NCBI GenBank assembly: GCA_054600435.1
Contig: BAAIJX010000011.1
Coordinates: 310,001-374,000, forward strand
Source: Neophaeotheca triangularis
Lineage: Eukaryota
DNA length: 64,000 nt
Reading direction: 5' to 3'
Under the pieces are notes generated by a model. It searched no databases. It saw only the letters and a program-made list of their open reading frames with translations, and was not told where the DNA came from. Of the stretch, positions 1 through 64,000 are shown in pieces (position 1 is the first letter of the stretch; each line of letters begins with the position of its first letter). A program made the position numbers and the translations under genes.

Positions 1-99
1 GAGCGGTATCACTACGCCGACGCGGACTCCAGAAGCAGAAACGACGTCTCCCGCTTCAGAGCTACTCGTATCACGTCCACCGTCCCCACGTTGACTCAA

Positions 100-2389
100 A
101 TGCCGTCGCCAATACCGCCGCAAGTCAGCTCCATGGCGTACCGACTATGGGCGCTCGCCTTAATACTCGCCGCTACCATGCCGCTACTCCAAGTCTCTTC
201 TTTCTTCGCATACGGTGGCCCGGTAAAAGGTGTCAATGCACGAGTGGTGCCGGATCGTGCTACCAGAACAGCGGGGCTCAGTAAGAGACAGGACTCTTCC
301 ACAGACGTCTGCTTCCGATGGGCGCAACAATGTAGGTCACCGTAAACACAGCAAAGACGGACAACAACTAATCGTAACCACAGCCGCCCTCGTGAACGGG
401 ACGCTATATCTCTACGGCGGCGAAGCCATGACCGAATCGGGACAGGAGCAGAACACTTGGAACAACAACTTCCTGACTCTAGACCTGACCAGGACATGGC
501 AAATCTCGACACCTGCACTAGAAGGCCTACCACAGCCCTCTGGGCCTCCGGCTGTCGCTTTGGGGTACTTGTGGAACTCGCGCGACTCTCTCTACCTCTA
601 CGGTGGACAATTCTCATGGCAACCGCCTCGATCTCCCACCCCTTTCTCACTGTGGGAGTACAGTATCCCAAACGAAGAATGGATCGAGCACAGCGACCCC
701 ACGACTTCCGAAGGCGAGAGCGCCCCCAGCGGCGGCGACGATGTGCAGAGGTCGGCTGAAGGCGCTGGCGTGACTGTGTCAGCGCTCGGCCGGGGTTTCT
801 ATTTTGGAGGTCATCTGGATGGCTACACTACTGATGGGTGGTCACAATCGATACCTCGGATCTACTTGCAATCGCTGCTGGAATTTACCTTTCCCGGGTA
901 CGGTAACGAGCAAGTTGATGCTTTAAGCGATGGCCAGACTGCTGGCTCTGATGGCATTTACCGTAACATCACAGAGGGTGGTCTCCAGTCGGAGTCTGGT
1001 TTCACAAAGCGTGCAGATGGCTTGCTGCTTTATGTGCCTGGTTTTGGGGACCAGGGGATTCTATTAGCACTCGCTGGCGGTACTAACGAGACTTTCACGC
1101 AAATGAATAGTATTGATGTCTACGATATTGCCACGAGCGCTTGGTACAAGCAATCTACTTCCGGCCCGACGCCTAGGATCCGGGTCAACCCATGCGCCGT
1201 AGTGGCAGCGGCTCCAGACGGCAGCTCGTACAACGTATACATGTTCGGCGGCCAAAACCTCAGACCTTTTAGAGAACAGATCCAGTACGACGACATGTGG
1301 ATACTGTCCATTCCATCTTTCACCTGGATTGAGGTTGATCAAAGCGATCAATCAGTGCCCTACGGTCGGAGCGGGCATACTTGCAACGTTTGGGACGGGC
1401 AGATGATCATGGTTGGTGGCCACGTCGAGGAGGACCTCAGCTGCGAGAGTCCGGGGATCTACGTTTTCGATCTGAGCAGCCTTCAATGGCAGCAGCGGTT
1501 TACTGCGCGCAATCCTGGTTCCGTCGAGTCGGGCTCTGGCTCCTCCGGTACCGCCAGTGCGTCAGCAGCTTCTGCTTCTGCTTCTGCCAGCTCCGGTTCC
1601 GGGGTAGAAAGCAATCCCTTCAACCAACAGCCTGCGCAACTTGCAGCTGATTCGGACGACCATGGAGGTTTAGAGGGCTCGTATGGATACGAAGTACCGG
1701 AGGCTGTCATCTCAGTTATTGGTGGCAACAAGCGAGGAGGCGCGACAGTCACGGAGCCAGTGCAGACAGCGTCGGATGGTCCATTGGCAACAGGCTCACC
1801 GAAGACCTACACTGTGACGGACTCGGCCGGGGCAGTAGTTACTCAGACATCTTCACCAGACTCCTCCCAAGACAACAACGCCAGCTCAGAAGACGGGTCC
1901 AATTCCAGCACCTCCGGATCCACCGGCCCAAACGTCGGCGCAATCATCGCGGGTGTCATCGCCGGCGTCTGCTTCTTGGCAGCCTGCTACCTCGCCTTCT
2001 GCACCTACGTCTACCGTCGGCAACTCAAACTCTACAAACGCCACGTGGAAATGTCGCAAAGGCAAGCGCGCGGCGAAAAGATGCCAGCCATTCCGGGTCT
2101 ACTGGGCACGGATTCCGCGAAAAACAGCGACGATCGGCGAAGGGAGCTTCTCGGGGGTGGGTATGATAGCGATAGCCGCGATCCTAGTACCAAGGTAGCG
2201 AGCGGGGCGAGGAGCAAGTATAGTGGGGGGCAGAATAGTGGTGGTGAGAAGAGTGGGAGTGGTAATAATACTGGGTATGCTGAGAGTGCGCGCAGTAGTA
2301 CTGAGGATTTGCTGGGTGGGACAGAGCCTACGTTTGTGGGTGTAATGTTGAATCCTAGGAGGAGCTTGCGGGTTATTAACCGTGATTAA
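100..2389 (+). CDS. Secreted-type kelch/beta-propeller protein with Ser/Thr-rich stalk and single TM helix (type I membrane protein); intron 332-383
   Basis: Hydrophobic signal peptide (start ATG 100 or 133) and a Kex2-like KR site. The GTAGGT..CTAAT..CAG intron joins CFRWAQQ|SALVNGTLYLYGG. Kelch-type GG repeats (LYLYGG, FYFGG, YMFGG, IMVGG), TM segment IIAGVIAGVCFLAACYLAF. Confidence 0.85.
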
Positions 2390-2623
2390 TGATGGGTCGA
2401 GCGAGAGGTTTCGTTGATTTTCTGTACTGGCGCTTAGGCGTTTCTTCACGGTGGGTGGGATGATACCAACGACGTACAATGGAATCGTAGAAAACTTTTG
2501 TATAGCAGATAAACGACTCCGGTACATGGTTATGCCGATTTGTAGTGTTTTATATATGCCCATTACCAGGCGAACGGGGCGAGGGGCTTGGGGGGGTGAA
2601 GTGTGCTCATGGGCGCCCCACTT

Positions 2624-2653
2624 TCACGTGACGGCGCGCCAATCCAGACGCGT
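2624..2653 (+). promoter_or_regulatory. E-box TCACGTGA (2624-2631) and MCB-like ACGCGT (2648-2653) upstream of SLD2
   Basis: Both motifs lie 60-90 nt upstream of the ATG. MCB boxes are typical of G1/S replication genes. Confidence 0.5.
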
Positions 2654-2713
2654 CCTCCTTTCCGTCCGTACAAAACATTCGTACATCACTTATCGCAATC
2701 ATAGCACAACACA

Positions 2714-4249
2714 ATGTCAGTAGATATTGACACGCTACGACACGAGATCAAAGTGTGGGAAAAGACATTTGCCGACGCAAACCATGGCAAGAAACCAACC
2801 AAGCAAGACATCCAACGCGATGCCAGTATAGGTGAGGCCAGAGAAGCAAGAATGGGCAAATAGCACTTCGTTCTGTCAGGCTGACATGCCTATTCAGCTG
2901 CCAAGTACAACCATTACGACTTCCTCCGAGGCAGAAAAGCTGTCAGGTATGCCGTTCAGACTCCAACGAAGCCAGCAAAGCGCCGCTCAATCGAGAACGA
3001 TCGCGAAGCATTACGCGAAAGACCCGCCAACGCCGTAGATTCCACGCCAAAGAAGGAGACAGTCAAGCTCGACGTGCAACAACCACATCGTCTATCACCT
3101 GTCCAAGAAGAAGAGCCCGAGCCCACGCCAGCTTTCATCCGGCATGCCCTCGGGCCCACTCCACAGAAGGATGGCCAGATTCTTGGTATCTTCGACCTGC
3201 CAGGCTCCGCGACACCCTCCAGGAAGATCGGTGACACCCCTTCGAAGCCCCGCGCCGAAGTAGCAGGGACACCAACCAAACCCTCCACTTCGTCTCCCAT
3301 ACAGCTCAACCTTACGAGGACCCCACAGTCGTCCAGCAAGCGCTTCTACCTCGATGCTTTCGCTGGCACACCGCTGAAGCGCAAGCGCGAAGACGATCAC
3401 GGCACTCCCGCTACAGCGAAGAGGCTGTTTGCCACGCCGACGTTCTTGCGGAGGAGCTTTCCTTTGGCTCCCGTTGAGGAGGAGGAGGAGTCGACTTTGC
3501 GTCCGCGAGGGAAGAAGCAACCCATGGTTAGGAGTCTGAGTAGCATGATACAGAACATGCGGAAACAGCAGGAGGAGCAGTTGGACGACGAGCAGGACAT
3601 TATGGATGAGGTGGAGGCGGAAGCGCGGGGAGATAGTGTTCCGTCCAAGGCGGCTAGCGAGTCTTTTGTCGAGGATAGTCAGGGCGTTGAGATGCCTTTG
3701 GGGCCGGATCAGGGACCACCGGAGAGTGATGAGGAGGAAGCTGATGCCGGGGCTTTGGATGCGAATGGGAACCCGAGGAAGGTGTGGAAGAAGAAGGGGT
3801 TGAAGAGGCAGACTAGGCGGGTCAACATGAGGCCTGTGTTACATAAGCCAAGGAAGGAGGCCGACGAGCTGGGTGCTGGCGAGGTCAGTGAGGAAGAGGA
3901 GGTTGTGGAAGAGACGCAGAGGGCGGAGCTGCGGCCTCATGGTAAGAAGAGGATGATGGCGGAAGGGGAGGGTTCGGGTGGGGAAGAGGAAGGTTCAGAC
4001 TACGCAGACGAGGAGCTGGCTTCGGAATCAGAGCTGGTTGCAAAGGGCAAAGCAGTGAAGCCGAAAGCGAGCGAGGGCGCTGGTAAGGAGAAGAAGAAAG
4101 AGACAGAAAAGTTCGAAGCGAAAGAAGGCCCGGTCAAGAAAGCAGCCCGCAAAGTGAGCGCGCAGGCACATCAGAACTTCCGCAAGCTCAAGATTAAGCA
4201 AAAGAATCCCAAATCTGGGGGAAGAGGGGGAAGATTCGGCAAGAGATGA
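2714..4249 (+). CDS. SLD2: DNA replication regulator Sld2/Drc1; intron 2832-2897
   Basis: Exon 1 MSVDIDTLRHEIKVWEKTFADANHGKKPTKQDIQRDASI splices to AAKYNHY. Many S/T-P CDK sites, LGPTPQKDGQILGIFD, WKKKGLKRQTRRVNMRP and NFRKLKIK motifs. Confidence 0.9.
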
Positions 4250-4300
4250 CATTACTACGTGTAACTTCGATATTCGTCCAACCCAAGATTTCAGAAGATA

Positions 4301-4617
4301 TCACGGCACTTCGCATTCTATCAGGCTCTCGACTCCATTCCTGAGAGACCACACACCCCGAAGCGCGAGCCCTGCCTCTCCCTAAATCAAGACTTTCCGC
4401 TGCCCTTCTGTGCGTCCCTTTGAAGACGTCAAGCCCAGCATCATCATATCAAACGCCGTAGCCTCCCAATGAGCGCCTGTGTCTGGGCTTTAGTTTTCGT
4501 TGATCAGCAGCTTCGAATAACCGGGCTCCATGGCCTCTTTCATGCGAGCCAGGATCGCAACGCACTGCTCATCATGCCAATCATGGAGCATGGCGTGCAT
4601 GTCGTAAGCTCGAGCAC
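4301..4617 (-). pseudogene. C-terminal remnant of a fungal SAM-dependent O-methyltransferase (Methyltransf_2)
   Basis: Minus strand reads [59 protein letters not shown]...LI*, then after a frameshift VWSLRNGVESLIECEVP*. In-frame stops at 4490-4492 and 4382-4384. Confidence 0.85.
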
Positions 4618-5950
4618 TTGCAAAGCATCGGCAGACCGCCACACATTACAGCCTAAAAAGCAGGCAGCCAACCCTACCACAGCCACCCTTGGGCAAGTCC
4701 TCCCAACACCGGCCGCCCCGGCGCTTGCAGAAACCTTTCCTCGAAAGCCTCCACATCGTCCCAGCCGGAACCCCCTCCCTTTCCTCCTCATCCATCCCCC
4801 TCGGTCTGCCCCACCCATACGCTCCCATGTGCAAGCCAAACTGCCGCGAAAGCGACGGATGCCGGCTCTGAGACATGAAAAATTTGCGCTCGGTCGGCAT
4901 GGCGTGCTGATGATACCGGTCCGTCCGTTGCGGGACTGGGTTCGGTGTATTCTTTCTTAATTCTCCCGCACGCAGGCTGGAAAAGCGCAAGAGACTGGTG
5001 TCGGCGCTGGCTAGGCGGGGGGACCTAAGCTTTCGCCTGTGACGTGACGGGGATGGATGGCGAGGGATTCGGAGAAGGGCGTGGGAGTGTGGGTTTCGGT
5101 TTCGGTGTCGGTGTTGGTTTCATGGGTATGGTTTATAGCGGCTAAGTGTTTGAGGGTGCGGGAGAGGAGGGTCGGGGTTGTGGAGGTGGCTGAAGGGATC
5201 AAGGCGGAATGTATAATCCTGAGGACACTGTCGTTTAGACTATCGAGCCACGCGGAACGTACAGACGAAATATGAGATCGCTTCAGTCTCGCAGGATCCA
5301 ACGTCGGGGTCATCAGGAAATACCATACGTCAACTCACAGCAAGACCAATCGCTCTCTCTACCAGCAATGTGTCGATGGCCTACGTTACCGAACGCAGCG
5401 CCCTCGGACTGCGAGGCTTTGCATAGGTACAAGCGAAACAGGTACGGTGATACGTCCCTCGGACATGGCCAATGTACATCAAGACAGCTGCGCTGATGTG
5501 TAGACATGAACTCCGCAGCTGTTTAGGAGGTAGACAAGAGCATGAAACAGAGGGGGACGAGCTCGTCTACACAGACATTGGGCGGAGATGAGTGTGCTCC
5601 CTCTAGAAGAGACCGTCTGCGTGGATAACTGGAAGTGCTATGTAAGCATCTTAGAAGTTGCTATCGAGTAATGGTCAAGTAACAGCAACTTGTGTGTCGC
5701 TTCCGGCCACGGCTCGAAGGGCGTTTGCGCTGACGTTCTGCATGGACGTGTATGCATTGCTTTAGTATATTGTCGAGGCGTGTTGGAAGCGATTGCGAGA
5801 CTGTTTTGTTATATTGAAGGTGAGGTGTTGTTGTTTCTATTAGCCATTCAGCCATTCATTGCAATGGACATAAGTTAATATCAATGCCGTGGATTGTGGT
5901 GGTGGTCTCTAATCAGATGTACAGTAGGTAGTAGTAATGCTAGGTAGGGC

Positions 5951-5987
5951 CTTATCTTCAACCTCAATGCCGCCGCCCGCCGATAAG
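5951..5987. promoter_or_regulatory. Paired GATAAG/CTTATC (AreA/Nit2-type nitrogen GATA) sites upstream of allantoinase
   Basis: CTTATC at 5951 and GATAAG at 5982, about 450 nt upstream of a purine-catabolism gene. Confidence 0.45.
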
Positions 5988-6430
5988 AGCAACGCACAAG
6001 ATTGTTTGGAAAAGCCAACCCGTCACCCCGTCACCCCGTCACCGTCTTGCCCGTCGTTCCTCTTTCAATTAATCGAGTAATGGAAACCTACATTGGGTAA
6101 CGAGAGCTCTACCAGAGCCACTTTTGCCATTGCTGCTACTAAAGGTAACTAAGGTATGGCTCGAACAAAGTACACCTCCACACAAACCATGTTGCCTCCA
6201 CAATGCCGCCCGCCGTCCAGCAGTTTCCGCGACCTTTAGCCTTGTGACTACGTACATACACACAACAGGTAGGCTGATGCCGCTTCTTCTTTGCTAGCCA
6301 TTCCAGCGCCCTCCATTCCACATCCTCCGTTTTGGCTTGATACGCTGGGCACTTTAGTATCGACGCTCTCGCCCACGACTGCTTCGCACTGCAGACCACT
6401 CGCATCAGGACGGGAAGCCTCTAGCCCAAC

Positions 6431-8011
6431 ATGGCTCCCTTTGCAACAGGCACCGCGACCCCGCATTCCATTCAAGAGCCCACGGGGACGCCCCTTCAGA
6501 GCCTCCAGGCCTCGGAAATCACTGTCCTGGCCAGCTCTCGCGCGGTCGTGGAAGACGAGCTCACCGCCGCGACCATTGTCATCTCCATAGTCACCGGCAA
6601 GATCGTCTCCCTCTTTCGCTCCCTCCTCCCGTCTTCCTCTTTCCCAGAAGGCACGCCTTATCAAGACCACAGCCCGCAGGTGCTCTTGCCGGGACTGGTG
6701 GATGCGCATGTCCATCTCAATGAGCCGGGGAGGACGGAGTGGGAGGGTTTCTGGACGGGGACGCGTGCGGCGGCGTTTGGAGGTGTCACCACGGTTGTCG
6801 ATATGCCTCTGAATGCCATTCCGCCGACGACGACAATCGCGGGGTTTAAAGAGAAGATTGAGGCTGCGACGGGAAAGTGTTGGGTTGATGTGGGTTTCTA
6901 TGGCGGCATTGTGCCAGGGAATCTGCAAGAGTTGAAACCGTTGGTGAGGGAAGGTGTGCGAGGTTTCAAGGGGTTTCTGATAGACAGTGGAGTGGATGAG
7001 TTCCCCGCCGTCTCTGCTCCTGACATCGCCGCTGTCTTCGAGGAGCTGGCAGACGAGCCTACCACGGTCATGTTTCATGCAGAGATGATACCTCCGATTG
7101 CGGATTCCGTGGGTGATGATGTGCAAATGTCGCTACCCCCCGCCGAGCCCAGTGGCCCTCTCGACAAGTACCAGACCTTTTTGGACTCGCGGCCGGCGTC
7201 GTTCGAGTACTATGCCATCCTCGAAATCCTGAGTCTTGCCCATCTAGCGCCGAAACTAGCTCTACACATTGTACATCTATCCGCTGTAGAGGCCATCCAA
7301 TTGCTGCGAGACGCGAGAGCAAAGGGCGTCGACATCACTGCGGAGACCTGTCCGCACTACCTCAGCCTAGCAGCCGAAGAGATAAAATCAGGGGACAGCC
7401 GCTTCAAATGCTGCCCGCCGATCCGCGACCAAAAGAACCAAGACGGTCTCTGGCAAGAAATGCTAGACAAGTCCGGCGTCATCAAAACCGTCGTCTCTGA
7501 CCACTCGCCCTGCACCCCGAACCTCAAAATGCTGCCCTCCCACGTCCCCGGTGCCGAAGGCGGTGTCAAATCTGGCTACGCCTCTGACGCGGGCAAAGGC
7601 GACTTCTTCACAGCCTGGGGTGGCATCTCCTCCGTCGGCCTTGGCCTGCCCATTCTCTGGACCGAGACTCGTCGCCGGGGTCTCGAAGCCACGGAAACGC
7701 TGCTGAACATCGCTCGCTGGTGCTGCGCCAACACGGCCAAGCAGGTCGGGCTAGAGAGTTCCAAGGGCGCTCTCAAAGTCGGTCTAGACGGCGACGTCGC
7801 CGTCTTTGACCCCGAAGCCCGATTCGAGGTCCAGCCCAGCACGATGCTGTTTAGGAACAAGTGCTCGCCTTATCAGGGGAAAGTGCTCAAAGGCTCAGTG
7901 ACGCAGACATGGCTCCGGGGCCGGAGGATTCACGCGAGAGATGGGGGTTTTGGAGACGGCGCGGCGCCGAGGGGCAAGCTCCTGCTGGAGCCTAGGGTGA
8001 AGGGTAACTAG
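6431..8011 (+). CDS. DAL1: Allantoinase (amidohydrolase family)
   Basis: PGLVDAHVHLNEPGRTEWEGF, GGVTTVVDMPLNAIPPTT, HAE, HIVHLS, ETCPHYL, KCCPPIR and SDHSPC motifs. Intronless ORF of 526 aa. Confidence 0.95.
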   Translation: MAPFATGTATPHSIQEPTGTPLQSLQASEITVLASSRAVVEDELTAATIVISIVTGKIVSLFRSLLPSSSFPEGTPYQDHSPQVLLPGLVDAHVHLNEPGRTEWEGFWTGTRAAAFGGVTTVVDMPLNAIPPTTTIAGFKEKIEAATGKCWVDVGFYGGIVPGNLQELKPLVREGVRGFKGFLIDSGVDEFPAVSAPDIAAVFEELADEPTTVMFHAEMIPPIADSVGDDVQMSLPPAEPSGPLDKYQTFLDSRPASFEYYAILEILSLAHLAPKLALHIVHLSAVEAIQLLRDARAKGVDITAETCPHYLSLAAEEIKSGDSRFKCCPPIRDQKNQDGLWQEMLDKSGVIKTVVSDHSPCTPNLKMLPSHVPGAEGGVKSGYASDAGKGDFFTAWGGISSVGLGLPILWTETRRRGLEATETLLNIARWCCANTAKQVGLESSKGALKVGLDGDVAVFDPEARFEVQPSTMLFRNKCSPYQGKVLKGSVTQTWLRGRRIHARDGGFGDGAAPRGKLLLEPRVKGN

Positions 8012-8838
8012 ATAACGAATAACGCTACTAGCACGCGGTCGTCGCCACGCCTTTTTCATGATCCTTGAGTAGTGAAATGCTGTTTAGCTCTCTATGCAGG
8101 CAGGTGCAGGCGTGCGTCCGCTATCCCGGCCGCCGAGCTACAGCGGCGCGCTGCGCATACCTACATGATTTACCTACAGGCTACTGCACATGGCGTGACG
8201 GGCTGGGTCGGTCGGCCTAGCCCTTCTCTTCGCTAACGACGATGATGAAGTGCTGCTCTTCTTGCCATGCGCGCTTGAGCGAGGCAACGACATGGCTGCA
8301 GTAGAGTGAGTAAGTAGTCTGAACTACCGGTGTGTACATGAATGGGCTATGTACTGTCGCGAGTGTCGCGTAGCCTGTGGTCCCGACGCAACGGTACAGG
8401 ACATTTTTCTCGTCACAATCTTCAGGTAGGCACGTGATGGGACTTGGTTACACATGTATAGGATGTTTTTCCGTTTCTCCTTTTTCCTTTTTTTTTTTTA
8501 AATTTTTTTAATAAAATTTCACGTGATGGTGTGGCACAGACATATACCTACTGCTGATTGACGACGTGGCAGAGACTTCACCGCTCCGCGATACGAGGCG
8601 CGCGATGATGGTGATTATGATGATACGGTCTGTACTACTAGGTACCACTACTACTGCCACTGCTACTGTCTTTGACCCAATGGATTATTTCAGAAGTGGT
8701 TAGGCGTGTAGGTGGGTAAGACCGTTTTCACCGCCTCGGATACTTGCTGTGAGATCTGCTCTCGGTTGGTTGCATTGCGTTGCATTGCATATATAGTGGG
8801 CGGGGGGTTGGCTTCACCGGCGGGTTGTAGTAGGAGGT

Positions 8839-8845
8839 ATTGTTA

Positions 8846-8880
<35 letters not shown>
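8839..8880. repeat. (ATT)n microsatellite
   Basis: tattgttattgttattattattattattattattattatt. Confidence 0.9.
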
Positions 8881-9975
8881 GAGGTGAAGATGCTTGTTAT
8901 CTCCCTACCTTGTATAAAACACGATCCTTGCAGTCTTTCTTCTAGCGCAACTCGAGAAGGATGCGGACGGGAAGGGAAGGGTTAGTAACGGTACCGTTGC
9001 TGCCGCTAATGATAATAAGAAGTTGATTCTATATACTACTAGTAGTAATCAGCTAGGTTGCTGCTGTGTTGTTGTTTCACCACTTTCTCCGCGAAACTGG
9101 CCAAATTTCCCGGGCAAATTTAATATTATCCATCACCATCACCATCCTTGACCTTGTCTCTTCGTATGCATCATAGTACTAGTCAAGAGTAGGACTACTA
9201 CTACTACCACTACCGCTGCACACTGTCGAAACACGGCACTTGCCTTTCCTTGACAGGTTTCTGCCGACTCACACTACTACGAACCCTTGGAACCCCCTCC
9301 CCCCTCCCACTCCACTACCGGCTTCCAATGTCAGACAGCCTCATCATACGTAGCGAGTAGCAGCGGTTTGAAGACTTCCCTTTCCCTACCCTACCTTTTA
9401 ACCTTACCCTACCTTTCACCCTACCCCCCCGGCCGACCTTCTCTCTAACTCATCAACCACGCCGACCTTGGTAAGTAGACTTTATCTTTGTTCTGACCGG
9501 GGGAGCTCGGCTTCTTGTGTGTGTCTGTGTATGTATTGTGTATATGTGTGTGCTGCCGCTATGCCATGCACCGCTGCCAATGGCACAATAATAATATGAC
9601 GGCGGTAACGTAGATTGAATCAACCCAGGCGCGGACCATTTCATCCCTCTTGTGCCACGGTTTCCCATTTGCTCCACTCGTTGCAGCCGTTCGCACCCAA
9701 CAACCTCCTCTCCCTCCCCGGAAACAAGTCTTGTTTTGCCACGTGCCTCTTGGTACTTCAGACCGCTCTCATCATACTCTGCTGCTGCTGCTGCTGCCCC
9801 GTGGTCCCCGTCGACTTGGACGTTCAAGAGATGCACGCGATTGACGTTATTAGCTTCGCAATGGCCGCTCTTTTCCCTTCTCCCGCCCTGATACCCCATC
9901 GACTGCTGTCATCTCTGCTTTGTGTCTTTGCCATACCTTTTCCTTACCCTGTCGTGCCATTTAATCACGGCCAAT

Positions 9976-11878
9976 ATGAGTATAACGCACGCTTACGACG
10001 ATAAGGCTGCCGGCCAGCAACCCCCTCCACCGTACGGTGACACCAAGACAGGCACCGTCCGCGCAGCAATGGCTACGATACACAACGACGACGAGCGATT
10101 ACTCGCCCGTATAGGTTACAAGCAGGTACGGCGAAGGAAGACGTCCATTTCCCCTTTCCCTCAAGCTGCTAAGCTAACAAACGGCCAATAGGAGTTACGG
10201 CGAGAGTTCAGCAAATGGTCGACAATATCTTACGCAATCTCCATTCTCGGTGTGCTCGGTTCGCAACCGGCGACATATGGAGTACCCATCAGCCTGGGAG
10301 GCCCTGCGACTGCCGTGTGGGCGTGGTTCATAGGCTCAATCATGGCAATGGTCATTGCTTGCTCTGGTACGAATCCATGTCGCTGTCGAAGAGAGAGCAC
10401 CAGATCAACGCTGACGCGCCGCAGTGGCTGAACTCGTATCCGCCTATCCTACCGCCGGAGGCATGTACTTTGTCACAAAGCACGTCGTTCCGCCCGAACA
10501 CGTCGCCATTTGGGCGTGGATCATCGGTTGGTGCAACTTCCTCGGTCAGGCTTGCGGTGTGGCATCGCTCGCCTATACGATCGCGCAGATGATATTGGCG
10601 GCGGCGAGCATGAATTCTGGCGTGACGCCTACCGGTTACGTCTACTCACCGTGAGTGCAGAATCGTTTTCGATTCGGAAAGGCAGAGGGAATGCTGACAT
10701 GGAACAGCACGGCCGCTCAGACGGTTCTGCTCGCGCTCCTCACGCTCTGCGTGTTCGGTATCGTCTGCTCTTTGACGACCAGAGCTCTGCATCGCATCAT
10801 TCTCTGGTTCGCGCCGATTAATGTCCTGGCGTCCATCAGCATCTGTATCGCATTGTTGGTCCTCACGCCGGACAAACGAAGCGCAAGCTTCGTCTTCACG
10901 CAAATCGATGACCACTCCGGCTGGGGCAACAAGGGCTTCAGCTTTCTGCTGGGCTTCCTCAACGTCGCATGGGTCATGACCGACTACGACGGCACTACAC
11001 ACATGGCAGAGGAGACTCACGACGCCGCTATACGTGGTCCGCTGGCCATTCGCTTGGCTGTGTTGGTTTCCGGTGTCCTGGGCTTCATGCTAAACATCAC
11101 CTTCTCTTTCTGCTTGACGGAAAACTACATGGAAGACATAGTCGACACGCCTACAGGTTTCCCCGTCGCCCAGATTTTTCTAAACGCCGCCGGCAGGACT
11201 GGTGGCACGGGAATGCTGTTCTTCGTCATCCTGGTACAATTCTTCACCGGAGCTTCCGCCATGCTGGCAAACGCCCGGATGACTTTTGCCTTTGCCCGCG
11301 ACAGTGCCCTGCCCTTCTCAAGCTTCTGGAGCAAAGTCAACAAAACGACCGGCACCCCCGTCAACGCCGTCTGGTTCGTCGCCGTCTTCTGCGCTTGCCT
11401 CAACCTGATCGGCATCGGCTCCACCGAGACCATCACCGCCGTCTTCAACCTCTGCGCGCCTTGCCTGGACCTGAGCTACATCGCCGTCATCTTCGCGCAC
11501 CTGTGGTATTCCAAACGCGTCCAATTCGTCCAAGGCCCCTACACGCTAGGCAAATGGAGCAAACCGATGAACATTCTCGCCATCGTCTGGGTCCTATTCA
11601 TCAGCGTCGTCTTGTTCTGCCCGACCAACAACCCCGTCACAGCGACCAACATGAACTACGCCATCGCCGTCGCCGGCGTGACGGCAATCTTCGCCATGAC
11701 TTGGTGGTACGCGGGCGCAAAAGAGTAAGTGTTGCTTCGTCCAATCTTGGCATCGAAAGTAACAACTGAACTAACGTTGCTCTTCAGGACATATACCGGA
11801 CCTCGCACTCACGACACTTTGCATTCAGTCGCGAGCAGCGATCCGGATGAAGCGGATACCTCTGGCTCGTATGCCTGA
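9976..11878 (+). CDS. APC-superfamily amino acid/GABA/choline-type permease (UGA4/HNM1-like); introns 10126-10191, 10367-10424, 10651-10707, 11725-11787
   Basis: Spliced product reads LARIGYKQ|ELRREFS, GGPATAVWAW, AELVSAYPTAGGMY, HMAEET, RMTFAFARDSALPFS, NMNYA and a terminal YTGP. All introns are GT..CTRAC..AG. Confidence 0.92.
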
Positions 11879-12687
11879 AAGGTTCGCTCTTTCTGCCCCT
11901 GAAGTTCTTTCTCCTTTAACGACCCATCCATCCGCATTTTCGCATTGTTTCCCGTTTGCGTTTCCGGGATGCCTGCGCGCATATTCAGAGCTGGAGCTCA
12001 CATCATCACTTTCTCACCCCTATCGTCATCCCCGTCCGCGACTGAAAGAAGGCAACGAGAGGTGGATCGCACGCATGGACGATCATTGCAGGCGAACCAC
12101 GGCGTTTTTTTGGGAGGCATACTTCTTTTCCATTCCTCCGAGCATGTGAACAGGCCATAGCGAGTTTCTTTGAAAATAAGATAGAACGATAGATACCCTC
12201 CGACCCAAAACACCGCATAAGTTACATTTCCGCAGGCGCTTGATCTGCTTCCCCCCAAAGATATGAAAAACTTCAAGGAAAATCACCAAGTCCACCCTAA
12301 CCCCAACACCAACCCCTGGGAGCACCGTCCAAAACATACCTGTTTCTACAATACTTGGGAGGTTGGAAGAGGATGGATTCGCTGATCTTGATGAACAGGC
12401 TAATCGACTGCGCGTGTGAGGATCATTCCTCTTCGGCTGCCCAGCAGGCTTGTGGTTGGTTGGACCGATCCTTCGACAGAACGACCTGACGTACGTCCGG
12501 AGATCGAGGGAGGAGGATTACGGGACACGGCTGGGAATCGCTAGAGAAAAGGCAGTTTTTATCTCTCCCACAACATTGTTGTTGACCCCCGTAAGCCGAG
12601 ATACAGGCTGAGGCTGGAGCGACCTGGTCTGCAAACCCTTCCCACCGCAGCAACCGCATCCCGATGCTAACTACAAAACTCCTTCAG

Positions 12688-13845
12688 GTCGCCCTGCTTC
12701 CGCAAACACCAAACCCTAGACCCCCCACACCGCAATCCGCAAGCCATGCCCCACGCGGCGGGGGCGAATTATCAGGTTAGTGGGAAGGGATGGTGACTTG
12801 AGAAGTCTGGCTGATCTTTTGCTTGCAGGACCGCGCGCTTGGCGGTATGCTTTACGACTTGGCCGAGGGCGCGACGTCCGTGGACGAGATCCATGGGGCG
12901 GAGTTCCAGAAAGCCCAAGAGTAGATCTACAGGACCGACAAGGGACTCTACGGAAGTCCCGAATAAGCAAGCTCTGATGCAGCGCCATCAACCCCTCGAC
13001 CTGCACCAGCTAACCCTTCCGTTTCTTCTCCTCCTCCAGCATGCTCATGGGCTGCATAAGCTACGCCTCCCTCGTCGTCAAACCCACCCTCAACCAAACC
13101 ATCCACAACGCCCGACATAACCTTGCTCGCGGCAACAGACTTCGAAAACCGCCAAGAACAAGTTCATCCTTCGCCAGCTCTCGGACGCAACCTTCGCCAG
13201 CTCTCGGACGCAACCTTCGCCAACATCCAAACCTTCTGCACTCCCTGCCAACTTAACCTACCCGCGTGACAATCCCAAGTCGACTCCTCCTCCGCCCCAC
13301 CGCCGGGCAAAACCCGCGTCTCGCTGCCAACGTGCCTGGAGTACCCGCTGTCGCGAGGTAGCGTGCACATTACCTCGACAGACCCCATGCAGCCACCGCG
13401 TATCGACCCGGGACCCTTCCGCAACGAGACGGACGCGAAAGTACTGGCGGCGAGGATTGCGTGGATGGTCGAAGTGGCTAATCAACCGGGTTTGAAGAAG
13501 AGTCTGGGGGCTCGAGTGCAGCCGGCGTCGGATGTGAGTTTGGAGACGGAGGAGGAGCGCATCGAGCACGAGAGGTATCATGCCTCAGTATCATTTTATT
13601 GGAACTTGCAGTATGGTAGAGGTTGTTGATAATCGGTAGAGGGTGAAGGGGCTGGAGAGTTTGAGGGTTATTGATGCGAGCGTGTTTCCTGGACAGTGAG
13701 TTGTGTTCTGAGTTTGCAGGGATGGCAAAGAAAGGCCTGCTAATCGTGTTTGCAGTGTTTCTGGCAATATCATGACGACTGCATATGCAGTGGCTGAGAA
13801 AGGGCGGAATCTTGTCATGCAGGCGGATGGCAGGTACTTGACTAA
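12688..13845 (+). pseudogene. Degraded GMC (glucose-methanol-choline) oxidoreductase
   Basis: Fragments PCFRKHQTLD, LEYPLSRGSVHITSTDPMQPPRIDP, QYHFIGTCSM.EVVDNR*RVKG..LRVIDASVFPG|HVSGNIMTTAYAVAEKG, with a retained intron 13696-13755. Stops at 13267 and 13637, frameshifts, and internal deletions. Confidence 0.85.
13168..13222. repeat. Tandem 23-nt duplication (CCTTCGCCAGCTCTCGGACGCAA x2 plus partial)
   Basis: Exact repeat at 13168-13190 and 13191-13213. It frameshifts the GMC remnant. Confidence 0.9.
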
Positions 13846-13886
13846 GGTCGATTCGGCGAAGGGTATTCAAGTTCAGACGCCGTTAC

Positions 13887-16148
13887 TTATCTGTATAAAC
13901 CCCATCCGGAATAAGTGTTACCGTAATAATCATACTCTTCGTCAGGCCCGAGATCTTTGCGACTTGGCCGTACAACAGATACCACTCCATCCCAGTAGCC
14001 TTCTGTGTGAGACTCTTCTCCCGCAGCTGTCTGACGTTGATGCGCCATTCGTCTGCTCTTTCGAAAACCAGAAAGCAGAGCGATAGTATCGTACATTGGC
14101 CGCGAGGGACCAGCCCGTCCATGTGGGATTGACCTTTCACTGCCAATGCCCGTCTCCCACCTATGCTGCTGAACAGGTCTATCTTGCTCGTGGCTGATAT
14201 CAAGACTCGCCAATTCCGAGTCATCATCCTCACCACCAAAGAAACTGAAATCCGATTCCGCAGCGTTCCAGAGGTTTTCGCTATCGCGGTCCTCGGTCAT
14301 CGACTTGTTGGAGCTTGTCTGCCATGAGCTTGATGGGTTGCTTTCGGTACTTGTAAGTTCTGGAGCCATCTCGAGCACGATGCGTTTGAGGGCAAACGTG
14401 TTCTCTGCAGAACTTTTGATGGCCGACGTCTGTCCACGTTGGCCTGGTGGAAGAGACCAGTCTAGTGATGCCTGCAGTCTTGCGAGATGTGCTTCCTCGG
14501 CACATTTCTTGACGAAATCTATGATGCCGTGTACTTCATGTCCGCTGGCGGACATTGTAGGCACGTCAGTCAACACGAGAGTGGCAACATGCGGTAGCAT
14601 AGCTGGGTGCATGTTGCGAAGACGCGCAGTGTGAGACTCTACTCGAGCTTTGCGTTCCGCCACGACTGAGGAGTAGCTGCGTGGTCTACCACCCTTCTGG
14701 GAGAAACCAGCTGGCGTAGACGAAGAAGCCTCATTATCTACCCAACCAACTGGTCGTCCACCTTCCGACTCACCTGGGTATGCCGGTGGACCTATGCTAG
14801 GCTTCTCGGGAGCTCCTCTCGGCACTTCTTGAGTGATGAGGCCGTGATTGATCCGCAGAAACCTGAGATTGTCTTTGGCTTGACCAGAAAAGGCGGCGGT
14901 GAGCTTTCCAATACCGAGTTTCGTGGGTCCGGGCGAACTGTGAGAACTAGAGCCCAAGAGATGCTGCGATGTGGACCTGCCGACGCCGCCGACACCGCCG
15001 ACGTCGACACAGTGTAGTCTGCCAGAACCTACTAGCGCTGACACCGCTTCCACTGTCAGAAAGTTATCGGCGATGTACAGATGTGTTACCCCACCCTCAG
15101 GGGCATCCTCGATTGTCAACTTGCTCACAAAGCTGCTAGCAAAAGCTCGGCGAAGGTATGTTTCAAACTCCGTCCCTTGATAGATCCGCAGCATCTCGCT
15201 CCCCATGGCAGGACATCGCGAAGGGGACCCTTTGCCACGAAAAGAGGCTTGTGCCTGTTTCGAGTCCAGGTGAGCGGTCGGTTTGATACAGTGTTCAAGG
15301 AGCTTTTCCACGCCAGCATTCTGTATGCGATTGTTCCTCACATCCAAGCTCCTGACTCTCAATTTGATGGCTCTAGCCAATAGCTCCGCATCTTCGTCCC
15401 GCATTCCGATGCCGCGAAGTTTGAGCACTTGCAACCCAGAGAACTTTTGTAGCACAGCGAGGACGCTTTGATCCCTCGCGGCGGTAGTGTAGGAGAAGTC
15501 GAGGTACAGCAAAGACTCGAAACGACCCAGAGCTTGAGCGAGACCTTTAGACGTGACGTTGGGACAGCGTGAAGCGTCCAGTAGCCGCAGGCCAAAGGCG
15601 GGTACTGTACTCGTGGGTGCCTGAAAGGTAGAGCCCACCGACGCCGGCAATTCTATCGGACCGGCTCGAGGAGCATACCGCTCACCCATGGGATTCCATC
15701 GCGTGGTATCATCGTCTTCTCGCGCCTCCGCGGCGTGCTTGCTTCTCAGAGCTTGGAGCGCGGCATGGTCGAAGAAGGACAGACCGCGAACCACGAGAGA
15801 CTGCAGATTGGGCAGTCTGTCGAGAAGCTCTCGCAGCCAGTTGTCTCGCGGGCCATTGTAGAGTTCTGCCTGCGCTGGAGGCAGGTGGAGGGTGTGTGTC
15901 AAAGAGCGGACAAGCAGCCTAGCCGTCTGAAGCGTTCGCTTGAAGCGTGTGAGCGCCAGATAGACATCGTCGTTCTCCGTGCCGAAATGGGAGGCGGGAT
16001 TACCCCAGAGGTGAGGTATGAAGATGGCGTGCCAACGGCGGCAGACGAGGGACGCTGCGCAAAGGTCACGGGAGGGAATGTAGCGGGCGACTAGATCCCA
16101 ATGATCGACCAGGGTTGCCTCGTTGTAGGAGGGTGGTGCTGCTTCCAT
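13887..16148 (-). CDS. F-box / leucine-rich-repeat (RNI-like) protein
   Basis: Start MEAAPPSY. F-box-like WDLVARYIPSRDLCAASLVCRRWHAIFIPHLW. LRR-like units LPNLQSLVV, LRLLDASRC, LLYLDFSYT, LQVLKLRGI, VRSLDVRNN, THLYIADNFL. Confidence 0.85.
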   Translation of the reverse strand: MEAAPPSYNEATLVDHWDLVARYIPSRDLCAASLVCRRWHAIFIPHLWGNPASHFGTENDDVYLALTRFKRTLQTARLLVRSLTHTLHLPPAQAELYNGPRDNWLRELLDRLPNLQSLVVRGLSFFDHAALQALRSKHAAEAREDDDTTRWNPMGERYAPRAGPIELPASVGSTFQAPTSTVPAFGLRLLDASRCPNVTSKGLAQALGRFESLLYLDFSYTTAARDQSVLAVLQKFSGLQVLKLRGIGMRDEDAELLARAIKLRVRSLDVRNNRIQNAGVEKLLEHCIKPTAHLDSKQAQASFRGKGSPSRCPAMGSEMLRIYQGTEFETYLRRAFASSFVSKLTIEDAPEGGVTHLYIADNFLTVEAVSALVGSGRLHCVDVGGVGGVGRSTSQHLLGSSSHSSPGPTKLGIGKLTAAFSGQAKDNLRFLRINHGLITQEVPRGAPEKPSIGPPAYPGESEGGRPVGWVDNEASSSTPAGFSQKGGRPRSYSSVVAERKARVESHTARLRNMHPAMLPHVATLVLTDVPTMSASGHEVHGIIDFVKKCAEEAHLARLQASLDWSLPPGQRGQTSAIKSSAENTFALKRIVLEMAPELTSTESNPSSSWQTSSNKSMTEDRDSENLWNAAESDFSFFGGEDDDSELASLDISHEQDRPVQQHRWETGIGSERSIPHGRAGPSRPMYDTIALLSGFRKSRRMAHQRQTAAGEESHTEGYWDGVVSVVRPSRKDLGPDEEYDYYGNTYSGWGLYR

Positions 16149-16439
16149 GGTTGGGTCGATGGCACAGCGCTGTGGACGTAGCTTGATGGCGGGAAGGCGA
16201 CCATTTTGAACAATCTCGCGGATCCTGCACAGCCTTCTTGTGACGGATGTCAAGGTACGTCTACCGCCAGATGATGTCGTCGGTACAGCGGGGCATCCCC
16301 AGTCCAAGGCAACGCCAAGACCCCGCTGCCCTCCAAGTACGCCTTGTGCACGTGAAGAGAAACAGCGGTATATAGACATACATAGTACATACATACACAC
16401 ATACATGTCCCACTCAATGCCCCTCTCCACCCCCTGAGC

Positions 16440-17678
16440 ATGTCCGCCGACTTCTTCGCCGGCTATATCAGCGGCGCCATTGGCATCCTCGTCGGCAACC
16501 CGCTCGACGTGCTCAAAACCCGCCTTCAAACCGGTACAAGCAGCTCTCGACAACCTCCGCCCCCACCCACAGGAACCGAAACACCCCATCCCAAACCCTT
16601 CAACCGCTGGACGGCTTTTGCACGAGGTTCCGCAGCCCCGATCCTCGGCTACGGCGCTTTAAATGCCCTGCTCTTCGTGACCTATAACCGTTCCCTGGCG
16701 CTCTTGACGAATGGCGGCAACCCGGACGAGAACACGCACGCGGTGCCACCACCGGCCTGGAGTCTGTGGGCGGCGGGCGCGTTGGGAGGGCTGGCGACTT
16801 TTTTCGTCTCCGCGCCTACCGAACTCGTCAAGTGCAGAGCGCAGGTTGCCGAGCCCGCGCAGAGCTCGCTGGAAGTTACGAAGCAGTTGTGGCAGGAGGG
16901 CAAGGTCAGGGCCATGTACTTAGGAGGCGGAGTGACGAGTGTGAGGGATGCGGTGGGATATGGATTCTAGTAGGTTTCTTTTGGCGCCCTTTTTCTTTCT
17001 TACCTTTTTTCCTCCCTAGTAACTGGCTTTAATCCTGGGATGGGACTTTGCTCTACTGATTGTAGTGGCCTGGTGAGTTTGTTTGTACTGAGACACTGTG
17101 TCCCATTCTGCAGTTTCTGGAGCTACGAGGCAAGCAAGCGAGCCATCACGCGCGAAGACGACAGCAACAGCAGCACCGCCGTCAAAGTCATGCTGTGTGG
17201 CGGCCTAGCCGGCGTGATAACCTGGGCTTCCGTATTCCCTCTAGGTAGTTCATCTTTCCAAATCAACCTGTCTACTTCCAGAACCCACTCGTAGCTGACA
17301 TATCCCATGCCGCCTCTAAAGACGTGATCAAGTCTCGTGTCCAAACGTGGGATCTCGTGCATTGCCCCAACAGACCGCCCTCGTCGGAGAGCCGTCCTCT
17401 GCTTGATAGCCAACCCAGCAAGACAACATCCAGACCGAGCACTTTCGCCATAGCCAAACATGCCTACCAAACCGAGGGCCTAAGCGTTTTCTTCCGTGGC
17501 CTGGGTATCTGCAGCGCGAGAGCCTTCATTGTCAACGCAGTCCAATGGGCGGTACGAGCTCCCTGCCAAAGCTGAAAAACATGTCTGAAAGACTCTTCTC
17601 GCTGACCTATCTCATCGCCAGGTCTACGAGTGGACCATGCGAGCGCTCCAAGCCACGCCATTACCGACACCACCCTGA
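16440..17678 (+). CDS. Mitochondrial carrier family protein (carnitine/YMC-like); introns 16970-17113, 17245-17321, 17552-17621
   Basis: Three MCF signatures: PLDVLKTRLQ, PTELVKCRAQ and PL|DVIKSRVQ. C-terminal RAFIVNAVQWA|VYEW. Confidence 0.9.
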
Positions 17679-18499
17679 AACAACCTCCTTCCGAAAGTCA
17701 TAACTGCAAACGACTGGGACCGCAATCTCTCACGCAAGCATACAGCTCCCCAAACCGATCAAAAGCGGCTCGTGTCAGCCCCGATTGAACCTCACGCACT
17801 ACCTCAAACCCCAAACCTCCTCTTCAAGCCATAGATCCGCAAAGATAGAATCCATAGAATCGAATTATATCATACCACAGCACCTTCTCTGACACCATCG
17901 CCGTCGAAATGCCCTCGTACACCCTCCCCACCACCATCACATTATCACCGCACAGCAATGACGTCCACGACCAAACCCGATACTCAAACCATCTACCAAA
18001 CCGAGCCACGACCAGCTCCACGCATTGACCTTTCACACACACACCCAGCAACAATGTATAAAAGCAGGCACCATTTTTCGTCTTTTCTCAGCTACAGTTA
18101 TAAAACCCACCCCCCCTTTTTGGAAAAAAGAGGAGACCGGCAGATAGCAGCATCCACCCACCCGTTTCCTCAAGTCTTGGACCATAGCTTCCTTTTAATT
18201 TGTTTGCTGTTGCCTCCTCCACCGCGACCATCAACCGTCTCCTCCACGTTTTGCACTGCCCGCTGAAGCATGAACACGCCGACGAGGGCTGCTAAGTGCT
18301 AGCAGTAGCAGCAGCAGAAACAAAAAGAAACGCCCTCCACTCCCGTCGCAAAAGATGATTGTCAAAAGCCCGAGCAGCAGCAACAACAGCAGTCCGTCGT
18401 CATCAAGTCAGATCACCACGAAGGCAGCCCTCATCAACGACGGGTAGCCCACCACCGCACGCACGCAAACTCATGACCTTATGACCGGACAACTCCCCC

Positions 18500-21400
18500 T
18501 TACATCATCTGATCCTGGCTCATGCCCGTAGCCTCCTGGCCCTCCATCTCGCCCCCACCGCCTTGAGCGTTGAGGTACTTGACGTAAGTGAGCCCGAGCG
18601 GGCGGCCGCCGTACTGGTATCCGGTGAATTTGGAGATGGCCGTCGCGGCGTCGTCCTGGCTGGCGAACTCGACGACACCAGTGCCGCGCGAGCGCCCGTT
18701 GGGCTCGTATTGGCACTCGGCGCGCTCGACTTTGCCGATGGTCGTGAAGAGCTCGATGAGGTCTTCAGAAGTTGTGGACCAGGGGAGCTAGTTTGAGGAA
18801 ATTTGCGTTAGTGGGCTGCTCCTTGTTTCGTGGATGGCAGGAGGGTGGGGGTGTTTGAACTTACGTTGCGCACGTAGATGATGGGACTGGGGTCGCTACC
18901 AGAGGTGGCGAAGTCGGTGAAAGGGTTGGGGGCCGGTGGGGCCGCGGCGGGAGCAGCGGGAGCGCCGTAAGCACCACCACCAGAGGGAGGCGCGCCGCCG
19001 TAACCTCCACCACCGTACCCACCACGACCACCGAAGCCGCCACCATAAGCGCCACGGGGAGGGCCACCGTAGCCGCCACCGAAGCCACCACGGGGGCCGA
19101 ATCCTCCTCCAAAGCCACCGCGGCCGTAGCCTCCGCCAAAGCCGCCGCGGCCGCCGAAACCAGCGCCACCAGCGAAGCGGTCCTCGCGCACTTCGAGCAT
19201 GCGGCCCTGCCAGTCGTAGCCGTTGAACTGGGCGATGGCGTTCTGAGCATCATCGGGGTTGTCGAAAGCGACGATGCCGGAGCCCTTGGGACGACCGTCA
19301 GGGGCGATGTGAACGTCGGCGCGGATGACGGCACCAACGGTGACAGCCTGGCGGAAGAGATCCTTCAGATCCTGCCAGCCAACGGTGTAGGGGAGCTATC
19401 TATGGGTCAGTGTCTGCAGCGGTGACAATGTAAAGTGTGACGGGGGGCTTACGTTGGCAACGTAGACCTGGCGGCCAGCTCCACCGCCACCCATGCCCAT
19501 GCCCATGCCTCCGCCGTAGCCGCCGCCGTAGCCGCCACGCGGGCCACCAAACCCTCCACCTTGCATGCCTGGGCCACCAGCCCCAGCACCTGGCGCATTG
19601 AAGCGTGGCTCGGTTTCACGGTCCTGTGTATGATCAGCAAAGCGTGCTGCATACAATGGTTGCTGGCTGTGCTTACCTCGCGAACGTAGATGAGACGACC
19701 CATGAGGTTCTGGTTGCTCAGGGTGTTGATGGCAGCGGCAGCCTGGTCACGGTTGGCGTACTCGACGATACCGCAGCCCTTGCTCATGCCGTTGGGAAGG
19801 AGAAGGATGTCTGCGAACAAGACCTCACCAGCTGTGCAGTGTTAGCAAGCCGTGTCGCTCTAAGCAGCAAAGATCGTCTCGAACTCACCCTGACGCATAA
19901 AGTCCTTGAGATGGTGCCATTTGACCTCGTAGGCAAGGTTGCCAACATAGACGCGACGGTCTTGCTGGGAATTCTCGCGGACGTTGGTAGTCATGGTTTC
20001 TTTGGCGGCCGAGCGCTCTTCGTAAGATCGAGGTGGCGGGGGAGCGCGGTCACGGTTGTAGGAGCCGCTGTGCGAGTCGCGGTGGCGGTCGCCGTTGATG
20101 GGGGAGCGGTCGCGGTCGGAACGTCTACGGTGTCCGTCGTCGGGGGAGCGAGATCTGCCGCGGTCGTCACGGTATCTGCGCTCTGGGGTCCTAGATCGCT
20201 GTGTATCCATGTCAGTATCTTTCGTCTCTGCACGAACAGCGGCCTTCTTTCGCATCGTGAGCTCCATCTCCATCCTGGGTGGGTGTCCGTCGCGTAAAGG
20301 TCCGGGGGGAGGTGCGTAGTTGAGTCGGCTGTCTGAATAGGGCGAATGATGCTGTTTCAGAGTAGGAGCGAGTACCCCAAGACAGCAGTGTCTTCGAGGT
20401 TCGCGCTCAAGCTGGATGCCAAGCCAGGAACAGAGGGGTCTTGGCAGCAGCGCTTTGACGATCATGACACCGTGAGTCTTCTTCGCGTGAAACTTCGCCC
20501 TTCACTCTGCTAAGACAGACATTCAACTCATGTGAAGTGCGGCCGCCGAATGCATGTTGGCACCTAGTAGGATGAAGCACGAGCAGTGTAACATGGATTT
20601 GCGCCACGAGTTGTACTCCAGTGACAATAGATCGAAAGGGAGTCGCAGTCTAAGGTGAAGGTAACGAACTCCCAACAGCGCATCAGTCGGATTCGCGGCC
20701 GCTTTGCGAGTCGCCGTGAAGAAAGGCATTCGATAGTCTGGAAACGATCACTGGCACCTGGAAACCTCTTGCTGGAGCGAAGTGAGCCTGTTGCGTCCAA
20801 ACACATGGCAAGGAGCGAAGGACTAGCGCCTCAACGCGTCTCGGCAGCGAAATGGCGATGGTGCGATCTTGGTGAGATTGGGACGCGGTGCGAATACTTT
20901 TAAGACCGGCAGTGACCCCAGAGCGACAGCAGGCGTGAAAAACATCCGGGTGCCAGTACATCACATGAAGCCGAATAATGGGATGATATTCTTTCGCCGA
21001 GCACAAGTGGAGTGGATCTTGAACCAGTATGGGTACGAAGTCGTTTGGAAGTAAGGAAGATGAAGCCATGCGGGGGTATGGCTCGCTTGACCAGGCCTGC
21101 GGCGGTATACTGGACGCTGATGACCGTTTACCAGTCAACGACCCCGCGGGGCAGACATCAAGAGCGAGGAGCAGGCCAAGAAACACCATTCGACAAGGTA
21201 TGGCTGCGTGAGGAAGCCAGAAAATTTGGTCAAGATCCAGCGCGGCGGACCCGAACATACATCCAGCAGTCTAGGTGGGTGATCCGAAGAGTGAAGTTTT
21301 GGCGAGCGAGCAGCGAGTAGGTAATCGGAAAGACCTCATCTTGCAGTGCTTCGTGTCCAAATGGCGTATGGCGAGCATGCAGGGTGTTTACCAGCTCGAG

Positions 21401-22618
21401 CAAGAATTCGGCATGGTGGCCTAACGTTGCGGACGGTTGGAAGTTCCGTGGCGGCATCCACGACATCAAGGGCCCGTGTTGTTGAAGCTTCGTGTGTAGT
21501 CGCGCTCACGACGCAGCGGTCCACCCTTGCTCGTCCAGGCTCGGATCCACCCAATCTCGATCCTTTGTAGGCTGGAGTCACAGGTTGCTGCCTGAGTTTG
21601 ATCTTTGCTGTGGTGTAACGAAGTACAGTGGGCAGTTGGAAGACTTCATGAGCGTCGCCATTGGCTTCAGCTCCTGGGTGAAAGGAGCTTGCCTGGTGCT
21701 TGCGGACGTAGAGCTTCGATGAAGCTTGAGTATGCTCGCCACGGAAGGCTGTTATCCTCCAAGACATTGCCTCAAGGTCATGTAGAGTCTGAGCATACTG
21801 GGCAAGACATGCGAGGAGCGCAAGTAGAGCTGCAATCTTTACTTGGCTTGGGTGTGTCAACAAAAGCTTCTTCAACATGCAAAGACATGACAGGACGGTA
21901 GCCCTCAGACAACATACTGGTGACGACTCGGCATGAAGCGGCGGAGTCTGATGGCGACTTGAAGAATCGATGACAGGCAGCTTGGTGAGTATGTGCCGCA
22001 GTTGCTTGAAGTAAAGCTTTGGTTGTAGACGCCTCACGCAGCAAACGCTGGCTTTCTCCTCCTGGGACAGTGTGCGCGTATGACGGCAAAGCTTGCGTGA
22101 AGACATGCGCTGAGAGGCGCGGACTTATATACGCGTTTATGAACGCCGTCCAGCTGTCCGTCTTCTCTGCCGATTTGTTCGCCCGCAAAAGCCCGTCTTT
22201 GCTGTTTCCCGAAGCTTTCATCCACGACTGAGCCCGAGCCTTGCGGTTTCCATTTATCCGAGTATGCCGTCCGTCAGTCTTTCCGATCCAGCAGTCCACC
22301 GACCAATTGCGCAGTGCAGCACCATAGCGTCCAGAAGCCCGGCCATCCATCAAGGTAGGTGTGAAGAAGAAGCTCACGAAGCGAAGTCTACACGTGTTCA
22401 TATTAAAGGAAGGGGGTGAAGAGTAACTCACGCTGTCGCGAGGACGGTAGTTGTCGTCTATTGAAGATTGTAAGCGGGTTACTCTGAGAGAGACGAGTTG
22501 ATGGCAGATGTTGTGAGTGGAAGAAGAGAAGAGAGAGAGAGGTGGGAAGGGAGGGGGGGGGGAGAGGGAGGTGAAGTCAAGCGCGATTGGCTTGGCGGGG
22601 GGGAGGACGCTTACCCAT
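18500..22618 (-). CDS. GBP2: SR/RGG three-RRM mRNA-shuttling protein, Gbp2/Hrb1 (A. nidulans SnxA) family; exons 22615-22618, 22432-22457, 19889-20198, 19677-19831, 19453-19623, 18865-19395, 18500-18787
   Basis: RRM1 [33 protein letters not shown]2 [24 protein letters not shown]3 [21 protein letters not shown]-rich N-terminus and RGG linkers. 5' exons inferred from phase-compatible splice sites giving [18 protein letters not shown]. Confidence 0.85.
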
Positions 22619-22989
22619 TTTGTGCTTGGAAGCAGGAACTGAAGGGAGTCGAAGGGGCGGGCGGCTAGAGCTTGGTCAGTCTGAGAAGGCAGTGCTGCAG
22701 ATGCGTCGATGATGAATGGCAGTAATGAGGGCCAGTCGGAAGATGTAGGTGGGGCGCGAGAGGGTGGTTGAAGTGTGTCGGGCAGGTTTGCTTGGGTTTG
22801 CTTCGAGGGTTACAGGTAGCAGGGCAGGCAGCTGTAAAGTCCCGCGCGGGCGCAGCTAATAGCCGACCGACGGGCCCAGCGAATGAGTTCAAAGAGCAGT
22901 GCCTCCCACGGGCCAAACGGAACAGACAGCTGCAGGCTCGGTCAAGGGACTTGAGCACTAGCGAGACGCGCCCTTTTCTTCGGCTACCG

Positions 22990-23077
22990 GTGATGGTGGT
23001 GGTGGTGGTGGTGGTGGTGGTGGTAATGCTGCTACCAGCCTACCACTTTGCGTGATGAGACGATGATGATGATGATG
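22990..23077. repeat. (GGT)n and (GAT)n trinucleotide microsatellites
   Basis: About 10 GGT units followed by about 6 GAT units, upstream of the GBP2-like gene. Confidence 0.85.
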
Positions 23078-25425
23078 AGGCCGCGCCGGGGACCCAATGC
23101 CAACGGCGACCAGCGCTCGCCCCCTGATGGCGCGTCTTTTGCATAGGCGTGCAGGATAAGGGAACATGTTGGGGAGCACCTTGATGAGTACGTACCGGCT
23201 TTTTCGCGAGACAGCGCTGTGCTTTGGTTTTGTTTTGCCGAAGCTACGCGTATCGCGCGTGTTGTTGAATAAGAAGGCAAAGTGAGATCGCCGAGGCTCA
23301 AAGAGTGACGGGCGCTGGGATTAGGTATCAGGGAAAGCAAGTCGGCAGTAAAAGGTGGCGTGGTATCCAGTGTCTATTGGGTGGGTGGTGAGAAGGAACC
23401 TGAATGGAGGAAGTCAAGAGGGAAAGCCGGTACTCTGCTTTGCGGCTGGCCAGAGACGAATCAAGCTAGCCCAGCAGATTGCGGGTGAATGCCCGGTCCG
23501 CCCGCTATAGGAGGTAGTGGATGAACGACAGCTCCTAAATACAAGTACCTACAGTACCGAGGTAGCCAATCAAAACAATCAATGGGCTTCTACTATCGCA
23601 ACACCCAGCAGAACTAGTCTGAAGTGGAAACGCACACTATGCTGGTAAAAACAATAGACTCTTGCGATAACGCGGCAGATGAAGTGGGTCGAAGACTACA
23701 ACAGCTCTGCGTAGGCAACAGGGCAGCCACCAGCGTTCGGAGAGGAACAAAGTCACCTGGACACGACACTTCTCCGAGAGCATACAACGCAAATGCATTT
23801 CTGTATTATACTGCGAAGCGCCGTGATCAGACACGTGCACTTCACCTATTGAGTCGCTCTAATCATTGCCCCTAAGGTAAGTAAAGGTTACCACGGCAAA
23901 AAGAACCCCCATCCCCCCCCCCTCCTCCCCAAGTTGAGCGTCTCAAGTCTAGCAGTTCCAGCTCACGCTACAGAAGCATCGTACCGATGACCCAAAACTA
24001 GCAGTCACGAGGATCGGCATCACCCTCGAGGTCGAGGTCGACATGCAATCGACATTTCTAGACAAGCGAACATAGTAACTACAGCAAAGGAAGAAAGCGT
24101 TCACCGGTCTATGCAAGCACTTCTATATTGTTCTTGAAAGTCCGACCGCGCCATAGTATGATGCACCTGGCCCGGAAAATCTGACTTATTAGACGATTTC
24201 CAGCAGCTATTAACAAGATAACTTCGCCATAGCAAGAATCAAAAATTCCAGGGCGGTCTTCTTGGTTGAAGCTGGACTTCCGGCCGCCTTCCGATGGCTG
24301 GCTTCTAGGGCGAATGACTAGGTGTTTCCTCTGCTACCGACACGATGGCTGGACCTTTCAGCTCGAATACCCGCAAGACATTAAGATGGTCACTGCTGTC
24401 TGCTCTCCGGAGTTGCGATGAATGGTTTTGCGAGGCCCAAGACGAGATACTGAGTTTGCCATCATTGCCGCTCTTCCCTAGACAAAGTTACGATAAACAG
24501 CGCGTCGAGCTCAGAGGTCAAAGCCTTTTTCTGTGGATTGTAATCGGTTGCGATCCTTCGTCCTTGGAGCTCAACGCACAGTACTAGATGGCAGGATAGC
24601 CTAAAGCTCTGCCTCCCTAAAAGCTGGTCATCAACATATGAGTAGATCTGGAAAGGTTTCCGCTTCTTATGAGTCCTCAACCCTCTCGACGAGCCCAGAC
24701 GACTCCCGGTTGGATTCTAATTGTGAGGATGTCGATTTGGAATGAACATGTTTCTAAAGGCGCGTGGCATGGTTCAACATCCAGAGTTCCCTCTCTTGCG
24801 GAGCCATGTTTCCTGTCGACGGGTTGCCTGAATCCCTTATGAAGTAGACGATTTTGTCCCCGAATCTACTCCAGTTTGACTTGCGACTCCGCAACGAACA
24901 GCTGCCCCATCGTCTTTGTTTTGAGCTGGGTAATTAGCCACTGCTCGTTCCCAACACAGCATCTAGGCTGGTCTTGTTTCGTCCTGAAGAACTATGATGC
25001 GTTTCCGAGACAGACTGGCGAATGGACAATACGTTGTGAGCTGCGTATCGCAAACCACCGCGGCCAAGACTCCCATATCCAGCATTGTTCCATCATATCT
25101 ACTTCATTCATCGGCACTAAAAGTTTGCAGGAGTAGGAGGTTGGTGGATGAGGTCTGAAAGCCGCAAGGAAATACCTCATGTCAAGGTTGAGTTCCATGC
25201 TGGATGCAGGAGCGAGCGGATGCCAAGCTTTCGGCAAACGGAACGCCCCGGCCTAGCTTGAGCCTCATCCCGTCGGCCAAACACGTGCACGTCAGTCAGT
25301 CAACCACTACCGTGAACTTCACCTTCAGGTATATCTTGACTCTCCATCCACAACACTTCAACGACCAACCCCTACTCCTTGCAAACATCCGTCTAAGTCG
25401 CAAAACTTAACCAGAAGCCGCAACC

Positions 25426-26319
25426 ATGGCAGAAAACTCCCTCAAACAAACAATCCAACAGCTCGAAGGACTCCGCGACTCCAACATCCAACAAGCACCC
25501 CAGCTCCTCTCGCGTGCCAAACTCGATCTCCTCCGTCTGAATGCTCTCGTACCGGATGAAGACACGTCTGCCCAGCACCTCCTCCTAGCCCGCCGTATCC
25601 TCGAACTCGGCGCCCTGCTCAGCATCCGCCAGCGTGACACCGACGCCTTCACCCGCTACTTCCAGCAATTACAACCGTTCTACCAACTTCCCGACGAAAG
25701 CTGGGGAAGTGCACAGACCAGAGATCAGAATGAGAAGTCGAAGGTCACTGGTCTGTACCTGCTGTTGCTTCTGAGTGTTGGGGATTACGGTGGCTTCCAC
25801 ACTGTCCTCGAAGGGCTGGAGGTGGCGTATGGTGGCAAGCAACAGCTGGAAAAGGATGAGATGATTCAGTATCCGGTCAGGTTGGAGCAGGCGTTAATGG
25901 AAGGGAGCTATGACCGGGTCTGGGGCGAGACCAAAGGCGAGAGGGTGCCGAGCGAGGAGTTTGGTGTGTTCTCCGAGGTATGCACACGCTATGACTTCCT
26001 CACAGCTGCGCACAGCTTGGCTAATAATCGTGTCCCGCAGGTACTCATCAACACCATCCGCTCGGAGATCGCTTCCTGTTCTGAGCGCGCATACCCATCC
26101 CTCCCCATCTCCAACGCAAAGAACCTCCTCTTCCTCGACTCCGAAGGTGCAGTCGTGCAATTCGCACAGTCTCGCGGCTGGGTAGCAAGGGATGGGCGCA
26201 TTTACTTCCCTCAGCGAGAAGAGGAGCTGATGAACGCGGAGAAAGATGTCATGAGCGCGAGTGGCGAGGTCATCGAGAATACTCTTGGGTACGCGAGGAA
26301 GCTAGAGACAATCGTGTAA
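25426..26319 (+). CDS. RPN12: 26S proteasome lid subunit Rpn12; intron 25978-26040
   Basis: ARRILELGALLSI, FTRYFQQLQPFY, GLYLLLLL, YPVRLEQALMEGSYDRVW, TIRSEIASCSERAY and a terminal YARKLETIV. Confidence 0.95.
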   Translation: MAENSLKQTIQQLEGLRDSNIQQAPQLLSRAKLDLLRLNALVPDEDTSAQHLLLARRILELGALLSIRQRDTDAFTRYFQQLQPFYQLPDESWGSAQTRDQNEKSKVTGLYLLLLLSVGDYGGFHTVLEGLEVAYGGKQQLEKDEMIQYPVRLEQALMEGSYDRVWGETKGERVPSEEFGVFSEVCTRYDFLTAAHSLANNRVPQVLINTIRSEIASCSERAYPSLPISNAKNLLFLDSEGAVVQFAQSRGWVARDGRIYFPQREEELMNAEKDVMSASGEVIENTLGYARKLETIV

Positions 26320-26968
26320 GGAGAGATGGCCGCCTGATGCTGGAGAAGATGGCGCAACGTGTACGATACGACTATGCAAAGGCAGGCGGAAAGTGCAGTC
26401 GGGCTGCCGCTAGATAATGCTACACTATGCCAATACAGTTTGCTTCAACGGAGAGGCAAATTACCTTGAAGCCCATCATTCATGCGATCCTGCAAAACCG
26501 ATTTGAAATGGAACGAACCAAGGGAGTAGTCTGGAAAGACAGCTGGGTCTTCTTTTTGGGTATAGTATACGGCATCTTCGTTGGATTGTCGTAACATCTA
26601 ACATCGAGACTGTCCGATCGGCCACAGACCGAACATTACCTGCCTTCCCATTGCCTCGTTCTTGGAGTAGCCGGCGCATGCCATTGTTCTTCAACGTTTT
26701 CATGCCACTATCCGAGCGCCGAACTGGCACCATCGTCACGAAGATGGCACGTGTATGCAGCGTTGAGCGAGCTGCAGTAGAAGCTCTCCCCATCAGAATA
26801 TACCACACCGCTCAGTGGGTCTGGCAGACACCTGCGTGGGCGTATGATCGCACGCCCAACCTTTCATCTACGGCTGGGCTGCTCATTCTCTTGCAAAAGC
26901 CGTCGTCTGCGCCCTCCCAAACACGATACTACGCTCAAGGCTCATTGCATTTCCCCACGACGGAATGC

Positions 26969-27526
26969 TCATCCCTTGACCTCCGCGCCCTCACCCTCCT
27001 CCTTGCCGTCCCCCTTCTTCCCCTTCTTAGCCTTCTTCCTCTTACTCCGATCCCGCTTCTTCAGCCCCTGGAATTCCGCCTTGCAGAGAACCGCATACCG
27101 CGAGAAAAAGGCCTCGAGATCATCCGGTTGCACAACAGTGCTCAGTTTTACTTTCTGCTTGTTCTTCACCTTCTCTTGGTTGCGGGTCTTGCCATCGGTG
27201 GCACGGACGATGATTGGGAGGGGGTTCGGCGGGTGCGTGTCCCAAAGAGGGTCATCGGCGACCTTGCTTGGCGTGGTTGAGGGGGTTGTTGGGTCGTATG
27301 TTACTGTGAAGAGGTTAAGACAATGTTGGGGTGACAGCATTTGGTGGCTGGCGTAGCTCCTACGTCTCTTTTGGGTCATGTGGATGGCGCCATGGCCCGT
27401 TTGTTGCGTCTTTTGAAGCAGGGAAGACAGCTGAGAGAAGAACTTCGCGACTGGTTTAGCAGTGAGGTTGGGAAGATTGGGGTCTGGACTGAGCATTACC
27501 TCTTCGTGGCTGAGGTGACCTTCCAT
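26969..27526 (-). CDS. SRP14: Signal recognition particle 14 kDa subunit; introns 27443-27499, 27304-27363
   Basis: HLSHEE|FFSQLSSLL, GAIHMTQKR|LTY, IIVRATDGK, KVKLSTVVQPDDLEAFFSRYA and GLKKRDRSKRKK. Confidence 0.92.
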   Translation of the reverse strand: MEGHLSHEEVMLSPDPNLPNLTAKPVAKFFSQLSSLLQKTQQTGHGAIHMTQKRRRSYASHQMLSPQHCLNLFTVTYDPTTPSTTPSKVADDPLWDTHPPNPLPIIVRATDGKTRNQEKVKNKQKVKLSTVVQPDDLEAFFSRYAVLCKAEFQGLKKRDRSKRKKAKKGKKGDGKEEGEGAEVKG

Positions 27527-27735
27527 CGTAGTGGTCTGTATTGCGCGCTTCTATACCACTCGATGCAACGGTGTACAGTACGTTTTAAGGTAGCCGAGCT
27601 AGAGGGGTCTTGGTGGGATGAGGTTCGTCTCGGCTTGGCCGGCCCGGGATCTCGAAAGTTACTGATCCCGATCTGATATCTCAACTTTTGCGACCACCAT
27701 GCCCATTCTTTGAACTTTTTTGCAACGGGACAATC

Positions 27736-30306
27736 ATGGCTCGCGACGGTTTCGGTGGCCCAAAGCTGCCCAAAGTGCTACTGGACAAAGTACAAGACGG
27801 TGGTGTATCGAAGCGGAAATGGAATGTATCGAGAAAAGACAGGCGCAAGGCGGAAAGGCAACAGAAGAAGGGAAGCCGATCGCGACCTGCACCTGCGCCT
27901 CAGAGACGGATTTTGAAGCAGCAGGAATTGGAGGACGAGCATGAGGAGGAGGATGACGACGACGATAATGATGAAGATATTGAAGATCATGCGCCCCCAC
28001 CCAAGAAAGCGTCAAAGTCTACAGAGCCTGCAAAGCCCGTGAAGTCGATATTAAAGAAGCCTGCGCCCCAGCCGGCTTCAGAGTCGGATTCCGATAATGA
28101 AAGCGACGATGATGACAGCGGTGAGGAGCACGTTTCGGCTCGCACCCATAAGGCTCGGCTGGAAGAGGACGATGACGAGATCGCAGCTCTGGAAAAGAAG
28201 CTTGGTTTAAAGACTGGCACAAAGTCTAAGGCCGTGGACGAGGATGGCTTGGATTGGTTGTTGGGAGACTCGGAGGGCGAGCAGGACGAAAAGAGTGCGA
28301 AGCGAAAGCGGCCTGAAGACGACAAATGGTTGAAGGACAAGAGGAGGAAGGCGAATGGGGAGAAGGTCGTGGATGAGAGTGACGACGGTGGTTCCGACGA
28401 GGGGATGGATGACGGTATGGATGAGCCGTCTGCTGGAAGTGGTGAGGATGATGAGGATGAAGACGGGGAAGACATGGAAAATCCTTTCTCCGAGGACGAA
28501 ATGAGCGACGACGGGTTCGAAGGATTCGAGGAGGGGGAAGAAGACTCTACTCCACCGCCTAAACGGGAGCGCGAGAATCCTTTCGTGCCGCCAGTGTCCA
28601 AGGATGCGCCATCTGTCGAAAAATACGTCCCCCCATCTTTGCGCAAAGCGCCAAGTTCAGACGATGAACTCCTGAAGCAATTGCGACGTCAAGCTCAAGG
28701 TCAGCTCAATCGTGTCTCAGAAGATAACATGTTGTCAATCGTGCAAGCAATCGAACAACTCTATTCGAAGAATGCGCGTGGACATGTCACGACGACCATG
28801 GTAGACTTGCTCATTGGTTTGATCGCTGATCGCACCGCACTGAACGAGAATTTCATTATGCTGCACGCAGGTTTCTCCACTGCACTCTACAAAGTCGCTG
28901 GGATAGACTTTGGTGCGCAGCTTGTCGAGCGAATCGTTACAACGTTTGATCAGTATCGAGGTCAAGCGGAGGCCGAAAACAAGCAGACGCTGAACCTCCT
29001 TGCCTTCACTTCCTACCTTTACACCTTTGGTCTAGTCGGGCCCGTCATCATCTTCGATTTCATCCGTTTGTTACTGGAAGAGGTTACAGAGACCAACACA
29101 GAGCTTCTGCTTCGGGTCATTCGTACTTGTGGTCCCCAGCTTCGCCAAGACGACCCATCATCCCTCAAGGACGTTGTCTTGTCGCTGCACCGCTCCGTCG
29201 CGAAGATCGGTGAAGACCAACTTTCCGTTCGAACGAAATTCATGATGGAAACCATCAATAATCTCAAGAACAACCGCATGAAAACCGGCGTGGCAGCCTC
29301 AGCCATGACCTCCGAACATACCATCCGCATGAAGAAGACTCTAGGCACGCTAAGCACTCGCACAAACAAGGCGACCGAGCCTCTGCGCATTTCCCTCGCA
29401 GACATCCGCGACAGCGAGACAAAGGGCAAGTGGTGGCTCGTCGGCGCCAGCTATAAAGACCCCGCGAAGATGGCCTCTAACGACTTTGCAATGAAAAACA
29501 ATTCACATTCGGCTTCGGCAGACCCAGACGCCGGCTATGAGTCCGAGACCCCCGGCTCGGTCAATTTGAACAAACTCGCCCGTGCTCAAGGAATGAACAC
29601 AGACGTGCGCCGCGCTGTCTTCGTCTCCTTGCTCAGCGCCTCGGACTACAAGGATGGGCACATGCGGTTGGTGAAGCTGCACCTCAAGTCCAAGCAGGAG
29701 TTCGAGATACCGCGTGTGCTTCTACAATGTGCCGGCGCTGAGAGTGCCTACAATCAATACTACACGCTAGTGGCCAAGAAGCTTTGCGGGGAGAGGCGTT
29801 TCAGCAAAGCCTTCCAATTCTCGCTGTTGGGGCTCTTTAATCAAATGGGCGAAAAGCAGGACGCCGACGACGATGATGACGATGGCAGGGAGATGAGCGT
29901 GCGGAAGGTCGTGAATCTTGCCAAGCTTTACGGGCATTTGATCGCTGATGGCGGTCTGAGCTTGACGAGCTTGAAGACGCTGCAGTTTGGATTCCTTAAA
30001 GAGAAGACGGCAATGTTTGTCGAAGTGCTCTTGACGACTGCCCTGTTGCAGCTCAAGAAGAAAGCCGGGGAAGAGGGGTTTGAGGGTTCAGTGATGGGAA
30101 TCTTTGCAAGGGCGCATGAAGTACCTGAGATGATCATGGGTTTGCGATACTTCATTGACTCTGTCGTCTCGAAAGCCGATGTTGCTGGTGGTAAAGGGGA
30201 GAAGAAGACAATCAAGAAGGGCTGCGCTGCGGTGGTCGTGGCTCTGAGGGAGAATGCCAGCATGGTTCGGGTAGCGGAGGACGATGATGATGATGAGAGT
30301 GACTAA
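27736..30306 (+). CDS. SGD1: Nucleolar MIF4G/MA3 protein Sgd1/NOM1
   Basis: Acidic/basic N-terminus, KYVPPSLR, GQLNRVSEDNM, GPQLRQDDPSSLKD, SVRTKFMMETINNLKNN, KGKWWLVGAS and MNTDVRRAVF. Divergent from SRP14 (about 210 nt). Confidence 0.92.
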   Translation: MARDGFGGPKLPKVLLDKVQDGGVSKRKWNVSRKDRRKAERQQKKGSRSRPAPAPQRRILKQQELEDEHEEEDDDDDNDEDIEDHAPPPKKASKSTEPAKPVKSILKKPAPQPASESDSDNESDDDDSGEEHVSARTHKARLEEDDDEIAALEKKLGLKTGTKSKAVDEDGLDWLLGDSEGEQDEKSAKRKRPEDDKWLKDKRRKANGEKVVDESDDGGSDEGMDDGMDEPSAGSGEDDEDEDGEDMENPFSEDEMSDDGFEGFEEGEEDSTPPPKRERENPFVPPVSKDAPSVEKYVPPSLRKAPSSDDELLKQLRRQAQGQLNRVSEDNMLSIVQAIEQLYSKNARGHVTTTMVDLLIGLIADRTALNENFIMLHAGFSTALYKVAGIDFGAQLVERIVTTFDQYRGQAEAENKQTLNLLAFTSYLYTFGLVGPVIIFDFIRLLLEEVTETNTELLLRVIRTCGPQLRQDDPSSLKDVVLSLHRSVAKIGEDQLSVRTKFMMETINNLKNNRMKTGVAASAMTSEHTIRMKKTLGTLSTRTNKATEPLRISLADIRDSETKGKWWLVGASYKDPAKMASNDFAMKNNSHSASADPDAGYESETPGSVNLNKLARAQGMNTDVRRAVFVSLLSASDYKDGHMRLVKLHLKSKQEFEIPRVLLQCAGAESAYNQYYTLVAKKLCGERRFSKAFQFSLLGLFNQMGEKQDADDDDDDGREMSVRKVVNLAKLYGHLIADGGLSLTSLKTLQFGFLKEKTAMFVEVLLTTALLQLKKKAGEEGFEGSVMGIFARAHEVPEMIMGLRYFIDSVVSKADVAGGKGEKKTIKKGCAAVVVALRENASMVRVAEDDDDDESD

Positions 30307-30886
30307 GAGACAGACAAGTGATCGCCCGGCAATGTATCTATCCATGAGTCTCATTTCCACGAGTTCGACAGGTCCAAGGGTCTTGGACATTCAAACGCAG
30401 GAGGTATACAAGATGGGGTGGTGCCCAGCAACCAACCAGACCGTAGGGCACGAGCACCCAACGTAGCGGAAGTGCCTCTCCAGGCCGCCACCAATTGTTG
30501 CATCGGCGCAGAATAATAGGATAGTAAAGAGCGTGATGCTCAACTGAACAGGGGAACGTTGTTGGTCCAGGCCTTACAAGAAATAAGGCGCCGACATTGG
30601 GAGCCAATTGGCGTCGCGCTATTGGTAAAGCGCATCGAACTGCTCAGCAACATCACCTCTTCGGCACTTCAAAAGTCTACTTCGTGAGGACATCGGGCAC
30701 CGGACAGTCGCGCTGGCATTCAATGCGTGAGGACACTATCCGTATAGGTAAGTATAAAGCGCCTCGAGTCTCCTTACTACATACTGCCATCACATTCTCC
30801 TCGCTCAGATATAATCGAAGATTCTAAGCCACACCAGACCCGCCGCATACATCTTACCATCCCTGACACCTTCGTCGCTCAATACA

Positions 30887-31435
30887 ATGCAACCAAACAT
30901 CGACATGGGAAACCATTGCCAAAGCCAGAGTCTGAGCATGTGCCAGACAATTGATCCCGCATGGATCTTCGACACAAGCGTTCCGCATGCATACGATTGG
31001 GCGCACCCAGAGTTCGGGATTTCCAAGGTCTTGCCTGCGCTATTATTGCCTTCCAGATACGGGGATCAATGCCTCGACTTAGGAGCGCCCATTCCCATGG
31101 CCCGCTACATCTACTGTATGGCTTACAACACTTTAATCACGCTGGTCATCGCCTTTGTCGTGTGCATCGCCCTGTACATCGGCCTGTACATTTTCGCTCA
31201 CTTTGTCAAGCCAGTTATCTTGGCCGAATACCACGACTTCTCCGACGTGGACAAGGCGGAAGAAGAGTCCGAGCGCGTCGTTCGGAAGGACGCCCGCGAA
31301 CGCCGCAAATACAAGGGGCTTTTGCTGAGACCAAGGGAGAAGAGGGCGTTGATAATGAGGAAGCGTCAGCTTCGGCGACCCAACAAGGTTCGCGCTCGTG
31401 TTTTCCAACCGGCCTGCCGCTCCCACTCCATCTAG
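30887..31435 (+). CDS. Hypothetical single-pass membrane protein
   Basis: 182-aa ATG ORF with a hydrophobic segment LITLVIAFVVCIALYIGLYIFAHF followed by a charged tail. No recognisable family. Confidence 0.45.
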   Translation: MQPNIDMGNHCQSQSLSMCQTIDPAWIFDTSVPHAYDWAHPEFGISKVLPALLLPSRYGDQCLDLGAPIPMARYIYCMAYNTLITLVIAFVVCIALYIGLYIFAHFVKPVILAEYHDFSDVDKAEEESERVVRKDARERRKYKGLLLRPREKRALIMRKRQLRRPNKVRARVFQPACRSHSI

Positions 31436-32548
31436 CCACACACAATGTCAACCACACTACGAGCGGGGCGAATGGAAGCTGCGACCACAGGACCATGCCT
31501 TGGAAGCACTCTCGTCCTCGCTTGCGCGTCAGTTTGGACGCTTCCCACGCTTGCTGGACTAGACGGTGGATTGTGAACAACATGAGGGCGTACTGTTGAC
31601 TATGGAAATGCGGAGCGGGTGTGCGAGGGTAAGTCCACCCCTGATCTCTTAGCCTCCCTGGCCTGCAATCACGGTCCTGTACCACATAGCTAACACCTGC
31701 CAGGGATTCGCCCAAGAGTTGAAGTCGGTGCTTGCTAAAGGAAGGAAGGTGCGATTGTCTTTGCCGCGTTTACTGGTGCTCTCTGCGTCCCTTTTGCCGT
31801 TTTGATTTCGCAATTCGCTTGAAAAGTCAGGAGCTGCTTCAACTCGAATGTTCCATATTCTTCTGAACTCTCGACCGAAGTTTCGACGAAGTGACCAGCA
31901 GCTAGATATTCAAAGAACACTCATCAAGCTGCGCACCTGTCGCTCTTGTTCCCCCTTGATCTAACAAAGACAATTCTATGATTTGCACGAGACCAGGTTT
32001 CCTAGAATACCAAGCCATAGAGGGACTGCTACCGTTACTAGTGAAACCACTCTGGTCATGGCTGTAATCCCCGACAAGCCTCACGAGGTCTGGTTCGCCT
32101 CGAGGAACTGGACACCAACCTTAGACACACGGCTGCCAAAACCTTGCCACGACTACCCATTTCGGCTTAGCGTCGAACGAGTATTCACTCAAGTGAGAAT
32201 GACCTCCTTGGCAGCGCGTGCCGTACTACTGCCTCCATACAAACCCTACGCCTCTCTCGTGTATTTTGCTGACCCTCTACCTTACATCAACTACCACAGC
32301 GACCGTGAGCTTTATTCAGCAGTCTTCGCCGGCTGGCAACCATCTATCAACGTTTCAACACGACACAATACAGTAGGCCATATACAGACAACACTGTGTA
32401 ATCTGCCTCGAGACATTCAAGCGAATATGGAGATACTAACACTCCCGCCCTCACCCAGCCTGCAACAACGCAGTGTTGCAGCGCAGGATCTACTTCATAG
32501 ACATCCTCTCCCGCCTATATATACGCCACCATCGTATCCAAGACCAAG

Positions 32549-33676
32549 ATGGCACATCGCCGCACCCTAGACGATTGCAGGAAAGCCATGCGACTCCCAG
32601 GCGCTATGGATTTTGAACAGCTCCAAGCACTCCTACAACCACCCTCCCAGCGCATCATCTACAACATCCCCCTCCACCACTCCGACCCGCTCCCGGCGGC
32701 GAACCTCCTTACCCGCCCCCTCAGCCCCCGCCGCCCACACCCAGAAACCACTACACCGCGCCCCAAACGCCCCTCCCATCTCAACACCGCCTCCAACCCC
32801 AACTCCCCATTCACCTCCGGCGACAGCGGCTCGACTCCCTCCCCTCGCCCCTCACTCTCAATCTACGGCCACCGCCAAGACCGCCACGGCATCTGGAGGA
32901 ACTCGGCCGGCACCATGGTCGTCACTAACCCTCAACACGTCTCGTACGGTGCGGATATCGCTTATGCGAGCCCAGGGACGCCGTTTCATGCAGACCCGTA
33001 CCCGAGTTGGAGGGGGGATAATCGGATTGTGCCGGCGGGGCTTCGAACGGGTGGGGCTGCTGTGGTTGCGGCCGGGGTGACGAGCACGCGGGCCGATGGA
33101 ATCGGGGCGGCGGAAGAGGAGAAGCGGGAAGCTGTGGAGGGGAAGGGCAAAGGGCGCGTTGCTTTTGGAGAAGTCGGAGACCAGCACCCCGCCGCGCAGT
33201 CGGAAGAAGATCTTGCGGAGTCTGACGACCAAAAGCTGCAAAGAGTTATCGCGGCCAGCCTTCAAATCACGGAACCTGAGGCCGCCGGGGAAGCTTCTGA
33301 AACCGCCGCCTCCTCTTCCTCCGACGAGGACGACGAGGCTTCCTCTGCCGATGAGCAGAGTGGCGCCGGGGACGATGAGGTATCCAGCGATGACGAAGAT
33401 ATGGGAGCGGATCTCAACGCTCTCGCGACGAGAATCGAGGCTGTGAGGGCGGAGCTGGACAATGTGGTGCGGCGGCAGGCTAGTCGGGGTTTTAGTGAGG
33501 GGAGAGAGGGAGGTGATGGAGAGGTTGAAAGGGGCGGAGGGTTCAAGCGCGGTAAGGGGGGGAAGGGTGGTAATAGAGGTGGGGGGGCGAAAGGGAATAG
33601 AGGGGGAAGAGGTCGTGGAGGAGGTAAGAGAGGTGGTAGGGGTGGCCGGGGCGGGGGTGGAGTGAGCGCCAAATAG
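32549..33676 (+). CDS. Orphan low-complexity protein with UIM-like helix and C-terminal RGG tail (5' end uncertain)
   Basis: 375-aa ORF with a Pro-rich region, EEDLAESDDQKLQRVIAASLQ, an acidic tract, a short coiled coil and an RGG-rich end. Confidence 0.6.
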   Translation: MAHRRTLDDCRKAMRLPGAMDFEQLQALLQPPSQRIIYNIPLHHSDPLPAANLLTRPLSPRRPHPETTTPRPKRPSHLNTASNPNSPFTSGDSGSTPSPRPSLSIYGHRQDRHGIWRNSAGTMVVTNPQHVSYGADIAYASPGTPFHADPYPSWRGDNRIVPAGLRTGGAAVVAAGVTSTRADGIGAAEEEKREAVEGKGKGRVAFGEVGDQHPAAQSEEDLAESDDQKLQRVIAASLQITEPEAAGEASETAASSSSDEDDEASSADEQSGAGDDEVSSDDEDMGADLNALATRIEAVRAELDNVVRRQASRGFSEGREGGDGEVERGGGFKRGKGGKGGNRGGGAKGNRGGRGRGGGKRGGRGGRGGGGVSAK

Positions 33677-34093
33677 CGGAGCGCGGGTGTTCTTGACGTA
33701 CTGGTGAATACGGCTGTCTTGCAATTGCGGATACCAGGGAGCCGGGCAATGTAGATGAGCCAAGCAATTCGGTAGCGATTTGGGACTGCTCATTCTCTGC
33801 CATAGCCGAGGGTGCTGCCACTGCGGTTATTTTCCCGCTTCTAGCGTAGAACTATTCAGTGCCTCGCCAATGTCTTCTTGCCAAATTGACGTATTGATCT
33901 TGACGACATCTGCTGCCTCGCGTTTGGGTAGACTGACCTCTCGGTCTTCGAGACTGGGTGTTGCAAAGGCGAAGGTAGGTCTTACCTCAGTTCGAACAAT
34001 ATCAGCTATGGCGGCTTAGGCGCTTGTCTTAGGAGAATAGTGTCTCGTTATCTCACAAGGGCGTAGCAACGACACCGTGTATCAAGTCACCCT

Positions 34094-34936
34094 ATGGGAG
34101 GACAACACTTTGAAAGCAGAAACATGTCGCTTGCATCATGCTCTGTCCCTGATGTGGCCAACTCCCTGTTGTTGCAGCGGCACATTGACATCTCAGCCCC
34201 GCTCCCTTCAACTCCCAGCCTCGTCTTAATCACCAATAGCTATGTCCACAAGAAAGCGCCCCCTCAACAGCCAGAAGCCTCACCTCCAAGAAAGGCTCCC
34301 CGGACAACATGCGCCCCAGCTTTCCCCCTGCCGAGCCCCAGACCGCCAAGAATCCTGCCAGTCGAAAATCAAACCAAGACTCTACAAACCGCAGACTGTA
34401 TTCTCTCATTCGCCGAGCTCAGCCGCTTGACAGTTGCGTCCTCGCCCCGTGTCCTCTACCGCAATTTTGCAAGCACGCTCTGTAGGCAGCTATCGATAAC
34501 AAGCCCGAGTTCTCGAAAGGTGTCGAGTAGACCGCACAGAGCCTCGGATCTACCCAGTCCTGCCAAAGGACTCAAGCGCTCTAGCTCTCCACCACCGCCA
34601 TCGTTAAAGTCCTGTGGCACGAAGTTCGTTGATGGTGCTTAGCGAGATAAGTTGGGAAGGCTCGTGTACACCAACGCTCGACATCCGGTTTATGGGACGT
34701 ATATTACGGATGGCGAGGTTTTCGATGAATCGGATGGTCTTAATGTCGATGGTGCGGAGGACTCAGAGATTGGGGAAGAGGCGACCGTAAATGTTGGAGG
34801 GGCCAGGTCGAGCTCGCGCACGGTGAGAATGGCGGAGTTTCAGGGCTTGATGAAGGTGCAGAAGGCAGTGTCCGAGGAAGAAATCAAGAAGGGAGCGACC
34901 AAGGTGAAGATGACGAGAATCTGGAGCCCGAAGTAA
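34094..34936 (+). pseudogene. Probable nonsense-disrupted paralog of the 32549 orphan gene
   Basis: Two same-frame ORFs separated by TAG 34640-34642. GA*RDKLGRLVYTNARHPVYG aligns with GIWRNSAGTMVVTNPQHVSYG. Confidence 0.45.
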
Positions 34937-35182
34937 ATGTGCAGATGGGCGAACAGCTTCGGACGCTAAAGACGGGAGTTGATACTGCGCAGGCGGAGCT
35001 TGAAGAGCTGAAGGAGGCGCGTGTCCTTGGACGACCATAGGAGCCCGGCTGTATGAGGAAATAGCGTCAAGACGCGGGCGAGGGCGTGCTCGTTGAGAGG
35101 TCTTGGTCCATTGAGCAAATGCAGCGCAACATTGCAAACTTTCGCATAAATCTCCGCACAAGCTTTCACTGCATCAAATCCT

Positions 35183-36043
35183 TCAAACAGGATCATCGTC
35201 GTCCGTGTAAGCCGGCAATCCCTCATCATCCTCTTGTCCCGTCTCCCTGTCGACTCTTTCATGCTCCAATCTTACACTCCACAAAGCGCTTCCCACAGCA
35301 CTCGTTAACAAGAAGAACATGCTCAACACCGGTATAAGCTGCAATATCATATACACGGTCCCAAACCACATGTACTCCCACCTCCGCCTTTTCGCCGTGA
35401 CGAAAGCATTCCGCTCCTTCTTAGTGAAACCCTTGAGCGCGAAATACCGCCAATTGATGAGCGGACCCGCGCGGTAACCAGTCAACAGCAGGAAAAGCGG
35501 CACCCCAGCGAAGGGCAAGAAGTTGAGCGGCAGGAGGATGAGAAACTCGAAGATTTGGCGGAATGAGAAAGGCGCGAACTTTGCCCCCTTATCTCTTAGA
35601 CCCAGTCGCTCTACAGGATTTGTCTCGTCAATGTCATCGACAACGTGTCGCCGAGTCTTGACGAGATGCTCGTATCCCTCGGCAACCATCACAGCGTCGA
35701 AGATGTCGACTTGGGTATGGTCGACGAACATGGCTTCGAAGAGAAGCGCGATGAGTAAGTTACCGATTCCCAAGATGAAGAAGGTGCCGTTTACCCATGC
35801 GCTGCCTTGGTAGTGGAAGAGCGCGAGGAAGGCTACGATGGGCAGGTAGGCGGTTAGGAAGAGGAGGACGAGGATGCAGGTCGAGAGGAGGGTCAAGGGG
35901 AGGAGGCGGGACTGGAGGAGCGGGTGCAGGTAGCGGTGGGTGGCGAAGTACCAGATGCCTTTGAGGGGGTATAGGAAGGAGGGTGTGAACTGGGTGCGGA
36001 TGTAGCGGCGAAGGGAGGGATCGGGGGCTGCTGCTGGTGACAT
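35183..36043 (-). CDS. EI24-domain multi-pass membrane protein (Rrt8/Lds-like)
   Basis: YPLKGIWYF, VDHTQVDIFDAV, LPLNFLPFAGVP, RYFALKG and LQLIPVLSMFFLLTSAVGSALW. Confidence 0.8.
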   Translation of the reverse strand: MSPAAAPDPSLRRYIRTQFTPSFLYPLKGIWYFATHRYLHPLLQSRLLPLTLLSTCILVLLFLTAYLPIVAFLALFHYQGSAWVNGTFFILGIGNLLIALLFEAMFVDHTQVDIFDAVMVAEGYEHLVKTRRHVVDDIDETNPVERLGLRDKGAKFAPFSFRQIFEFLILLPLNFLPFAGVPLFLLLTGYRAGPLINWRYFALKGFTKKERNAFVTAKRRRWEYMWFGTVYMILQLIPVLSMFFLLTSAVGSALWSVRLEHERVDRETGQEDDEGLPAYTDDDDPV

Positions 36044-36476
36044 GGTTGTGATTCTGGATGCGGCTGTTGTATGGTCTTAGGTGAGGGTCGGCGTGAATGG
36101 CGGGTGTAATCTACTAGTAGCCAGTGTGCCAGTGGGTGTTGCTGGCATGTCGATTTGACCTCTGTTTGACTGATAAATCAGGTACCTGGGGATGATGTCG
36201 TTGCCTGTTCAGGGACGGGAAGTTGTCACTACCATCAGTCGTCACTTCACACGGCTCAGTCGCTGACTAAGTAATTATTCTCGGCTTAACGTTACCTAAA
36301 CCTCAATCGGACCGCAGGAAACAAGCAACATCCGCCGCCTCTCGCAACAGACCAGCTCTCAATTCCCCAACGACACTCATCGCCGTGCCATACACCCTTC
36401 TACAACGATACACCCCCCTCTCCTCTCGACGCCACACCACCCTCACCCCTTCCGCCCATCTGTTCTCCTGGCAAGG

Positions 36477-38217
36477 ATGTTCAAGCATCTCATACCGCGC
36501 GCGAGCGCCTCGCGACAGTTCCTCCGCCCCGCAAACCTCACCACATCAAACACGACCTTTGCCGCCTCTTCCAGATCCACATCGCTCCTCCAGAACCAAT
36601 TAACACAGCGAAGAAGTTATGCGACACCGACTGGTAAATTGCTCTTTGACTATGCTTTCACGCTACAGTCGACTGACATTCTCCCTCCAACAGAAGAGAA
36701 AGACCTCGTCATCATTGGCGGCGGCGTTGCTGGCTATGTCGCCGCTATCAAGGCTGGACAAGAAGGCTTGAAGGTTAGATATCTTGTCTTTCCCATAAGA
36801 TCAAACACTTTACTGACTACTACGGCTACAGGTAGCATGCATAGAAAAGCGCGGCTCCCTCGGCGGTACCTGTTTGAACGTCGGCTGCATCCCCTCAAAG
36901 TCCCTCCTCAACAACTCCCACCTCTACCACCAGATCATGCACGACACCAAGAACCGGGGTATCGACGTCGGCGATGTCAAGCTCAACCTTGCACAGATGA
37001 TGAAGGCCAAGGACACCTCCGTCTCTGGCTTGACAAAGGGTATTGAGTTCCTCTTCAAGAAGAACAACGTCGAGTACATCAAGGGAACTGGATCTTTCGC
37101 CGACGAGCACACTGTTGCCGTCAACTTGGTCGAGGGCGGCGAGACGAGCGTGCGAGGCAAGAACATCATTGTCGCGACTGGTTCCGAAGCAACCCCCTTC
37201 CCTGGTCTCACCATCGACGAGAAGAAGGTCATCACCTCCACTGGTGCCATTGCTCTGGAGAAGGTTCCCAAAAAGATGGTCGTCATCGGCGGAGGTATTA
37301 TCGGTCTGGAGATGGGCAGTGTCTGGAGCCGTCTGGGTGCTGATGTGACCGTCGTGGAGTTCTTGGGCCAGATCGGTGGACCGGGTATGGACGCCGAGAT
37401 CAGCAAGAACATCCAAAAGACTCTGGGCAAACAGGGCATGAAGTTCAAGCTCGGCACGAAAGTCGTCAAGGGCGACGACAGTGGCGAGGACGTCAAGATT
37501 GAAGTCGAGGCCGCAAAGGGTGGCAAGGCTGAAACCGTACGTTGTTTCCCGCTATCAACTCACCCCGCTCACCATATCCACTAACACTCACCCCCTTAGC
37601 TCGACTGTGACGTCTGCCTCGTCTCCATTGGCCGCCGTCCCTACACCGCTGGCCTAGGCCTCGAGAATATCGGCCTCGAAACCGACAACCGCGGCCGTCT
37701 CGTAATCGACCAAGAATACCGCACACGCCTGCCTCACATTCGTGTCATCGGCGACTGCACCTTCGGGCCCATGCTCGCGCACAAGGCCGAAGAAGAAGCC
37801 GTGGCAGCCATTGAATTCATCACCAAAAACTACGGCCACGTCAACTACAACGCCATCCCCTCCGTCATGTACACGCACCCAGAAGTCGCCTGGGTCGGCC
37901 AAAATGAGGCCGAGCTCAAAGAAGCCGGCGTCAAGTTCAAGAAGGGCACGTTCCCTTTCTCCGCAAACTCTCGCGCCAAGACCAACCTGGACACCGACGG
38001 CATGGTGAAGTTCCTAGCCGATGCCGAGACGGACCGTATCCTGGGCGTGCACATTGTCGGGCCCAATGCCGGTGAGATGATTGCTGAGGCGACGCTGGCG
38101 CTTGAGTATGGAGCTAGCACTGAGGATGTTGGGAGAACGAGCCATGCGCACCCGACGCTGGCCGAGGCTTTCAAGGAGGCCGCTATGGCTACTTATGGCA
38201 AGGCTATTCATTACTAG
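36477..38217 (+). CDS. LPD1: Mitochondrial dihydrolipoamide dehydrogenase (E3); introns 36634-36693, 36774-36831, 37537-37599
   Basis: Mitochondrial presequence, [17 protein letters not shown], redox motif [30 protein letters not shown] and [14 protein letters not shown]. Confidence 0.97.
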
Positions 38218-38691
38218 AGTATGGTGATGTGAGTGGAAGGGCACGGTTAGCGGGGTGGAAATTAGCGGAATTGAAGAGGCGGGCTTCGAGTGTGGCGAGA
38301 GACCAGTGAGGGCGATTTGGATGCGGTGGTGAAGAAACAGTCAGTCTGCTTGACATGCAATGTTTATACCTGAGTGTACCATACCAGCAGGCGCTAGAGT
38401 TGCGGCGGAGCGTTGGGGGACGCCGCTTGCTTGTCGCGTTTGTTTTCAACTTTCATCTCCGAGATTCATACCGTTTCGTTCGTGCTGTCTAAAGCCATGA
38501 TTCTATCTACGTGCTCGTCTGCGATGACACCTGGCAATACTGCCCGCGGGACGCAAACGATCACAGGATTTTCAGCCCCCTTCACAGCGCACGCAGACCG
38601 TCGAAGCTTTCAAACCGTTAATCGACTCCATGTATGGTCCCTGCCAATTTCCACCCCAGTGGTCTCTTTACATGTCGTCAATGATGCCCGC

Positions 38692-40502
38692 TCAAGGCTT
38701 ACACCTACCCATGTAGCGCGGGTAGAAGCACGTGTCCCTGACAGTGTGTTGCTTGCACAGCCAAGCCAAAAATCGCTCGAGACCGAGGCCGTAACCGCCG
38801 TGGGGACTGGTGCCGTATCTACAAGAAAGATAAAAAGTCAGTAAAACAACGCGAAAGGTAGGCAAATACCATGTCAGGGTAGGAAGTTGGTCAAAACTCA
38901 CCTCCTCATATCAGTGTACCAGTAGTAAGGATCTGGGCTGATGCCCTCGCGCTTATACGCGGCCATCAACTCATCGTAGTCGTCCATGCGCATGCTGCCG
39001 CCTACGATTTCGCCCACTCCGGGCATCAGGCAATCGACGCTCTCGGTGACGCGGGGGTCTTGTTTGTCCTTTTGCATGTAAAAGGCCTTGATTTCGACGG
39101 GGAAGTGGGTGAGGAAGATGGGCCGGTTGATGATGTCGGTCATGCGGCGCTCGGCGGCTTCGGCGATGTCGTCGCCGAAAGTGTGCGGTTGGTCGTTTTC
39201 GTTTTTGATGTCGTGTTCGCGCAGCCAGTCGATGGCGTCGGCGTAGCGCATGCGTTTGAAGGGGCGCTCGGGCATTTGGAAGTCGGGGTTGAGGTCTTGG
39301 AGCATTGCCGCGATGCGGGGGTTGGAGAGGACCATGGTGAGGACACCGCAGATAATGTCTTCGAGGTGCGTGAGGAGGTCGTCGAAGTCGATGAAATCGA
39401 GTTCGGCTTCGACGTGGGTGTATTCGGATAAGTGGCGCCGGGTCAGGGATTTTTCTGCGCGGAAGGACTTTTCGATGCAGTAGACGTTGCCGGCAAAGGG
39501 GATGGCGGTTTCGAGATAGAGTTGCGAGGATTGCGTGAGGTAGGCTTTTTCCGCGTAGTAGTCGAGGCTGAAGAGGGTGCCGCCGCCTTCGACTTGGGTC
39601 TGCACGAGTGCTGGGGGCGAGACTTTGACGTAGCCGAGTTCATGGTATTTGCAGTTGAAAGCGTGCTCAACTGCGTCACGGACAAACATGACGGCTGCGC
39701 GCTTCTCGCCACGGAGGGCTAGATGGCGCTGGTCGAGGAGGTCTTGGGCGTCACCCTTTTCTTGGACGCGGTTGGTGATGGCATCGTCACCGCCGGGGGC
39801 TTTGCCGATGATCTCGAAGTAGTCGGCGTGCAGCTCGCGGTTGTCGGGTGCGTGGGCGCCAGGAGGAACTTCCCACATCTCGCCAGTGATCATCATGCTC
39901 GTCTCGCGGGTGAGGGTGACGGCATCGTAGGTCTTGGCCAGAGGACCTGTGAGCACACACTGCATGTACCCATGTCCGTCGCGGAGAGTGACGAAAGCGA
40001 CTTCCTTCTGTTTCCTTTCGCGGTGGACACGTCCAAAGACCCGCACACGGGTTCCTCTGCTTGGGTCGGAGTAGTCGACATCCTTACTCCTCTCGCCGCT
40101 ACCGAGCTTGACAATCTCTGGTCGCTTCTCGCCTAGAGTGATCTTTTGGGCCTTGGGAAGACTGGTGTCCTCTGTGATGACGATCTTACGGCTCTCATCC
40201 AGTGTCTTTTGGCGTTCCTCCTCCTCCTTCTTCTGCCGCAGCGCAACCTCCTGTTCCTTGCCGGCCTTTTTCTTTTGCGCCTGGGCGTAGTTGACGGCCT
40301 TTTTCAGAGCGGCCTTGGCAGCAGGCTTCCAGCTTGCTTGTTCCTCATCGCCTTCAGCCTTCCAAATTAGGTAGTTGGCCGTGTCTGTGTGTTGAAGGTA
40401 GGCATGTTGCACCGTCTTATATGGGCTTTGCTGAGAACCGTCTGCCTCTGCCGTGTCCTGGCCAGTCTCCTCGTTAATGTGGATATCCTTGTCCGCGGCC
40501 AT
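38692..40502 (-). CDS. DED81: Cytosolic asparaginyl-tRNA synthetase; intron 38819-38901
   Basis: [52 protein letters not shown] and [17 protein letters not shown]. Confidence 0.96.
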
Positions 40503-41053
40503 AATCGCTAGGGGTTGTTGGTAGCTGTGTCTTTAACCCTCGTCTACCGCGAATATGTCTTTATCCACGTCTGGTGGTCGCTCAATGGCTCAAATCTGTT
40601 GTTTCGGTGATTCACCTTCCCCTCTGTAGACTTTGGTGGGGCGTCGTCTAAATTGTCTCACCGCATTGAAATCTTGGCGGCCACGAAGTGGGAGACCCGC
40701 ATTCGCTTTGGGCAATGTCGGGGAGACGGCAATCGGGAGTTTCTTCCGGCCGACTTCACCTCCCGTTCTGTTTACGCATGTGCCTTAGGCTGTCATATGC
40801 TGAAGCTCTCACACAGTAGCTCTCTCACAGCTGGCGTCTGACTTGGAGCTCTCCGACGACTTGCTTGCTTCCTTGCGTGGAAGAACAAGCATATCACCTT
40901 ACCGGCAACTGCCAAAGGGATTATTGCTATTTCTGCCTCTGACAGAGCCCCGGCAAACCCTCAGCAAACATTCGCAGCGATCCCATGCTTTCTCACGCCT
41001 TTACCCGATGATCATAGGGCATAGCAAGTGTCGGGTACTTGCACGCGACAGCA

Positions 41054-44000
41054 ATGGACATCAACATTGCAAAGGCGCTGCAGGACAAGCTATATGATAA
41101 ACGCAAAGCAGGAGCATTGGAGTAAGTTATATACCATTACACTTTCGGCCTGACTGTCTATAGGCAAAAGCAATGCCCACCAACAACGCTTTTCGGCGAC
41201 CGCTTAGCTGCCCTGCGCTAGTTCGTCGGTTGAGAGAGAAGAAAAGGATACATGATGCCCGGCGTTACAGAGCAAAGCTGATCCCCATGGCTGACAGACT
41301 CGAGTCGTCGATTCGCGTAGCCCTATCCGAAGGCAACCACCAAAAGATTGCAAAGACCGTCAACCAGCTCTGCCAGGACTTTGCCTATGCAGTCCACCAG
41401 CCCCACGCTCGCAACGGAGGTCTTATAGGCCTGGCAGCGGCGGCCATAGCCCTTGGACCAGTAAGACAGCTCTGCTCGTCTAGACAATGTCGTTCGAAAG
41501 GATGCTGACACGCTCAGGAAGTTGCCCGTTACCTACCGGAGATAGTACCGCCGGTCCTAGCCTGCTTCTCCGATCAAGATGCCCGTGTCCGATACTATGC
41601 ATGCGAAAGCATGTACAACATGGCCAAGGTTGCCAAAGGCGAGATCCTGCTTTATTTCAACAACGTCTTCGACGCTCTCTGCAAGCTGGCGGCGGATACC
41701 GAACTGTCCGTGAAGAATGGCGCGGAGCTTTTGGATCGCTTGGTGAAAGACATTGTGAGCGAGAGCGCGGCTACCTATGCGAGCATTCTGCTGCCAGAGC
41801 CGGAGAATGCGGCGTCGGACGAGCACAGTCCTCACGAGAGCGTCGAGGCTACTACAGCTTTCTCCCTACCGCGATTCATCCCACTGTTGCAAGAGCGGAT
41901 CAATGTTTTGAACCCCTTTACAAGAACATTTTTAGTCTCCTGGATAACCCTGCTGGACTCGATTCCCGATCTTGAGCTCGTTGCATACCTGCCGAGCTTT
42001 TTCGGTGGATTACTCAAGTTCTTGAGCGACCCCAACCAGGATGTCCACACGACTACAAAGGTTGCTTTGGACCGCTTCTTGGTCGAGATCAAGAAGATTG
42101 CAGCTGTCAAGAAGGGTATTGCCGAAAGCAAGAAGAGCAAGGAAGGAGCAGCGCGGACGGGCAGCACGTCGAGCAAAGCCGTCGTGGTCGACAGTCCTCG
42201 GGGAGATCAGACTGAGATAGTGGCACCGGAGCCAGAAGTACCGCAAGCAGCTGAGAGCGAGGAAACTTTAGAGCAAGAGAATGACGAGGGTGAATTAGGG
42301 GACGACGGTTCTTCGATCACTGCTGGCGACGAGGATAAAGACGTTGACAGCATGGAGGACGAATGGATTCCCGGGCAAGACGTGCAAATTGATTACCGAA
42401 GCCTGTTGGACATACTCGTCACCTTTTTGTCGAATTCCAGGGAAGAGGAGATTCAAATCACGACCTTGAAGTGGATTGAGAGCTTCTTCGACATTTGTCC
42501 AGAGGCCATTTTATCCTTCACTCCTAGGCTTCTCGCTCAGGTGCTTCCGGCGCTCAGTCATGATGTGGATCACGTCAAACAAGCCGCAAGCAGGGTGAAT
42601 CAGGCGCTCACTGCTTACATTGTCTCGCTTCCTGAGGAGCCCTCTAGAGCTAGCAGCCCGCTCGACGAGCGGCAACAATCCTCCAACACGGCTCCCTCGT
42701 CGAGTGCTGCCGGCGTACGAGACGTCCGTAACACAAATGGTCTTGAGCGTAGGGAGTCTGCTCAAACGACGAGAACTGCTCGCAAGCCAATGAGCCCCGA
42801 GCCTGTCGAACAAGCCCCGCGAACGCCCGAGATCAGAACGCCCGAGCCTCCAGCAACTGAAGATGAAAGACCAAAGCCTCATGGCGATCTTGATTATGAA
42901 GCTGCTGTTTCCGCCTTGACCTTGCAGTTCCTTCACGAACATGAAGCAACTCGTGTAGCAGCGATAGCATGGTTGATAATGCTACACCGCAAGTCACCCC
43001 GCAAGATACTCGCAACACACGACGGCACTTTCCCTGCGTTGTTGAAGACACTGAGCGACCCTGCTGAATCGGTGGTAACACGCGACCTTCTGCTCCTCAG
43101 TCAGATCAGCAAGAACAGCGACGATGGCTACTTCTCCTCCTTCATGATCAACCTCCTACAGTTGTTCTGCACAGATCGTCGCCTACTTGAGACTCGTGGC
43201 AATCTTATTATCCGTCAACTGTGCATGTCACTGCCCGCCGAACGCATCTACCGCACCATGGCTGATTGCCTCGAAGGCGACGAAGATATCGAGTTTGCCT
43301 CAATCATGGTGCAAAATCTGAACAACAACCTCATAACCGCCCCCGAGCTACAAGACCTCCGCAAGCGCCTACGGAACCTCGACTCCCGCGACGGCCAAAC
43401 CTTCTTCACTGTCCTCTTCCGCGCCTGGTGCGTCAATGCTGTTGCCACCTTCTCGCTCTGTCTCCTCGCCCAAGCCTACGAACAAGCCTACAATCTTCTT
43501 CAAATCTTCGCCGAGCTCGAAATGACTGTCAACATGCTCATCCAAATCGACAAGCTCGTGCAATTGCTCGAGAGCCCGGTTTTCACCTATCTGCGCATGC
43601 AGTTGCTCGAGCCCGAACGCTACCCCCACCTCTACAAATGTCTTTATGGCTTGCTCATGCTGCTGCCGCAATCTTCTGCCTTTGCCGCTCTCAAGAACCG
43701 TCTCAACTCGGTATCTGCGATTGGATATCTGCACATTCCAACGCGCGGGCCGAGCGGTCCAACCACGCCTTCGACGGTCTCCACTTTTGAGCGCCAGAAC
43801 AGGCTCAAGTCCCGCGATGATAGCACGATAAAGTGGACAGAGTTGCTGGAGAAGTTCAAGGCAACGCAAGAGCGGGTGAGGAGGGTACAGCAGCGGAATC
43901 TCGGCGCGCAGCATGGTCTGCATGCTTCGGAGTCGCAGCAGCGCGACTCAGGGCCTGTGGAATCTTCAGGGCTTGTGGGCAGGGAGATGGGGAAGGGTGT

Positions 44001-44205
44001 GAAGTTACCTGAGCGGCCCGGTGGGGCTGCAGCTGGCGGTTCGGGGTCGAGGAGCGAGAGTGCGCAGGGGTTTGGGAGAGTGGGAGGTGTGGTGGGACAA
44101 GTCGGGCAGGGGATCGTGCAGGGGCACCAGAAGGGGAAGAGTAGCCTGAGCCATCTGGGGAGGTTTGCCGGTGGGGTTAGAGGAAATGGTAAGGCTAAGA
44201 AGTGA
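41054..44205 (+). CDS. VAC14: Vac14 PI(3,5)P2 scaffold (HEAT repeats); introns 41122-41297, 41461-41517
   Basis: LQDKLYDKRKAGALE|LE, ARNGGLIGLAA, DARVRYYACESMYN, SVKNGAELLDRLVKDIV, QIDKLVQLLESPVFTYLRMQLLEP and LPQSSAFAALKNRL. Confidence 0.96.
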
Positions 44206-44519
44206 GGAAGCTTTGGGGGTTTTTTCATACGTAGCGTTGGCGTTGTTGGCGTTGCATTTATGAGCCTCGAAGAAGTTTCTTTGCTTTTTGGTACAAAGGG
44301 TACGAATGCGTTAGAGCTGCTATGTAGGTGCGCTCTGTAGACTTACTGCCCAAGCCTCATTCCATGGCCCTTCTTCATGTCTAGATCGTGGACAAAGTGA
44401 AGTGAGGCTAGTAAGTAAATTCACCCCAGCTCCAATCCTACCGCAAGATCGCCGCGCTAACATAACCGTCTCATCAGAACCTTTCATTCCAGTCCATCGC
44501 AAAGCCAACATCCAGTCTT

Positions 44520-45312
44520 TCAAGCCCCTTCCTCCATCCCGTCCCCATTAAAAGTCTCCTCAATAACCTCCTGCACCCACTCTCCAATCCGCTCATTCCG
44601 CTCAACCTCCCACCAACCCAGCTCAGCAACTCTCCCTCCGGCCAGGCTCCCTTGCAAAACTCCTCCAACCGGCTCCCCCTCCCCGCCCTTTCCACCCTTC
44701 CCTTTCCCACGCTTCTCCAGAGCTTTCAAGACCCTCGCCTGCTCCCCAATCGCCGCGACCAATCCCTCCAACCGCCAAACCTCCGCCTCGCACTCCCGCA
44801 CGCGCTCCTTGAGCTTCAACCTCTGCTTCCCGGCGACCTCACGACCTTCCGCGGCCGCGGCTTCGCAGCCTGCAGGAGCGGTGGCGGCGGGTTTGGCTTT
44901 CCCAAGAGTGGAGAAGATGAGCTTGATGCCGTGTTTTTTGGGCGCCGGGGGCGGGGAAGTTGGTGCTTCGTTCGGCCGGCGCGGTGGCGTGACGAGGAGT
45001 CGGAGGCGTTTTGATGGGGCTGGGGTAGAGGAGGGGGGTCGGATTTTGCGCTTGGTGGTAGGCTCCCGGCGGTCTGGATGGGAGCGCATAGGTGGCTGTG
45101 GTGGTTGTGAGGGGGGGGCGGACGAGAAGTTTGAGTTTCCTTTTCGGGGGCGGGGTGGTTTGCTGGGTGAGTGGGCTTGGCTGGGAGGGTGGGGAGACGG
45201 TGAGTTTAAGGCGTTTAATTGGGCGTGTTAGAGGTTCGTCTCGTAGTGTAGTGCTGAGAGGTGTGACGATGCGTGTGCCGCTTGGGTATGTGGTCGAGTG
45301 TTTGCCTGGCAT
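44520..45312 (-). CDS. Orphan Pro/Lys-rich protein with repeated KxKL-type motifs and coiled coil, split by a 1-nt frameshift in a C8 run (45111-45118)
   Basis: Removing one C fuses ORF 44839-45312 with ORF 44520-45089 and restores repeat symmetry (KRLKLTVSPPSQP / KLKLLVRPPSQP). Confidence 0.55.
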
Positions 45313-46234
45313 TGTGGTGGTGTTATGTGGATAAGGGTGTGTGTAAGTGTTATGTTAGGTCGCTGCTCGTTAATAGAGGTGCGATAAGATTACATGATGT
45401 AGTAGGTAGGTGTTCTCAGATGTTCTTAGTTAGAAGGATTAGGATCAGAAACGAAGGCTAGTGATGTTATGTAAGTTGCTACTATAGGTTTCTATTGTCA
45501 GGTTTACAATTGTTAAAGTGAAGGGACAAACTTGCTAAGACCTAGCTCGTAATCACTTCACTTCACTTTAATTCGAGAATGCTTGAAGGCTCTCAGTCAG
45601 GCTATGTCTTTTGGTTATGATTCAGGACAAAAGTGTTATCAGTCGCCGCGAGTCTCGTCCACCGGGCTCGTAGGAGTCTATCGTTAACGATCCCAGAACC
45701 ACTTCCTTCTAGAACGAGGTAAAAATTGCTCTCGAGACGTCGGGGTACCATTGTGCTCCGACAATAATCTTTGTTAGCAGGACGCGCAAACCAGGTGGAG
45801 TAGCCGTGATTAGCCTTGGACAGTGGTAAGAGGACTACTACCTGACGTCTCTGGCCGGAATCTGCACACACAGGGGTATCAGCTATGCATGCCCCAAGCA
45901 AGCCACTAGCCTCTTAGGACACGAGCGTAACTACTAGTGTAGAGTGTTCGAATCGCACGTCACACGCCAGGAGGCTCTAGGGTCATCAGTAGTAGCACTT
46001 GTGCCCTAGTCGCTCTAGGGTATCTTCGTGCAGACGAAGCGGATGCTCCTGCGTGTTCCCTGTAAGAACATGTGAAGATCCGGCCCTACACACGCGGTAT
46101 AGGTTTTCTTAAGCCCGCTCGTAGCAATGAGTGCTTGCGCATATATATACTCTCTATCGGTGTATCTGCGAGTCTTATGTGTACGGGTGTAACAACGCTA
46201 AAACGCAGCAAAAAAAGAAAAACATCTGTCACGC

Positions 46235-48118
46235 TCAAGAGCCCCTTACATCCACGTTGGCCTCGAGGCACTTGTCGAAGGAAGACCCCGGAGTGGGATC
46301 TTCCGATGTACTCTCCTCCCGCCGTTCGCTATGCGCGAGTCTCGCTGTCGCAGCGCTCGCGTCCCCAAGCCGTCCTGTGTCAAAGACCACCGAAACCTCC
46401 TCAATGGTAAGTCTTCTAGTCTCGGGAAAAAAAAAGTAGATCAATACCAAGTACACGCACAGCAATGCAACGTAAACGATGTAATACCGCCACTCGAGCG
46501 CAGCAAGGGCAACAGGGTTCACCCATTGATTGAATGCCTGCGCCACCGATTGCACAGAGAGTAGGATACTTAGTCCCTTGAGGCGCATATGGAAAGGCAT
46601 GATCTCCGCACCGTAGGAGAAGGGCAGTGGCGTCCAGCCAATGTCGTAGAAGCCGTAGAAGATGTATAGAAAGGGAATCGTGGCGAGCCCTACAGCATGA
46701 TCGTTGGTGTTGGCGAAACTGCCCGAAAGGCCGGTTATCACTATATAGGAGAGAAGCATGCCAGCTGTAGATGCTAGCCAGAGGCCACGGCGCCCGAAGC
46801 GTTCGACGCTGAAGGCACCGAAGTAGGAAAGGAAGAGGTTCCAGAATGCTAGGCCGCCGTTGATGAGAGCTGAAAGGATGCAATTAGCTACGTAATACAG
46901 GGGTGAGGGGCCTGGGCTGTCTTACATATCTGCGAATAATTGGTGAGGCCGACTTGCTGGAGGACAGGCGTCAGGTAGTAAGAGATGATGCCATTTCCGA
47001 CCCAATTCTACGACACAATCAGTCTCAATGTCGGTCTGTTAGAGTGCTTTGGCAATCTTACCGTTCCGGTAGCCATTGTAATGAGAACCAGCAGTCGTCT
47101 TCTATTCCCTGGTGTGGCTACAAAGTCGCGATAACTCATGTTTCTACTCTCCGTTTCAAGCTTGATGGCACGACGAATCTCGTGATACTCGTACTTTACA
47201 AGTTCGTCGTCAAGGTCGCCGTTGGCGTGGTACTTCGCGAGAATCTTCATCGCCTTCTGCTCCCTTCCCTGAGCGATCAACCACTACTTCACGGTCAGTG
47301 TCTGGAATAGTAACAGCGGCGGTCGAAGGTCTATCTTACACGAGGGCTTTCTGGAATGAAGGGAAGGCAAGCCAGCACCACGGCGGGCGCCATGACTTGG
47401 AATAAGCATGGCGCTCGCCACGCCCACATGTTGTCTTGAGCCCAATGCAACGTTCCATAGCAGAACCAGGCGGCAGCGATAGCACCGAAATAGTAATTGC
47501 AGTAGAAACTCGATGCCAAAACCGGCCTCAATCTAGGATGTGCGATCTCTTGTAGCAGAGCGACAGCGGTGTTCTTCCCAAAGGGACCCGCGGCACCAAT
47601 GATTACTCTACCAGCAATGAACATCGGGCGACCGTTGGCAAAGGCGTTAACAATGGCCCCGAGAATAAGAATGCAGGACCCTATAGCAAGGGTGGTCTTG
47701 CGACCCCATATTGTATTACACCAGGAAACCAAGAACGGCGTCACAATCGCCGGGAGAAACAGGCTGGCCGAGATCAGACCCAGGTCGCTTGATGTTGGAT
47801 CATCAAAGTAGTCAATCCACTGAGGCTGCGCCTGTAGTCCATTTAGTATACTCGCGTCAAACCCTACAGCAATTGATGGTCAGCTAAGCGGCTCACTTCG
47901 GCTGAGCAAGAAGACCTACCCAGATAGAAAACGCAAAAGTAGAGGCTTAAACAGTGAACTACGTTGAGTCTGAGTCCACGGTCTTTCCACCAACAATCAT
48001 TGGTGTTATCTGTGACCACGGGTCAGAATAGTTGCCAGTGGGTCGCTAAGGCGCCCTAGGAGCACGTAGGAGGTGGTAACGTTAACGTACTAGGAATATT
48101 CACAAAAACACCGACCAT
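46235..48118 (-). CDS. MFS sugar porter, lactose/cellodextrin permease (Lac12/CDT-like) clade; introns 48010-48090, 47864-47919, 47284-47339, 47008-47061, 46870-46925
   Basis: WWKDRGLRLN, G|FDASILNGLQ, QEIAHPRLR, IPESPR|WLI, KYHANGD, NRRRL, N|WVGNGIISYYL, YGAEIMPFHMRLKG and FPETRRLTIEE. Confidence 0.92.
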
Positions 48119-48845
48119 CTTATACAGTCAAACTATCGATCTGCATTCAGGTGGGGTTTCCGCAGATGTCCTGCGTATGTCCATGCGCTCTGCACGCTAT
48201 TCTTGTCAGGAAGCCCTCGGGAGAGGAAGAAGCATCACGATTTTCCAGCTCGTAAGTAGATCATCAATTTTGCCAGGCTGACAAGGCTGAAAAGCTCGGC
48301 TGCAGATGCCGAAACCCGGAACATGGACAAACTCAAAGATATCCATTTACCTCCTATCGCTTAGCAGAAGAAACAAAGTCCTCGAGCCATATCGTCGATA
48401 TTTGAGGTGCAATTGGTTCGCCAAGTCATACCGAGTAAGTCGCGACAATGACATTGGTAGCCACCTCCGTACGGCCTCATGCCTCTGTGCTTTGAAGCGA
48501 AATCATTGCGGTCAGTCTGATGTCATGAAGCTGAGATGATCTGGTATCGAGCCTGGAGGATCGAGTCGTCGCCTCCTGACAACTCACGCGTATCCATCCA
48601 AGATTGTTGCATGTCGGTGTCGTGGGTGTGTGTTGGTCGCCGTTGGCGAAGCCTGCGAAATGACGTTCATGGGTCCACACCCATATGGGGTCACGGTGGA
48701 GTATGGTGCGCTACCTGCCAGGCTGCCAGGAGTACAAGTACCTTCGATAGTCCTTTCAATCGTAGAATAAGCACACGCACCGCAGACACACATCAAACAT
48801 TTCTGATCCAACAAACAAATCCTCTACACACCCAATACAGCGATC

Positions 48846-49167
48846 ATGGGTCTCATGGACAAAGCCAAGGACGCCCTTCACAAGGCCGGCGACAAGGGCG
48901 GTGACAAGGGCGACAGCTCCAACAACAACGATAGCAACAGCAGCGGCGGCAGCGGTGGCGGTCTTGACAAGAAGGTGAACGATTTCACCGACAACCGTAA
49001 GTTGAGAAGTCCCGCCTCTTTGAAGAAACGATTCGCTGATGATGATATCTCAAGAGGTCGACAACGCAACCGACAGGGCGGGAATGGGCGACAAATATGA
49101 TGACCAGATCAACAAGCAGGTCAACAAGCAGACGACTCAGCAGTTCGAGAAGCAGGGATGGTCATAG
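48846..49167 (+). CDS. Small hydrophilic (hydrophilin/LEA-like) protein, 87 aa; intron 48997-49054
   Basis: MGLMDKAKDALHK...DFTDN|QVDNATDRAGMGDKYDDQINKQVNKQTTQQFEKQGWS*. GTAAGT donor, GCTGAT branch, AAG acceptor. Gly/Asn/Asp/Lys-rich with no Cys. Confidence 0.7.
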
Positions 49168-49893
49168 GAGAGTCGTCGGAGTATGGGGGATTGATACCAG
49201 GCGCGGACAGCTGCACACCAGCATGGCCATCCGCGGATAAGTCGATAGGGCTTGGTAGGAGGTAAACGGAGAAGCTGCCACTTATGATACCAGCTCGCAT
49301 ACCATTTTGACGATGCTCCTTGATGTATAAGCTTGTTCCCAGCTCTTGCTAATATTTCTACCCGCTGGATGTGTAACCCAAGCCTACGAGCTTGAAGCGA
49401 CCACCACAGAACGGTATCGGTAGCAGCAGTTCTACCACTACGTTTCTTGGCTTTGGCGCACGGTGGGCCGGTCATGGCAGGCTAGGTCGATTCTGCCTGC
49501 CCCTTGAATCACAATCTGCGAATGGTGCCAGCATTCGCAGCGCTAATAAATCCCGTTGGATGCAAAGTAGGCACCTAGGGCGTTGTAGCACGAGAGGTAA
49601 CCCCACGTTCCCGCCATGTCACCATCTGCTTAGTTTGAGTTCAGGAAAGCGGAGCTCGGAATGCAGCTGTTTCCGAAATTCCGGTAGTAGGACCGTAGGT
49701 ACAATGAACTTCCGGGGAACATGCTTCTATAAGTCCAGGAACGAGCCCGGAAAAAGATTGGATCGCAATGCGAACACTTTGCGCCCAAGGATTGAGAGCA
49801 CATTCTCGCAATGTCACGCTGGTATTTCTACTCGCAGCCCGTGAACAATTCACCAGGATAGCCGTCCAGTAGAGCCTTGAAATAGCTGGAGCC

Positions 49894-51077
49894 ATGTCTG
49901 CGAATGGTCCGCAGCGAACGATGTCTGACTCCGAGATCAAGGCAACGCCAAAGGCCGTTGCTATCAAGCCTACTGCAGTATGGACGCCTTTACCTCTTGA
50001 AGACGACGTCCCGCCACCCTACAACACCCCCCGCTTGAGATATGAGGTTACCCCGTTACATCCAACCTTCGCATGCGAGTTGAGGGGTGTAGATTGGAAC
50101 AAGCCAATTTCGCCGGAAGAGTACGAGGAGATACGGAGGGTGACTGACAAGGTGAGTGGGCCTTGGCCCTCGAACCCCTTGATTTGGCGTAATCTGACAG
50201 CTGCGCAAGTATGGAGTCGTCGTTTGCCGGACTACTGGACTTGACGATGAGAGCCACATTCAATTCTCGAGCAACTTTGGCGAGCTCGACGACGTCAAAC
50301 CATACGTGGAAGCTGGCAGGCCGAACCGCTTCGAACACCCCGAGATATTCGACGCCAGCAACATCGACCCAGTGACTGGCAAAGTGGCTCCCCTGAGCGC
50401 GGCACAGGTGATAGGCAACAAGGTAGCCATGCCGGTCCTGGTGATGAAAATGACACAGCTAATATATTGTGCAGGCTAACGAGCTCTTCCACGTCGACTC
50501 GTCATTCAATGGACGTAGGGCTGGGCATTCGCTCCTGCTCGCCCACGTCATACCTCCAGCCGGTACAGGCGGTGCCACGGAGTTCGCAGATAGTCGTACA
50601 GCCTATGATGACTTGCCTCGCAGTGTCAAAGAACGGATCGAGGGAGTAGTAGCTAATCACTCCCTCTTTCACTCGCGGAAAAAAGCAGTTCCCGAATTCT
50701 TCAAGGAAATCGACCCATGGAAATTGCCCTTGAGTAGACATCGGCTCGTCCAATACCATGAGGGGAGCAGTCGCAAAAATCTTTACATAGCCTCATACGT
50801 TCATCATCTCGAGGGTATGGAATCGGAAGAGAGCACCGCCCTCATCGAGGAGCTCATGCAACATCTCTCGAAGCCAAAATATCGAGTTACTATTGCTTGG
50901 CAGCAGAATACTGATATGATCATCTGGGACAATACTTGCGTGGCCCATCGCGCCACTGGGGGCACCTACGAAGGGAAGCATCCTCGTGACATGAGAAGAA
51001 CGACGGTAAAGGACATGAGTAGCTCCAGATTTGGACTGAATGGTGAGGGGGCGAGCTGGCGGGTGGGTCTGCCCTAA
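49894..51077 (+). CDS. Fe(II)/2-oxoglutarate dioxygenase, TauD/TfdA family; introns 50152-50209, 50423-50474
   Basis: PLHPTFACELRGVD, YGVVVCR, FGELDD, metal triad FHVDSSF...IWDNTCVAHRA, TEFADSRTAYDDL and RDMRRTTV. Confidence 0.92.
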
Positions 51078-51750
51078 AGTGGTTCTGGCAGCTTGGATTG
51101 CAAGCGTGTGCGCCCTCAAAATTGTCAACGATGGTGGTGGTGAATACCGGTGCACTACCTAGGTAGCGACAGCACGTTGCGGTGTTGGTCGCGAGAGTGG
51201 AGCAGCAATGTTGCCAGTGCATCTTGGTCTCGTGGTCTGTGTTTAGCAGCAGGTATTGCTGCGAATAACGGTAGAAAAGTTGATAGAAGAGAGCCCAGGC
51301 CTGAGGGCACGTTACGAACTTATTAGTACGATACGACAACAATTGGGTGGTGTTGCCGAACCTGCCGAATATGGCGGCGACGTTAAGATTGAGTTGCGGT
51401 AGGCAGCTGAATACGGTTAAGCTTCGTCTCAAACAGGTAAGGCCCCAGAAGCCACGCTCTTTTCGGATGTCGGCGGCCCGTGGTTGACTGTGGAAGTCTT
51501 TCCTCGACACTACTAACCGATGGATTGATGCGTGCCAATGATTATACAAGCATGTCGCTTCAAGACACTCTGACCCTGCACAGGGCTTAGTACTCTCCGA
51601 TCTACTTCTGTGAATCTGTAGCATCTGTATGCTCCTACGCAAGGCCGACACAAGCCAAGGCTGTTCATTTGCGCGTACATATCGACTGAGAGGGCGGAAA
51701 GTATACGTACGCCAAGAACCGAGAACCGCAAGGGGGAGGCGTTCAACAGA

Positions 51751-53878
51751 ATGCAAGACTCTCCCCCAGACGATCCGACACCGCCCGCAAAGCGATCCCG
51801 CGGAAAATATGCGACGAGGGCATGCCTTGAGTGCCGTTCCAGGAAACTTAAGTGTTCGGGCGACGACCCCTGCCAACGATGCATGAAGAGAAATCAACGT
51901 TGTGTATTCTCTGATGACCGAGCAGTGGCGGACATCCTGAAGCGCACACGTCAACAACTTACCGCCAGCGGCAATGGTAAGGTAGAGGGCGGAGCTACGC
52001 TCGATGCTCGTGTCGAGAGGCTGGAGCACGCCATGCAAGCTGTCGTGGAAAGGCTTGACGGCGAGAGTAACGATCGCATCGCCAGCGTTGAGGTCGATGG
52101 TCGGCCGACCAAGAGCTATCAAAACTATCAAGGTACGCTGCTTTGTGCCCTTGCCGTTGGTAAAAGTAGATCTGACGTGGTTACCAGGTGATACGGCTTT
52201 TCAAGCACCCATCGAAACCTTCAATGCGAGCTTAGCACCGGTAAAACAGCAGCTAGGACTCCCTCCGACCAACAGTACCAAGACATCGCCGAAATCCGCT
52301 ACTCATGGCCAACAGACGGCCGAACCAAGTCCAGGAATGGCTGAGCATAGAGATACCACTTCAAATGAAGCTGAAATCCGTATCGGAGCTAAAATCCTAC
52401 CATTTCCCCAAGTACACCAGTACCATTGGTATCTGAACTTCTTCTTCGATGACATAAACCTATGCCATCCTTGCGTAAACGAAACCGACTTCCGCTCACG
52501 AAGCGAAAGGATGGCCATGAGCTCTTCTCTTGATCGCCGAGACTCCTGTTTTTTGGCCCTTCACTATATCATCTTCGCGGTCGCCGACATACTGGTTGAC
52601 GTATCCACTCCGGATGACAAGCCACGTTCCCCTGGCTGGAAATGGTATTTGGCCGCGGACGAGCTGGTCGGCAAGCAGAAGATTAGTGGTCGAGGAGATC
52701 TCAGTCTGGTGCAATTCCTCATTTTCGAGGCATTCTACTTGACGCATGCTGATCACCCAGATGCTGCGTACAACATCTCCGGACTGATGTGCAGACTGTG
52801 TTTTCAATTCGGACTGCACCAACAGTCGCTATGGATCGAAAACTGTGACAGTTACGCGTTCCACATGAAGCAGCGAATATTCTGGGTGGCTTATTTTACC
52901 GACAGGCGAATATCGTTGAGCGTGGGACGACCACACTGCATGCGGGATTCCGATATCGAGGTAGACCTGCCGGCTTACATCTGCGACAAAGAGCTGGTGC
53001 AAGATGAGCCGCTGCCGCCTCCGAGCCCGGACCGATCCTTCATACCCTACCTAAGTTGTATGGTAGCATTCGCACGCTTTGGTGGCGAAATTTGGGATTC
53101 TATGTTTTCCGCCGGTCTGGCGAGAGTTGCACCCAGCGCAGAAACCATCGCCTTTCTCGATGCGAAGCTACTGCATTGGTCGTCGACTGTTCTACCTTCC
53201 GTACCTATTTTGCCGACCCATCTTCGGCCAGAAGTTCGACACTATCGCCAGGACAACCTCGTACGCTGCCGCATAAGTCACCTTCGCTTATTACTTCGAA
53301 GAAGGCTGATGGTTACGTTGCAACACGGCTCTCAGAATGGCCGCTTGTGCGGCGAGCTCGCAATTGATATTGTGCAGCGGGTTCTGCAGCACCACCGGGA
53401 TGCTCGGCAGCCGAGTTCGTTCCGTTTTCACATGGCAGTATCTCTCGGCGGCGCACTGATGATACTCGCAACCTTGCTGTGTCGTCCGTTGACAGAGCTC
53501 GGTCTACAAGACTGTCAAGCAGCCTTCGCAGACCATTTCCGCAGCGGCTATGCCTTGCTCCAAGAAGTGTCCAGCACGTTACAGGCCGCCAGACGCACGG
53601 TCGACGAACTCAAAGATATCACATCGGTGGTGATGACTCTAATTAACCAACCGACCGCAGCTCCACACCAGATGCCGATCAGCTACCCCCCAAACATGGA
53701 CAAACTCTTCGCCTACGGTCCGCTTGACTTTGTACCGCAGTCAGGCTATCCTTACGAGACATACCAGGTGGCTAACGGAAGAGATGGCGATGCCTACATT
53801 TACGATGGCTGGAACACTTTCGATGTTGCTACTGGTGGCGATTTACAGAACCCTGGGCAAGCCGTCGCTTGGCTATAA
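51751..53878 (+). CDS. Zn(II)2Cys6 transcription factor with fungal-specific TF (MHR) domain; intron 52133-52187
   Basis: ACLECRSRKLKCSGDDPCQRCMKRNQRC and RIFWVAYFTDRRISLSVGRP. Confidence 0.93.
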
Positions 53879-54332
53879 TGCCTGAGGCTGCGACTGCTTC
53901 ATTTTGTATTGATGAAAGAGCTTGGAGTACTCTAGCTCATACTGCGTGTTATATTCACATACTCTACATGTGCGAGTCGCGACCACCGACTTGATTGTCC
54001 TGGTGTAGTGCGCATTTGCTAACGTCGTGAGCACCATGATGTAAAAAAGCGACACACCCATGATACTGTTCGGTCTCCGATCTGGTGCAAAGATATCTAT
54101 GTCTCGTTGCTCACATCCTGAACTCAGCTATGGCAGGCATCTGACGATCATGCGGGGACCTTGACCTGTATGCGCCCCGTCGAAGCTGACCGGTGAAGCG
54201 CAAGCTGCACTTCGCATGACCTTGGCATACAGATCACTGCTATTTAAGGTCCCCTTTGAGTTAACATTCCTCCATCGACGTTCGATCCGATCTCGCTATC
54301 TACGGCATTTCGTAAGAAGTGGTCTTTCCAAC

Positions 54333-56230
54333 ATGAGAGTTCAGACGGCTACACTACATCTGCTTTCGACGCTATCGGTTCCAGCCTTGTCTTTGGGGCC
54401 CGAGTGGCAGCAGACGCAAGATTACGCCCACAGCAAAGAATGCAGATGCTTTCCTGGGGACCAATGCTGGCCTGATGAAGACCAATGGGGCAGTTTGAAC
54501 GAAACTGTGCAAGGCAGACTTGTTGCCACCGTGCCTCTTGCTTCGCCTTGTTACTACGGTGCATATGATCCTTACAGCAATTCCACTTGCGCTGCCTTGC
54601 AGAATGCCTGGATCGACTCGGAGATACAGTAAGGCGCCCATGCGCAAATGCTACTGGAGCCGTGGGCAAGCGTACTGATAGTAGTTAAGTTTCGAGGATT
54701 CTGCCTCAGTCATGGCTCCCTACTTTGCGAATCGGAGCTGCGATCCTTTCCTGGGTCCATCCGGCCAGTGCGTTATCGGAACCTACGTTCAGTATTCAAG
54801 TAAGTACCACCAAGCATCTTCCGGGCACAGTCAGCTCACAAAGGTACAGTCGATGTATCCTGTGCCGAGGACGTTTCCGCCGGGATAAAGTTCGCCAACG
54901 AGCATAACATACGCTTGGTCATTCGTAACACCGGACACGATTACAATGGCAAGTCAACTGGTGCGGGGGCTTTGGGCCTTTGGATGCATCACCTGAAGGA
55001 CATCAGCTTCACCGACCGTTGCGACGAGCATTACACAGGCAAGGCAATCAAGATGGGGGCAGGCGTTCAAGGTATCGAGGCCTACAGAGCGGCCGACGCA
55101 GAAGGTCTTCAAGTCGTCGGAGGCGAGTGTCCTACCGTAGGGTGAGTCTGAGCTGTCAAGTAGCCAAGGGCTAAATGCTAAGAAATTCCAGGCTTGCAGG
55201 TGGCTACACACAGGGGGGAGGCCACTCCTCACTCGCCTCGAAACACGGTCTCGCTGCGGACCAAGCTCTCGAATGGGAAGTCGTTACGGGCACGGGAGAC
55301 CACATGATCGCCACTCCGTCTCAAAACCAAGACTTGTACTGGGCGCTGTCTGGTGGCGGAGGGGGGACTTACGGCGTTGTGCTTTCATTGACCGCCAAAG
55401 CTCACCCTGACTGCATGATCTCCGGGTTCAACATGACGTTTACAAGCAGCAACATCTCGCAAGACGCATACTACGAGGCCATCGGCACCTTCCACGCATC
55501 ATTGGAGCCCATGGTCGACGCCGGCATCACGTCGGTGTGGTTCTTCACCAACGAAACCTTCACAATCTCCCCTTTGACTGCCCCCGAGATTAGTGTCGAG
55601 CAGCTCAAACGGTACCTAGCCCCTCTGGAGAACAAGCTGACGGAACTCGCAATCCCTCACACATCCCACTACGAGACTTTCCCGGGCTTCCTCCAATTCT
55701 ACGACGCCATGCAAGGGCCCATCGACGTCGGCATAGCACAATACGGCGGGCGTCTGGTCCCTCGCTCCGTGGTCCAAAAGAACAACACCGAGCTGACCGA
55801 AACCTACCGCTCCATCAACAAGCTCGGGGCGCAATTCATCGGCGTCGCGCTCGACGTCTCCAAAGCCGTCGCCGGCGGCGTTGACAATGCGGTCAACCCC
55901 GGTTGGAGAGACTGCCTGATCGACACAGTGATCACGACGCCTTGGAATTTCACGGCGCCTTGGGAAGAGATGCTCGCCCAGCAAGACCTGATGACGGACG
56001 TCTTGATTCCGAAGCTCGCGGCCTTTACGCCCAATGGGAGTTGTTATCTTAGTGAGGGTGACTTCAGGCAGCCGGATTGGCAGAGTGTGTTTTACGGGCG
56101 GAATTATGAGAGGCTGTTGAGCGTTAAGAGGAAGTATGACCCGTTTGATGTCTTTTACGCTACTACTGCCGTCGGGTCGGAGTACTGGGAGGTCGCGGAG
56201 GACAACCGATTGTGTAGAGCTGGAAGGTAG
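54333..56230 (+). CDS. Secreted FAD-linked oxidoreductase (BBE/VAO-like); introns 54629-54689, 54800-54849, 55142-55191
   Basis: Signal peptide, CRCFPGDQCWP, covalent-FAD motif RNTGHDYNGKSTGAG, GECPTVG|LAGGYTQGGGHS, WALSGGGGGTYG and the BBE tail FYGRNYERLLSVKRKYDP. Confidence 0.93.
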
Positions 56231-56521
56231 GCGATGTTGCGAGAAGGCTTCAGGGTCGGAAATCCATCTGTAGGCTCGCGCTCGTGAGGGCACAAAGGGG
56301 ATGGGGAGGGGGCGGTGATCAGAGAAAGTTCAACACTCTAGCGTTGTGCAATGTGGCGACGTTGAGCATACTAGTACAAAATGCTATCATCATTGATCAT
56401 GAAACCTCATCGCTCGCAGCCTGGTACTTCGCTCACAGTAATGAAAAGAAACAGCCAGCGCCAGCTTTTCGCGCCACAGAAGCAACCCATTAAAACGTTT
56501 CCCAATAAATTCTTCAACCCC

Positions 56522-57165
56522 CTAGGCACCCTGTCTCGCCTTCTCGGCGCAGATGAGCGCGATAATCCGACTGAGCTCTGCGCTCTGCGAAGCGTGCTCC
56601 TTGATGACCTTCTCCTCCACACCCTCGGTGTTGCTGAGCTCGGCCGTCGTGTCCAGCATGCGGTTCTGCAGCTTCAGCATCTTCTGTAGCGTGTTGTCGA
56701 GGAACGGGGCGGAGAAGGCGACGCTATCTTTGCTGCCGTTCTGCAGCCGCATCTCGAGTTTCCGCGGTGCCTTTTTCTTCTCCTCGGCCGTCTGTTCTTG
56801 CAGTTGCTGTTGTTGCTTGCCCGGTGGGGTTCTAGGTAGTGTTAGCGAGTCGGATCTCTTTCACATACATTCTCTCTCTCACTCTCTCGGCTGGCTTGGC
56901 CAGTCGGGTGGACGTACCTCTCGACGAAAGTGATGCTCTCGGCCATCTCGGCGACTCTGTTGGCTATCCTCGTCGCCATGATGGAGTAAGCCGATCCACC
57001 GCCCTCTGCGTTGCCGCCGGCCACGGAAGCTGCCTTGTTCGTGACGGGCGCTGCTCGGTTTGTGCCAGCTTTGGGCGGTGCGCGGGCAGCAGGCTTCTTT
57101 GCGGGAGCTCTGGCTGCTGGCTTCCTCGGGACGCCGTTGGCTTGCGGTGCTGATTTTGTTGCCAT
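56522..57165 (-). CDS. Hypothetical protein (Ala/Pro/Lys-rich N-terminus, helical C-terminus); intron 56832-56917
   Basis: ATG in an ACAACA context. The GTACGT..GCTAAC..TAG intron joins the two ORF-track fragments in frame. Confidence 0.7.
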
Positions 57166-57324
57166 TGTTGTCGTTTGGTATATAGGTTTAGAGTTAAGGC
57201 GGTCGCGTGGTGTTGGCCGATTTAAGGGCTTTTGGCCGTTGGAGCTTATTGGGAGGGGGGGAGTGTGGCGTAGGCAAAGAGGCGATTGTGTTGGAGTGCT
57301 GTGTGCGAGAAGTGAGAGAGAGTA

Positions 57325-57326
<2 letters not shown>

Positions 57327-57358
<32 letters not shown>
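57327..57358. repeat. (GT)n microsatellite
   Basis: About 15 GT units. Confidence 0.9.
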
Positions 57359-57359
<1 letters not shown>

Positions 57360-58110
57360 AAAGAGGGCAATACCTTATCAAAGCAGGAGATTACCAACAA
57401 GACGATACCTCGACGATCGGCAAAGGGGCTGGCTCGAGTCGAGATGAGTACGCAGTGGAGGTCGGGTATCTGCTCCACACATGACGCCTCATCTATACCT
57501 TACGCTACGTCACATGGCCAAAGGTTTGGCCGTGTTGTCGGCTGTGGCTTGACCTGCTTTTTATGTGGGCAGCGGCGCGAAAAGCAGGGCAGAGAGTACC
57601 TAGTACTAGTAGTGGTAGAAGGTAGACAAGGTAGACCGGGAGAGTATCTGCTAAGGTCTGTACTACCACATACTAGGGAACCTTCTAGACTCTCGGTTGT
57701 GGCGTCAGGAGCTCTTTATCATAATCTCTGTGGCTAGGTAGAGCACAAGACAAGGTAGAGAGCTTCCAGGCAAGTCGTCCGCGTGTGTACTCACTCATTC
57801 ATGTTGATCATATCCACCCACCCACCCAACCCACATCCATTGTTATTGTTGTCATACTCACACAGGCCATGGCATGCATGTAGCGCGTACCAAACACAGC
57901 ACGTTTTTGAGTAGCACCGCCATGTGGACGACGTCAAGGTCGTGGATATCTGCTTTGTTTTCGACCTAAACAACCCGACACGTCGACTGTGCCAGAGCTC
58001 CCTTCCGTCCGAGTAAATGGTCAAAGGACGTTACATAGTACTAACCTAGGTAGACTTCAAACCGGACTCGCGCACGCCATCCTCAACGTGAGAGGGAGAC
58101 TGCCAGAATA

Positions 58111-60045
58111 ATGCCAGCATCCAACAGGAACGCAGGCATGAGCCTGACCAAATCTGGGACCGACAATCCGAATCCCATCCAACATGGCGGCATCGGTCAA
58201 GCTGAAAGAGCATTCTCCGCCGCATCGACTTTCCTCTCTGGCGTAATGGCCATATCGGCGTCGCAGTTCATAGGAGCACCTCTCAAATTGGTCGACCCAA
58301 AGTTCTACGACGGGTACATGGCATGGACCAAGGAGTCGTTTGCCGTTCTCGTCACCACCATGACCCAGTGGTGGGCGCCGACAGTTGTCCGCGTGAGTGG
58401 CGACGAGAGCATGAAGGGGCAGCTCTACCAAATGGAGGACGGCACGCTGAAATGCAACTTCCCCCATCGCCTCGTCTTGATGGCAAATCACCAGCTCTAC
58501 ACCGACTGGCTGTACTTGTGGTGGATCGCCTACACCAACAAGATGCACGGTCGAATCTACATCATCCTCAAGGAGAGTCTGAAGAGTATACCCATCTTCG
58601 GCTGGGGAGCGCAATTCTACAACTTCATCTTTTTGAGCCGGAAATGGGAGACTGACAAGTTCCGGTTTCGCAACGCTCTGAATCATCTCAAAGATCCGCA
58701 TGATCCGATGTGGCTGTTGATTTTTCCAGAGGGTACCAATCTTTCGCAAGTCACAAGGGACAAGTCTGCCGCTTGGGCGAAGAAGACCGGAGTCCAGGAC
58801 ATGAAGAATCAGCTACTCCCACGACAGACTGGCTTGCAATTCTGTCTGCAAGAGCTGAGGAGCACCACAAATTGGCTCTATGACTGTACGATTGCTTACG
58901 AAGGCGTGCCGAAAGGCATGTACGGTCAGGACATATTCACGCTCCGCTCGTCCTTCTTCGAAGGCAGACCACCAAAGTCAGTCAATATGTATTGGCGGAG
59001 GTTCAAGATTGCCGATATTCCTCTCGACAACGATGTAGCCTTTGGCAGATGGTTGACAAATCGTTGGAGAGAGAAAGACTATATCCTTGAGTACTTCAAC
59101 AAGTACTCGCACTTTCCTGACGGCAACGCCATGCAAGCCCTACAGGCAGCCGAGGGGAAGAGAAAGCCTAGTCACGCTCGCTTCATAGCAAGTGAAGTCA
59201 AGGGGGGTGGCTGGGACGAGTTTCTAGGAATATTTGGCCCCATCACTACCGCGGCCGGCGCATTGCAGGCAATGGACCTCACCGAGCCCTTGGATTTTGA
59301 CAACCTAATGGCCAAAGTCGCCCAACAACAGACCATGAGCATGCTCGGTTTGGGCAAGGGCTTGCCAATGCCAGCAACAAGCCAAGAAGCCATCCGCAAC
59401 GCCTTGAACGCCGCACAGAAGCAAAAGGCTTTGCCCAAACCCATGATAGACCGACTGACCAAGAACCCACCGACATCACCAGAAGAGATGGTGCGGCTTC
59501 TAATGACGACAAGCCCACCGCAAACGGCCAGAAAGGTCGCCAAAGCCGCCAGTGTCGACGGCGCCAGCATGGCCCCCATGAACACATCACAGCAAAAAGC
59601 CCGTCAACAAGCTCTCCGCGACAATGGCAGCCCCAAAGCAAACAGCATCCCCAACCCCGGGCCGAGCGTCAAGAAAGCCATGCCTCTCGCAAATATGGAA
59701 TCCATGGTCACCCGCCCCTTGAGCACTATGGCCATGCAAACGGCAGCAGGACAAGTCCGAAATGTCGCAGCCCAGCGGACGAAAGCGACGGGCTCGCCAC
59801 TGCCGGGGCAGGATGCTGCAGCTGCGAAATCTACCGCTAAGCCCGCTGCAAAAAGACCCACGCAATCTGCGCCCGCCAGCAGAGCGCCTTCGGTAATTGG
59901 CGTGCCGCCTTCAAAACCTCCCACAGGCAAGCAGGCTGCGGCGAGTGGTGGTGGTTCCGCCAAACCTGCTACGAAGGCGAAGCAGGCGAGTGCCGGGTCG
60001 AGGCCTGTGGGAACGCAGAAGTATGCGGAAGGCAAGAAGGTATGA
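58111..60045 (+). CDS. Lysophospholipid acyltransferase (PlsC/AGPAT, Cst26-like) with long low-complexity C-terminal extension
   Basis: NHQLYTDWLYLW (HX4D), ILKESLKSIPIFGWG, FIFLSRKW, IFPEGTNLS and LYDCTIAY. Confidence 0.9.
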   Translation: MPASNRNAGMSLTKSGTDNPNPIQHGGIGQAERAFSAASTFLSGVMAISASQFIGAPLKLVDPKFYDGYMAWTKESFAVLVTTMTQWWAPTVVRVSGDESMKGQLYQMEDGTLKCNFPHRLVLMANHQLYTDWLYLWWIAYTNKMHGRIYIILKESLKSIPIFGWGAQFYNFIFLSRKWETDKFRFRNALNHLKDPHDPMWLLIFPEGTNLSQVTRDKSAAWAKKTGVQDMKNQLLPRQTGLQFCLQELRSTTNWLYDCTIAYEGVPKGMYGQDIFTLRSSFFEGRPPKSVNMYWRRFKIADIPLDNDVAFGRWLTNRWREKDYILEYFNKYSHFPDGNAMQALQAAEGKRKPSHARFIASEVKGGGWDEFLGIFGPITTAAGALQAMDLTEPLDFDNLMAKVAQQQTMSMLGLGKGLPMPATSQEAIRNALNAAQKQKALPKPMIDRLTKNPPTSPEEMVRLLMTTSPPQTARKVAKAASVDGASMAPMNTSQQKARQQALRDNGSPKANSIPNPGPSVKKAMPLANMESMVTRPLSTMAMQTAAGQVRNVAAQRTKATGSPLPGQDAAAAKSTAKPAAKRPTQSAPASRAPSVIGVPPSKPPTGKQAAASGGGSAKPATKAKQASAGSRPVGTQKYAEGKKV

Positions 60046-60702
60046 TCTATGAAGGGCTTGGTTGTAGCGTTCAGCAATATCGTATGTAATGTATCGACTA
60101 CCTAGTCAGCCCTTCTCAGTCCTGCGTTGGCGATAGTTCCGTGGTCTTCGTGAAGGTCGATCACGAGCGATCTGGGCCAGACTCTCTCATGAATTAATTC
60201 GGTCACACTCGGTTGCGTATGTACGGGGTACTACTGCATGTGCACGTGATTACCTTACACACCCTGTCAAAGGCGACGCAACGCGATCAGCGCTGACAAT
60301 GGTGATGATGATGATGAATGCTGGCACGGCCGGGCCCAAAAGTTGGCAGACGGGACGATCTCTGTGGCGTGTGGCACCAGTTGCGCGAGAGCTGTCTCCA
60401 CTACCAGGGTAGGTACCGTACCTTACCTATGAAGGGGAGGTATGCGCCGCTGCTTGTGGCTGCCGAATCCAACGTCATCCGACATCAGCTCTCCCGAGCT
60501 CTGGACCATGGACTCATCCCATCTTCACGAGACTACATATCGTAGAGCTTTTAGATAGTCAGAAGAATTCTAAACAGTCAATCAATTGAGACATCCAGGA
60601 AGCAAGCAAGAAAGGCTTTCTTTTCAGTAATTCAGGTCTCACAATCGTTCCCCAGTCCTCCCATTCACGTACTGCCACCGCGCAGTCTTCCAAGCCGCGA
60701 AA

Positions 60703-61501
60703 ATGGTCTCCTACATTACTGGCTACATCCAAGACACCGCGACCTCGTACCTGCGAACCGGCATCACGGCCGCGGGCACCATGGCCGGCAACGCGGTGGG
60801 CGGCGTGGGAAGCCTCGTCGAGAACAGCGGGCGTTCCGTGGGAGAAGGTACGGTTCCCTCATCGAAAGCGAAATCAAACCCACCTGCGCGAGGACTCCGC
60901 TGACAAGGTCTCTTGTCTGTGCTTTGCAGGTGTCTCTGGGAGTATCAATGGCGTAGGCGGGTACATCAACAACCATGGCGACGGTATCAAGACTTCCATG
61001 AGCTCGGACGGCCCGGTCTCGGCCGGCGGCGGCGGGCAGAAGAAGACACCGGTCAAGCCTGGGAGTCAAAAAGCATTACCTGGAGGCGGCGGAGGAGGAG
61101 GAGGAGGCATACCGAAAGGGGTCGGCGGAGCAGCGGCAGGGGCTCCCCGAGCAATATCAGGTGCTGCCGGGGCAGTGAAACCAAAACCAGGCGTGCCCGG
61201 TGTCGCGGGCAAGGCCCCAGGTGCTGCTGCCAAGGCTCCAGGGACGGGTGCCGCAGGAAAGCCGCCAGTGCCTGGAGCAGGCAAGGTGACTCCCGCGGGC
61301 AGGCCGGGTGGTCCAAATGCTGCTGGCAAGGTTCCCGCGAATGCTGGGGGAGCGCCACGACAAGCGCCGTCGGTGGGTTCTGGAGGAGCGGCGAAGGGAC
61401 CATCGCAGAAGGCGGGCGCAGCGGCGGCTGGCGGAGCGAATGCGAATGGTAAGGTGCGGATATCGCCGCAGAGTCGGCCGCAGCCCGCTGCGAAGAGGTG
61501 A
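60703..61501 (+). CDS. Hypothetical protein with Gly-rich amphipathic N-terminus and Gly/Ala/Pro/Lys-rich tail; intron 60848-60929
   Basis: AAAATG start. The GTACGG..GCTGAC..CAG intron joins SVGE|GVSGSINGVGGYINNHGDGIK in frame to the stop at 61501. Confidence 0.75.
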
Positions 61502-62062
61502 GGACGGGTGCGACAAAGGGGAGGAGGCGGTAGTGTGTACGATATACCCTTGCACGTTGTGTATGACTGATTTGCATTGACCGTTCAGAGTGAAAGCACG
61601 GGACTGAAGTGTTTACCAAAGAGCATCATTGTCGCAATGTTCCCGCGCTCAGTACTCAACTCCCCAAAACAAAAGGGTGAACAACATATTGAACCCCTTT
61701 TCGACAGTGACCTAGGGAAGTTCTGTGGTAGCGATGTTCGCTTTCTACCTGGTATAGATAATGCACGTGGGATATCGGTCGGGGATCGGTCAAGTAGAAG
61801 TCTCCATTCACCACGTACACATGCTCTCAGTATAGTCTGAATAAAATGTCGAGGAGACAGGCAGGCTCGTCTGCTAAAGCAGGGAAAGCGAATGCTTCAG
61901 CCCAAGGCGTATGAACGTACACCGAGACTTTCAGCTGATGATTTTGGAAACATTTTGTATTCTACAGATGGATACATAGCCACCGAAGCAAGCAGCAAGC
62001 AGTTTAGCTCACTTCCTGCAGTCTCGGCCAACAGACGAACCTCCGACGTATCGAAACACCGC

Positions 62063-63076
62063 CTACTCCTTGCCCTGCACGCTGTCACTGCCTAAACCTT
62101 GCCTCTTCAAGCGATCCCCTTTCACCTTGGCCGCCTGTAAATTCCTCTGCGCCTTCTCGTCCAACCCCATAGCGCTCTCCTTGTTTCGCTTAGCCCTCTC
62201 ATCAATCTTCCCCACCTCATGCTTCCCACCCGGCAACACGCCCTGCGGCAACTTCTGTCCCTTCTCACCCCTAATAGCCCCCTTGCCAGGCAAAGCGGGG
62301 TTTCCCGTATTCCTGAATTTACCCGCCGTGCGCTGCGTCCAAGTCGCCTCCCCAATGCCCTCCCCGACTCCCGCACCGGGATCCAAACCCATAGCCCTCA
62401 GTCCCTGAATCGCTTCCGCATCCCCCTTCGCGGCCCTCAGCCTCAAACCCCTCCTCTCAAGCTTCGCAAACCGCTTCGCCTTGTACGCTTCCAACCGCTC
62501 ATCGGGCGTCTGCAACGGCGGCCTCTGATCGACAGGTTTCCCAAAAGGCGCAACGATCCCGGCAACGATGTAATCCACCGCCGAGCTAACTTTCAGCCGA
62601 TGCAACTCCACCGTGTCCCCCTCGACCAAGCTCTCGTTCGGGTCATGCACAAGGTAATCCTTATGGTCGGCAAAGTACTTCTGCACACGTGGTTCGTAGC
62701 GTTGCGAGGGGATGCGCACTTTGACCGTCTTGGCCATGCGGCCGACGGAGGTGACGACGCCGATGACTTTTCTGCTCGCTTTGGCTTGGGATTGGGCTTT
62801 TTGGCGTAGGGTCGCCTCGTGGGGGGGCAGGGGGGTCGTGGTGTGTTTGAGAAGTTGGAGGGGGATGTTGTGCGGGAGCTCGCGCTCGATAAGCGGTTTG
62901 TGGTCGTTTTGGGAGTGCCAGGTTGGGGTGCCGAAGTTGGGGGCGGGGGGGTCAGGGGTGCTGTCGGTGATGGAGGGGGAGGTTTGCGTTGCCAGGCAGC
63001 GTTTGCAGGTCCATTGTGCTGCTTGAGATTGGGCGGTCAAGGTCCGGAGAGGGAGGGTGAGAGCTCGCCGAGACAT
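62063..63076 (-). CDS. MRPS17: Mitochondrial ribosomal protein uS17m
   Basis: Presequence MSRRALTLPLR. S17 core IGVVTSVGRMAKTVKVR...KDYLVHDPNESLVEGDTVEL. Confidence 0.85.
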   Translation of the reverse strand: MSRRALTLPLRTLTAQSQAAQWTCKRCLATQTSPSITDSTPDPPAPNFGTPTWHSQNDHKPLIERELPHNIPLQLLKHTTTPLPPHEATLRQKAQSQAKASRKVIGVVTSVGRMAKTVKVRIPSQRYEPRVQKYFADHKDYLVHDPNESLVEGDTVELHRLKVSSAVDYIVAGIVAPFGKPVDQRPPLQTPDERLEAYKAKRFAKLERRGLRLRAAKGDAEAIQGLRAMGLDPGAGVGEGIGEATWTQRTAGKFRNTGNPALPGKGAIRGEKGQKLPQGVLPGGKHEVGKIDERAKRNKESAMGLDEKAQRNLQAAKVKGDRLKRQGLGSDSVQGKE

Positions 63077-63659
63077 TTTGGTCGTGGTTGGGCGGCAGGG
63101 AGTGCGAATTGAGGTTGAGAGATGCCTTTGCGAGCCCGCGATGATTTGAGCTCGTCGCCAGACGCTGTACAACGTTCGGAGGTGGTCGAGTCTCGCCGCA
63201 AATTCCTTGGCATGTCTGACACCCAAACACTAAACCTACCTTTACCAACCATGAAGGTACCTTAGTAGTCACGACTGTCCGTGTGGTTTGCGCAGGACGA
63301 TATTGTGCTCACACCAATGGGAGTGACCTCTATGAGAGTGTTATGGGAAAGGAGGCAAACAACTGTAGAATACAGTGTGTGCCGTAGACATGACATGCGA
63401 ATAAGTATCGAGCGTACTGTAATCTCGTCGGTCAAAAGTTGAACCTGAGCAGATTCGATGACTTTCACAGTTCGAGCTGGGAGCAGAGAAATTGTTTGGA
63501 GGGCTATCAATACGAGGCCATTTTCACAGCCACAGAGTAGAGCATCCATAGTGCGACTAGCCATGTAGCTCTCATCAACGCCGCCCGCATCGCCCCAAGC
63601 GCCATCGCCGAATGCACCGTTCGTTCGCTCGTGTTCATGGAAAGAAAACGCCATTGTCC

Positions 63660-64000
63660 TCACTCTCTCGATCTCTTCATGACAAGCCCATCGTCGTCGT
63701 CATCATCGTCACCTCGAACACTCTGCCTACGGGTGTCACATATGTTAGCAAAGCCCCTCGCTCAGGGGATCGTACTGCCCCTTTGCGAAGACTCGACGTC
63801 AAAAGGATCGTACCCCTCGGGCTCCTCTGTAACACCATTGGCCCCATCCGTACCATCCGTGCCGTTAGTGGCCTTGACAGGACTCTCCAAACCGACGTCG
63901 CGCGCTAGCGTCGCCTGGTTGGTGACAGAAGCCGTGCCGACTGGATCCATGAGCGTCTGCCTGCGCACCTTGAGCTTCTTCTCCGCCTGCTCGGAGATGC
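63660..64000 (-). CDS. 3' end of an unidentified gene running off the window; intron 63727-63813
   Basis: Open frame ISEQAEKKLKVRRQTLMDP...EEPE|GQSVRGDDDDDDDGLVMKRSRE* through a GTACGA..GCTAAC..TAG intron. Confidence 0.6.

Follow-up and report, generated by a model that had tools for sequence, protein, structure and literature searches.

The minus strand of the 64-kb window (the whole stretch of Neophaeotheca triangularis DNA analysed here) carries, between positions 18500 and 22618, what we take with a probability of about 0.85 to be the single Gbp2/Hrb1-type gene of this Dothideomycete with its true 5' end; its product is SR-like and combines an RS domain with three RRMs. Joined by their coordinates, the seven exons add up to 1485 nt that stay in frame up to a single terminal stop and encode 494 amino acids, and all six introns are of the GT..AG type. 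The original prediction, made from the letters alone, had described a hidden 5' architecture consisting of a 4-nt start exon, a 26-nt micro-exon and a 2233-nt intron. Its coordinates, splice signals and phases were all reproduced when we read the minus strand and joined the exons, and the architecture itself is confirmed by an RNA joint, by the N-termini of orthologues and by the gene structure of relatives. The features are as follows:

22615..22618, minus strand: coding part of exon 1; ATG at 22618-22616 plus G at 22615, which opens the Asp-2 codon
22458..22614, minus strand: intron 1; 157 nt, GTAAGC..TAG, phase 1, pyrimidine-rich
22432..22457, minus strand: micro-exon; 26 nt, encodes (D)DNYRPRDS, joined to exon 3 on an RNA contig
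20199..22431, minus strand: intron 2; 2233 nt, GTGAGT (donor at 22431)..CAG, phase 0, non-coding interior
20199..20216, minus strand: branch site and acceptor of intron 2; ACTGAC at 20216-20211, CAG ending at 20199, with an in-frame ATG at 20210-20208
19889..20198, minus strand: exon 3; begins CGA TCT AGG, RS-rich N-terminal domain and start of RRM1, covered by RNA contigs with joints on both sides
19832..19888, minus strand: intron 3; 57 nt, RNA joint 19831/19889 in run X1
19677..19831, minus strand: exon 4; remainder of RRM1, identical to GenBank protein P0002
19624..19676, minus strand: intron 4; 53 nt, from exon joining, no RNA joint seen
19453..19623, minus strand: exon 5; Gly-rich linker, from RNA alignment and exon joining
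19396..19452, minus strand: intron 5; 57 nt, RNA joint 19395/19453 in run X2, with just 21 letters on its shorter side
18865..19395, minus strand: exon 6; RRM2 and Gly/Arg-rich linker
18788..18864, minus strand: intron 6; 77 nt, from exon joining, no RNA joint seen
18500..18787, minus strand: exon 7; RRM3, best match Hrb1/Gbp2 RRM3, stop TAA at 18502-18500

The start exon lies in the context CACAAAATGG and is followed on the minus strand by the donor GTAAGC at 22614. Its ATG at 22618 is the sole ATG on that strand within 22700-22402, and inspection by eye back to 22960 found none further upstream; the 5' UTR extends upstream of the coding part of exon 1. Intron 1 contains a branch-like site, GCTTAC, at 22477-22472, placed 14-19 nt ahead of its TAG acceptor. 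The consensus for a branch site plus acceptor occurs just twice within 22700-20150, one of the two matches being that of intron 2 itself. In this arrangement, transcription would start upstream of 22618 and translation would begin at the first AUG, with intron 1 splitting codon 2 after its first base. The micro-exon would then supply residues 2-10, and the 2233-nt intron and the RS exon would follow.

RNA evidence for these junctions comes from three metatranscriptome runs (X1, X2 and X3), which cover the locus very sparsely and whose libraries may contain DNA. The predicted junction 22432/20198 was found in one contig (X1 record 5; 281 nt, depth 3.4, marine metatranscriptome), which skips exactly 2233 nt between a GT and an AG; of its letters, 247 fall on the exon-3 side of the joint and 31 on the other. 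A transcript joined to 22432 is thus observed, as the original prediction demanded. Runs X2 and X3 have no cover at the joint, which is therefore seen in one of three runs. This RNA is 95-99% identical to the window and so stems from a closely related species or strain, which need not be the isolate itself. With GTGAGT, ACTGAC and CAG in place and the joint in one contig, intron 2 has the hallmarks of a spliceosomal GT-AG intron.

The second junction that had been proposed, 22615/22457, is deduced from the alignment of the same contig. Its 31-letter side runs 5 nt beyond the micro-exon to 22462, with one differing letter and three letters unaligned. Judged from this alignment, the overhang has the pattern expected if ...CAAAATGG were joined to the micro-exon, as opposed to the genomic ...TTCAATAG. 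The support for the junction between exon 1 and the micro-exon is therefore indirect, as it comes from the overhang pattern and not from the contig's letters. RNA cover is absent over exon 1, most of intron 2 and 20199-20500, so that these parts weigh neither for nor against the model. In relatives the homologous intron is seen spliced out: the cDNA-like contigs L031 and L061, both fully spliced, carry the joined form and read MADSGDTYRPGSRERSRSP and MGDSDTYRPRESRDRSRS. Neither a retained intron nor an alternative joint was seen in the very sparse cover of the three runs.

The same layout recurs widely among relatives, for which we used 80 fungal metagenome loci (the acceptor rule was off by 6 nt in some of them). 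The same micro-exon, with an in-phase donor and an acceptor before the RS exon, is present in 56 of the 80, a recurrence that puts the finding beyond chance. The pair of micro-exon and acceptor was not found in the remaining 24, most of which are short or cDNA-like; two loci with long upstream sequence, L034 (9.9 kb) and L032 (2.2 kb), likewise gave no candidate micro-exon in the up to 2.5 kb scanned, even with a relaxed pattern. Among 28 representative loci that we inspected, ATGG is directly followed by GT in 21, and three more read ATGCAGG|GT. An in-frame model of exon 1 and micro-exon could be fitted in 29 distinct loci, where the intron at the position of intron 1 measures 66-286 nt. The relatives' micro-exons are 23-29 nt long (35 nt in L080), and that of locus L019 is identical to ours at 22 of 26 nt by hand count. 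The 26-nt exon of the window is thus internal, coding, at most about 30 nt long, flanked by introns and conserved, as a micro-exon should be. We conclude that an ATG plus 1 or 4 nt, an intron, a micro-exon (about 23-35 nt, with ...YRP.. at its end), a long intron and an RS exon form the ancestral layout in Pezizomycotina, one that gene predictors often miss. A literature search, outside which the A. nidulans SNXA paper fell, returned no description of such a 5' structure.

The encoded protein matches Pfam RRM_1 in three stretches (E 1.7e-52). Its best match among solved structures is RRM3 of Hrb1 (2mzt, E 5.6e-18), followed by RRM3 of Gbp2 (E 5.4e-15), and RRM2 and RRM1 of Hrb1 were matched as well. 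The third RRM of Gbp2/Hrb1-type proteins is atypical and is described in PMC4705658 as binding THO; by its best match, the third RRM of our gene product resembles that of Hrb1/Gbp2 and is putatively of this THO-binding type. Ahead of RRM1, exon 3 encodes an Arg/Ser-rich stretch that can be aligned to the orthologues' RS regions and is less purely RS than most of them.

This domain order, an N-terminal RS-rich region and then three RRMs, is that of S. cerevisiae Gbp2 and Hrb1, SR-like shuttling proteins of mRNA surveillance. To our knowledge the two yeast genes are intronless; by contrast, six introns interrupt the gene described here, its start codon region is split and it contains a micro-exon. 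The filamentous-fungal orthologues of Gbp2/Hrb1 include A. nidulans SNXA and F. graminearum Sgh1, and for the latter, passages of PMC9605648 place an RS domain at residues 15-80 and describe three RRMs. A very short internal coding exon in a Pezizomycotina gene has a parallel in Trichoderma virens Xlr2, whose microexon switch is the subject of PMC11121469; the abstract of that paper calls functional microexons previously undescribed in filamentous fungi. Unlike the Xlr2 micro-exon, which is alternatively included, the one found here showed no skipping in the sparse RNA and looks constitutive and ancient.

The length of intron 2 is unusual. It had been claimed to exceed the other introns more than tenfold, which holds within this gene, where the others measure 157, 57, 53, 57 and 77 nt. 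Among relatives, intron 2 measures about 207-961 nt (median 307) across 37 distinct loci and 1046 nt in L080; for intron 3, 50 distinct loci gave a median of 60 nt and a range of 49-131. In each relative examined, intron 2 is thus several times as long as is usual for fungal introns. The 2233-nt intron 2 of the window lies at the extreme of the sizes seen: it is the family's characteristically long intron, here grown to its largest observed size. Standing beside introns of 53-157 nt, it offers a useful case in which to study how splicing by intron definition handles a long intron.

What this length means can be read in more than one way. We give even odds to the reading that the architecture is real and the intron's size is without function, 5'-proximal introns being tolerant of insertions and 1-2 kb having been gained neutrally in this lineage while selection merely kept the intron spliceable. 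First or 5' introns in eukaryotes tend to be longer, and intron 2 varies widely in size across lineages (207-2233 nt), matches no structured RNA and shares no conserved sequence with any relative. Searched with blastn against the 80 loci, it gave a best score of 30 bits, within the 28-31 bits of shuffled controls, and when intron 2 from 16 relatives was aligned with MAFFT, only the splice signals proved to be conserved. Against a purely neutral origin stands the lower end of the size range: a short intron 2 occurs in none of the 37 distinct loci or L080, and the minimum of about 207 nt compares with the median of 60 nt for intron 3. This suggests that something resists the pressure toward short fungal introns, as is argued for srp2 in passages of PMC4379411.

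The srp2 gene offers a close parallel. Fungal srp2, the SRSF5 orthologue, has a long retained intron and is targeted by NMD (Lareau & Brenner 2015, PMC4379411), and the same source, in the passages concerned, reports that the intron-retained transcript of N. crassa srp2 is stabilised in a strain without the NMD factor nam7. Both are ascomycete genes for SR-type RNA-binding proteins with one intron far beyond the fungal norm (here 2233 nt, far exceeding the gene's other introns), the sequence of the long intron is not conserved among species, and its retention brings in an in-frame stop. The two differ in gene family and in intron position, which is 5'-proximal and before the RS domain in our gene. 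Moreover, those passages demonstrate retention and NMD sensitivity for srp2; for our gene both are candidate properties.

If intron 2 is read through, an in-frame stop follows after 217 codons in the window; among relatives such a stop occurs in 24 of 26, at a median of 27 codons. By analogy with srp2, slow or incomplete removal of intron 2 could therefore produce retained transcripts with a premature stop that would be lost to NMD, a tentative means of setting the protein level to which we assign somewhat over one chance in three. We also considered a protein encoded by the retained intron and rejected it: the 217-codon read-through is peculiar to the window, relatives stopping at a median of 27, and we treat it as chance.

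Intron 2 is removed as one unit, as one contig shows, and its composition bears on this step. On the sense strand only, it is depleted of branch-like CTRAY motifs (2 versus 9.7) and of the trinucleotides TAA/TAG/TGA (48 versus 69.9). The same sense-strand-only depletion of both holds when 26 relatives' introns are summed. Some control strands of the window, however, are depleted of motifs to a comparable extent, a point against a regulatory role. One-step removal of intron 2 may be under selection. In its broadest form, the regulatory reading would make the long intron a control device selected for length and free of sequence constraint, kept across Pezizomycotina, through which the protein senses splicing capacity by way of its own hard-to-splice 5' region. 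That region would comprise the 4-nt start exon, the micro-exon and a long intron cleared of sense-strand decoy branch and splice signals; NMD would remove the retained-intron transcripts, and the 2.2-kb version would represent the most extreme setting. Gbp2/Hrb1 proteins police splicing ahead of export. We regard this broadest form as speculative and put it at roughly one chance in four. The parallel with srp2, a long intron without sequence conservation, marks the gene as a candidate for autoregulation of an mRNA-surveillance factor. The original prediction had taken intron 2 for a regulatory module. Indirect hints in favour of this putative role are the long intron 2 of all relatives and the srp2 precedent; against it, the sparse RNA showed no retained or alternative isoform, and neither a conserved sequence block nor an Rfam match was found.

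The public annotation of this gene begins elsewhere. GenBank protein P0002 (Neophaeotheca triangularis, 509 aa, 100% identical) is the same as our 494-aa product from its residue 26 and our residue 11 onward, and it starts within the tail of intron 2, which makes it mis-annotated. The public model therefore has a wrong N-terminus, with 25 spurious residues in place of 10 real ones. It could instead be right for some transcripts, with a promoter inside the 2.2-kb stretch, mRNA 5' ends near 20300-20500 and translation from ATG 20273 (MEMELT..) or 20210 (MDTQ..), giving a protein that lacks the micro-exon peptide. The frame is indeed open from 20501 through exon 3, P0002 itself uses an intron-tail start, in-frame ATGs occur in the intron tail of some relatives (..DMAQ|RERS in L005 and L043, ..NMQ|RSRS in L008), and the 25 extra codons score as coding-like (0.42), over a stretch too short to weigh.

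Several observations nonetheless render this account improbable. The ATG at 20210 is flanked by the branch site ACTGAC and the acceptor CAG, bearing out the original view of the 'MDTQ' start as intron tail, and the RNA contig joins 20198 exactly to the micro-exon. The extension has no counterpart in orthologues, but the micro-exon peptide has one: the predicted N-terminus matches MDDNYRPS... in Acrodontium and MADSGDNYRPRE... in Pyricularia, and a ..YR[PQ][RS].. peptide occurs at the N-terminus of 13 of 99 database homologues, including P0064, which starts MDDNYRPS... The prediction's other exposed point, the presence of this peptide in orthologues, was thus settled in its favour. Where the models of other species use a start of the annotated kind, the extra residues end in Q or K, at the CAG or AAG of an acceptor, which is the mark of intron read-through. 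Indeed, many homologue models begin just ahead of ..Q|RERSRSP, a read-through CAG acceptor, and the error recurs in many orthologue models from several fungal classes. It matters for constructs, for tags and for any analysis of the N-termini of Gbp2/Hrb1/SNXA/Sgh1-type proteins. The gene, with a 4-nt coding first exon and a micro-exon that are missed ab initio, provides a clean, conserved test case for predictors.

An independent inserted unit, whether a non-coding RNA, a nested gene or the decayed remains of a transposon or pseudogene, is very unlikely to have inflated intron 2, as Pfam, homologue searches, phmmer and codon usage all speak against a nested gene or transposon. The idea draws on sense-strand open frames of 262, 217 and 195 codons, the longest of which was reached by just 8 of 500 shuffles, on the depletion of stop trinucleotides (z -3.7), on a 256-aa ORF that a protein collection contains among its predicted proteins, there derived from a contig of 4023 nt, and on a 151-nt RNA-library contig lying inside the intron (21491-21626) with an unexplained loose end, from libraries that may contain DNA. 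Yet none of 14 intronic ORFs reached the Pfam cut-off (best E-value 0.095), and a permissive Rfam scan of 20000-23000 (E<=1) gave no match. The 262-aa ORF matched only itself in word-based and exhaustive phmmer searches (5.8 billion clustered proteins, 1.84 billion representatives), and the 217-aa ORF had no match in a word-based homologue search. Codon-usage scores of the intronic ORFs are -0.05 to -0.06 with GC3 of 0.52-0.55, non-coding values compared with +0.14 to +0.42 and 0.67-0.83 for the gene's exons, and the 64-kb window holds no second copy or repeat of the intron 2 sequence. The same stop depletion recurs in the relatives' much shorter intron 2 and so seems to belong to the intron itself and not to a cargo. 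The sequence of intron 2 is thus lineage-specific, non-coding and, within the window, non-repetitive.

The SR-like RNA-binding protein gene spans 18500-22618 on the minus strand, and the translation of its exon 3 is 100% identical to NCBI protein P0002, the 509-amino-acid GenBank model ('hypothetical protein MBLNU230_g0875t1 [Neophaeotheca triangularis]'). Pfam finds RRM_1 in three stretches of the protein, and the closest solved structures are Hrb1 RRM3 (2mzt, E 5.6e-18), Gbp2 RRM3, Hrb1 RRM2 and Hrb1 RRM1. These matches justify the label 'Gbp2/Hrb1-like'; within the Gbp2/Hrb1/SNXA/Sgh1 family, this protein is unexceptional. The original prediction had placed a 4-nt start exon, a 26-nt micro-exon and a long second intron at the 5' end of the gene, and on the minus-strand sequence all of its coordinates are correct:

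Features of the 5' end of the gene
22618-22616 (ATG) plus G at 22615, minus strand: coding part of exon 1, in the sequence context CACAAAATGG
22614-22458, minus strand: intron 1, 157 nt, with donor GTAAGC and end TAG
22457-22432, minus strand: micro-exon, 26 nt, followed by donor GTGAGT
20216-20211 (ACTGAC) and a CAG acceptor ending at 20199, minus strand: 3' end of intron 2
20198, minus strand: start of exon 3, the RS exon

Joined by coordinates, the seven exons give 1485 nt in frame with a single terminal stop, encoding 494 amino acids that from residue 11 on are identical to P0002 from residue 26. All six introns have GT..AG ends, with lengths of 157, 2233, 57, 53, 57 and 77 nt. Between 22700 and 22402 the minus strand has a single ATG, that at 22618, and by eye we saw no further ATG on this strand back to 22960; with intron 1 left in, the frame runs into a stop after 13 codons. 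Transcription would start upstream of 22618, with the first AUG being used. Intron 1 carries a branch-like site, GCTTAC at 22472-22477, of a non-consensus GCTYAY type that is frequent in intron 1 among the fungal metagenome loci of relatives (GCTCAC in L001, L014, L025 and L039; GCTTAT in L016 and L046); in other lineages, the branch position reads GCTGAC or CTAAC.

Contigs from three marine metatranscriptome runs (X1, X2 and X3, each with a small share of words) were placed on 18000-22960 at a likeness of at least 90%. The placement yielded three joints: 19395/19453 (57 nt, with only 21 letters on the shorter side), 19831/19889 (57 nt) and 20198/22432, which 'skips 2233' and has CT..AC ends, that is GT..AG on the minus strand. 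This last place is covered by X1, not by X2 or X3, in one contig (record 5, 281 nt, depth 3.4), 247 of whose letters lie on exon 3 and 31 on 22432-22462. As seen in this one RNA contig, intron 2 is spliced out whole, and the mature reading frame leads from the micro-exon straight into the RS exon. The 31-letter side overshoots the micro-exon by 5 nt and has one letter that differs; at the start of the record, 3 letters are unaligned. If the mRNA has ...CAAAATGG before the micro-exon where the genome has ...TTCAATAG, three mismatches and then five positions with one mismatch are expected, which is exactly the observed pattern. The exon 1/micro-exon junction in the mRNA is thus indirectly supported, through the alignment pattern. 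Identity of the contigs to the window is 95-99%, so their source is a close relative or a different strain; the absence of contig cover over 20199-20273, the extension annotated in P0002, carries no weight as proof. Another X1 contig, of 151 nt, lies inside intron 2 at 21491-21626 with 4 differing letters. Before 21491, 15 of its letters are loose (ten A, then GGGTC), and the break there is neither a splice site nor a poly(A) tail, whichever orientation is taken. The contig may stem from pre-mRNA, from carried-over DNA, from a difference between strains or from a chimera.

With exon 3 as query we found 99 homologues, of which 13 carry an N-terminal ..YR[PQ][RS].. peptide, forms from Saitoella and Orbiliomycetes (the class being our own assignment) among them. 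The N-terminal peptide that had been predicted from the DNA aligns with these orthologue N-termini.

N-termini of homologues
Acrodontium crateriforme (P0064): MDDNYRPSRESRDSRSRSPERG
Pyricularia grisea: MADSGDNYRPRERSRSP
Phialemonium thermophilum: MADTGDTYRPRERSRSP
Endocarpon pusillum: MDSADSYRPRERERSRSP

Many other homologue models start a few residues ahead of ..Q/RERSRSP or ..K/RERSRSP (the slash marking the start of the RS exon). Such starts are in-frame ATGs in an intron tail, read through the CAG or AAG acceptor; with many models sharing them, the error of P0002, which begins inside the tail of intron 2, is a common one. Fusarium models (P0044, P0067) start with MESQLVLLPANKLK/RERSRSP or, in P0067, with MEPQ.., and end in AAG right before the RS run, resembling read-through of an intron tail. 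The published description of F. graminearum Sgh1 (PMC9605648) places the RS domain from residue 15, a description compatible with a start in the intron tail.

We scanned metagenome contigs with the exon-3-region alignment (A1), giving 80 fungal loci, a redundant set with some species present more than once, from different metagenomes. The search pattern combined TAY-Arg-Pro/Gln and an in-phase GT[AG]AG donor with an acceptor ahead of the first RS run. This micro-exon and acceptor pair was found in 56 of the 80 loci and not in the other 24, so that the layout appears widespread among them rather than demonstrably universal. Across 37 distinct loci, the relatives' intron 2 is about 207-961 nt long, the median being 307, and it reaches 1046 nt in L080; for their intron 3, the median over 50 distinct loci is 60 nt and the range 49-131. 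Upstream of the micro-exon, ATGG then GT is found in 21 of 28 representative loci, and ATGCAGG followed by GT in three of the 28. An in-frame exon 1/micro-exon model fits 29 distinct loci, where exon 1 contributes 4 or 7 coding nt, intron 1 measures 66-286 nt and the micro-exon 23-29 nt; by manual count, the micro-exons of the window and of L019 are identical at 22 of 26 nt.

Among the pairless loci are five whose YRP peptide runs straight on into the RS exon: L031 and L061, cDNA-like and completely spliced, which read MADSGDTYRPGSRERSRSP and MGDSDTYRPRESRDRSRS; L053 and L064, with intron 2 removed and no ATG in view; and L052. L056 has the micro-exon and failed the acceptor rule, L013 has the variant ..DESYR followed by GTAAGT, 239 nt upstream, and the rest mostly hold less than 1 kb of upstream sequence; in L063, taken together with the Fusarium models, the micro-exon was not seen in the only 525 nt available upstream. 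Neither L034, with 9.9 kb of sequence ahead of the RS exon, nor L032, with 2.2 kb, gave a YRP micro-exon candidate in the up to 2.5 kb scanned, relaxed pattern included; their upstream exon or exons may be divergent or more distant. These loci, of the 'SFSDTRQ/RDRSRSP' and 'NDEQ/RDRSRSP' types, have a clear branch site and acceptor ahead of the RS exon. Comparison across the family shows that the micro-exon architecture is ancestral and the GenBank start wrong.

Relative to dinucleotide shuffles, the sense strand of intron 2 in the window is poor in TAA/TAG/TGA (48 against 69.9 +/- 5.9 expected, z -3.7), in branch-like CTRAY (2 against 9.7; 1 of 300 shuffles as low), in CTAA (0 against 5.5) and in YAG (41 against 55.7), and antisense TAA/TAG/TGA are not depleted (83 against 84.7). 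Summed over the intron 2 interiors of 26 distinct relatives' loci (9783 nt), sense stops number 238 against 295.8 expected and sense CTRAY 19 against 36.6, with 0 of 200 shuffles as low for either; the antisense values are 383 against 386.6 and 23 against 24.9. A plausible reading, which we take as a hint, is that decoy branch sites and decoy 5' and 3' splice signals are avoided in an intron that an intron-definition spliceosome has to take out whole. Depletions of similar size on some control strands elsewhere in the window, themselves possibly transcribed, count against it.

The long intron had been proposed to be a regulatory module. Retention of intron 2 brings an in-frame stop in 24 of 26 relatives' loci, after a median of 27 codons, and in the window after 217 codons (21781-22431, minus strand), so retained transcripts would encode no RRM. 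According to Lareau and Brenner (PMC4379411), one particular intron is retained in srp2, the SRSF5 orthologue of fungi; transcripts that keep it are stabilised when N. crassa lacks the NMD factor nam7, and the intron sequence 'is not notably conserved'. Gene class, an intron much longer than is usual in fungi and an unconserved intron sequence are common to both cases; retention and NMD are reported there for srp2, whereas for the present intron they are proposed by analogy. We give a srp2-like regulatory role for intron 2, in which its length may matter, a probability of roughly 0.35. Neutral expansion of the intron has about an even chance. Compared with the 80 loci, intron 2 shows no similarity above controls (best 30 bits; shuffled controls 28-31 bits); it has no second copy within the 64-kb window, no Rfam match at E<=1 in 20000-23000, and a GC content of 52-56%.

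On the sense strand of intron 2, frames stay open for 262, 217 and 195 codons, and a length of 262 is reached in only 8 of 500 dinucleotide shuffles. Pfam gave no family above cut-off for 14 intronic ORFs, the sole match of the 262-aa ORF, both in the clustered collection and in a phmmer search run exhaustively over 1.84 billion representatives, was the ORF itself, and the 217-aa ORF matched no homologue. The intronic ORFs have a codon-usage score of about -0.06 and GC3 of 0.52-0.55, against +0.14 to +0.42 and 0.67-0.83 in the exons of this gene. From these nulls and the codon usage we conclude that the interior of intron 2 is non-coding. An isoform from an internal promoter within intron 2 is improbable, and a nested unit there more improbable still; the probabilities of all four readings overlap and need not sum to one. 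The 217-codon read-through, long beside the relatives' median, is probably chance, given its lack of homologues and non-coding codon usage. A gene caller has somewhere called a non-coding intronic ORF as protein: P0101 (21339-22106, minus strand; 256 aa) stands in the collection as a predicted protein from a separate 4023-nt contig.

Because the split start and micro-exon are implicit in database models with the correct N-terminus, the architecture is not new to databases. Our literature search found no published description of it, and the passages of the Sgh1 paper (PMC9605648) that were consulted do not discuss the gene's 5' structure. The outcome is a corrected gene model and, to our knowledge, the most extreme example of a family-wide long intron. 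The gene is flanked upstream by a divergent CSN8/PSMD8/eIF3K-family ORF (25411-26316, plus strand, E 3.7e-17) and downstream by an F-box-like ORF of 923 codons (13890-16658, minus strand, E 1.6e-6). Some 400 nt ahead of the start codon, at 22990-23075 (minus strand), there are two microsatellites; one is a run of (CCA)n with CCATCACC after it, the other a run of (CAT)n.
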